From Bugula neritina (lineage: Eukaryota > Animalia > Bryozoa), in contig OZ037767.1 in NCBI GenBank assembly GCA_964035545.1, positions 13,997,801 through 14,061,800 on the forward strand: a stretch of 64,000 bases of DNA, given 5' to 3'. A program made the translations under genes and the position numbers. The notes beneath the pieces are model-generated. The model saw nothing but the letters and a program-made list of their open reading frames with translations. It was not told where the DNA came from and ran no database searches. Positions 1 through 64,000 of this stretch are shown in pieces; the first letter of the stretch is position 1, and each line of letters opens with the position of its first letter.

Positions 1-3000
1 CTAGTTTCAAGTGTTCATGTGATCTAATACTGATGATATTACTGTAATAATAGCCTAACAAAACTAATACATTCCAAAAGTTGGCATGAAATACACTTAG
101 AGATTTAATTTCACCTGATTCTCTAAAATATGCAGCAACTGTTCTATTGTGAAAATATAAGCCAACTTTTCATGACTTTGGTTGATAGAATTAAACTCTC
201 CTGACAATAGCTTTAGATTGGAGCCTAAGCTTTATGCTAGAAGTAAAGGCGGCGAAATCGTTCCAACCTAAGGCTTTTTCTAGGAGTCTACTAAATTTGA
301 GGAAAAAAAATTAAGTAGTTGTATAAATACTGTTGGTTTCAGTTTTGCTCAACAGAGAGTACTAGATGCTAATTAATGTTGGTTGAAAAGAGTAGACTGG
401 GATATTGTGCAACATTGACCCAATGTTCCCAGCATGACTTCGCGTCATGTGGCACTGTTGAGGACTTTCCCGCTTTTCTAGATAAGGCAGACTATCTTAT
501 AACTGAGTAAATATTAAGTCTCAGTTTTACAGCACGAATACGTGTACTTGCTAGCAACTACCTATCTACCGCTATTCACAGTACAGCTGTTCACACACCT
601 AAACTGTGTTCCTACTCTCACTCGCTCTTCCTATGCCTTCCTTCAATGGTGGCAGAGTTTGGCACGTTCTTCAAATAATAAACAAATTAAAAAGACTCTG
701 GTTGTTGAATCATCAACTCAAGTGCAAAATAATATCTGTTTGGGCATTCCTATGGTTGATTTGTATACTTGTCAGCAATTTTGGTACACCCATGCTCTGC
801 CTTTCCCTCTTGGCCTCTACTCTACTAAAACTCAAAGCTAGTTGATGTTTCAGTTAGTGAAAACAACATGTTTTATATACCAGCATCATATTTCATGCAT
901 TCAATACCCAAGTAGAAATGAACATTGAGCTTTCTTGCTGTAGTTCCAACTGTCAACACTTGCACAAATTAGACTCATAAATGAAGAAATGGTGCAATGT
1001 TTAAAAATGTAGAATTGCAGTTTAGCAACTATGCCTAAATGTTCTCGCTGTAGCTCCCTCGTTATTATGATCATTTCTCTTTGACAGGCTTAAACTAGGC
1101 CTTGGTGGACTTATAGTTGGTATTCTATTTTTGAATAGACTACTAGTGTGTGATCAGTCAGGCTTTTGTATTCCTTTATAATAGTTTACTAGTCAATACA
1201 CGACAGCGCAGTGGAGAACATCTGTTCTTTTCATAACATCAGTATTAGGAGTGGATCGTTTGTACTGCTTCAGCCATTATCTTGTCTGATTGGGAAATCG
1301 TTGGAAATCAAGTTAAACACATGTAGTAGTAGCATATCTGCTCATCAAATCTAAACTGTAGCAATATAGTACTCTTCAGTTACAACAATATCCCTTTGGC
1401 TACGCTGTAAATACTTGAAATAAAATGAATTATTGCGTCTAAGCAGTATTGGAAAATATTGGGTTTACTATAAGTTGAGTTGCTCATAAATATACGTTTG
1501 CTAAAAGCTTAATGTCAATAAATATGCAAGGCTTGTGTTTATTATATCAAGTTTCAAGCCCTACTCTTTTCCTGGCATGACCTAATTTCCGGATAGCTAA
1601 TCTACTTGTATAAAAAATAGAAGTCAGGAATGATTTTTCATACTCAAGTGAGATTGGAATTTGAAAAATTTGCTCTAGTTTTGATAGTAAATATTTATTA
1701 AACTTGGTTGCATTTGAATAAATGATAACTTGTACTAGCTAGTAAGACCAAGTTTTATTGCCAGCGCTTTAACTTCTCCCCAGAATACTGTTGTCTTATA
1801 ACTGCTGGTAGCTAAGCTGTATTCTATAACATGGGAAGGTTTTCTGTTATGAAAGATGGGGATGGAATTTCGTAACCCAATGCAGCAGCTGGCTTTTCTG
1901 TCATGCTTGTCTCATACTTAGAAGTGTGGGAGGCAAATAAGGGCTTCAACAATCACTGTGAAAATTCAAAAACTAAGTTCTGTTGGGTAGACTGACTGGC
2001 AATGGAAAAGGTTACTGGGAGGATTAACTGATTAAAAGTCGGTTGCATTTGCGGGAGTGGTTGTTACTACATAACCTCCACGTGTTGGTTCCACTTGCCT
2101 TCTGCACGCATGCCTTGTGCTCCAATCAGACTCCTGTAACAATCCCTATTCATTTACATCTAGTTGTGTGGTTTATCCTTGGATTTATTACCGCTTGGTT
2201 ACCAGTCAAAGTCTCTCACATTCTGGAATGGTTTCTTCAGTTCTACTAGTTTGACTCTAAGACTAGTAAAGAATGTAACTGGTAGTTAATATTTCTATCT
2301 CTCCACTCAAAAGAGTTATCTGAATTGTATTATATATAATATTATATTATATATAATATATGTCAATATAATATAACTGAACATAATTCTACTGCAGTAT
2401 GCATGACAGTTATGCTTATGGTTGCCCATTTCTAGTACGAAAAACTACAAATATATGTTGACATTGGATAAGACACTTTTCAAATTGCCGGTTTAAACCC
2501 AACTAGTTTCAAGACTAGGTTGTAGTTTGACTTGAGAAAGCAGGTTAGTTTTATGGCTCTTAGGCTTGTCCCTTTGTACACACTATTTGGTTAGTAGCTG
2601 AGACAGCGATAGTCCAAGTGGATAACAAACTGGAGAACTATATAACATCATATAATGCACTCAAGAGCTTTGCTAAAGATTAGGACGAATTACATCTGCT
2701 GCAATGCTGTTTGTGCAAGTGTGCTTAGAGCACATACGCTTTACCATTAGAGTAATCTTCAAACAGATTTAGGCAAATTGCCACCATTTTGTTTAAACAT
2801 CCCCCACTGCTTCAAGTGTCCTTCAATAGGCTATGTTGGGAAAAATCGTATAGCCTCTTATCGACCTTGGACACAAGTTCGGAATCTACTCTATACTATT
2901 TAGGACTGGAAGACAGACTAGTTATTTTGGAATTTTTTTTACTTGATGTTGATATTCATGCACTGAGGGCACCAGTGGTTTATGTCAGTTTGAATTCAGT

Positions 3001-5217
3001 TAGAGAGGTTATAGCACTGGCACGGAGGAAACAGCTTGCGCTGATGGTATTCCTTTCCATGTACAAACATAGGCGTCATTGCTCTATTCAGTTATAAGTT
3101 ACAGTTCATTATTCCAAGCAGTGTACCAGAGAGAATAGACATTTGCCAGCTACAGCCGTTCCTATCTAAGGAAAGGCTGACATTTTGTGTAGATTTGGCT
3201 GATATTCAAATTTGAAAAAACCTTTCAATATTAAATAATAAACTTTCTCATCATTAGTAAATAAACAAGATGAGCATATTTCACTTGAATGGTCTTGCTT
3301 TAAACATATTGTATCAGTTTTGGTTTGCTTGGTGCAAGGTAGATTCTGGAAGCAGCCAAATAATTTTTTTAAAATCTAATAAGTTGAAACTATCTGAAAG
3401 TCGCCTGTTTCTGTTTTGACTAGAAATTAGGGTTTATGCAGTACCCCCACTATCTCCCCCACTTTAACCACTAGATGCCCTTGCTAAACAAAGGATTGCT
3501 CTACATTCAAACTTCAAGTTGAACTGAAGCATCTTTAATAGCAATTAGTATTTTATTTTCATTTATCACCAATCAATCTCCCGAAACTACAATAACTGCC
3601 TGAGAATAAAAAGGATAACATTTATCACGTTTCTGCAGCTGTCAACTTATGACTCTGTAATTGATATGTAGTCAGTAACCTTTAACTACTTCCTGTTACA
3701 CGATTGCAGACGGTGATGACTAATCACGTGATGAAGGTACTGTTGCACATATCAAAAATACATCACAACTGAAAAGAGGCAATGGAATATTAATTATATT
3801 AGTTTTGTTGAAGTTACATCCAGTACACAAAGCCGTTGGTACTTCTGACTCTAGTTGGTTAGTAGATGTCTTTGAAAGTCATTTAGATGTCATTTTTAAT
3901 GTAAAATAAAGGTTTCATCATTGGTGTGTATACTCCAATCCCCTGCTTATTTCAAACTTTTCTACAGTTGTAAATTTATATAACATAAATTCTTTTTTAG
4001 AAAATTGTAGAATGAGGTATTGGTTGTTGCTATGTTAAAGCAACTAGGTTTCAGCCTAGAACACCGAATTAAACATTAAGAACCCATGCTAAGGAAAGCC
4101 TACAATTCTTTACTATTGCACCAGTTTTGCGTTGAAAGATGTTTGATAGACATTTATTTGTTTGACAGCAAGTTGTAGCTCTATTACTTAGCTTGGCTGT
4201 TCACACAATTAACAAATGACAGCAAGTAATGTAAACTGGGTCAACAGCAGCTGTGGCTTGGGCAAGTTAATCATTACTATTACTGGTGAATCATAATTTA
4301 GATGCCATAAAATCGATAATTATAAAGTGACTCAGCTTTGAGGATTTCTCTCTATAGTTTGAGGCATGGAAGTGATGCCCTTATTAAGTTTCAGTTTTAT
4401 AGAATTAGGCTACTCTCTAATGTATTCTTCAAATGATTTTATTACAGTAACTAAATTTTTATTGCTCGGGCTTTGCATGTGGGTGGTACGTTCAAACAAC
4501 CCATACGTGGTGTCTTACACTGAGGCTAGACTCCAACTAACATTGATCTGGTATGAAATCAGATACTGACTGATTCAAACTGCCGGCTTGCCTGACTGTA
4601 ATCCCCCCACATAATGAATGGTTTGATTTATTGAGACCGGTTTTCCAGTCATATTTTTCTCATCACAACCAGCCTATACTACTACAGTTTCTTGTCCCAC
4701 TACGGCTGTGTGTTTTTCAGCATAGTTTTGATTTTTAAATGTTTCTGCGAGGTTGGGGCGTGCCTGTTTTCCAGTCATGTGCTGAAGTTAGGCTCTTATT
4801 TCTTGTTTGTACTTTTATGATGGTGCAGAGATAGTCTGTAATATCAACAATAGCGTTTATTGTCGAGTAGTTTTGTTACCTCTTGTAATTGAAGTAAATT
4901 CAAATGCCAAGCACAAAAAGTTGAGAACCTGAGCTAAAAATAAGTTAATATCTTGTCAACTGGTAAGATAACAGTCTATATTTTGTCTGTAAACACCTAT
5001 ACCTGCTCATCTATATTATGTAGCAATGTCTGCCTTCATAGTATGTAAATAACACCTCTCTAGTAAATACTAAAGTTTAATGGTTGTATTATTTTCTTGG
5101 GGTAAAAGTGCAATAGATATTATTTAGCTATAAGTTACCTTGAAGTGTAAAGGGCAGTGTAGCCTGTATTACTCTGGGATGAACTGTAATGTCCCAACTA
5201 GCTGAAGAAAAAATTCT

Positions 5218-5289
5218 GCCCCAACTGGGAGTCGAACCACAGACTTCCCGCTTGCAAACTCGCGTGTTAACCATTACACTAAAGGACTA
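5218..5289 (-). mobile_element. ~72-bp tRNA-like repeat, family 2
   Basis: tagtgtaatggtta...ttgcaagc...ggttcgactccc; A and B boxes present, stems imperfect. Confidence 0.7.
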
Positions 5290-6500
5290 CTAGGGTATAT
5301 GGACAGCAAATTAGTGGGCCTTTGTTAAAACAGTATTTCATCAGCTACTGTTTTACATGATAGTAGTTTTGAAAACTTATATAACAGAAATATAGACTAA
5401 AATGTCTACACACAGTCACGTCAAAGAAATTAGTTCCTCAAACTTGATCACAATTTAATTCAAGATACAGTTTCAATGTTATTTCATCATTTTCTGCTTC
5501 ACCTAATTTATAAGTTGTTCCTTAATGTTTGTTAAGTGGTAATAGGTAAACTGTCATTATAGTATAACACAACACTGACTAAGTAAGACCTTTCTACTTT
5601 GAAAAACTTTTGATTGACTCATCTTGAAATATGTTTGATTATTTAGACATTTTTTGAATGCAAAAAATGTACAATGTTTGAAATTCTCTAGTTTTTCAAT
5701 AACAGCGATGATTGCCATGTTTTGACTTTTCAAGGTGCAGATCTCAACTTTAGAGTTTAAATTTAAGATGATGCTGGCTAAATTCACTTTAGCTAACGAT
5801 TGTTTAAGTTTATAAGTGATGGAAAAAAAAGGAAATCAGATTTTTGTCTTTTAAATGAGTCACCAGTTTTAACAGCCGCATTGTTATGACCTGTCAAAAT
5901 CAATTAATTTATTAATGTTCAGTGTTCATAAAATGCAGCTTGCAATACATTGTGTTGTCCAATCAAAACATATTTCCTCAAAAGATTTTATTCCTTGTAA
6001 TTTGCTGCAAAATATGAGGGTGAATTCCATGGTGTATATCGGAGTAATTTCCTCATAACCATTCTTGAGATGGTTGTCAAAAAGTAGCAAAGTTACTAGC
6101 CCTGTGCTACTGTGACCAGTGATTTACATTCACTGTAACTATTAGTGTACTCACTCCTATCAACATAAGTGTTCCACAAATTTAGGGTTGATTATTTTAA
6201 TAACACTTTCTGGAATGTTCTTCACAGTTCTTAGAATATTATTTTTACTCAGGCTATTATTTTCGTGAACTTGTATGAATAATAAAATATAATGTGCCAT
6301 GAATAGTGCATTGTTTTCTGTGATACAAATTCTAAGGTTTTTTCTATGGAGTATTGATGTTATAAATAGCTTCCTGCTGTAGTTGTCATCCCTTGTCAAC
6401 TTTTTCCTCTTCAATCGTGTTTTGTGATACTAATTGAAGAATTGTGCAAGTCATCGATTTTGTGAGTTTTCAATCTAACAGGAAGTGATGCGTTTTGTAG

Positions 6501-9500
6501 AAGACAAACCTGTAGAAGCAACTGAAGCATCCACGCAGGAATCTGCTGCTGCCGCGTCAGCAGACGCTGTCCAATCTAAAGACGATGAACCAGAAGCTCC
6601 GACAGAGTCAGCTGAGGTAGAGCTGAGAATTGAAGAACCCGGAGATAAGGAGGCAGCTGGTATGACTGCTTTACTGTCTTAACTTTTGACAGCTTTTCAA
6701 AGTAGACTATTGGGTTGTGCCATTTAGTCCGGTGATGAAATGAAACGGTTCGCTTGGGCGAGTATTAATATTCAGATTGAAGTAAAAAGGTCATGCTTTG
6801 AAAGTGTAACATGAATAAGACAAATTATTCTTAGAGTTATGCATCGGTCTCCATATGTCATAGCAATTAAAACTCGAGCTTGATATTGAGGTTTCAAGTA
6901 ACGTTTTGTAACTTTAACCCGAGTTTCAAAGTCAATGAAAAAGATTTTAATGCATCACTGAGTTATTAGTTTTGAAACCTAAGCTTGCCGTTTCTTTTTA
7001 AGGTCAGTAGATTTGTGTGATACTTTGTAGTGTTAAATCCTGTCAGCTTGTGATAATATTAATCATCATTTTAGAAGGCAGCTCGGAGCCTGTAAAAGAA
7101 GAAACTGAAGCATCAGCGGAAGGAGGGGATGAGTCACCGTCAGCTAAAGAGGTTCAGAGTTTGTCTGCTTCTATGTTGTCCGCTAGTTGTGCTCCAGAAT
7201 CTAGTTCTGAGCAAATAATGGAGGGTTGCACAGTTAAGGCTGAGCCAGCCGAACTGGTGGTAGATGAAAACACAGAACCAGTTTCTGTATCCTCTCCTTG
7301 CTTACAATCTGCTGATTTGCCTTTGCCGTCTGCTGATGGCGCTGGGCAAACAAATTCTAACTCTAGTTTAGATGCTAATTGTAGTAACATGTCACTAGCT
7401 TCTTCTGCTAATGCACTGCTTTCTAATGATTTGGCTAATTCATGTTCTCAAACAAATATAACTGCTAATCCTGATTCTCAACTCGCTGATGGTGGGCTTC
7501 CGGAAACCTCCATTGAAAACGATGTTGAAGCCGCTCACTCACAGTCTGAAACTGAGCTAAATATTCCGAATTCCGATGTTGGTTTGCAAAGTCCCGAAGT
7601 TTTGGACGGAGAAATATCAGTTTGTTCAGCTGCTGAAGAGGTTGTGATTGATGGCGGTGAGCTTTCCGTCTGTTTGACAGAAGAAAATAATGCTCCGCCA
7701 AATGTGGGGACATCAGCTACACCATCAGTTGACAATGCTCCGCAGGTAGCCGTTCAGGAAAACACACCGGGTGATGAATTGAATAAGTCTGATGTTTCTG
7801 GTGTTGAAAAGGCTGTTAAAGTAGAGGAATGCGACAGTGCAAAGCTTGAAGACGTTTCAAGTCAACAAGAGCCAGAATCAAAAAGTTTGCTTGACACCAA
7901 AATATCTGGTTCCATTGTTGTGGAAGGAGAAGCCCCGAATCTGTCTCCTGTTCTTGACTCTCAGGAAGATTCGAAAGCCACAGAAGAAGGTTTGCCTGAA
8001 GAAGAGTTTGTGGCACAAAACAGTAAGAATTCTACGTTGACAGAGGCATCTGAATCTCAAGATGGTGACTGTTTTGAGAAAGATGATGCAACATGCGACA
8101 AGCCTTCTGTAGTACAAGAAGAATCTTCTCCTGCAAATGTAAAAACTGAGATTTCTGAAACGGAAAGTTGCAATACTGTTGATTTGGCTGATGATTTGAT
8201 CTCCGAGAGTATCACAGTTCAGCATACTGAAGTGTTTGTTCAAAGATCATCTCAGGACCCTGTATCCATGGAAACAGCTGACGAAGTGAAATCAGAAGAT
8301 AGTGATTTGGACCATAATCAGGATTTGCCTCTTTCAACAGAGCCACTTTCTTCTCAGGAAAATGAAAGCAATGAGCAAACTTTGGATGGCGATAAAAAAG
8401 ATGAAAGCATAGAGGAATTTGCAGAGCAGCTGGTGGATGTGGAAGCTGTTGGTAAGCAACCAATAACTGAAGAGACAACTTTGCTGGAATTCGAAGATCA
8501 GGTTTCTACTGGTTCTACGGAGAAGAACGAGAGTTTCATTACAGGCATTGAGACAATGTCTGAAGAAGGAATATGTAATGATGAGGCACTCTCCATCAAT
8601 GACAATTCCCAGCTTTCAGGTGATGCAGATTCTGTAGAAAAGGCAGCTTCTACTGATGAGAAAGGTGATAACCTGGTTGCTTCCGAAATTAATCAAAGTA
8701 CAAGTTCTTTAATCGAAGAATCTGACGTCTTGCAGTCAAATTTGAGTTCTGTAGAGGATGATGGTCTCACAACTGTAGAGGATGTTGGTCTCACAGCTGT
8801 AGAGGATGTTGGTCTCGCACCTGTAGAGGATGTTGGTCTCACAACTGTAGAAGATGTTGGTCTCGAAGCTGTAGAGGATGTTGGTCTCACAACTGTAGAG
8901 GATGTTGGTCTCACAGCTGTAGAGGATGTTGGTCTTGCAACTGTAGGGGATGTTGGTCTCACAACTGTAGAGGATGTTGGTCTCGAAGCTGTAGAGGATG
9001 TTGGTCTCGAAGCTGTAGAGAATGTTGGTCTCACAACTGTAGAGGATGTTGGTCTCACAACTGTAGAGGATGTTGGTCTCACAACTGTAGAGGGTGATGG
9101 TCTCGCAACTGTAGAAGATGTTGGTCTCGCAACTGTAGAGGATGTTGGTCTCGAAGCTGTAGAGGATGTTGGTCTCACAGCTGGAGCCGAAATTGTGCTC
9201 TCTGGCACCATAGATTGCAAAACTGAAGACTCGTCAGAAGTTGCTACTCATGCTGTATCTCTCGACTCTGAAAGCGATAATGCTGATGACTCAGAATTTG
9301 TGTCAAATGGCTCTCAAAAGGTTGGAGTTGTGTGAATTTTAGCAGTGTGACCCCCTTTACGCTGTTCCCAACCACCAATCAGATTCTCATCAGTTGTCAG
9401 CATTCAAAATGTTTGTGGCATTTCACAAAATGTTCTGACCAAGTAATATGCCCTCTAAGCAAAAAGCTCCAGAATATTTTGTTCTTTCTGCAGGTACAAC

Positions 9501-11133
9501 CTGTGAAAAAGATTATCTGTAGAGACATTAAAACGATTACCCACAAGGCTGCAGTTGGCTGTATCCTTACTGCTAGAACCTACTTGTCCTTTCACAAGCA
9601 AATCTGCTAGCTTTTTATGTTTTCTTTTATTTTGTGTGCTTAAATCTAATATACACAGCATAACCTCCTTTCACACCATGTTGGCGCTAAACACTAGTTA
9701 TGGCTCTAGTTTTCACTATAATTATCTAATCATAGACCTAGCAATTGTTCAAGAAACAAGATGTCACTAGCCAACAGGGCAAAGTGTTTTCTAATCACTA
9801 TACACAGTAGATCCCAGCGGACGGGGGGGGGGGGGGGGTTCTAACCCTTTTCCCGAGTATTCCACCAGCTCATTTCAAGGGTTCCTTAACCTAGCGGAAT
9901 ACTTACAAATTTTGAGCTGTGGTAAAACATATTGTTATGGGTGCAGAGATTGGGTGCTGATATTCATCAAGTTATTTTTTTACCATTTCAAATCTGATTT
10001 ATTTTCCCCACAGTTTAGCAAACTCTGGTTTTATGGAAAACTTTACTTAATTGCTTCATATATACTATTCCTATTCCTTGAAATTTCATGTTTTTCAATG
10101 CAATGAATAAGTCAATTTCTGCTGTAAGTGAATCTGTTGTCGAAAAAATATGAATTTGAAATAAGTAGAGGTTAGGGTCCCAGCTTCATTGATTATAACA
10201 AAGTGGGATCATCTTGTTTAACAGTCTGAAAACCATAGCTGTTGGTGGATGAAGCTTATGATCGTAATATACAGCTCAATTCAGCCACCTAACCAGTGAA
10301 ATCTATTTTGCTTTTCTTTCTATGCTTTAATACAATGTCTGCTAATATTTAACACTCTAAAGTGATTTCACTGTTTCTAGCAGAAGTTATGTTCCCATGA
10401 ATTATCCCGGTCTACCATGTGTTATGTATGTTGAGCTTTGTAAAATGTTAAATTATTTTGGCCATGGCATTTTCAGTTGCAGCTAGTTTATACAGATGTA
10501 CTATGTCAATATGGTTGCTAGTTGTACAGCTATTTCTGTTTATTTACTCTGCCAGCATCATTTCACATATTTGGGCTCACCTTTAATCATATTTTTTACT
10601 GATTTTTCTTGTAATATTTTTAGCTCTAAATGATTTCAATTAGTAATTGTATTTTTTAGGATGAAAAAAGCCAAGAGCCTGAAAAAGAAGGTATGTAATT
10701 TTTCAGTTGTTATACATGATTGTGCATATTTCCTATAAATTATAGTTTATAGGGTCAAAGGTAACGTTCTTGAACTCCAATTATCTAATAATTTTGAAAA
10801 AAGGTGATTTGAGTTTATTCTTGTAGTCAATTAGAAGTTATCCCTCCTTCAGGGTGCCAATAAACAAATTATCAATAAAAATATGTCCGTGTGACTGCAT
10901 AATATACTGGAATATTCTCTGTTTTTAGATGAAGTTGAAGACTCTGCTGCAACAACTGCGGATGATGACCAATCAGCTGAAAAGTGAGTAATTTTTCCAT
11001 TTATTCACCCCAGCCTAAATTTCATTTATATACTTGAGGAGTTGTCTACTTTAAAAATTAACATAATTTTAAACATTCTCAAAACTTTTTTATGTGATTT
11101 ATACAATAATCTGACATTTTCAGGGGAGATTAA
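6501..11133 (+). CDS. 3' part of a multi-exon gene for a large acidic (E/D/S-rich) intrinsically disordered protein; exons 6501-6659, 7075-9320, 10660-10690, 10929-10983, 11124-11133 (ends ...SAEKGD*); 5' exons not located
   Basis: 772-aa ORF 7017-9335 plus flanking short acidic exons joined by GT-AG introns with matching phases (1,0,1,2); AATAAA at ~11318 after the stop; the first visible exon starts at an acceptor in phase 1. Confidence 0.8.
8751..9182 (+). repeat. Coding minisatellite, 24-bp unit x18, encoding (VEDVGL[T/A/E][T/A/P])n
   Basis: Tandem repeats of gtagaggatgttggtctcacaact read directly; in frame within the large exon. Confidence 0.95.
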
Positions 11134-12154
11134 AGAGATATGCTTCAGATCTATCTATGTCATGACACTCTAGAGCTCAAGCTGCCAGATGGCTGTACGC
11201 TAGTCTAGAAGTCAATGTGTATAAACCAATCACATCATCTACACAGTTTGTACAGAGCACTGGAGTAACCTTCTAGTATATTATGTGGATCTATACATTT
11301 TCTATTCTCATTATTGTAATAAAACATTGTTGAAACTCTTTTTATAGATATACTACGGTAAATTAGCAATTTGTTTCCAAAAGTTTCTTAGTCTAGGCAT
11401 GAACAGGGGCAGGTTATTTTCGTGCCCGTTACTACGCTTCTTTTAGTTTAAGTTTTTATTTTATGTAGTTTGCTAACTGCTCTGTTATATTTTGTCGGTG
11501 TGCCACGGGGTGTATGATTGGTTAATTACTTTATTAGTGGTTGTTCCCCCTGCTTCAGTTTTCTGCAGCTACCATGCAATACATTTTAATATTATGTTGT
11601 ATTTCTACAACTTTTCTATGTTATGACGTTTCGGTTATGGTGGCCCAACGCACGGTTATTTTTATTTCCTGTATGTACAGTTATTGGCTACATTTTATTA
11701 AAATTCGTGTTTACAGCGTAAGCTCTCCTACATTCGTATTTTGATGATGGAAGCTGCTTGTACTTTTATTAACGGCTATTTTATTGATGTGTAGAAGAAG
11801 CAATTCTGTATAGTGTTGAGAAAACACAAGTGTTTGACTGCTGCAATGCAATATGAACTGTTGGCATTTTATATTTCATTACATATAATATAATGCACTG
11901 AATATGCGTATATCTAATAATAAAAATATAACCCAATTCTTTTTTCAAGTTGTTTGTTTATTATTTCTCTAATAAAATACAAGTAACTGACTGGTGTGTT
12001 AAAAAGAATACGAGTGTTAATTCTATGTCAGTAGAAGGAAGTGTATATAAAGCACTTGTATGGCGCTACATATATCATGGAGCAGATAATTTCTAAAATG
12101 TCAAATTATTCGCGTGGAGGAAAACTGCCTAACAAACCATCGTGATTTCGGCTG

Positions 12155-13723
12155 TCATTCTTCTTCGGCGCTGTTGGCGTACAGGGACGAGTTTAGTAAC
12201 ACCCTTGACCTGGCTGAGTTAGGCCGACTAGAGCTAGGTCTATAACGCAATAGTCTGCTATTAGATGGGTAGTTTGGCCGAAATCTGCTGGAGCTAAGTG
12301 GGTCAGTCAGCTGTCCCTGTAGATTGCTTGACCTCATGACCTTTAGCGGGTGAGGTATAGCTGATGAATAGGTGAACCCTTCTATTGGAGAGTTACACGT
12401 GCGTGCGATTGCTGTTGAAGTTGTCTTCCTTACATCTGTTGCATCCAGTATTCCGGAATCGTCCGAATCTACAGAGGAATAATAACGTATTTACAGTATT
12501 ATGTATATAGCAGTGACTAAAACTAATTTGTCACTTTGTGCTCAATATATAATATAACCATTGTTCATAGTGTATAGAATACTTTTATTGGAAACGATTA
12601 TATTGTCTAAATACAGCTCCCCTAATTTTCTGTTATATAGGAGCAAACAAAAATCATGACTAAAATAGATCTGATAATACAATACATTAATAATGAGACA
12701 ATGGTGAATAAAATCAGGATTAGATTATTTGTTAATGCAATATCAACAAGAAACATTTACTTATAACCAATATTGATTATAATTAAAATACCATGAAAGA
12801 AATTTTGAACTATAGCTTTTCTCTCCAAAAATTAGTGCACATGTTTTGGAGTTCTGTGCACAGATGTCTGGGCAGTCGAATCACAACATCAATTTTTTAG
12901 TAAGTAAAAATTTTTGATCAAATCTGAAATATTATAGAGAGGTGTACTCACAACTCCCGGCATAAGATATTCTACCAGTAACTCTAGATTCTGGTCTACT
13001 CTCTCCAGTTTCTGTCAGAGTAGGAGTTGAGCTGGTGGTTGAACTGTTGTTGTTTGAGTTTCTATAGTGTGTCTGATGAAAATCACGGGTGGTCCTGGCA
13101 CTGCCCACTTTATATAAAGGCCGATCGGGCAACTTAAGTGAGGCTATGTTTGAGACTTTAGTCAGCTGGATTGCATCATCTATTGCTTGCTGAGGAACAG
13201 AACTGGGAAATGTCGCACCTACAGGAAAGTTTATATAACGGTTATAACATGATGGAAGTGGAAACAGGCATCTCACAAAAGTGAAAGTTCAAGGAGCTTC
13301 ATACTATCAAATGAAATAATGTTTTTTTTAAATACCACTCATGAATATTGTCCTAGAATGGGGCAGAAATATAAAAAAACTACTATTGCTTTAGCTACGC
13401 AACACAGCAGTAACAATATTGGTAGAGTTCCTTTATCAGACAGAAGTTTGCAATTTCCTGTGTGTTTTTAACATTTGCTCATGAGTCATGTTCTTGAGTA
13501 GATGAATTCATGCAATCTACATATTCATATACTTACACACACGCACATGCACGCACACGCACACACACGCACACGCGCGCACACACACACGCACGCACAC
13601 GCACGCACGCACACACGCGCACACGCGCACACACTCACCACACACACACCACACGCACACACACGCACACACACACACACCACACACACACACGCACACA
13701 CACACCACACACACACACACACA

Positions 13724-13774
<51 letters not shown>

Positions 13775-16700
13775 GCACACACACACAACACACGCACACA
13801 CACACACAACACACACATGTACTGTAAGTTTTTTCAAAAGTACTTATTACACTTTGTTGAGTTGGAATAAGCAAAAAACTGTGTGAGAAAAGATTAAATC
13901 AGAATAATTTCAAATTCAGCAACTGAACCGAGTATATTGTGTAACTAACCAGTGTATAAGGCTATTTTGTCATACAGTAGTGCCAGCGTACTCTCATACA
14001 AGTTTGTGTTGAACACCAGGGCATCTCCGTACAGCTCCCTGATTTTTGTAGCTAAGCTTACACTCAGTTCTGAGTCTACATTCTCTTCCTTTAGTCTTTT
14101 TTCTTTCTAAAAGGTACCAACAAAACCTTTAATAGTTTTTAAAAAAATTCTTTTTTTGAATTTTTGCACAGCTGTTTCATGGCAATGTCAAACTTACTTA
14201 CTACGTAAACATCTTGCTCACACAAACACACTACACCCTTATACACAAGTTGCTAATGCAATATATAAAATACTGAACTAAATATTAATGACTGCATATA
14301 ATTATTATGTAATTAAACTACAATACCATTAATAATGTGACATAATTCATACAAATACAAGAAAGGTTAAAAATATAATTATAGCAGCAACTATTTCTCA
14401 CAGTGAACCAAACATTTTTTTCAAAACATGTTGCAGAAGGTTGTGCATCAATCAATCATTTAATCACTTAAAATCTTATCATGTGTGGTAGAGCATGTTT
14501 AACATGCATAAGACGCATGGTTGGTCGGCTTGCTATTATTAGCACATACAGTGACAGGCAATATGCTTATTGTACATAGCAACAGTTTCAATAAACTTTG
14601 TTTACCTACAGATAAAAAAATCTGAGAGGTTTGTTTTGTAATCAAATAAAAAAGCTAAACTATTTAGTAGTTATCCTCTTTCTAGAAAAACAAATTGACT
14701 CACACAAGAGTTGTCTTCCTTTGTCCTGCTGGCTGTAGATGGCGGTGTAGTGTTTTCAGATAGCTGTAAATAAACCAAAATACTGATGCTTATCACTATA
14801 TTATATTATATTATATTGTAGTGTAACAACAAATTAAAAGGGTCAAACAAAATAATATCTGCTTGCTATATATAGCATAAAAATAGTGGTAACAATTAGA
14901 ACTATAATATTTATAGAATAACTATTAGATACACACATCACACACAACCGCGCACGCCACTAGCATCAATCAAATCATTCTATATAAGCAGCTTCAAGCT
15001 GGGGGTGACTGAGTGCAGTAGTTTGGTATTCTTGAGTTTATAGTTAAGAGTCCGAAGTTTTAATTTAACCCCTAAATTCAAACTTGAGAATTCCAAACTA
15101 CTGCACTCAGTCACCCCCAATTCAGAGCTGCTTATAGACCAATTCTAATCAACCCAACTCGTGTTAGCCTTAAGACTTACCGAGTTCCGTGAAGGAACAA
15201 AGGGTGCGTTAGACGGGGGTTTCACATACTCGATGTTGGTGTCAGGGAGATCATCAGGAAGGGTGTAGCCTGATTCCCTCAAGAATACAATAGGGGTTTT
15301 GTAGGCTACAGCAATAGACAGCAGGTTCATGCAAACCTGAAACATATGCAAATTAACTTAAGACTACTGGCTACTTTGTGAGTTATTTACAATATGTTTA
15401 CAAATCAACTTATGGTCTACCAATAAATTAGTAGTTCATCTTGCTAGTGATACTTTGTGCCATTGCCTTTTCTATTTAGCCATATAAATATGTGTATAAT
15501 ACTGTATGTTAACAATGTTTTGGATATGCATTTTGGTAAAAAAACTGTGAAATTTGCGCCTCCAATTTTAGTTTGAATTAGATATTTATTTCTTATGGAA
15601 TTAAAAAAAGTGTTAAAATTGATAATAATTTTATTGCTTGCTTTTCAACTTTCTTGCATTTAATTGAAGATTTATCGCAGTAAAAGAATTAGTATTGATG
15701 AAAATATTTACAATAATAATTGATTTGTTTTTTTTTAAATTTGAATAAAAAGCTCCAATAATTAATTATAGTAAAACTTAGACGAGTTAGCAGCTATACC
15801 TGATCTTTGAAGATCTCATCGTTGACTAGCATAACAAACGCTGACCCACAGATGGTGCGGCAGAAGTCCATACTGCTGACTGCCTTAGCTTGCTCCGCTG
15901 TTGGGTTTGTTCTGACACAGACAAACGGCTCTACACAAATATATGTGTTTGTAAAAATAAACACATATAATACATGTGTCTGTGTAGTGCAAATGATATA
16001 AATCGACATGAAAAGACATTCCAGAAGTGATTGTAAAGCCCGTCTTTCGAAGTAGGCTAATGCAAATACCTTATATAAGTTAAATGCCAATATTTTATTA
16101 TATTTTCTTATGTATTATAGTAAATATTTTATTTTATTATTATAATATATTGCATTATATCATTTCATATTATATAATATATAGTATTGTATTTTATTCG
16201 TTCATACTATTATATATTATATTGAATGTTATTATTTTATGATGTTATATATGTAATAAAATAAAATGATAAATCGTAATTTAACATTATAGTATATTTA
16301 ATTTTTTATTATATTATATTAAATGTCATGCTGAATTTTCTTATATTGTATCGTATTATGTTATATAACATTATAATATAATATATTATACTATAGTTAC
16401 AGCAACTCTACTAGTTTTACTACAACATATACTAGTTCAATGTTGTAAGACATTAGTTCCTTAAATAATTAGGCAGGGCATAAAGTTATACAGAATTATT
16501 ATCAACTATATCTAATACAGTAGATACTGTTTTAGCCTTAGCACTATCAAAACAAGTAATTTTTAATACCGAGTTGATCAACAATGAGATGCTTCAACTT
16601 CTGCTGTTTGGAACAAGATCTGTCATAGCAGAAGAAGACCCTCCTTATGGGGTAAGTGTATTCAGAGTTTCTCTGGAAGCTGTCTGCCTTGAAATATGTG

Positions 16701-19700
16701 GCAGCAGTGGGTAGACGCTGCCCAAATCCCTCTTCTATCTGTTTAACATGGAAGGTATAGTAGCATGTTATAGTGCTGCCCGTATATATAGAACAGCAGC
16801 CGTAGTCTAGAGATCACTCGCTTAGTAAACCCGCAGTCACAGGTTTGAACCCCAGTAAAGGCCATTGGTGATGTTAGGAAAATCATTCAGCCATAATTGC
16901 TCCTGTGCCACATATGAATAAGTCCTTCTTAGCCAGCTTTAAAAAAACCCTTTCCATAAGGGTTTCTCACAGGAATAGTGACTAAAAACTTGAGTGAGAT
17001 GTTTTATATAAAACATTTGGACCTGTTACTAATTTGCTGATCATATTTTGCTGACAAAAGTTTTCAAGCAGCAATTTTAAAGTTGTTTCTTGTACATGAA
17101 TGCAGCTGTTTACTTTCTTAATTCAAACATAACAATTTAAAACTTTCCCATAAAATGTTATGTAAGTAAACAATATATAATTCATTAACATCTACATTTG
17201 AGTAAGCTTGCATAATTGTCTTGTATAGCATAAATCCAGTCATATAGTTTAAACAAGCAAGATTACAATTCTAAAAAGTGGTTTGCTAGTACAAATTTAA
17301 AACTTTTTTATCTATATCATTGATGCCAATTGAACACATTAAACTTTGTTGAAAGATCTATAAAAAATACAAAACTTTGTAAAACGTTTTAATTGCTGCA
17401 TGGTAAACCTTATAAATTTGAGTTTCAAAAATTCTGAACTTTACTGTTAGCTTGTGAGCAATATAACAAAACAATTAAAAAATTCCAGCATTATAACATA
17501 ATATTGTAGTATTATAACTTGTAAAGAAACAATAACCTAAAAAGATAATATTTTAAAAACCGATTTTGATTATTTATCAATTGCTATATTATTACTCAAA
17601 ACCTCACAAAAAATATTGTTTTTGTGAGTTTTAGTGCAAAATTAGCAGAATATTTTTTGTAGTAGTATGACAATTACACAAGGTCAGTGTGTAGCATACT
17701 GCATGAATGATATCGAAATAATAGAGTGACCAAGTACCTTGTAACATTCTTTTAAGCCAAACTGTGTTCTTAAAAAGTCATCGTATTTGGTTAGCAGGTT
17801 GTTATTGTAAACTAAAGGCTCTAGGAAATCCCAGAATGGGTCCATCACTCTATCCTGCGGACATTATAGGAATGTATAAATGAAACAGATATACTGCAGA
17901 TATATACTGCATTAGGATGAAAATAATTTCTGCTTTTATGTCTTTTACAAGCTACTAGCTACTTTAAAAACACAAAGTAAACATTTGAACCTGCAACTTG
18001 AAACTAGCAAACATTTTTAAATCCTTCAACAAAAATGCTCTGTATAAATGCTTATTTTTGAATGCATCTTAATTTTCTAAAATCAAAATTTGGAAAAATT
18101 GGTAGCAATTCATTACCAACTTAGTTACTCTAGTCAGGGAAACACAACTCCTTGATTGGCTGGCTGATGACCTCGTAGCAGAGTAGCAAAAAATAAAACA
18201 GTGAATAATGTCAACATTGCAAATTGGATTATTTATACGACAGCCACACATTGCAATACCCAAAGTCAAATTGCAGCTAAGATTCCATGCCAAGTGCTAA
18301 TGGCTAACTTACTGCCAAAAAAATTTATGAGATAACTCAAAATAATTTTCATTTGCTGGCATGCTTCATGTATGCACTGTGAAGACTCAACATTGTTAAT
18401 TTAATAAATTTGAAATAGATTCAAGAATTTTATGGATTACTCTTCTCAAGTTTTCTATTAGTTTAAATAAAATATTAGATTACTAAATATACTGTGGTAT
18501 TACAAGTCTTATTCTGTGTACTCTAACTTTAGCTAAAAATCTTTCATTGATTTTTTTAGGAATCACTTTTGATTAGTCAACATTCTACTAAAATTTAGAG
18601 TATAAAGCTACAGAGTAACTTACTTGTATCAGGTTGGGGTATCTCTGGACGTATCTTAATGACTGGTTCAGATACTCCTGGTGTTTCCTCAGCCATTCCA
18701 GAGCTCCACCGTATGCAGACCCACCAGATCTTTAACACAAGATGCCAATTTCAGTTAATTCTCAATAGAATTTCTTTTTATAGAAATACCCAATAACATA
18801 ATAAGTGAAAACAATAAACTTAGCTTGAAAAAACATTGTAAGGGATGGAAATTATTTTCTATATGCCGTAATGTGCTCGTGTGCAGTGTATGCAGTGTAT
18901 GCAGTGTATGCAGTGTGTGCAGTGTGCTGTGTGTGTGCAGTGTGCAGTGTGCAGTGTGTGCATGGTGTGTATTGTTCAACCTTGACATTGAACTGGTGAA
19001 CATGGCTAACAGACTAGCTGCATTTCGACAATTTAATTAAATCATCAAAATTTATTAGAAGTTTATTAGATCATGTAGATGTTTAATGAAACTATCGCCA
19101 TAAAGCAACTTTCAAGGCAGCCTTATAAGAAAATGTGACCAGATTAAAACACAACATAACGTAATATCAAGCTTTTAATTAGTTTTTAAGAAACTATTTT
19201 ACTGAAATATTTATTTATAATAATATTAGTTTCTACAGTTTGGAACTGGCCAATGGGCATATTTTAGAAACTTGTGCTACAGACTCTTACATACATATTA
19301 TTGGTTAGTATACAGGTAGTACGTTATATTATGGCTTGTTGGCTAGTTAGTATATAGTCGCAATAGTTCTACCTATAAATGGTGTGCTGCGTTTAATTCA
19401 TAGAATCCAATTACAGCCTTGCTTTCAAGTAAAGTGACAACATTGCAACTTGACAATTTCCAACCAATAAAAGAAAGTCAAATAAAAATCACAATGATAT
19501 ATACTGTAATAGTTGTACGCATGCAGCTATAGATAGCTCATGTATTGATCAAAATTAGATTTCTCATTTGATTTTTTACATGTATAGTTATAGCTATTTG
19601 ACACATAGAATAAACTAGCTGTCTGCAGTGACGCAATGCATTTATATGCAATTAACAGAACGGATATTGCCCATTTACAAATATTATTGATTTATGAATT

Positions 19701-21766
19701 GTACACATTTAAGTCATGGGCTCTTTCTACAAAAGTTTATGAAGCCTAACTTGTGAAGTAAACTTTTCCTCTATTAAATTTTTCATTTTATATAAGTTTT
19801 TATGTTTAAAATATTTAAAATTATCTAGAACAAAAATGTATAAATATTTTTCATTACATAATCAAACTAGGACATAAATTAGACCATTGCCTATATCTGC
19901 TGACACCTATGGTATACCTATAACTGATGAAATTCCCTATGTACTATATCTATAAATGCTACATCTTATGCTAGCACCTTGTACATAACTAATTCCTATA
20001 CTTTACCTATACCATAACTCACGCAAGTTTATAGTCACTATTCCTGTGAGAAACCCCTGATAGAAAGGGTTTTTGTTAAAGCGGGCTAAGGACTTATTTA
20101 AATGAGGCACAGGAGCAATTATGACTGGATGCTCTTCCTAACATCACCAATGGCCTTTGTCAGGACTCGAACCCATGACCTTCGTGTTTACTAGGCAAAC
20201 GCTTTAACCCCTAGACCACAGCTTCTCCCTTTTTTTACCTATACCATACATATACTATTTATACTAGAACACCTACAATAAAACCTATACTATCTATACC
20301 TATACAATATTTATAATACGTGTTCAGGGTTAATGTAACAATAGCATAAATTTATAGCTGTTATAGTAAGCTATGTGTACTGTGAACAGGTGAGTTGTGC
20401 TATGTTAGGATAGTCAGATAATAACAGTAAAAAGCCCTTGAAACCCATAATTAGTCCCAGAATGCAATTTATTACCCAATGAGATTTTTATTTACATACT
20501 ACGCCAAAGTCTAGAAAATTCTATACCTCTTTTATAAACTTTGAATTTTAAAATACAGCTTTTTAAGAAATTACATAGACTCTTTCAAGATATTTTCACC
20601 AAAGTCACACTTTCAAACAGCTTTGTTTTTACATAGCTGAAAATTATTTGAAGTAATTTAAAGGTTTAAGGTCATGTAAAAAATATTTGCTAGTTGTACC
20701 AATTGAATTTTTGAAAAAATACTTCAAATAGTCAAACCTCTCATTTTAAATCTAAAAATGCAAGAAACCTTCAACTTGCAAATTGACTAAATGTCACACT
20801 ATATATAGGAGCTAATGGAGAATTGCAGCACCGCAGTTGCTACAGAGTAAATCGGTGATAAGAAAGTGTTGTATTATAGCTTTGTTGTTAAACAGACTTT
20901 AAGAGAAAAAGCCCTGTAAAGCTTTCAAATAAAAAGCTAATGCTTTATGGACATACTGTTTGGGACTCTCTCTTTGTGAATCAACCTAATTTAGCATGTT
21001 TTGTGTTAAATAAAACTTATTCATTTAATACTACAGAAAGTAGCAACTTACCCAATGCTGTCTCTGGGGTACGTTGCGCCGTACATAAACGTAGGCAGCT
21101 TTCTGCTCTGTCTGTGTCTAGAATCGGGAAGATCCATGATTTGATTAGCCGTTGAGTTGAGAGACAGCTTTACCATGTGGCAGTAGTCAGCATTGCTGAA
21201 GGCAAATATAATAATACAAGTGTAGTCTATTCAACTCTCTGAATGCTATAATAAGAATGTATTAGTACTATTATAATGCAATTACAATCATAATATTTAA
21301 ACAAGTTGATTGCTGCCTTACATTGTGCTGCCTGTTTAGCAGCAAGGAATGTTTAGTATATTATATTATAATGTAGCTGCGTTGTGTTTGTCATAAAACA
21401 AAGCAATAAATGGATGTAAATTTAAATTAAATAATAGATAGTTATGTATAATATACATAGCCTATGGCTACAGCTGTGGCTTTAAAACCAACATCTAATT
21501 TGCTGAAAGTTTCACTAGGGGGGGGGGGGAGGAGGCCCCATAAAAAGTATACAATTATTTGTACAATAAAATTCTGCTTATGCATAAGCAACTAGACTCA
21601 GAATAATAATAAACCATCTATTTAACTAAATTTCTTTTTTACAGTTATAATGGTCCGCAAAAGATATTTGTTTTTATCTAAAATACTTGATGTCTAGATT
21701 AAGAATCTGTAGATTATAATTATACCCTGGTAGGTTTGGGCCCAGTCTTTGAGATGAAGAAATCAT
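12155..21766 (-). CDS. ~553-aa protein with a degenerate TIR-like domain and a Ser/Arg-rich disordered C-terminus; exons 21766-21726, 21195-21052, 18729-18624, 17854-17738, 16738-16570, 15930-15800, 15336-15181, 14763-14704, 14106-13950, 13218-12952, 12468-12155
   Basis: All introns GT-AG with continuous phase and no stops; RRVFFCYDRS...FVMLVNDEIFKDQVCMNLLSIAVAYKTPIVFLRESGYTLPDDLP...ALVFNTNLYESTLALLYDKI follows the TIR_2 strand/helix pattern; start codon tentative (a further upstream exon is possible). Confidence 0.75.
13535..13817. repeat. Compound (CA)n/(CACG)n microsatellite
   Basis: Read directly; a similar tract lies at 48257-48380. Confidence 0.95.
14983..15137. mobile_element. ~155-bp palindromic MITE
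   Basis: tataagcagct..gggggtgactgagtgcagtagtttgg pairs with ccaaactactgcactcagtcaccccc..agctgcttata. Confidence 0.8.
16794..16992 (+). mobile_element. ~200-bp tRNA-headed SINE, family 1
   Basis: A/B-box-like head followed by the ggtgatgttaggaa...ataattgctcctgtgcc body shared by 8 copies in the window. Confidence 0.8.
18880..18962. repeat. (GTGCAGTGT)n-type 9-bp microsatellite
   Basis: Read directly. Confidence 0.85.
20023..20229 (-). mobile_element. SINE family 1 copy
   Basis: Full-length match to the other copies. Confidence 0.85.
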
Positions 21767-23833
21767 TGTCAGTTTTGACTGCGGAGCACAACTTTATGGT
21801 GAATGTTATGTGTATTATGTATTATATCAATGTTGGCTTTCTTTGTATACTTTTCTATATATACAATTTATTGACAACACTATATTCTACTTTGTAAATG
21901 ATTTTATGCAGTTTTTCAATTTTATTTTTGAAGCATTTAGCATATTTAAAAAGAATTTTAAACAATGCATTACTTGAGAGTTTTGCTTATAAGCAATGGC
22001 AGTGTAAATATTAACACCATTAATATTACTGTTAGCTAATAACCAATTTATTATTATAATTTAATTATAAAGCCAGTATTTAGCTTAAAATGTACAAGTA
22101 ATACTTATGGTAGAAGAGGGAGGAGGGGGGGGGGTAGAGAAACCCAGTTTGGTTTACAATCTATAAATCAAGTTTTTTGCATTATTTGTTTTAAAAAATA
22201 TTTTAAACTACATACCTGCATGTTTTGAAAGATTTGGTTGAACCCTTAAAATCTTAAGTTATGCAATGTTAAAGACCATGCACTTTAATAATACCAGAGT
22301 GAGGTAATGAGCAGTGTGTTAGTTGTATAAACACTTATACTGTTTAATTATACGCTACTTGGAAACGACAACAGTTTACGTTGTAATCTATTATTTGAAA
22401 GGTCATTGATGGAGAATTGATTGAAGTAATAATCAGATAAATTGAAATCAATGCCAACTAGTTAAATAAATTCCTGAAAATTAACACCCTAATCAGTACC
22501 CTGTATAAATTACTTCTTGTTCAAAGTTAATTCAAAAGAGCTGTTTTATAATAATAGTTTTACAGTAGAGTAATTGTTGAAAGAATGGCAGTAGGGGGTA
22601 GAGAGAGGCTAGGGGAATGGGGCCTAGGCTATGCCGCTATTGTGCAGGGATCTAAGAATCATAAACAATGTTAGTTTTCTATCAAAATAACTTGTTACCA
22701 GCACATATTATATATTTTTGTGATGTCTGTGTTATATGGCAAATCTATTTGAATTTGAGCCTTTTAATAGCATGACTTTTATGATTGCTAAAAATTTATC
22801 CATTTCCCTTTTTGCTTCCTACAGACGCTCAATTGTTGTGTCAAATTGAAAATGTAACTTCTTTTGGATTTATATATTTGTTGCATTCATGAATAGCTTC
22901 TAGGAAAACTCATAAATAATTTTTGGGACTATATTCAAGTATAAGTCAAGAATACAAAGGTAATATTATTATGGCAGGTAAACTTATTTTACAGTTTTAG
23001 TGAATAGTTTATAATACACGGAAATAATTCAGTTTTTTAAACTCAACTTCATATAAAAGTTTTATTTCCAGCTCATGGAAATTGAAAGATTAGCAACCTA
23101 GAGATCTAAGTAGCTCTAAATATGCCTTTAAATAAGTTACAGAGTATAACTATGTAGAGATAAATAGGTGTGAATATGCACGTGGATCTACTAGTCCAAA
23201 ATTATTAATATGGTGCTTTGCTGTGCAATTTTTAAGTATTTAGAAATTTTTCTATGATCTAATCACAATGTATATAATTACGTTTAGAAAGTCAAATAAA
23301 AAACTAATAGAATTGAACCTAAAATTTGTTTTCCAAAATATTTTTAACAACTATAATTTAATTTAATTAAATTTCACTTTTTTATATAGATTAACATCAT
23401 CTATGTTTGTAGTTTTTTGTGCGTTGTTAATCATGCATATTTATAAATATAAACTCAATAATAGATTGAAATGCAAGAGAGCATAACTTTATATTTTTTT
23501 AAAGAAGTTAATTAGATTAGTAACTATTTCATCAACATGTATACCCATAGCTCCACATTAAAGTTCACGTATTCCACAGTCATTGTGTAGACCCCAGATT
23601 TTATAAAATGACCCCAAGTAATACCAAAGATCTCACTACATTCACACAAAACCAACCACACAGCTCCGAGCGGACATGTTGAAGTTATAAGCATGCTGAT
23701 GTGTCTTAAAGCAAAAAGTAGAAAATATGCAAAGTAAAAAAATATAGTCCAAGGCTTATGTTTCGTAGGTTATTTGCTCATTAGTCCGTAGGTTGTTCAT
23801 TAGTCCGAAACCCGTGTATATTTGTCAGGAAGT

Positions 23834-26800
23834 TTAGAGGTACAAATAAACTGGCTGGTCTCCAGTTTCTTTCGAGAGTAAAACTGTGTTCCTGGAAACC
23901 ACTTTGTCGTCAGAGGCCCTTAGGACGGTGAGTTCGTAAACTCCGTGGTACAATGACTCCGCTGGCATTTGGACTGTTTCACTCGCGCCGATGTTGAAGG
24001 TAGCCACTTCCTTTTTGAATGTGAACAGCTGAGCTGCTCGACTCTTCAGCATATTTCCGGCTGCATTTGGCTATAATAGAAGTTGTGAGAAAACATAAAA
24101 CCAACTTTGATAAAATCAAGCAGTTGACAAAAAGGTGTAGAAGATTTAAAGAGTTTACTAACTTATAGGCAGCTTACGTAAAAATATATCTTATCTTTTA
24201 AGTACAAACTTTGGGTGGGCCTCAAGTTTCAAGTTCACCATTATGACAGTAGCAAAATCTGTTTTCATTAAACTTGAGTACTTATTTGCTAGGATATGGC
24301 TTTGCATATAGTGGCATTTTCTTTTAGCTTTACAAAAGCACCTTATATATACGTCTTGTACCATTTTCTACATACTGCATGTAAACAGAGACAGTTAGTA
24401 TACGACTTACAGTTAGTTCGTCATCTTCAAAGAAAGCCACATTTTCACCATCAATATGGCCGTCCCAAAAGTCTGCTAGCATCAGCCCTTTGACATATTG
24501 TTGACTACAAAATATTGAAATATTGTTGAGAGTTATTCTCTTCTAGTTGAGCTCTCTGGAATCCTAAGCAGCTGTTTATATCCTATAGTAGAAAGGAGGG
24601 ACAACTCTAAATATTCATATAGAGTTTATTATATCATACATATATTGTTTTACTTATTAGGGCAGAAAGCCATGTATTCAATTTACACAGCCCAAAAGAA
24701 TAATTTCTATTAATGTGTTATTTAATTATTATTTTAAAAAATCTGCTTTCACAAATATAAAATTTTTGCCAACAGTCAATTAATACTATTATTATGGTGA
24801 CTATAAATACTGTCCTTATATTTAATGTACGAGTAGCAGGTGATTGAGATCAAACTGATAATGACTGGAAATGTGACAGATCATGTAAAGTGTGTGACAA
24901 GTGGACACAAACCCCATAACTAGGTCCAGAAAATCACTGAAAGTCTGAGCTCTGGAGTTTGTATCATTATTTGAATATTTGTAGCTTGTGATCCAAATAG
25001 GAAGTTTAGCCTCAGCAAGTCGTTGAAGACGATGAATGAGGAGGGAGGATGAGGGAAGGGAGTCAGCGTTCAATTGTACACCGATGCCGTGAATTGGAGC
25101 ACCTGCTTTCCTCAGCTTCTCTACCCTTCGCATGACTTCCTGTTTGTAAAATCAAAATGTCAGAAAATGCAGAACGTAGTTGAAAAAATATTTGCCCTCA
25201 CCAAGATTCGAACCACAATCCTCTGGTTTTGCAAGCAGGCTTGCTAACCATTACACCAGAGGACCACTAAGTTAAAACAACACTATAGTTGTGATACTTT
25301 GTAACTTCTTCATCGTCAAAATGAACTCAAACTTATATATAACTTGTTTAATCAGTTAGTTTAAAATTATCGAAAGGTTTGCAAATTTAGATTTTTTTCT
25401 AAAGTATATGGCAAAATAACTTTAATGAAAGAAATGTAACTTGTGCAAACTTTCTTAAAGCAACATACAGAGTGCATAGCACGTGTTTCTATATTTAGTT
25501 GCTTATACATTCATATTTTATTGCTGCAAAAGGGATGGAGCAAAAATCTTAAAAATATAACAACTACTATTTAAAACCTCAAAATATTTGTTAAGAAAGT
25601 TTTAATGCAACATTTTAGATCATTTCTTTTGCAAAATAAACGAACTATTCAAAATCTTAAAACCGGTCCCTATAAATGATTACAACAGACATCAATTAGT
25701 TGACCCTATACAAACTAAAAAAGTCAAAATTAAAATGTTATAGTTTCAGATTATTATTGTATTCTTTTTGCTAACATTATATAACTAAGTTTAACATTGC
25801 ACTACTTAGTAATGTTAAAATACCAAGTAATATAATATTGCTATATGCCTAAAATAAGTCCTTTCATTTAGACACATTGTTAAACTTGTACTTAAAATTT
25901 ATATACAACTTACAGCAATTTTGTGTGCATTGGTGGTGAGTAAATCTTTTTCATTTATCAACAGATTAGCTGCGTAATCAACATCTCGAGCTCTTCTGTA
26001 GAGGTCAGTGTTGATAGCATCAGATCCATAAATGTCATTCAGGAAGTTGGAGTCGGTTACCATGTTGTTCGTCACAACCCAGTTCACACATCTATCAGCG
26101 TAAAAGTGTAGTAATTAGCAACATTGTTGCAACCAAGTAGGTATTATATACCAATATGTGACGCAGTTGACAGCAACTTTGATGGAACTTTGTTTTTGAT
26201 TCTAATTAATTTATTATTATTCTATTTAAGTTTGGCCTTAGACATTTTTCAGGCTAGAAATTAAAAACTTGAGTTGATGTTTCAAGCAATGCTATATAAA
26301 TATAAAATGTGCCTAATAACTATATTACGGATTGTGAATTTAAGCATTTTGATGTATATCACACGTCAATGTATATATTATGTAAAATATAAAAGTATAT
26401 ATCGCATATTATCAGCTAGTTGAGCTGATATTTGCTATTTGAACTCTTTCTGACACAATTACGCAAGTTTTACTTGCAAAACCTTTTGAGACAGATATCT
26501 TCGAGATAAAGTTTATTAGTGTGGCTATGATGACTCACCAGTCCTTAGAAAACTACTAAAAGTTGCTTAACTCATTGTACAGAAATCAAACCAAAACTCA
26601 AGCTCTCACCATGTTATGCAATTACTAAAGTATATATCATGCATATTCTCATACAATATTTGCTTCATGCACTCAATATAATCATATATAACTGTTAGGA
26701 ATCTAGTAGTCTGGTGGTGTAATGGTTAGCTCGCCTGCGTGCAAGCCAGAGGTCTTGGGTTCGAATCCCAGTAGAGGCAAAAGTTTTACAATGGCCTAAT

Positions 26801-29800
26801 TATAGGGAACCCTAAATTGTTAAATATTTGAAATAAAACTATACCTATAAAGAAGGAGCTGTGGATAAAACCACAGTGATTTACACAATAGCCATGTATA
26901 TTAGGATATGTATTATGCTATTGCAGTATATCAGTTTCTTTAGTGACATTATAAACTCATGCAAGTTTATAGTCACTATCCCTGTGAGAACGCCTGATTG
27001 AAAGGGTTTTTGTTAAAGCGGCTAAGGTATTATTCAGATTATAACTGAATACTCTTCCTAACATCACCAATGGCCTTTGTCCGAGCTCGAACTCATGACC
27101 TCGTGTTTACTAGGCAAATGCTCTAACCTCTAGACCACGGCTGCTCCCTTTCTTTAGTGACATTATATAAGTGTTAAATTAATTATATTCTACTAGCTGT
27201 ATGTCTTATAGAGTAAACCAACCTGTATCTGTATCTCTCCAGTAGCTGATCCACTCTTTTCATAGAATGTCTATAAATATCTTCCGGAAGTTTTGTTGTT
27301 TTCACGTACTCGGGAAACAGCGCTGAATCGGCCTCGTGAATTGCTCCCCCTTGTATTCTTTTACTGAAACATATGCATATAGTATGCTGAATAGATGCTA
27401 TATAATAGCAGTGAGGTGTAGGATAATTGGAATAGTTATAGTGATATAAATTATGGTGCAACATTGGTGAAAAGTTAAAAGACAAGCTGCTGTAAAAGTA
27501 TACTAAACTTGGGGCTATGAGTATGAATGAGTCCCTAAACTCTATATTGTATACTGTAAATCGTATAGTATACAATATACAGTATGCAGTATATTATATA
27601 GTATATACTACATGCATATGCAGTGTACAACATACTGTATAGTATGTAGTATACTATACAGTATAATTATACTGTAAAGTATACTGTACATTGTATACTG
27701 TATAATATACAGTATACAATGCTAGTCATTTCCATATTATTGGTGGCTGGAATACAAACATTGCATTCACTAAATGACTATCAGAGCGAAAAATTTTGAC
27801 TGGAATTTTTATTTTTAAGATTTTTAGGAAATTAGATATGATGAATGAAAGGAGTAAATTTTGTAAGAGGAGCTAGCCCATCAGCCTCTGTGGTGTAATA
27901 GCTTAGTGCGCCTACTTGCAAGCCATAGGTCTGTGGTTCAAGTCTGGTGGGAGCGATTATTTTTCAACCATGCAGCAGTATTTTATGTGCAAAACACAGC
28001 AGTAACTATAGCTTAACTGCATCAAGAAATATGATTTGCTAAAAATATTTGAAGTCTTCATAAACTTTTTTGCACAAAAGGGGAATATAGCTCTTTCATG
28101 TTTTATGATTACATTGAGATTGTAGTAAGAACCAGTATACAATTATTGAAATGAATAGCTTTTTCTTATATAAAGTTATTACTAACTTATTTTCTTCAAG
28201 GATTTTAATTCCCATATCCGTATCCTCCCATGTTAAGATATTTTGGCTGTACTCTGTTTTCCGCCATCTCATGTCATCTTCAAGAGCACCCCACTAGAAA
28301 ATATATTGAACTTTTGAAGGAAATCCCTTTTACATAAGCTATATGCAGAGTTGGTGCATGGTACTGGCACAGCTCTAGTGAAGAGTAGTGCTAATTACCT
28401 CAAAATTTTCCAGAAAAGTCTCTCTGTACGCAGTGTTATGTTTTAGCAGGAATGCATCTACCGAAGTTCCAAAACCAAACTCTGAATGAACTTGCTTCAG
28501 CTACAACACAATACAAATTATATTATTTCACCTAAATAGGCATAATAAAATCAATGATAGTAATTATAGTTGATAATTACATTAGTGCAGGTATATAATT
28601 ACAATATTCCAACTAACTTAATTTTGTTTAATAGATTTTATACCATGGCATTGGTAAAAATTGCTGAACTTACGGGCGGAATATTTCTGAAGGAATGATG
28701 AAGTCAAATAAACTTTATACATGAACTTTTTACTACAGTTAGAACAAGATTTATTCTTTGTGTTAGTTAAGAAGTGAAACAGTTTCTAACTGGTTATACC
28801 AATGAAAGCAACTGAGTTCAGTAACACAAAAAGAATAAATTTTATATCATGGTGTTTCAGAGTTGCCTAGAAATGTATTGTAAAATCATATTTAACTTTA
28901 CATGATGTATTTATTTTAGTCTTGTTAAGCTGCCTCAATATTTTACAATCAATAATGTTTTAGCTATACTGACTATTGTATTGAAACCATGTGTTATATT
29001 TCAATGCTAGAATATTCAGCTTTCTGCTAATATATAGGAGGGGGGGGGGGGGCTGACAGTTCTTTGTGTGGGCAGAGTTTTGAGGCTACAGTATTCACTC
29101 ACCATGAGTTTAGCATCAGTGTAACCTGGGCTCCTTCTCCATGCTTTGATATTGATGGTGAGCTCGCTCTTTCTCCCCTCATCTCTACTGGCAATAGCTT
29201 TGTTTTGCCACAAGGGGTCCTCCACTACCTCTTGTAAGGATAATGAGTCAGCATAAAATGGTGGCGAATCTTGATTCGTACCTCCATAGATAGAGAATTG
29301 GATATACACCAATGTTTCGCCTTCCTTAGTGAAACCTAAAAATAGAAAAACAGAATGTTGGGAGTACATGTGCTTTTAATTGCAAAACAAGACTCATGTA
29401 ATGTGCTGAAAGTTTGCTGCTTTGGCTAGAATCTTTAGGTACATATGGCAGGTAATTGACACCCTATACATCTTTATCACAATAACGAAAAGCTGTGGCA
29501 ACAGAGCAGGGTATGCAAAGTAACAGCTGGGTTATCTAATGAACTTGAGTACACTGCCTGTGCCTGGAGCGCGTGCATCACAGCTCTATCTGACCCAATT
29601 AACCTGCAAGAGTGACCTAATTTTATATTGCAAGTGTGACAACTCCTTATAAAACTAATAAACACTTTAGTAATTTGATTTCGTTGCTTGAAAAGTTATA
29701 TGCAGCTTTTATCTAACTATTTATGGTCATTTTACATAAAGAATTGTTAAGTAGTATTGTTCTCAAATATTCGCAGCATAACTGATGTTAGCTGCATAAT

Positions 29801-32594
29801 TTGGAAACAATTCTTTTTTAAAATTTATTGGAGTTGTCTTTTCTGTGGAAAACAAGTGAATCAATGTGTTGCTGTAACTGCAACTGCAACTGCATAATAT
29901 AAATAGGTCTATTGAAAGTTTCACTCATTCAAGCAAAAATAAAATTAATTTTAATTCAAATGCAATTTTTAAGCTCTTTTGAAAACATAATAGCACTGCT
30001 ACAGATTATATTGTTGAGATAGTTTCAGTTAGTTCCTAAAATCATCTGCTGCTATATGATTTTCAAGGAGGCAAAAAAAATTTTCACCAATTAACTTTAC
30101 CAGTGATATAGAAGCCTAGTTTAATCATCTAAATGCACCAGTAAGTCACAGTTTATACTTTAAATAAAAATTGCCGCACCCTTTATAAATGATTGAACAC
30201 AAGGAATAAAACTTTAACTGGTATAATATATAGAAAAGTTTTGTGATAGGTAATTTATATAACATAGATTTAAAATTTTCGAAAAAATAGCTCAATATTG
30301 CAAATCGCATTTTTAAGTCTTGTGAATATAATAATGCATTTAGAAATTTCTTGTATGGTTAAGTGTGCAGCTAAACACAGGTGTACTTTATGTAAAACTA
30401 CTATATACTTCATTATAAAATACTCAGCTATAGTAAATCTTTAGTTAATTATAACAGAAAGTTACATTTAAACAAAAACACTTCAACTCTATAAATAGCT
30501 TATATTGGCTTAATGAATTAATAATAGCTTTAAAATAATTAAATATTTAAGCTTTTATTATGTGTACTTAATTCTTTATAGAATTGATGAGAAAACTAGA
30601 CAAAAAACTGAAAAAATAATTGCCTTCACTGGGATTCAAACCACAGACCTTCGGCTTGCAAGCAGGCACGCTAACCAATTACACCACAAGAGTTGCTGGG
30701 TTGATTCAACATTGCACTTACCTTCATACACAAATTCTCCAGCCAACTTAACCCAGTCTTCACCAGGGGTAACATAAACTGCCTCTACGGTTTTGCCTCC
30801 ATATCCTGGAAATACAATTATAGTTGCTAATTAAAGAACTGGTAATATTGACAGCTTGTTATAAGATCGCTATATATAAAATCTTTTGCCCCTACTGGGA
30901 TTAGAACAGCTTAAGCAAGCAAGTTAACGCTAACCATTACACCAGGGCCTGTTTATAAACTTTTTAACTAATATTAAGCAAATTTTGAACTACTATATCT
31001 ATGATAAGAATTTAAACCAAATTTCAAAACAACTATAAAACATTGAAACTTTGCATAATATGAGCAAATCCTGTACTTTTATTTAAAAAGTTGCAAATAA
31101 ATTTCTTAATGCAACAAATTATAGTTAATTTGTGTTAAAATATGTCCACTTTAAAAGACGAAAATCGCTTGCGATAACAAACATTTTTTGACAGAATTAT
31201 TGACATTATATTTATACCTCACAAGTTGACACTGCCATTATGTAACTAACACCTATTTATGCTATTAACAATTATAAATTCAAACTGTATATAACCAACT
31301 ATAAGAATTAAGCAGCTTTAAAATTACTCCATTATTATCTAACAATTAACAATGGACACTGCAGTTAGGCAAATAACAATTATTATTGTAATTACATTTT
31401 AGAATTAAAATATCTCATACTGATAATTGCTAAGAACAATAAATATTCTACTTACCATTGGTTGAATCAGCTTTCACAACTTTTGTTGACATAAACAAAA
31501 ACATCCTTACGGGAGTTGTGTCACCATTTTCTTTCTCCGGTACTTTGACCCATCCTTCTGCATAGTAGCGCTTCCCAGGTTGTATCTTTGTTGTTATGAG
31601 TTGCCTCACTCCGTGCCATGACTTTGTTCTAAATAAATACAAGTTGCCCAAAAGTGCTGCAGACTTTACCAACATTTTTAACATCATGTTTTTTAATCGT
31701 TAGACGAATCTAGGTGCGTTGGTTTTTATAACTAACAGGATCAACTGTACTTTGTAACTTTTATGTAAAAAAGTAACCATGTTAAAAAAAATTGAAACTT
31801 AAATTTAATTTTACTTATTGTATAATAATATTATAATAAGCTCTGGCTAATAAGGGTGTTATTGATAGTGGACATCTTTTACTGTACAATCATTTATTAT
31901 AGTTTATTATTTGATTATTCACATCACACTATTACAATTATAATTTTCATTCATTTTAAAAATGAATTAACAACAATTTTAATTGCTTTGAAAAGTTTGT
32001 TCAAAATTCTCTTTTAGACTATAAAAAGCTATATTCATTACACAGAAACAGCAATATTAGCAAACACAAAACTCTGAAAAATTTAAAATCGAATAAAAGT
32101 CATAGAGCTGATGAGTATAAGCTATCATTTTATTATACCACATTATAGTACTGCGGTTACTTGGTAGCTGCTGTGGGGCAATTGCTGCCCACTTGCTGGC
32201 ATGCCAAAGGGTCTGTGGTTCGAGCCCAGTAAGGGTAATTATTTTACAGAATAGCTAGCAGGTGAGAAAAGAAAGCTTTGCAAAAGATCATTTACAAATT
32301 TCTTTTTTTTACAGTCAATTACGTTACCAAAAATAATTATAAATTATCAATCAATTATTAGTATTGACAGAGCATCTGTAACTATATCAGCAGATCCTAC
32401 CTCCCTGTAACAAAGACAGATGAGTTTTGGCTTACAACATCCTCTTTGCTCTCCGCGCAAAAATTTCCACCTGGGACAACGCACTGCCAGTCTTCAAAGT
32501 AGTCCGTAGAAGAGTCAAAACTTGGGTTGTCTAGAAGTTCTTGAGCCAATGCAGATGACAAGAAAAGCAGACGTATTATAGTAGCGTAGGACAT
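23834..32594 (-). CDS. ~589-aa secreted protein: signal peptide + CBM4/CBM22-like module + glycoside hydrolase family 10 (xylanase-like) domain, predicted catalytically inactive; exons 32594-32401, 31628-31456, 30805-30722, 29335-29103, 28500-28399, 28293-28187, 27363-27223, 26091-25914, 25139-24913, 24504-24411, 24070-23834
   Basis: MSYATIIRLLFLSSALAQ signal; ELLDNPSFD...RTKSWHGVRQ...PGKRYYAEGWVK...WVKLAGEF (CBM4/22-like); FGFGTSV, NFEWGALEDDMRW, GAPIHGIGVQ, LPIWIT, PNAAG (GH10 landmarks); consistent splice phases. Confidence 0.88.
25194..25265 (-). mobile_element. tRNA-like repeat family 2 copy
   Basis: Same consensus. Confidence 0.7.
26709..26778 (+). mobile_element. tRNA-like repeat family 2 copy
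   Basis: ggtgtaatggttagc...ggttcgaatccc. Confidence 0.7.
26961..27148 (-). mobile_element. SINE family 1 copy
   Basis: Match to the other copies, with a small internal deletion. Confidence 0.85.
27884..27954 (+). mobile_element. tRNA-like repeat family 2 copy
   Basis: Same consensus, diverged. Confidence 0.65.
30622..30693 (-). mobile_element. tRNA-like repeat family 2 copy (more degenerate copies at ~30887-30949, ~32165-32235, ~42609-42660)
   Basis: Same consensus. Confidence 0.65.
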
Positions 32595-33918
32595 GGCTGG
32601 TGAAAGAACCAACTGCTGTTGGCTGCAATGAACGACCTTTCGAACATATGCATTGCATTTATATCAAAATAAATTATGATGCGTAGAGCATTAGACTGGG
32701 TACCATAGAGTTTTACACAGCCTCAATATGATTTACGGAATTGTAATTTAGTGCTAACTGACTGGGGCTAAATTACTGATCGGTGGATGATTTTGTATTC
32801 ATAATGACCAGTGAGGTGTAAATTGGGAGATGAGAAGTAAACAAGTTCTCAATTTATCCTATAGAGCAAAAGAAATATTTTTGTTTTATTGCTAAAAGTA
32901 AATGTATTTTATTGAAGCATTGTTATTTTATATGAATTAATATTATAAAATTACATGCATTACTATTATACAAATTAGGAAATAGAGAAACATTCATTAA
33001 ATGAAGTGTCAATATTTTTGCTATGACAACCTGCGATTAAATGGGTTCACTAAAGCCAGAAGTGGCACTGTGTATCTTGAAGTCATGTGTGTCAAGCAAC
33101 CAAAAATACTTTTCTAAAAGTGCGTGTAAGAGTTGGCAGTAGAAAAACTGCGTGAATATATAAACCATCACAGAATTTAAAGATAACAAAAACAAATTGA
33201 AAAATAGACCAGCACAACCTTTACAATTGTTAAAGTAGCTAAAGGAGAAGTTTTTGCTTTACATGTAACATCCAATTTAACTTGAGCTCTGTTAACATTA
33301 CTCAACTTATTTGGGACAGTCTAGACAAACTTGCAAGTTGCTTAAAACTGTCTTGACTTTTGTCTAAATATAAGTTCAGTATTTAGGCAATACACCTTCC
33401 AATCACTTGCTGACTCTACCTGCAAATTGTGTTGTCTCCATAATTGTACGCTTTTTATCAGCAGCTTTGAATGCCGTCATACAAGTCATACATATATGAT
33501 TGCAGTCTTTGATATCTGCTATATATAAAGACAAAACATTGTATCTCAAAAGTAACTTATGTAAGTGATATCAATTTCAATATCAATTTAGGTGTCACAC
33601 TATATTATTTGTTGCTTTGTAATTATAAGTTGAATATAATGTTACTCTGTCCTAGATGCATGTAATAACTGGGCATCAGGTGACATTAGCACTAGCTGGC
33701 ACGGACAAGTCAACTGTTACAATGAAAACAGCCATGATTGAATGACTTTCACTGGTGCCAGTAATTTTATACGTTTTGCTTCCCTGAATTTTTCATCTCC
33801 ATTGACATCATAGAGTCAGTTTCAATCAACCAGTCTTGTATGATAGCTAAATTTATTTTTTGCCATCCTTTACTGCAGGTGCTGTAGTGTTACTCACCCA
33901 AGGTTATAATCGCCCGCC

Positions 33919-34106
33919 TGTGAAAAACACCTGATAGAAAGGGTTTTTGTTAAATTGGACAAAGAACTTATTAAGATGAGGCACAGGAGCAATTATGGCT
34001 GGATGCTCTTCCTAACATCACCAATAGCCTTTACTGGGTTTCGAACCCATGATTTGTGTTTACTAAGCCAAACGATCTATCTAACCACTATACCACAGCT
34101 GCTCCC
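33919..34106 (-). mobile_element. SINE family 1 copy
   Basis: Match to the other copies. Confidence 0.8.
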
Positions 34107-34237
34107 TAAGTGCTGCATTGCTAGACATTCTATAATTCTACTCAACATATTGAACAAGTCTTTACTTTTCAATCTGAGATATGTTTAGTGAAAGTAGCTT
34201 TCTTGCTGTGTAAATGCCTACTAAGTGAAGCTGTAAA

Positions 34238-34355
34238 GGAGCAGCCGTGATTCAGGGGTTAGAGCACTGACTTAGTAAAACCATAGTCATGGGTTCAATC
34301 CTTAGTTTAGGGCATCGGTGATGTTAGGAAGAGCATTCAGTCATGATTGCTCCTG
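34238..34355 (+). mobile_element. SINE family 1, 3'-truncated copy ending in a (CA)n tract
   Basis: Head and first part of the body match the family. Confidence 0.75.
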
Positions 34356-35829
34356 TCACACACACACACACGCACACACGCACACACGCACGCACAAGAA
34401 AATTTAATAAGAAATTAGTCTATATTTGAAGAAGACAACTCCAAGAAACTATAAAATCATTAACTGTAAAATAATAGGCCGCCTACATAATATTATGTTA
34501 TGCTACATAATGCTTTCCTTTTCTTTATTCAAATTTACAAGTCTGCCGAGACTAGCGACTTTAATGTATTTTGTTCAACCTTATTGTATAGAATTTACTT
34601 ATGAATGCCGGATCTAGACTTTAGTTCTATGTTCTTATTGTTATTATAGTATTGATTATGTGTAACAGTGTAGTAACAATTCTATTTAAGATCACACTAT
34701 CATTAGTCCATTTGTTTTTTTAGATGAATATTTTTAAAGTTTTAACTTCAAATTATTATTTTTCCCTTTTGATCAATTTTTTTTATTTAATTTCAATAAT
34801 TATAACTCTTTTTGTCAAATTTGAAACTTACTCACTGCATTTATAAATTTTATAGCTTTATTTACCAACTTTGTTTATTAAGAGTTGAATAAAATTTTTA
34901 ATAAAAGTATCTATAAACTTTTAAAGTGCCAATTATTTGCAAAGTTTGAAATTATTATATTTTTAAATAAATTTGTTTTTTAAATTTTTTGGCTAATGCT
35001 AATAGATAATGGGCATTATATGTGTATAAATAATAAGTTTTAATAATCCATATAATTTTTAGAATGCCTTTCCCACATATTTTCTTAATTTCTTGCATTT
35101 TGAAAATTTGCTCTCTATGCTTCTATATAAACAAAAACTAATATATACATTCAGCATGGTTATCATAGTCCTTGAAATATTTAAGTATTGTTGTAGGCTA
35201 TAGTCCTGTGGTCCATTGAAAATTTATCACAATGAATGCTCGCCGTGAAGATTCACTCAAGTATTTTCCGTAAACAATTTCCTCAAACAACTGATGTTAA
35301 TTGTAAACGCTTCAACCAATAAATTCCCTTGTTAATAAAGTTGATGAGCCAAGGAGCATGAAAGCTCCTCAGGGATTGGTCAGTTGTGATTCATTGGCAT
35401 TTCCCTGAGACAATTCTTGGAAAAAAACTGCATATGATATTTCTTTTATTATATTGAATCCAACATCACAACATCCTACTACACATTCAAGGGACGTGAA
35501 TAATAAAAACACCTACACTACAAGCAAAATCTTCAAGCAACAGAATTTGGTGCTTGTATTTTTATACTTTTGGACCAGCTGCATAATTCACTAAATAAAT
35601 TATGTTTATAGACAGTGTTCTGGTATTTATCTTAAACCTACCTGAAAGTTTTATCTGCTGTTGCATTTTGGCACCTGTGAAGCTAGGTCTAGGTCTAGGT
35701 AACTCAAGAACCTTTAGATCCCGATGCCGGGCAAAAGAAGGTCGTCATATCGTAAAAAGACTTGAATTTTACGGTAGTTCTAGGTAAAAAACTATGTAAG
35801 TAAAAACTAGTATTTGCACACACAGCCAA

Positions 35830-36340
35830 TGGGGCACCTTCCTAAAACTGAACGAGTCTGGTAACTATGAATGTTATTTTGTATTTGATTAAAACTCTCA
35901 ATAAAAGAAGTGTGGCTGCTGCCTGATAAAAACTTTAGCATCAGGGACATTTTGGCATTTCTGCGCCTCAATTCCAGAATTTCTAGCTCTAGAGAAATTC
36001 TCCCTTCAGTAACGCTATTTCTGCCCTAATACCTAAAATAAATCTAATTGCCTTTCTCTGGACGCCTTCTAGCAATGAAACCTGTCTTGCTAGATGGGGG
36101 TCCCAGACCTCACACGCATATTCCAGCAGTGGCCTACACAAAGTGAGGTAGGCAACCCGCTTCACCCTCCGTGGGGCATCAAAGAGCACGTGTTTAATCA
36201 TACCCAATCTTTGGCTAGCCCTAGCTGTTATTGTCTCTATGTGCAAATCCCAACTAAAGTTATTTGAAATAAAAACACCAAGGTATTTAAAACTCTTCAC
36301 TAAGGCTAGTGGTATGTTGTTTAAAAAATATTCAGGACTA
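35830..36340 (-). mobile_element. Degraded non-LTR retrotransposon (CR1/L2-like) ORF2 C-terminal fragment
   Basis: KYLGVFISNNFSWDLHI...AYLTLCRPLLEYACEVWDPH...LEGVQRKAIRFI is the typical post-RT region of CR1/L2-group LINEs; truncated. Confidence 0.85.
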
Positions 36341-36629
36341 TAATTGTCGCAATCCTGTTACTAAAATTATTAAGATAACAGCTTCCTGTTATTTGTTGAA
36401 TGTTGAACTATTCTGATTTTTCTTACTGAATGATAAGTGATTTTAGCTCATCACAAAATTTAGAAATTATGTAAACTATAAGAGCTGCAATTAAAAATAA
36501 CTGTAAAAGTACATTCAAATTCAAAAAAACATAAATTGCCAGTATCATGCATGTTATATATGTGAGTTTCTTATCTTCTTACTAACATTGTTTTTTACAT
36601 CAGCTGATTCTTGGGTTAAAACAGGGTAA

Positions 36630-36780
36630 GAACATAGCCTAGTTTCTTACATAGAGGTAGGGCATACTCTGATTTCTTACACAGAGTCTGAGAATTATAT
36701 AGTCTAATTTCTCACAACGAGTCGGGAATAGTCTGATTTCTCATATACAGAGTCAGGGAATAGTCTGATTTCTCAGATAA
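36630..36780. repeat. Degenerate ~30-bp tandem repeat (atagtctgatttctcacatacagagtcaggga), about 5 copies
   Basis: Repeated units visible directly. Confidence 0.7.
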
Positions 36781-37468
36781 GTAACAATTAAGATTGGTAT
36801 ATATAATGATTTTATATCTTACTATGTGAACTTGAGTAATATTAATTTTTCGTGAACAAAAAAAGTTCTCCCTGAGCAATAATCAAAAGGCTATTTATAT
36901 ATAAAGCTATGATGATCGTGGTTATACAACTTGTTTTTTTTAAATATTGATGAATTTATCAGTTTTCGAGCTATATAAATAATACGAATAATCACATTAT
37001 TTCTGTTATAACATGCTGTGTTATATATTTAAGAAGATGCCATATGGAATTGACCACCTGCATGAGAGATTATAAAGACTTTGTTATAGGATGGTGAATA
37101 TAGGTGTTCAAAATAGACCATGCAGTTTAAGCAAATTGACGCTGTGAAGGTTTAACCCTAGCTTCCATCACTAAGTTATAAAGGCAGGCAAATTAAAGAA
37201 AAAAATACTTTGTTTGATTGGGCACATTGAAACAACTTTTCAGGTTAAATAATCATGATGATTTCATTGGCCTAGCTAGGTGTTGTCCCTTGAGCATTCA
37301 GGGTGGATGTTGGGCTCCCCGAGGTGTTAAATCATAAAAAAAACTTGGCCATAGAAACAATTGAAAGTCTATAATGAGATATTCTTTGGTTAAAAAATAA
37401 ACAATAGCAATTAACTTCCTCCACTTTGTGCAAAAGACTTACATTGTCTTATCTTCCACCAGAAGTTG

Positions 37469-37475
37469 TATAAAA
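37469..37475 (+). promoter_or_regulatory. Candidate TATA box (TATAAAA) of the secreted-protein gene
   Basis: gTATAAAAgg lies ~110 nt upstream of the ATG G|gtatgt first coding exon. Confidence 0.5.
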
Positions 37476-37584
37476 GGACAGCAGAACCTTGTCTTGTCCA
37501 ATTAGCCTCCTGCATGCTTTCCAATAGAAGTTTGGTTTTCTTGTTTCAAAGCTTATAGTCAAAATATATTTCTTAATTTTTGAA

Positions 37585-38159
37585 ATGGGTATGTACTTTT
37601 ATTTTTTATGGAAATTTCTGAACAAATCTTTTAATATATATAAGCAATTAAACATTTTTCTTATTTAAAAGTCTGTTGAGATTATTATTGATTTATTTAT
37701 TTCTACTCACTAATCTATTTGTCTTCAAAAGCATTGATGCAAATTGCGTAGACATTTATTAAGTTTATGCTCTATACATTACTTAGAGGATAGAAAACCA
37801 TGCATGCATGCTATATGTTTCAAAATTATAATCTATATTATCTAAGTTTTAATGTAATTATGGCTTTTCAAGGAACAATTTGCTAGCAACATTTACCAGG
37901 GTTTTAATTTTGGCAATTATGCAGGCAGTGTATCAAATAGAAATAAAGTTTAACTAAACATCCCAGGGGGCTGGCATAGCTTGTTTTATGAAAGTTTTCT
38001 TATTATTGATTTGTTATGTCTTAGCTGATTGGCTGTCTTTGAGTCTATTGATTGCTGTTTGTGGCAGCGCTCTACTCAGTAAGTACGTCAGCATTGCTGC
38101 TCCAGCTTCTTCACTTGTGGGGTGAGTTGATAGACTTAGAATATTATAGAAAATGTTTA

Positions 38160-38246
<87 letters not shown>

Positions 38247-40965
38247 TATATATATACATATTCCATTTTTAGATTATACAATAGTCTAATAATAGATCTT
38301 AAAATATTATTTTATTATATTGTAAAACATATACTCAATTGTTATAGATACTCATATATTTAATGCTTGCTGCTTAGTAAAGAGATATGCGGTAGTATAC
38401 ATTCTATTGAAAATTTCAACTACTTAAGTTTTACTCAATCAACTGAAATAAGTTGACTTGAGATGAAAATAGAATTGCCTGACCTTCATGTCATGAAAGC
38501 AAGCATTTTAACATTGAAAGAGTATTTTTATATTGATTTATAGCTACAAAAGTATTTTGCTTGTTTAAACTTGTAAAAATTATTAATAAATTATCTTGAA
38601 AACTCTTTGCATAAAGTACTTTATACAACTTTTATATGCTTTATAAAAAACTTAGTTACCTATGGCAAATATGTTCATTAAGTTAATACTCTGTGGAAAT
38701 GAAGTATGACTATATAAAATTATATCTAATAATTACTGATTGGCTGTAGGGATGATGCCGACAGCTCATGCCAGGTTCTGAGACACAGGAGAGAGGCGTT
38801 CAGCAGCTCCTCAGTGAACTCTGTCAGAGATTTGCTGGTCAGAACCACCCAGTGTAGAGTTAACTTAGCTGACAGCATGAGAGTTTATGTGAGTCCTTCT
38901 TCATTCTATGTTATATTTTATAGTCTATTTATGCTCTATATTCTACACTCTGTATTATATTATATATAACTATATTTTCTATTTTTTATTCTATATCAAA
39001 TATTTTATAATAAATATCATGTAATATTCTTATATTCTATATGATATATTTCTTATTCTATATTATGCATTGCATATCACGTATTGTATATTCTATTATT
39101 TATATATTTTATATCATATGTTAAACATTATATAATTTCTATTTATGTTTTGTATTGTATACTTTTTGTTATATAGTATAATTATACTAAAATATTATAC
39201 ATTATATATTCTTGAATATATTTTATTTACTTTATATATTTAATTTATATATACTTTATGAATGGCATTTCAAAGTATAAAATATCTGAGCAAAGTTTTT
39301 TCATACTTCAACTAGCGGTGTTTTCAACTTGCAAAAAATACTACTATAGCTGCAGCAAAAGAATCTCTTAAAATAAAATTCTAGTACACTATAATATTTT
39401 ATTATATAACAAAACGATTTACCTATGAACAAGATAATCTTGTAAATTGCTTGTGTCTATAAATATATATATATATTGTATTTTCGTCAAAATTCAACCA
39501 CAATGCCTTAATTATTTGCAAAGTTTGTGAGAAGATTGTAACAAGAATTTCTTACTAATTTAGAGAACGGCATATGAAATGAGTAAAAGCGACTATGACA
39601 CACCCACCTGGAGAGAGGAAGTGTGTCAGTTTTCTCATATGACTCATCTACTGGTAAGGGAGACAATTCTATTTTCTTGTGATCAATCAACTTCAGTTAT
39701 AGTGACCAATCACAGAAGAAATGAAAATAAACTTGTGTACTATTGTAACTTAATATGATTTACAGCCACCTAATATGATCATATTATGCAAAAATTAAAA
39801 ATTATCATTTCTAGTTTTATTGTGAACAGAACAATGTTTCCAAGTTTTTTTGCTAACTAGAAAATCAGAAAACTAAATTTAAATTTTGGAAAAGTTGCAA
39901 CAATATTATTTTTGTGTTTTTCTCAGAGCTCCCACACACAGGTTATGCGGGCACTTCAAAATTACTACTGCAAAGTACAGAAAAATGGACTCATCACCAT
40001 TTCTGCTCGAATCTCGAGTGCTACCAGCAACACAAACACGCAAACTCGACTTTTGAACTCTCTCATTGATGTCGTCTGCGGCATCAGCAGTTCAGATTGT
40101 CACAACTTTACCTGTGGCCATATTCAGGTATATAAATATAAAACTTATGAGACTTTATATATAGTCACTATCCCTGTGAGAAACCCCTGATGGAGAGGGT
40201 GATATTTTTTAAAGTGGGTTAAAGACTTGCACATTCAAATGTGGCACAGGAGAAATTATATGACTGAATGCTCTTCCTAACATCACCATTAGCCTGCACT
40301 GGGGTTCAAACCCATGACTTTGTTTTTACTAGCAAATGCTCTAACCCCTAGACCACAGCTAGGTGCTCCCTTAATTTATATCAAGGTATATACTATATAA
40401 GTTGGTTATTAGTTACTATATATAACAAGTGTACCTTTATTTAGGTAAGCTTGGTAAATGGGGCAAAAGTTAGCTAATTAGTAAATGGGGCAAAAAGGTT
40501 AAATCTAGTCTACATATTTATACATTTTGCTTTAAAAGTTAGTAAATTATTTAGTCTAAAACTGGTAGAAGGCTTTGTTCTATTTTACTGTTGAAATAAT
40601 AAATTGTATGATAGATTATAAGAACAAGATTCTTGCAAAAGGACAGAATTAACTTTTTTTAATTTAAATGCTTAAGTTAGCAAATAAATTGTGCATTTTT
40701 AATTTTTTACTTTTTAATAATAAATATTGAATATGAACATAGAACTTCTAAGTACAGAAGCTTCTTTCCATATAATTAAGTTGACCGGAGAATGAATTTC
40801 AGGATATATGATTATATACAGTACGTCAATTAGTATATAAACAGCTTTATCCTTCTGTTTCAGAGTTCAGAAGCTCCGAGTCTCTTAGTATCCTCTGGTT
40901 ACACTAACATTCTTCAGCCTCTGGACAAAACTCTCTTCTGTATTTTCTCTCGACTGTACAATTAA
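37585..40965 (+). CDS. 180-aa secreted pre-pro-protein of unknown family (helical-cytokine-like architecture); exons 37585-37588, 38025-38121, 38750-38888, 39927-40127, 40864-40965
   Basis: GT-AG introns with phases 1,2,0,0 give an uninterrupted frame: MADWLSLSLLIAVCGSALLSKYVSIAAPASSLVGDDADSSCQVLRHRREAFSSSSVNSVRDLLVRTTQCRVNLADSMRVYSSHTQVMRALQNYYCKVQKNGLITISARISSATSNTNTQTRLLNSLIDVVCGISSSDCHNFTCGHIQSSEAPSLLVSSGYTNILQPLDKTLFCIFSRLYN; exons are GC-richer islands in very AT-rich introns. Confidence 0.75.
40152..40371 (-). mobile_element. SINE family 1 copy
   Basis: Match to the other copies. Confidence 0.8.
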
Positions 40966-41640
40966 AAATGGCAACCCCAGGCCATGCATTATAGCTCTGG
41001 AATTCACAATGTCTGCATATGCACAACTAATCGCTATTTTATAGTTAAAATGTAAGTCACACTAATTATTGCATAATGTTATATTTGCTGATCATTACTA
41101 GATAGTGTTGGCCACTGCATAGCAGCTATTACAAATCAACTACTATTTAATACAATATTTGTTCTTTTTTTGCTATTTTGTTACATATTTTTTTATCTTA
41201 TAGCAAAACCTATTCCTAAAAATTATAGTACACATGAATTATAATTACTTACTGGCTACTTTGAACTATATTCCATAACTCAACATTTTCACCTTTTAAA
41301 AATGCTGTTAATTAAGTTATTTTACATGTCAACAGTACTATCAAAAATTTTACTTTTTAAAATTTTTAAGATTAATATTTTGTTTGGAAATGGTGATTAT
41401 TTTTATGAATATAATTTGATACTTTTTGTGATAATTTCTTTGCCAAATCTTGCATATTTTGGTTTAAGAATTTGCTACTGTTCGTAAATCCATACTTTAA
41501 TACACAAATCTTATAATTTTATTTTGTTTAATATTTCATAACTTTATTTTAATAAATTATAACAGTTTGATCAAATTATGTTTACATAACATTTTGTTGA
41601 TATATATTATACATATACATATACATATACATATATATAT

Positions 41641-41717
<77 letters not shown>

Positions 41718-41907
41718 TAAAATATTAAGATATTAAGATGTTGAACAAATAATTTGCAAAAATGCATTGAAGTTATTTATACTTGAGCAAACTAAAACAT
41801 TTCACATTCTAGTAATAGATAACATAAAAGCCTAAATGCTTTAATAATTATTATGTCATCATTTTCTTTTCATAATACAACAGCTCTCTGATAAAAATTT
41901 AATTTTA

Positions 41908-42289
41908 GGCAAAAATAGCACAGGTAATAATGGCACAGGTAATAATGGCACAAATGGAAAGCTAGGTAAAAATGGCACACTGATGTTAAGTTTTCCCAAA
42001 CCCCAAACCCAAACCTCCAACCCTTAAACCTCAACCCCCAAACCCCAAACCCCAAACCCCAAACCCCAAACCCCAAACCCCAAACCCCAAACCCCAAACC
42101 CCCAAACTCAACCCCTCCCCCCCCCCCCCCGCCCTCGAACCTTAACTCCCATTTCAAACCCCCAACCAGCACCCCAAACCCTGATAATGAAAATGTACTT
42201 TTTTTACCTACTTCGCCATTTGTGCAATTATTGCATCTGTGGAATTATTACCTGTTCCATTTTTACCTGTGCCATTTTTACTGGACACC
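41908..42289. mobile_element. Foldback/MITE-like element with ~15-bp sub-repeats (ggcacaggtaataat / tttttacctgtgcc) around a central (CCCCAAA)n tract
   Basis: Direct sub-repeats on the left recur inverted on the right; C-rich microsatellite at ~41994-42180. Confidence 0.65.
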
Positions 42290-43237
42290 AAGAATGCAGC
42301 TTTCCACAGTTTACCACAGACCATTGACAAATGTGTAGATAAGAGAGAGAATTGAATTACAATTTGTACTATGAGTGCTTACTCAGTGTGTAATAAAGTT
42401 ACATTATGCAATGCACAAAGTTTAACACAATGCGCAGAGTTTGTAAAGCGGGTTCAATCAAAAGGGAGAAAAAGCTACTAAGGTATATATACAACAAGAT
42501 TGGATTTTGATATATTGGAAAGGAAAAATATGAAGAGATAGAGAATCAATTGGTGAGTTTATTAAGCTAGAATAATCATAAGGAGATTGCACTGTTGTGA
42601 TCACTCAGTGGTCCCCGTAGTGTAATGGTTAGCACACTTGCTTGCAATCCCAATGGAGGCAAAGTGTTTTCAGAGATGTTAAAACTTTCATAAATGACTG
42701 TATATATGCTTCACACAGAATATAAAATTATAAAGTTTAATGTATAATTGCAATTAAGTGAAGAATATTGTGAGGTGATATTTAAACTGATATTGTAAGC
42801 ACTTTTACAAGTTGCATTAAAAACTTGCTTAACTACTCGCTCCTAATGTATGTACAATTAACTAACTATAAGTCATTATGAATACAACATGTACCAAAGC
42901 ATGTGTATTGGCACTTTAGCCTTATATAGATATAGCTATAGCATAAGACAGTCTCTTATTCATTCCACCTGTATTTTAATATCACATATAAATGCAAGGC
43001 ATATCTTAAGAAGGTATTTCATTGCAGTTGGACTTACCAGCTAGTTTTCTCACTACTGCTATCACACGTCTGCTTTCTTGCCTTCTGTTTAAACTCAAGA
43101 ATTTTTGGACAACCCAAGCTCTGATTCTTCTACTTAAAAATTCTAAGAAGTTAAAGGTTGGTTGGTTATTTTATGCTTGATATCAGAGGATAGCTTGTTT
43201 TGAAAAGTATTGTGGACGTGTCTAGATTTGACCGATC

Positions 43238-43405
<168 letters not shown>

Positions 43406-43431
43406 TATTTGGGTTGCTTTTCCATTTTTAG

Positions 43432-46400
43432 ATGCGTGGTTCTAAAAAACTACCTCATTTATTTATTGCTGGAGCCATGGTGTCCATGCTGTGTCTATAT
43501 TTATTATATTGGAGAAATGAATCGAGTGATTCTTCTTCTAACCTAAAATTTCTGAAACCTGACAAATCTGTAGCAAAACCAAAACAATCACTCCTATTTC
43601 AAAAACCAGCTAAAGAATTCCACCAGCCGGCAGATGCTCAATCTCAAACACAAAATACTTTAACTCAAACGGAGAAGAAAAGAACTCAGTCCGATCTGAA
43701 AGCAGCAGCTATGTTGAAAGAACCAGTAAAGGTAGAATATACAGTCTCTCCATCTGCACTCCTGTTACAAATTATAAAAAAACTCGTGCAAGTTTATAGT
43801 CACTAACTCTGTGAAAAACCCCTGATGGAAGGGTTTTTGTAAAATGGGCTAAGGACTTATAATTCATGTGTGGCACAGGAGCAATTATGACTGGATGTTC
43901 TTCCTAACATCACCTGAATAGCCTTTACTGTAGTTCGAACCCATGAATTCATGTTTACTAAGCAGATTATCTAGCCCCTAAACCACGGCTGCTCTCTGAT
44001 ACAAATTCCTACTTGTATATATATTGATTGCTATACTGAGTTTAAACAAGTTTATACTGATATACAAATCCTGAGCTTCTTTTTAGACTTTGGCCTCACC
44101 ATGATCTATTATTATGTCAATTTTATGTACTATGATGACTACTATATAATAGTCTATGAAATATATGATATATGTCATACCATATGATATTCTATATTGT
44201 AATGGTTATCAGAGTTACCTCCTCATTATATCGTATTTTTATTTTTGTTCTTAGTCTTATAATGTAGACTACTTGTTCGTGTAAATTGACTTCAACTGAA
44301 GTTTGGATTATCGGAGTTCCGAATGACCGATCGTCGGCCGAAATGTCAAAACTCCGACATTCCGGCCGACGATCGGTCGAAGCTTCTAAAATAGGCCTCT
44401 GTGTTAGTATATAGGAAAGTGAGTTCCAGCAGTAAATCAGTTGAAGACTGGAGCTTCTATAGGAAGGATCTATTTACAGTACAATAAATACCACTTTACT
44501 CACACTACACAATATTATCTTATCTCTCACTACACACAAGAAGTTATGTTCCCTGTCTGATTTATTCAAACTCCACAAGTTACTGCAATATTACATAGTC
44601 TAGTATATGAAAATATTAAAATCAGAATACAACAGAAGAAACTGTTGTTGTAGTATTAGGTTAAGTATTCTCTGTTTTGTTCACACATCTTTTCAGCTGT
44701 TAATATTTTAATGCTATTAAATGATGCAACTCCTAAAATCTTCCCCACATAGTCCATTGTACCCATCGTATGATGTGTTCCAACTTTCTTTTTAGATAAT
44801 ATATCAAGATTTATCAACTTGCCCAAAAGCCAGCTATCTAAATGAGTATAACGCCCATTGTTGGATGTCAGAGATCAGCAAAAAAATACAGGACCAACCG
44901 TAAGAATAATAATCAATATCAGTATTGATTCTTTTTCTGGAATTGTCCAATAGCTGCCTATTTACTCCTTGAATGTATTGCTTCTAATTTAATTCACCAT
45001 AGTTTGGAGTTTATGCAGCAGTTGGTAATCAAACCCAAACTTGTGATTGAGAATCATGCGTTCTACAACTGAGCTATCAGCATCAACAATGTTATTAATA
45101 TCAATGTAGTAAAGAAATACACCTTAACACTGTTCTGGTACATTTTGCAAACAAAGAGTTGTACCAATTTTGCAGTTGCTTAAAATCAGTAAATATCAAC
45201 TACTGATTCCGATGCTGACTTTGTCTCAAGTGTTTATGTAAAATAATTGCCACCACCGGGAATCGAACCCGAGTCTTCTGGCTTGCAAACAAGTGTGCTA
45301 CCATTACACTACGGAGGCCACTGGGTTTATTGAATACATTTATAGGGAATCAAACAGCATGTACTGCTTTCCAAACCTCCACCTTATTGGAATGAGAAAG
45401 AGCGCCACAAATGACTTTGCCAAGTGGTTAAAATACGATCCACAGATAGTTAAAACTCAACAGGTTCACATCTTTATCATAGGCTAATTATTACTAGAAG
45501 AATATTATAGCACTATAACTATATTATAATATTATAATACTATAACTATATTCATATCTTTTTAATTTTGCTTATTATATATTTCATTTTATTTTAAATT
45601 AATTTGTTGTCATTATAATTAACACATTTAAAGATATAATATCTATTTAAGGTATATTAACTACTATTAGGCATATTATATTTTAAAAATCCAAGCTCAG
45701 CAAAATTATGCAATATGAGAAAACCAAGTTTTGTTAGCAACTGATAAAGCTTTTTAATGAGTTTATAACTTCATTCGAATATGCATCTGATAATTGATTC
45801 GACCGACAGGTGCTGTTGTCTAAAAAAATATTTAATTTAATGCTTTTCAAGCCTGGTCATTCTAATCATTGTGTGATTTATTTTTTTATGTTTACACAAT
45901 GATTGCTATTACACAATTTTTAACATTTCTTTAATTTATAATTCATGATGCTTATCATGCTATAGTAAAGTTTAGACTCAAGCAACATTAGAATATGCAT
46001 AGATCTGCATTTAAAAGATCATTTATACAAATTAAAAATATCATATCGCATTTTATTGTGTTTTAAAATTTGCCACGCTAGAAGATCTAAATATGAAATG
46101 TTACTATGTCACACAGGATTATTGGACAAACGAAAAGTTTACTTGCCCACTTGAATATTTCAAAGGAACTATACAAAGGAAAGCTAAACCAGGTGAAAGT
46201 CACATAAACGTCGGTCCAGGTATATAGCTATACTATATATAGTACTATATAAATATATAGCTATACTTGTACTATAAATATATAGCTATACTTGTACTAT
46301 AAATATTTAGCTACATGTATAATAAGATATCGCAAAAACTATAGAGTTCATGGGTTTAAACAATAATAACTCAAAGTTGAATTATTAGCCTTGTTCAATA

Positions 46401-49400
46401 GCTACACCTATGGTTCTGCAAATTAACATAAACAAACAATAGAAAACATCTTCGATAACAATATTCATTTTAAACTTTTAATGCTAATATCTACAATACC
46501 TATCATATTGCTATTTTGAAATTTTGAAATTATGTAATACAAGTTTAACTTTTACATAAACAGGAAAAATTAGCATAAAATAATATAGCAAAAGTTAGTT
46601 TCGAATAAAATACACACAGAGCTATTTAGTTTCAATAGAATGTTAATAGGATGTTAATTTAGTGCCTCTTGTATTATATTGTCTTTGTATAAGAACTGCC
46701 TATATCAGGGTTGGGATCAATTACATGTGAATGTAATTGATTACAAATACAATTACATGAAAATTTGTCAGTTACAATTAAAATTATAATTACAGGTAAA
46801 AAGTGTTGTAACTAATTACAATTACAATAACATGACATCGTAATTAATTACAATTACAATTACTTTTGTTCTCACAACCGATAAATAGAAGTTATGCAAT
46901 CTCACTTCTAGGGTCAACTACCAGAAGCAATTTTGACAGTGGTGAACCTCCTTTGTTATCAACAGTGATATTATACTACATTGACTTAATCTGAACTTGT
47001 TATTTAATAGTAGGCATGGTAGGAAAAGCATGAAAGTTTTAAAATTTAAAAGTTTGAAGAAGTTGATATGCTATAATTATAAAGTAATTGTAAATGTAAT
47101 TAATTATAAAGCAATTGTAAATATCAATTACATTAGATATGTAATTAATTACAATTACAATTACATTTGTATACATCAATTACTACGTAGCTATATTGGC
47201 TGATAAATATTCGTATTATTAACTAAATACTGTATGTGACTGTTGGAAGTATACCCCCCAACCTCCCCTGTATATAAGTACTTGCAGCAGAGTGGTGACA
47301 TTGTATTATATTATGAAAGTCATTATAAAGTTCCAAGAGACCACAACTCTGTTAGCGACGCCGCAGTTCTACGGTAGCACCGCCGGAACCTCCACCGGCC
47401 AATCAGAGCCAACCTTTCAGATATAAACAGCGCCTTCCGGCGCCCAACCTCAGTTAGAGGATAACCTTCACGTAGACTAGGATAATTTGTGTAGCTGTTC
47501 TATATGTGTATTCTTTTGCTACTGTTGATGAATTTATTTTTATCGAATTAGACTTTAAGTATAGATCTTTTATAAACGTCAACTACTTTGGTTTCTCTCG
47601 CAACCTCATAGTGAACCATGCAGCAGTTATAATTCGTGTGTACAACAACACCCCACTCTAGTAGTCTATAAAACTACCACAATACATTTTCTCCATTTGT
47701 CAGGGAATATAGCAGTATCTAGAAAACACTGGTCTAATGACACTCATATGAAAGTGATAACAGCTACACAGCTGTTAGGATTTATGGCTACACCTTCTAC
47801 TAGGTTCTACATACAGTTGAGAAATCCTACAGACAGGTGTGTTTATAAGTAACAGCTTTATATATGAACTAAGTGCGATATGTTATAGCCACTGAGGTTT
47901 ATTGCTCTGCCATTTTTCTCATCATATATTTTCTTAAAACTGACCATATGGCCGTCTTTGCCTAAATAAAACACCAAGTAAAGACTCTGTCTCATTTTTT
48001 CTTTTAGAGCTATTTCTTACTTGTTCCATTGGCATCGACTTGGCCTTGTATATAGGAAGTTCACTCATGAGCAAATTAACGCCACTTTCGTAGATAATGT
48101 AATACAAAAGAACCTTCTAGAACTCAGAATATGTCTAAAAAAGCTGGGCGAGTTGGGCTGTTTTTACTCCGCTGATGCACATGATGGTCGAATGGAGGTA
48201 TGAAAACTTAACCTTCAAGTTTGAATCTCAAAGGCAAATGTAATTTTGATAGTGCAAACACACACACACACACACGCGCACACGCGCACACGCGCACACG
48301 CGCACACGCGCACACGCGCACACGCGCACACACGCACGCACGCACGCACACACGCACACACGCACACACGCACACACGCGTACCAGTTACTTTGATTCGA
48401 GTTACTATAATATGAAATGTCAAATATTCTTAAAATAACATTATTTATCTAAAATAAATTTGTAGAACAAAGCGCATAATGTTTTGTTAAAAAATTCAGA
48501 TTATGGCACAAAATAGTCATGTAAAAGGTTCACAGCTCTTTGGTGTGCCGCATTTTTTATTTTTGGTGCATCATAATATTCACAATATGTCATGTAATTT
48601 GGTGCTTTTAGTCAATAATCATAACCTCCTTTATTCTTGTATTGACAGTCACTACTTCTCCACAGCCTCTATATTATTATGATAGAAGAGACATTCAAGT
48701 TTATACCCAGAGAGCAGATTATGATTAAAACTACTAGTGAATACAGCAATTTGGTAAACACTTAGTTTTGTCTTTATATCTACTTTATTTTAGTACAATC
48801 AGGGCATTCTTATTATAACAAAAAATGTACAAGCAAATAAAATACGTCTTTACTTTTTTACTTACTTTTACAAAAAAACATTATTTTATAGAGTTTAGCT
48901 GAGAGTGGAAATTTTTACATGCATCATTCTTCATGTGTTTATATTATTAGTCATTTCCACTATACTGCTCTTTTATATAGTAAGTTTTGCGTGCTCTAAA
49001 TTTGCTTAGAATAAGTTTTTATAAACTTGACCAACTTTGGCCCCAATAAAAACTTGCACATTTATAGTCATTATCCTTGTGAGAAAACCGCTGATGGAAA
49101 GGGTTTTTGTTAAATCAGGCCAAGTACTTATTCAGATGGGGCATAGGAGTAATTATGACTGCATGGATGCTCTTCCTAATATCACCAATGGTATTTGTCC
49201 GGGCTCGAACCCATGACCTCATGTTTACTAGGCAAACAACCTAACCCTAGACCATGGCTGCTCCTTTTTGGCCCCAATACAAGATTATAGTTATAGCTCA
49301 ATCAATCAAAACGAAAAACGTAAAAATGTTTTAGTCTAATGTACCAAAGGCTGTCATTTTTCACTTGATTATGAAAGCTAATATAGTAGCAAAAAGCATT

Positions 49401-49802
49401 TACAGAATAATATTTAATGTTTTTTGTAACGAACTAAAGTCAAACACAATAATTTTAGTACAGTTTTATTCACTATGAAAAGTCAACATCATGCTATTCA
49501 GGTTGATGTAATTATACAATGTCAATGTCTGGCTTTTTAAATTTCTGTTCACATAATTTACTAGTTTGTCTTTGTTTTAGATTTCCACAATGAATGAAGT
49601 GTCTCAATTCTTTAAAATGAGTGTCAATAACAGAACCATTGAGGACCAAAGTAAGAACAAAGCCAATGTAGGAAACAAGAACCCTGTTTTTAAATCAACT
49701 CTGGAATTACTTGATAATTTCTTCAAACCATACAACGAAAGACTGGCTGATTTACTCGGAGATGAAAAGTGGCTGTTTAAGAAAAACAGGAGTGTGAATT
49801 GA
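43432..49802 (+). CDS. Type II membrane carbohydrate sulfotransferase, CHST15 (GalNAc4S-6ST)-like, paralogue A, ~424 aa; exons 43432-43731, 44796-44899, 45346-45463, 46117-46219, 47704-47836, 48008-48197, 48649-48753, 49581-49802
   Basis: N-terminal TM + stem; [18 protein letters not shown] (5'-PSB loop), LRNPTDRAIS (3'-PB motif), [25 protein letters not shown]-terminus; consistent splice phases. Confidence 0.88.
43788..43993 (-). mobile_element. SINE family 1 copy
   Basis: Match to the other copies; absent from the matching intron of paralogue B. Confidence 0.8.
45249..45319 (-). mobile_element. tRNA-like repeat family 2 copy (best preserved)
   Basis: ggcctccgtagtgtaatggtagcac...ggttcgattcccggtggtggc; anticodon stem mispaired. 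Confidence 0.7.
46706..47185. mobile_element. Non-autonomous DNA-element remnant with AATTAC/GTAATT sub-repeats
   Basis: Starts cagggttggg and has dense aattac arrays at both ends; absent from the matching intron of paralogue B. Confidence 0.55.
47231..47681. mobile_element. Solo LTR (451 bp, TGT...ACA, 4-bp TSD ATAC) in a sulfotransferase A intron
   Basis: ATAC on both flanks; the equivalent site in paralogue B (~55515) is empty. Confidence 0.75.
49054..49264 (-). mobile_element. SINE family 1 copy
   Basis: Match to the other copies; ttggccccaata is repeated on both flanks (TSD-like). Confidence 0.85.
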
Positions 49803-50291
49803 TTGTCCTAACAATTTGTTACTTATAATTCTATAAATTTAAATAAATTGTGTTGGTTCCCATACTTGAATTTCGTTATTAAAAAATCGAAAAAATGTTT
49901 TATTCAGGTTCCAAACAACATTATTGCAAAGTTGAAACTCATAAAACTTGGTGGGAAGCTACTTTTACAGAAATTGCAATACGCTTTTCAAGTAAAGTAA
50001 TTGTAACCTAATAGTTTAAATTTTTAAGTTTTCAAGAAAATGGTATACTATATTTAATATTATCTGCCGGCATGTAAACAATATAAAACATAAACTTATA
50101 AGCTATATGTACATCATATAAACTGTGGCCTCACATTAACTGTGGCTACTTTAAAATATGTTTAGTGGAATTCGACTGGAGAATTGAATAACAGCTTGTA
50201 TATACCACACGTGCTTACTCATTTTGTGATGAAATTACTTATGTTTGGTACAATTTTTAGCACAACGTTCTCGTTTGTAAAGATTGAGTAA

Positions 50292-50634
50292 GCCTAGGGC
50301 CACACGGTGCGTATTTTCGCATGCGAAAATTGAAATCACAAGTAGCAAAGGTGTCCACTGTGCGCGTTGAGAAAACCTTCGCACTTGTCGCTCTGCATTT
50401 TCAACGCAAGTGCGAATCGTCTCTGTCGTCGTCACCTAATTGGCTGGTAGCTATTCAGCGAGCCCAATTTCTTTATTTAGTGCTATATTCCAGTAAATTG
50501 CGTTTTATTGAAAGCGAGTGCGATTTAAAAATGAAAGCTTTATTTATCACGCATCATTGGCGCTACAGTGGACACCTTTGCTACTCGTGATTTTAATTTT
50601 CGCACGCGAAAATACGCACAGTGTGGCCCTAGGC
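50292..50634 (+). mobile_element. 343-bp MITE, copy 1 (~70-bp TIRs gcctagggccacac...; TAA/TTA flanks, PIF/Harbinger-like)
   Basis: Long terminal inverted repeats; near-identical to 50845-51187. Confidence 0.88.
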
Positions 50635-50844
50635 TTAGTTACATTTTGTTGAAAGTGCATTAGGGTAGAAACAGCAAAATGATTTCTTATTTCCAGAAAA
50701 AAAGCTGAAATCTGCAGGTTTTCTTAAAGGAAATATAGCTCACCAATTAAACCTAAATTATAAAAATTCATTTAGATCAGACAGGCTACGCAGGCAGATA
50801 AGGTTTTAATTGAGTTAATGTCAATTGAATTAAAATAATACTAA

Positions 50845-51187
50845 GCCTAGGGCCACACTGTGCGTATTTTCGCATGCGAAAATTAAAATCACAAGTAGCA
50901 AAGGTGTCCACTGTAGCGTCAGTGATGCGTGATAAATAAAGCTTTCATTTTTAAATCGCACTCGCTTTCAATAAAACGCAATTTACTGGAATATAGCACT
51001 AAATAAAGAAATTGGGCTCGCTGAATAGCTACCAGCCAATTAGGTGACGACGACAGAGACGATTTGCACTTGCGTTGAAAATGCAGAGCGACAAGTGCGA
51101 AGGTTTTCTCAACGCGCACAGTGGACACCTTTGCTACTTGTGATTTCAATTTTCGCATGCGAAAATATGCACAGTGCGGCCCTAGGC
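50845..51187 (-). mobile_element. 343-bp MITE, copy 2, inverted relative to copy 1; TAA target-site duplication
   Basis: TAA-gcctagggcc...ggccctaggc-TAA; internal sequence is the reverse complement of copy 1. Confidence 0.88.
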
Positions 51188-52493
51188 TAAGGCTCTACAA
51201 ATCATGGGGGTGTGTCAAAGTATTTATGCATGACTGCATGTACATGCTTCACACAAAAAGTCACACTATATCCATATGTATAATTGCAAGGTATAGAATA
51301 GTTAGACATGATACTTTAATTGGTATTGCAATTAGTATCACATATATACAAGTTACCTTAGAGGTACAATGCTTTATTTTGATTAAAGACTATACAGCCA
51401 TACAAGTATAACTGGTACTACAGCATTCAAAACTTTGCTAAGTTAGGTATTTACATGGTAGTTATTTTGCTTTACTTATATTAATCGTTTTCATAAAAAT
51501 TGTATTGTTTGCTGTAGCTTTAATGGGAATCGTAATTTGCTTTTATTCTATGCATGCATACCAATATCAATTGACCCGTATACTATATATATACTCGTAC
51601 TTTGACATACTATTTAGTCTACTGTGGGTTCCCGGTTATCATTTTATGCTAACACTTAAAATCTGTTCAAATCTGATTATATATCAAAAAGTTACAAACT
51701 CTAGAATGGCTATATTAATTTTGTAGTTTTCAGAATAACAATGCATTTAGTTTTGCAATATTCATATGAAATCACAAGTTTCTATGAATACTTCAACCTC
51801 GAGAGATTAAAACTAATTTTTCTATTGCTTCATATAAGGTAACTTGAGAACCTGTTTGTCTTTTATAGTTTCTCGGATTTTACACTTCACTACTCATTAT
51901 GAATACAAAACATACAAAACATACAGTAATTTAGCCCTAGTCTTCCAGCACTTGTATGGTTACAAGCCTGTATGTAAATCCTATTGAGGTAGCAAAAAAT
52001 TTTTGGTACCCAGTCTGTTATTCCACATATTATATTTTAACTGCATATGAATGCAAGGCATATCTTTCATTGCAGTTGGACTTACATGCCGCTGATTATC
52101 TCGAATCACTGCTATAATACGTCTGCTTCTCTTGCCTTCTGCTTAGGCTCAAGAATTTCTACCCAACCCAAGCTCTGATTCTTCTTAGGACTACTTCAAG
52201 ATACTAAGAAGCTAAAGGAAGTAAGATTCAGTTAGATATTGCAATAATATAAAAGTAGGCAAGATACTCAATATTTCAGGACAGCTATAAGTGCTTAGCT
52301 AGAACATAAAATCAAGCTTTTAGTTCTTTTTGTCTTCAACTTTGCATAAAATTCAGCACCGGCTTTATAGCATAAAAATGTAACGTACATATCTGTAGGT
52401 ATAAGTTTTTAACAGGTAAGTAAATCATCTGTTCCCATTTATGCACTACTTCATATGATTGCATTAACTGTTTATGTTGGAATATTCATGATA

Positions 52494-52600
52494 CCTCCGT
52501 ATCTCACTAAGCTACAGTACTCCCTCCGTATCTCACTAAGCTACTGTGCTCCCTCCGTATCTCACTAAGCTACAGTGCTCCCTCCGTATCTCACTAAGCT
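52494..52600. repeat. 29-bp tandem repeat (cctccgtatctcactaagctacagtgctc), ~3.7 copies
   Basis: Read directly, in the first (5'UTR) intron of sulfotransferase B. Confidence 0.9.
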
Positions 52601-53366
52601 ATGAGTACCTAAACTTCAATTCATGACATAGTAGAATATCAGATTTAACTCACAGATCTGTTAAATTCTACCGTTTTGTCCCTATATATACCCATACATA
52701 GGCTACAAAACAGGGTTCAAGCTCTTCTTGAAACCTATGGAATTTTATGAAAAATGATCAGTGAGATATAAAGGGAGCTCCGTCTAATATGATATACTCA
52801 TAGTCATTTATTATAACAATGTATGTACTGTGTAGCGTGTTTACTTTGTGCTAGTCATAGATGCTGTGTATTTGCCCATATAACCGTCTGCTTCTTTTGC
52901 TATACCAAACTTTTCTGTTCATTGCATATCAGTTTCTATATAGCTATACTAGCTGCTACTCAATGCCATTGTTATCTACTATAGCATGCGTATAATAGGG
53001 TAATTATGCTTTTGTTACAATGCAATGCAGTTCCCAATGAAATTTTTAACTGAGCCAAATTGAATTTTTGACTGAAAATCGTGAAGGTATATAAACACAA
53101 CTTAATGCGGTATAGCATGTTAATAAGCACATTGATAAATACAGCTTTCAGATCCATTAATTCAATTCAACGCGAACTTGATTGAACAAAGCTTCGACAT
53201 TTTATTAGTTTTGTCAAAAGAAAACGGATTTAGTTGAGAATCTCAGATTAACTTCTTCTAGGAAAAAAATTTCAGCTCAAAAATGAGGCCTACTGAAAAC
53301 AGTTCAATATATAAAACAATAAATGTATAATACTATAGTAATTTTGATTGTTTTATCTGTTTTCAG

Positions 53367-56300
53367 ATGCCTGGTTCTACAAAACCATCTCATTTATTTG
53401 TCAGTGGAGTCATGGTGTCTATGCTATGTTTATTTTTATTATATTGGAGAAATGAACCGAGTGATTCTTCTTCTAGCCTAACATTGTTTAAACCCAACAG
53501 ACCTTTAGTAAAACCAAAACAATCGATCTTACTTCAAAAATCGGCTGAAGTTTCCCACCAGTCTACAAATGTCCAATCTCAAATGCGCAATAATTTGGCT
53601 CAAACAGAGACGAAAAGAACTGAGTCACGTCCAAAAGCAGCAGCCGTGTTGAAAGAACCAGTAAAGGTGGAGTATATAAATTACAAATTACAAATTATAA
53701 ATGAGCTCCCTTATAATATTTGTTATTATGCTGCATGCATGATTTAAATGGGTTTACTAGTGTTAAACCCCTGACCTTTTTTTTGCGTTATGCTTAAACT
53801 TTCTTTTTGTAAACCTCACAACACGCGGCATCATATGAAAAATAACAATTGTGTAAGGCCATTGTTTATAAAGACATACTATTGCATTGAAATATGTAAT
53901 ATATACTATATGATATATAACATGAATTATGTGATATATAATACATATTACGTTTAGCAATCTAATACATTAATGCCATATAGAGTGCAGTATTTTCAAA
54001 GTGCAACAAAGAATTTTTTAGTATAAAATTGAGTATATATTACTGTTTTGCTGACCAAAACTGTAGGCTTCTATAATAAGCAGTTTGTACGCAGAAGCCT
54101 AAATATTTTATAATCACTACTCCTACATTACCTTAGATATTATACGAAGATTTGTCAACTTGCCCAAAAGCAAGCTATCTAAGTGGATATAAGGCCCATT
54201 GCTGGATGCCAGAAACCAGCAAGAAGATACAGGACCAACCGTAAGAGTAACAGTCAATATCAATATTATAGTATAGTGAAGGTAGAAATACACTTTAACT
54301 CTGTCGTGGAAAATTTTATGGGACAAAGAAAGCAGTTTTGCAAACTAGCAGTTATCTAATATCAAGAATTTTAACTTGTTTTCTTTTTGCAAAGCTATAC
54401 TGCTATAAACAATGCCAATTTTGTCTTAAGGGAATATTTTTTAGCGAATCAAACATCATGTACTGCTTTCCAAACCTCCACCTTATTGGAATGAGAAAGA
54501 GCGCAACAACCGACTTTTCCAAGTGGTTTCGCTACCATTCACAAGTAGTCCATACTCAACAGGTACCCTTATTATGTGCTGAAGTTTTTAACCGTAACTT
54601 TATTAAATTAACTTATACATCTTAACATATTCCATACTATAATATTTTTTTATAAAATGTCACACAGGATTATTGGCCTAGCGAAAAGTTCACTTGCCCA
54701 CTCGAGTATTTCAAAGGAACTATACAAGCTAAGGTTAAACCAGGTGGAAATTACTTGAACATCGGTCCAGGTAAGACGAACATGATTTCTATAGTATATG
54801 GCTCTATGCATAAAACACTAAAATAATTGTAGAAGTCATGCCATTAAACGATAATAACTCAAGGTTAACTTCTTAACATTGCTTAATAGCTCAACATAAC
54901 TCTGTAAACAAAGGAATTTTCCAATAGAAAGTTTTTCATTTCAATAATAGTACTCATATATGCATTTTTTTCACTATATGTCTACCATATTGCTATTTCC
55001 TTGTCAGTTTTAAAATTGACAAGGAAATAGCAATTGTTTCACCTTATTTTTCTGTATAAGGTGAAACAAAAAACTTAACAAATGCAGGCATCTGTTTTTA
55101 CCTGTACAAATACACATTATTACACAAAGCATACGTGATGAAAAGTTACTGAGAACTATTAAAAGCAAAGTTTTATTGTCATTTTGCATTTGTGATATGC
55201 TGTTTGTTTATGCTCAAGTTTAATCAAACATTATTGAAATAAATGTACATCAAGTTTCTTTGTGTTCCATAAAAAGCATTTCTTGACATTTATAAAATGG
55301 AAACCTATTTTATTTAAACTATACATGCATTTTATTATAAAAATCAGTAAAGTCTATAAATTTTACAGGTAAATTAATATCATTTTTATTCTGTGTTTTA
55401 AAGTTTTAAATAATAGTTATAATTCTACCTACTCCTATGGCTTATGCCAGCTAATTTTCAACTTAGTGTCCGTATATATTGGATTGGTTAATAAATATTC
55501 GTATTGTTAAGTAAATACAATTTTTCTATTTGTCAGGGAATATAGCAGTATCTAGAAAACACTGGTCTAATGACACTCATATGAAAGTGGTAACAGCTAC
55601 ACAACTGTTAGGATTCATGGCCACACCTTCTACTAGATTCTACATACAGTTGAGAAATCCTACAGACAGGTGTGTTTATAAGTAACAGCTTTATATATAA
55701 ACCAAGTGCGAGATGTTATAGCCACTGAGGTTTAATGCTGTGCCTTTTTTCTCATCATATATTTTCTTAAAACTCACCATATGGTCATCTTTGTTTAAAT
55801 AAAACACCAAGTTTGACTTTTCTATTTTAGAGGCATTTCTTACTTGTTCCATTGGCATAAACTTGGCCTTGTACATAAAGAACTTACTCTTGACCAGATG
55901 AACGCCACTTTCGTAGACAATGTAATACGAAGGAATCTTCTAGAGCTCAAAGCCTGTCTAGACAAGCTGGGCGAGTTGGGTTGTTTCTACTCATCTAACC
56001 CAAAGGATGGTAAAATGGAGGTATGCAGTATCACATATTATTATAGCCTGCAAGTTTAGGTCTCAAAAGAAAAGCATTTTTGCATGCGAAAATTTATATT
56101 TTATTGTTTTGATTTAAGTTGCTATAAAATATCAATTATTATTTAAATGATATTATTTGTCGAAAATTACAGAGGGCTTCGTTTTCAGAAGTTGTGATAT
56201 GAGGCAAAATATACATATGCACATTGAACCAAAATTACTGACATGTAATTTTATGCTTTTAGGCAATAATTTTAATTTCCTATATTTTTGTTTCACAGTC

Positions 56301-56893
56301 ACTACTTCTCCACAGTCTCTATGTTATTATGATAGAGGAAACATTCAAGTTTATACCCAGAGAGCAGGTTATGATTAAAACTACCAGTGAATACAGTGAT
56401 ACGGTAAACACCTAATTTTCTTTTATAAAATTTTAATAATTAAGTTTTAGCCAGAGCAGACCTCTGGTAGCTCTTGAATGGAGGCAGCAAATCAAGAGGA
56501 AAGTTTGCTAAAACTTTGGCAAAAATGACGTAACTGCTTTTGCACTTAAAAAAATTTGCTCAATCAGCTGTGCTGCTCTGCTTGACAAAAGAAAACCGAA
56601 TATATGTTTTGTCCAAAAATTATCATAAATTATGACTTATTACACCTAAACAACTTTTGCCCTTGTTTTAGATTTCTACAATGAACGAAGTCTCTCAATT
56701 CTTTAACTTTAGCATCAGTAAAGTAACCATCGAAGATAAAAGTAAAAAGAAAGCTAATGTAGGTAACAAGAACCCTGTTTTTGAATCAACTCTGGAATTA
56801 CTTGATAATTTCTTCAAACCTTACAACAAAAGACTGGCTGATTTACTCGGAGATGAAAAGTGGCTGTTTAAAAAAGACAGGAGTCAGAACTGA
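53367..56893 (+). CDS. CHST15-like sulfotransferase paralogue B, ~424 aa; exons 53367-53666, 54137-54240, 54445-54562, 54668-54770, 55537-55669, 55831-56020, 56299-56403, 56672-56893
   Basis: Same exon sizes and motifs as paralogue A ([20 protein letters not shown]); upstream 5'UTR/promoter block ~52045-52220 is homologous to ~42985-43156. Confidence 0.88.
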
Positions 56894-58027
56894 TGGTCTA
56901 AGCAGTCTGTTATTCTAAATTGTGATAATTTGTATTTTCTCTACACAAATCACTTACCAAGATTTCTGGTCAACTAAATTTGGGATTTCTAGCATTGAAA
57001 GTTGATGATATCTACACTGAATCAGAAAAATATCCCAATACATTTTTTATATAACAAAAAACAAGAAACAAATTTTTATTTATTTGTCTGTTTACACAAG
57101 TAAGTAAAATTAAGGTTATTTATTTATACAAATAAAATAGTATACATTTTTTATTTTAATGACAGTACTAGCCTATAAGGACATATTTAAATGCAGATTT
57201 TGAAAGTACATCGAAAGCTCAAATTTTTTATCTCGGTATTAATTAAGCTCGGGTCATTTTAGCGCATGACTTCTTTAAATTATAATGTATATCCTTTCAG
57301 CATAATTGTTTATTTTAATTAAATATAATAGTTAACACTGCACGGTTTTCCATTCTTATAGGTAACTTTTTTACTATTTGGCAAATTCAATTAACAAACT
57401 TGTTTTCTGTGCCTTTTATTAATTCTATACACTAATGCACTTAATTCTGCATCGTTTCTCATAGAAACATTATTACGCAAAATATTTTGCTACTAAAAAT
57501 AGAATCATTGTTAAAAGCTTTTATATATAGTTGGTTTTAAAATTTTTCAAAAGTATGAAATGGAAAATCCCAACATAATATTACTTTCTGTACACAAGGC
57601 AATCGTACACTAATGTATAACCTGGGGTCTCCACACATATTACGGCGTTTTAATACCCTCTCCACTATAATGATGTTGTGCAAACGTACACTGTGACTAT
57701 ATAAATGAATAAAAAGAAACAACTCATTCAAAGTAGTTTATAATTTTAAATTTATATAAACATGTTTATTTTAGATGAACAAATTTTGAAAAATATTGCA
57801 AAATTTCAAGTTCTTTAAATTGTATGCACTTAATGAATTTCTAGTACAGAATACTGCAAATACATTCACACAAACACATGTTTGAATTTGCTAAAAGCCT
57901 ACATATTTGGTAAAAATAGTAATTAAAGATTTTTTTGTAATTTAATGTGTCTTTGTGTATAATGATTATATTGTATTACATTTTACTACTTTATTGTGTG
58001 AGTGAGCAAACATATGATAGCCAGTCA

Positions 58028-60828
58028 TTAGTTAGAAGAAGATAAATTAGAAGATTCTGATGAATTTTGTTTCCTATACCGAGACTTCCTGTTTGATGAG
58101 CGATATTCACTTTTCAGTTGGCTGTTACCTGAAGTCTCTTCTCTGTCTTTTGTTTCTTCGGGTTTTGACTGATTTGTTCTCTCAGGTTCTTTAGTGTTCT
58201 TAGTTTGTAGCTCTTCCGCTTTTACTGTTTGTGTTTCTATTGATGAGTTATATGGCTTCACCAAAGAGGGTTTTACATTTCGTAGCTTCTTCTGTTCATT
58301 GTATTCAATCGGCAATTGTCTCTAACAAAAATGAGCAAATAGAAAAAACAAATTAAGATAAATAATAAACAAAAATGTAGAGCAGTCATTGTAGGCTGAA
58401 ATTTAATTTTCTATGTTATACTCATTGTAAAAACTCATTGTTTTGTGAAATATTTCTATTCTTGTGATATTTTAAGTTAATTTACTAAACATGAATTAAG
58501 TAATTAATAAATTTAGAAATAATTTCTATTCTATTGTAGTAATTTGTGTAACTACTATGCGTGGGTTCCTAGCTTGTAATTAGGTCTATTTATCTACAGC
58601 AATAAAGTATTTAGGTAAAAGCTTCCAAGTTTATTTACTACTAATTATATAAAAGATACAGCACGTACACCGACTAGAGATTACATCTTCGCTTAGTTAG
58701 CACGCTCTCTCTACTGCAAAACTACTACTAACTGAGGCCTATCACGTGACGCACTTGGATAGGCTGAAGGAATACGGGGGACGCGCGCATTACGTCCTTA
58801 CTACACTATTATGCTATAGTCTATGTGATGTTTTATATTAAATAACGTGGATGAAGTTTTAGTAGAGTTGTCTTATTTTTAAAAGTTTTGAAGATTTTAA
58901 CTATTATGCAGATATATAATATAAATAAATTGTATTATTATAATAGTTATAATAAATATTTAAATACTATAATATATTATGAAATTATACATATTATAAA
59001 TATAAAAAACAAGTTTTAAAAAATGTTGTCGCATGGTAATAGTGTAACTTGTAAATGTGCTTGTCTAAAATATAGCTTCATGTAAACATTTTTATATTTT
59101 TTTAACAGCAATGCACTTTCAAACTATTAATAGTTAATTTTGAAACTCATACTGAGCACATATTTTACTGCTGATTAAAAGTTAATGAAAGATATCAACA
59201 TTTTGCTGAATTTAGCAATTTATTTGCTGAGGGAAAGAAAATATAATACTATAATATATTAGTTATGAATTTTCTTTTCAGAATTTCTCCTACAAAATTC
59301 TGCCCAATTGTAGAAGTGGAAAGAAAAAACATACCCAGCCCCCATGACTCTCTATCCAATCATCTACTTTGTACCATCTGAAGAAAAACTTTAACCAATC
59401 AACCAGCTCTAACATTCTAATCACATTTCTAGTATAAAATGCCTCCTCTGCAAGATAGGATGTCAGGCAAATGGCCTGAAGTGAAGAATAAAATGTCAAA
59501 CAAAGTCCTTTAGGTATATTACAATGATACATTCTTTGATACAATTAAACATATATTGCTTTTCACAAAACCTAAGCTATAATGTAACAATGTACGTATA
59601 GCTTTATTGTAATGCAATATTATAAGATGGAGTAATTTACATAGTAATTTGATCAGTGTATATAATATTAAAATATATTATATTATAGCAATGTGGTGAC
59701 TTAAGCTATTGTATAGTAACAGAGAAACTTTTTATAAAATTGTAATATAAATAATTAAATAATTATGTAATGAAATTTGAAATTAAAATGAAAACATATC
59801 TCACTAATAAACATATGTATATAGTATGTTATGTTACTATTACTATAAAAATATTATTGAAGTCATTTACTTTATAGGAATTACTACAAAAATTTGTATA
59901 TTTTAATGAAAATCCTTATGAATAAGAAATGTGCACTGTTTTGGCTTTTTGACTTGATTGTCCAAATTTATTTTGAAATGAAATTCTGTGAATGCACCAA
60001 AATACTTTTTTAATTACAGCTCACCATGACAACAGATGCCCAATCATAGTGAGCATTCTGTAAAGTGTAATGGGGTGCAATGCTAGGCTCATAGAAGAAG
60101 CTGTAAAAGATATACTCGTTGTACAGACGTTGAGCATCTGCTGATGGTAAAGCTGGTAGAACCTGTTTTCTGACTTCTTCAAAATGCAGAAGATTTTCCA
60201 TACTTTTTAAGTTATACTGTTCTGAAATGTAGTTGACGAAAAAATATAAATAATAATATTAGAAAAGCTGTTTAGTTACAGCAATATAACAAAATATGTA
60301 TTATTTATTTCATTTAAATACTGTGTATCCTATCAAGATAAAATATAAAATAATATATTGAATTATAAAATAAGGATGGTGATTAATCTATCATGTTGCA
60401 CTTGCACCAATAAAAATCTTTAGATTTGCTGTTTATATAGCTGTGCTTTCACTAGCTGTTGCTTTAATTTGGTGTGAGCTTTATGCTATCTGATAAATTG
60501 AGATTTTTGGCGTTAAGACTTAGATTACATATGTGTCTAATTTTATCATTTTCTATCAATATTATTATTTTAGACAATTTTTGCAACAAATTGTTTTATA
60601 AAAATTAAACACTGAGTATCTTAATTTTGCTGCCATGATATGATTTGAATTACATTACCATGTCATCTAAAAAATCATATATGCTACAATAGTTTGTGTG
60701 ATGTAGAGTTCCTTGGAGTTATCTTACCAATTTCACTCATGATGTCAAATATAGGCTCAGTTTTCATGTTGAAGTATAAAGTGTGATCAAAATACTTAAG
60801 ACTTTCACTGCCATATTTTCGAAATAAT
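58028..60828 (-). CDS. Divergent Bcl-2 family protein; exons 60828-60728, 60221-60025, 59475-59335, 58321-58028; 5' end uncertain (in-frame ATG at 60767)
   Basis: BH2 motif VDDWIESHGGW followed by the phase-0 intron typical of the family; BH1-like YDWASVVMAICLTSYLA; continuous frame. Confidence 0.75.
58535..58805. mobile_element. Solo LTR (271 bp, TGTAGTAA...TTACTACA, 4-bp TSD CTAT) in a Bcl-2-like intron
   Basis: 8-bp terminal inverted repeat with TG...CA ends; CTAT direct repeat on both sides. Confidence 0.8.
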
Positions 60829-62317
60829 CTAAAATGTCACAATTAAATTTATATTAGTTACATAATATGCAACCAAGTAATTATATAGGTGATATTTGTC
60901 CCTTTTTGGTGACACAACTCTTCAACCCTGCAAAAGATGATGCAAGACCACAAAATTCATTTAAAAATAAAAATTTAAAGCAAGGAAGTTTACGTTGTTT
61001 TCATTTTATACCATAAGTTACTAATCTAAAACACTGAATTTATTTTATCCATATATTATTATACATGCAGAACATCAATTTTTAGAACTTATCTTGAAAG
61101 TTAGACAATTTTTTTTCTGAAAAGTTGACTTAGATAGACACCATTAGATTATTATTTTTATTATAAACTAAAGTAAGTTAAAAAATCAGAAAGCACCATC
61201 ATTTATTAATATTCCAATTATGCAGAGCTGTAGTCATTTTACACAAGGTTATATTGTGTAAATTTATTTACAGATTTCTAAATCAAAAATTCATCGAGTA
61301 CATACAATAACCCGTGAAAGCATTGAAAACTTCATTGCTTATTTTCTATATTTATTCATTTAAAATAAATGCGTTCATATATGGATTTAAAATTAAATAA
61401 TTGCTACTTTGAATGAGTTGTTTATTTATATTTACTTAATCATGGTAAATGTTTGCACAACGTCACTAGTGGGGAGGGTATTAGAAAACTGTGGTCCATG
61501 TGGGGATCCCGGACTGTTTTGATATACAACTGCATTGTGTAAAGAAGTCAATATTATGTCGGGATTTTCCATTTCATTTCGGAGATACCAGATCCAAGTT
61601 TATAAAAAAAACTAATTCAGTAAACTTTTATTTAATATTTTTAGAAATTGTTGAAACTAACCAAAGAATTTTAACAATTTATTTCCTTATTAGCACAGTA
61701 TTTTAAAAAGTGTCTTATGTAATAACAGTTGAGAAGTGATGTGGAGTTATGCATAGCACACACAATAGTGTATAAAGCCAATAATAGGCAGAGAAAAATA
61801 TTATGTTAATGTATTTTATACAAACAAAGCAGTTTTCAGTAGACAAAGAAGTGAAATCATATACATGCAGTGTTAACTATTAAGTTTAGTTAAAAGAAAA
61901 TATTCAAATATAAACATGGTTGGTGATATTATTTAGGTTGAAAAAGAGTATAATGTATAACTTGAAGATTAAGTCATTAAAAATTGACTAATTTAGTGTA
62001 ATAAATGCTGCAAAAATTAAAATATATGCTCATGTGCTGTAATTTTATTAAAATTGTTAAATAAGAAATATTTTCTCTATAATTTACATCTTTATTTAAA
62101 TAAATAATTTTTATTTCATTTATTTATATAAAGTGATAAATGAAAAATGTTTACTGTTTACTTTTAGAAATTGCATTGGGATATGATTATAATACAGTAT
62201 AACTATATATCATCAATTACTTTCAATGCTAGAAATCTCAAACTTTGTTGACTAAAAATATTTGTTTTGATTTGCATAACTGATGCAAAATAACAGAGTG
62301 TAAAATAACAAATACAA

Positions 62318-62539
62318 TCAATTCACACTCCTGTCTTTCTTAAACAGCCATTTTTCATCTCCGAGTAAATCAGCCAGTCTTTCGTTGTATGGTTTGAAGA
62401 AATCATCAATTGTAATTCCAGAGTTGATTCAAAAACAGGGTTTTTTTCCTATGTTTACTTTTTTCATATTTTTGTCCTCAAGAATTTTGTTTCTGATACT
62501 TAATTTAAAGAATTGAGACACTTTGCTCATTGTGGTAAT
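62318..62539 (-). pseudogene. Terminal exon of a third CHST15-like copy, frameshifted (probable pseudogene); remaining exons outside the window or lost
   Basis: Reverse complement aligns to the last exons of A and B; a 2-nt deletion in an A-run gives CCC TGT TTT TGA, and a 2-nt insertion restores the frame only after that stop. Confidence 0.8.
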
Positions 62540-62557
62540 CTAAAACAATTATATATA

Positions 62558-62623
<66 letters not shown>

Positions 62624-62768
62624 TATATATATATAAAATATGTAAAATGTATATTATAATACTAGTTATCAAATAGTGCTCAAAATTTTCTATGAAAGTT
62701 GAGCTAAATACTATAAGTATGAATAAGGTTGTAATTGACTAAGATCTTTTATTTAAAATCAATTATAT

Positions 62769-62818
62769 CACCTACAAATTTGTTTCGTAGCATGAAATTA
62801 CTGCCACTCGTCAGGGTG
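62769..62818 (-). ncRNA. Minimal type I hammerhead ribozyme (Penelope/retrozyme type)
   Basis: Minus strand reads CACC CUGACGA GUGGCA guaauuuca UGCUAC GAAAC aaauuu GUA GGUG: both core motifs, 6-bp stem II, minimal stem III, GUA cleavage triplet, CACC/GGUG stem I. Confidence 0.8.
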
Positions 62819-62934
62819 TTTATACATCACCCTGACGAGTGGCAGTAATTTCATGCTACGAAGAAGTGTGTAGAAGAGGTGTAGAAGTCTTTCTTATTGT
62901 AGAAAATATAATAAAAAAGTCTGTATCCAAGATC

Positions 62935-64000
62935 TGTTCATGACGGACCCCTGCTTCGTGTGGATCTGCTTCAGCAACCCGCAATAGCAGAACACCCATT
63001 GTTCTAGAGCACACTGATGTGGGAATGACGCATCTGGAATAGCCAGGACGTCGGCCCACCGGGTAAAGTGGTCCATCAACATCAGAATCAAAGTGTTTCT
63101 TTGGCAGATAATGGCATATGTTTGACTAAGTCTACCGCCAGTGAACAGCTGGTGCCGATCAGTGGTCTCCGTGGGGCAGCCATGCTAACTAGCCTGGTAG
63201 AGCTTGCACAGCCGTATCCAAAATCACATGTCCTGAGTCAGTCCGGGCTAGTACCACCATAGCTGCAGACATCTAGTTACCTAATTGGCCTCAGCATGGG
63301 TCTGATTATGGGTATCTTAGATCAACTCTTGTTAAAGAGCGCATAGGCAGATCACCCGCTCACCTTTTTTATGACGGGTGTCAGCTGCCAGTGATATGGT
63401 CAACAGGCTATCCTGATTGACCTTGAGAAAATTCCAGCGGCGACAGAAATTTTGGAACTCAACGTCTCTTGTTTCTACTGCTCTTTGCTAGGTCGACTTC
63501 TTTTTTTTGGCTCGGCAGATGTCTGCTACTGTTTTGGTACAAAGTGGGGCTGGCACAGATGGCGTTGACAGCATCTGAGTGAGTTTTGAATTGCATATGA
63601 CCGTGCTCCCAGCTATAGGCGCTGTCCTCCCCCAACTGCTCCTTGGCGTCAAAGCAAGCAAGTCTCTTGTCATGTCTCTCTATGTGCAGGCACTCTTTAC
63701 ACTACTCCTCCAGATGGTGGCTCATGCCATTGGCATTCCCCTATTATTTAACAGCGCAATACTTTATCCTGTAAAAGAATTTAATAAGGATCTTCAAGTA
63801 ACAAGCTACTTGACTCGAAGGTTCAGCACACTTACACAGCCATATCAGTGACGCATGGTCTGTTCGTAGCTTGAACGTTCATCCATGCAATTTTGGCCAA
63901 AAGTGTTTAACCGCCTTGACTGCTGCTAAGAGTTCTTTTCAGGTGGTGCAGTAGTTATTCTCCGCAGTCAAGAAAGTCTTGTTGTAGTAAGACACTACTA
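62935..64000 (-). mobile_element. Heavily degraded Ty3/Gypsy LTR retrotransposon internal region (integrase core; probable gag/pol remnants further right)
   Basis: ILMLMDHFTRWADVLAIPDA...VFCYCGLLKQIHTKQGS matches the Gypsy integrase DxFTRW...GxPxxIHTDQG pattern; GC-richer block with stops and frameshifts; right boundary uncertain. Confidence 0.75.

Follow-up and report, generated by a model that had tools for sequence, protein, structure and literature searches.

A candidate convertase-processed secretory protein encoded by an orphan gene and its diverged paralogue in the bryozoan Bugula neritina

Convertase-processed growth factors and prohormones, among them the neurotrophins, TGF-beta, PTTH/Trunk and the insulin-like peptides, are synthesized as precursors in which a signal sequence is followed by a pro-segment, an R-x-[KR]-R cleavage site and a mature part that contains Cys residues. 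The class I helical cytokines and hormones (IL-6/G-CSF, GH/prolactin, leptin) are small, secreted proteins of very low sequence conservation, and they are not typically made with a pro-segment and a furin site. Bryozoans are a poorly studied phylum; one of their members, Bugula neritina, has been studied for its larval settlement and its bryostatins. To our knowledge, the extracellular signals of lophotrochozoans are largely unknown. According to a review of annelid and bivalve immunity, many cytokine-like molecules are still undiscovered (PMC9756803). Helical cytokines are hard to find by sequence, and some have a short first coding exon (PMC2654155).

The whole stretch of DNA analyzed here, referred to as the window, comprises 64 kb (64,000 nt; C3:13997801-14061800) and carries on its plus strand a model of five exons that join to 543 nt, corresponding to 180 codons and a stop (Table 1). 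Judged by its open frame, its canonical borders and a constrained paralogue, the locus is a real, lineage-restricted (orphan) protein-coding gene, which is apparently uncatalogued. With a probability of roughly 60%, its product is an orphan secretory precursor that is cut by a proprotein convertase to yield a basic, disulfide-bonded extracellular protein of ~15 kDa, as suggested by the architecture of the predicted protein. We infer secretion, cleavage, disulfide formation and a role as an extracellular factor, either a ligand or hormone-like, from the sequence.

Table 1. Positions of the gene's exons and associated elements, and of related copies on the same chromosome (positions without a prefix are those of the window)
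Feature	Position	Strand	Remarks
Candidate TATA box TATAAAAG	37469-37476	+	116 nt upstream of the ATG at 37585
Exon 1 (putative coding part)	37585-37588	+	ATGG, donor GTATGT
Alternative start	37988-38024	+	in-frame ATG, stop-free into exon 2, adds 12 residues MKVFLLLICYVL
Exon 2	38025-38121	+	hydrophobic signal segment (predicted), start of pro-segment; donor GTGAGT, phase 2
Competing donor GTAAGT	38079	+	perfect, within exon 2; frame broken if used
Exon 3	38750-38888	+	end of pro-segment, RHRR, Ser-rich mature N-terminus, first amphipathic segment
RHRR	38781-38792	+	residues 45-48
Candidate extra (cassette?) exon	39564-39653	+	90 nt, in frame, phase 0, stop-free, 43% GC
Exon 4	39927-40127	+	67 aa; YYC motif, C-x6-C-x4-C cluster; most informative exon
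SINE copy	40160-40375		intron 4, GC-rich patch
Exon 5	40864-40965	+	33 aa and stop; conserved C-terminal helix (predicted) with GYxxILxPLxxTLFC
First AATAAA past the stop	41551-41556	+	implies a 3' UTR of ~590 nt
Paralogue, exon-4 counterpart	C3:12582596-12582763	-	second intact gene
Decayed exon-3 copy	C3:9.635 Mb		reads RARR; no exons 4-5 nearby
Dead copy	C3:9.663 Mb		copy of paralogue exons 4-5; frameshift, Cys-to-Arg, lost acceptor
Exon-4 relic	C3:27.15 Mb		two TAG stops

All splice borders of the five-exon model are canonical GT-AG, and the GC content of the exons (0.40-0.50) exceeds that of the four introns (0.20-0.30) in a window that is AT-rich throughout (GC 26-42% in 2-kb windows). 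The original prediction, made from the letters of the DNA, that five short exons splice in frame to 180 aa thus holds with respect to borders, frame and length. It had also listed the intron phases as 1,2,0,0. These are indeed the phases of the model, but the paralogue described below shares only 2,0,0, and the exon that contributes phase 1 is doubtful.

The model is at its weakest in this exon 1 of 4 coding nt, which is putative and leaves the start ambiguous. In its favor are the TATA box, whose presence upstream had been predicted and for which a candidate is indeed found, the good ATG context gaaATGG and the donor GTATGT. Arguing against it is an upstream ATG at 37514, if transcription begins ~30 nt past the TATA box. 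In the upstream region of the paralogue no conserved counterpart of the TATA box was found, nor could a conserved promoter or exon 1 be recognized in the comparison of the two genes, whose introns and promoter regions do not align. The alternative start, which also argues against exon 1, avoids the tiny exon by reading from an ATG directly into exon 2; a comparable in-frame ATG precedes the exon-2 acceptor of the paralogue by 4 codons. The paralogue's sole candidate for a tiny exon lies 3 kb upstream, has a weak GTGATA donor and is not a strict counterpart. Depending on the start, the precursor is 180-191 aa long, with a signal-peptide-like N-terminus in either case.

The paralogue was revealed by a search of the 216-Mb genome with the exon-4 translation, which identified a second locus (E 2.6e-4) on the same chromosome, 1.4 Mb away and on the opposite strand. 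Counterparts of exons 2-5 occur there in the same order and on one strand, with AG and GT at equivalent codons and with phases 2,0,0. The two genes have diverged to 24% identity in exon 3, 32% in exon 4 and 39% in exon 5; over the mature parts, 41 of the 137 aligned columns are identical (30%), and all five Cys of the paralogue are aligned. The cleavage site reads RVRR in the paralogue, one residue out of register with RHRR, and is again followed by a Ser-rich stretch. Both copies keep the YYC motif, the C-x6-C-x3/4-C cluster that ends in HI(A)Q at the splice donor, and the C-terminal GYxxILxPLxxTLFC motif, with the stop positioned within ~10 codons. Since Cys residues, RxRR, C-terminal motif and phases have been kept despite the divergence, both old copies appear to be constrained at the protein level.

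Searches of the whole genome with exon profiles yielded matches only to this gene's small family, in which two genes are intact and at least three further members are fragments; all of them lie on one chromosome. Exon queries showed no significant similarity to two other loci of this chromosome where hidden helical-cytokine genes had been proposed, and kinship with them was rejected. The relic at 27.15 Mb was considered as a processed retrocopy; this was rejected, as the relic matches exon 4 only and contains two stops. How such a gene decays once constraint is lost can be seen from the dead copies, in which the reading frame is shifted and an acceptor has gone. They bear on the very improbable alternative that the gene itself is non-functional, be it as a silenced or degenerating copy or as open exons that line up by chance. 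The family does yield pseudogenes, and the product is not found among 1.84 billion predicted proteins. However, this gene has an unbroken frame through four or five exons and canonical splice sites throughout, in contrast to the damage in the true dead copies, and the paralogue, for all its divergence, retains the features listed above down to the position of the stop, which points to long purifying selection on both copies.

The predicted protein starts with an uncharged hydrophobic stretch of 17 residues (residues 4-20 of the 180-aa model). The signal peptide was called by a heuristic based on the length of such runs, which is 17 residues here with either start and 21 in the paralogue; by this heuristic the signal peptide claimed in the original prediction is recovered in both genes. 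The short pro-region ending in RHRR and the remainder of 132 aa are present as they had been described. The mature part, with a pI of ~8.9 and a mass of ~14.6 kDa (pI 8.7 in the paralogue), contains Cys at residues 69, 95, 131, 138, 143 and 173, which results in spacings of 25, 35, 6, 4 and 29. The six Cys originally counted are therefore found in this copy, but only five of them are conserved: C69, and also C41 of the pro-segment, are not kept in the paralogue, so that the conserved framework has an odd number of Cys. One N-glycosylation sequon (N-F-T) is present, and N-x-S/T sequons occur in the mature parts of both proteins.

The proposal of a furin-type site gains weight from its retention in three copies, as RHRR in this gene, RVRR in the paralogue and RARR in the decayed copy, while the surrounding residues diverge. 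Moreover, the genome probably contains convertase genes, as matches to the P_proprotein domain were obtained above the cut-off at several loci. Each intact protein has a single R-x-[KR]-R, located at the border between pro-segment and mature part, and the two proteins share no further dibasic site; RR and KR, which occur in the paralogue's last exon, are absent from this gene. A single conserved RxRR without other conserved dibasic sites suggests that the active product is the entire 132-aa domain and not several small peptides.

In the pathway that we propose, the precursor would enter the secretory pathway, where the signal peptide would be removed; a visual application of the -3/-1 rule to the 180-aa model places one plausible cut after Ala17. 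A furin/kexin-type proprotein convertase would then cut after the conserved R-x-R-R, and the basic 132-aa protein would fold with two or three disulfides and be released. The five conserved Cys, joined by a sixth in this copy, would hold together a mature protein that probably ends in a conserved amphipathic helix.

Similarity searches were run exon by exon, and the joined protein was used only for frame, composition, patterns and pairwise alignment. Pfam, queried in this way, assigned none of three exons of this gene to a family; exon 4 of the paralogue matched only RIH_assoc, below threshold (E 0.059; 13.7 bits against a cut-off of 28.5). Exon-wise searches gave only chance-level matches among PDB sequences (E 0.59 and 1) and no usable match in the ESM Atlas, and none of 90 pattern matches in JGI metagenome contigs was confirmed. 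A two-sequence profile of exon 4 run against 1.84 billion representative proteins found no match at E <= 0.001. As the product of the gene itself was likewise not returned, it is absent from that collection. The statement in the original prediction that no family is recognized agrees with these results. As far as exon-wise comparison can tell, the two genes form a lineage-restricted orphan family of two members without detectable relatives elsewhere. The proteins were also inspected for known Cys frameworks. Neither contains the cystine-knot spacings CxGxC, CxC or CC. The saposin-like framework has six Cys of the CxxC ... Cx5C type, whereas CxxC occurs in neither protein and five Cys make up the conserved framework. 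The mature protein also shows no Cys framework known from antimicrobial proteins or toxins.

These properties can be examined in the light of a different function for the same kind of convertase-activated pro-protein, namely that of a secreted effector and not a signal, such as an antimicrobial or other defence protein, a toxin-like protein or a component of a matrix or adhesive. We consider this rather unlikely. It would agree with the basic mature protein of both copies, with the lack of conserved relatives outside the genome among 1.84 billion proteins, and with a young family of fast turnover in which two intact genes of 30% identity and several dead copies lie on one chromosome, a pattern typical of defence or effector genes. 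Arguing against an effector are the missing antimicrobial or toxin framework and Pfam match, the size of 132 aa with long predicted amphipathic helices, which exceeds that of most such peptides, and the fact that nothing links the protein to a matrix. Within the reading as a secreted, convertase-processed protein, we somewhat favor signalling over defence.

A hydrophobic-moment scan detected helical periodicity in four segments, at about residues 52-66, 79-93, 118-128 and 157-175, in line with the several amphipathic-looking segments noted earlier, and strand-like periodicity at about residues 64-76 and 100-110. The Chou-Fasman helix propensity is ~1.0. AlphaFold modelled the exon-5 fragment (33 aa) as one long helix with a pLDDT of 79. 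For the exon-4 fragment (67 aa, two-row alignment) it obtained, at a pLDDT of 54, helices at H2-11 and H36-53 and strands at E13-17 and E23-27; the resulting beta-hairpin falls around YYCKV/ITISA, between the helices, and is of low confidence. Four helices are possible for the mature protein, as predicted from the fragments and the periodicity.

The gene had been proposed to encode a helical cytokine or hormone, i.e. a class I (or other) four-helix bundle that binds a gp130/Domeless-like receptor and signals through JAK/STAT. We regard this as improbable, and the cytokine label is a guess. The four amphipathic segments, the helices modelled in the exon-4 and exon-5 fragments, the size and the predicted secretion and processing fit such a ligand, and STAT_bind exons occur in the genome (C4:3.71 Mb and C5:11.2 Mb). 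In addition, the difficulty of detecting such cytokines by sequence and the short first coding exons of some of them (PMC2654155) would accommodate an orphan gene with a tiny exon 1. These points are opposed by exon-wise searches that gave no match to Pfam families, PDB sequences or the Atlas, by the absence from both proteins of the IL-6/G-CSF and somatotropin signature patterns (PROSITE-type), by the beta-hairpin between the helices of the low-confidence exon-4 model and by a helix propensity that reaches only ~1.0. Jak1_Phl and IL6Ra-bind were not detected in an exon-wise six-frame search of the genome, a search that is weak for split genes and in which the controls also gave nothing. The argument from gene structure loses force as well, given the doubts about the tiny phase-1 exon and the agreement of the two genes in phases 2,0,0 only. 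Equally weak as a support is the AU-rich 3' region, to which attention had been drawn: its 610 nt contain a single ATTTA, where the window averages 2.5, so that the 3' UTR shows no ARE enrichment and is nothing special in an AT-rich genome. A more specific version, in which the two genes encode a bryozoan-specific pair of four-helix-bundle cytokines whose odd fifth Cys links a disulfide-bonded dimer and whose unrecognized receptor feeds into a STAT pathway, is distinctly improbable. If true, the pair would rank among the earliest helical-cytokine ligands to be defined in non-molluscan lophotrochozoans.

Two further segments of the introns deserve mention. The candidate extra exon between exons 3 and 4, which is missing from the originally predicted model, is bordered by a pyrimidine-rich acceptor, ttcttactaatttag, that includes TACTAAT, and by the donor GTAAGG. 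Its inclusion would lengthen the product by 30 aa, one of them Cys, to 210 aa. It is single copy in the genome, and no counterpart was found in intron 3 of the paralogue; it may be a copy-specific or alternative exon, or else a relic. The GC-rich patch in intron 4 was considered as an exon and ruled out, as it is a SINE, for which a first look at the genome gave 3474 candidates; 40 other copies that were scored are 80-84% identical to it.

As it stands, the locus is one more taxon-restricted gene for a predicted secreted protein, and its immediate value lies in annotation. Of use to annotators are the gene, its paralogue, the ambiguous first exon and the possible extra exon. Beyond annotation, a protein that is conserved in duplicate and presumably processed by a convertase offers a tangible candidate ligand for expression and assay.

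The protein predicted here can best be compared with two groups of extracellular signals. With the class I helical cytokines it would share small size, secretion and very low sequence conservation, as well as amphipathic segments, few disulfides (as predicted) and phase-0 introns in the mature part; unlike them, it displays no sequence, profile or signature match, has conserved phases of 2,0,0 and may contain a beta-hairpin, as seen in the fragment model. The convertase-processed growth factors differ from it in other respects. Its pro-segment is very short (~30 aa), it lacks cystine-knot spacing and, in contrast to the all-beta growth factors, it is predicted to be largely helical. It has the same succession of predicted signal, pro-segment, R-x-[KR]-R and Cys-containing mature part as the growth factors and prohormones, and its mature domain is, like theirs, in the range of ~110-130 aa.

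The gene for the candidate secreted protein has one intact paralogue on the same chromosome sequence, C3 (OZ037767.1), about 1.4 Mb away. Its predicted product of approximately 184 residues contains an RVRR site, five cysteines and three N-x-S/T sequons, and its splice phases are those of the window gene. Further members of the family are present only as decayed copies, one of which has lost a splice acceptor and acquired a frameshift while another, comprising exon 3, retains its basic site within a locus in which the intron is interrupted by about 7.5 kb.

Features of the secreted-protein family on C3 of the Bugula neritina genome assembly and of the window surrounding the gene
Feature	Location	Strand	Remark
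Intact paralogue	C3 12581905-12585518	-	
Decayed exon-3 copy	C3 9627000-9634810		RARR kept
Decayed exon 4-5 copy	C3 9662888-9663700		frameshift, lost acceptor
Exon-4 relic	C3 27154404-27154595		two TAG stops
Acidic, Ser/Glu-rich ORF	window 7017-9335	+	772 aa
Reverse-transcriptase-like ORF	window 35989-36300	-	
Long (AT)n/(TA)n microsatellite	window 38150-38255		intron 2 of the gene
SINE copy	window 40160-40375		tRNA-like part
Paralogous ORFs	window 43432-43806 and 53367-53747	+	clearly paralogous
tRNA-like element	window 45248-45318	-	

The introns of the gene contain repeats. A genome search with the SINE copy in intron 4 returned 3474 first-look candidates, and the copies that were scored were 80-84% identical. 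Intron 4 of the paralogue likewise has a GC-rich patch, located soon 3' of exon 4, and (TA)n runs also occur in the region of the paralogue.

Upstream of the gene, about 1.3 kb from its TATA box, lies an ORF that looks like a piece of a non-LTR retrotransposon reverse transcriptase. The more distant 772-aa ORF, at which the GC content rises to 40-42%, ends C-terminally in about 25 tandem VEDVGL(T/A/E)(T/A) repeats.

Downstream, the tRNA-like element was scored by Rfam as a tRNA (48.8 bits) and was assigned no anticodon by ARAGORN; it may be the head of a SINE or a degenerate tRNA gene. The two paralogous ORFs suggest a tandem gene duplication on this side of the secreted-protein gene. Both resemble first exons of genes for type II Golgi enzymes, and the segment encoded by each comprises a short tail on the cytoplasmic side, a membrane anchor and a stem.
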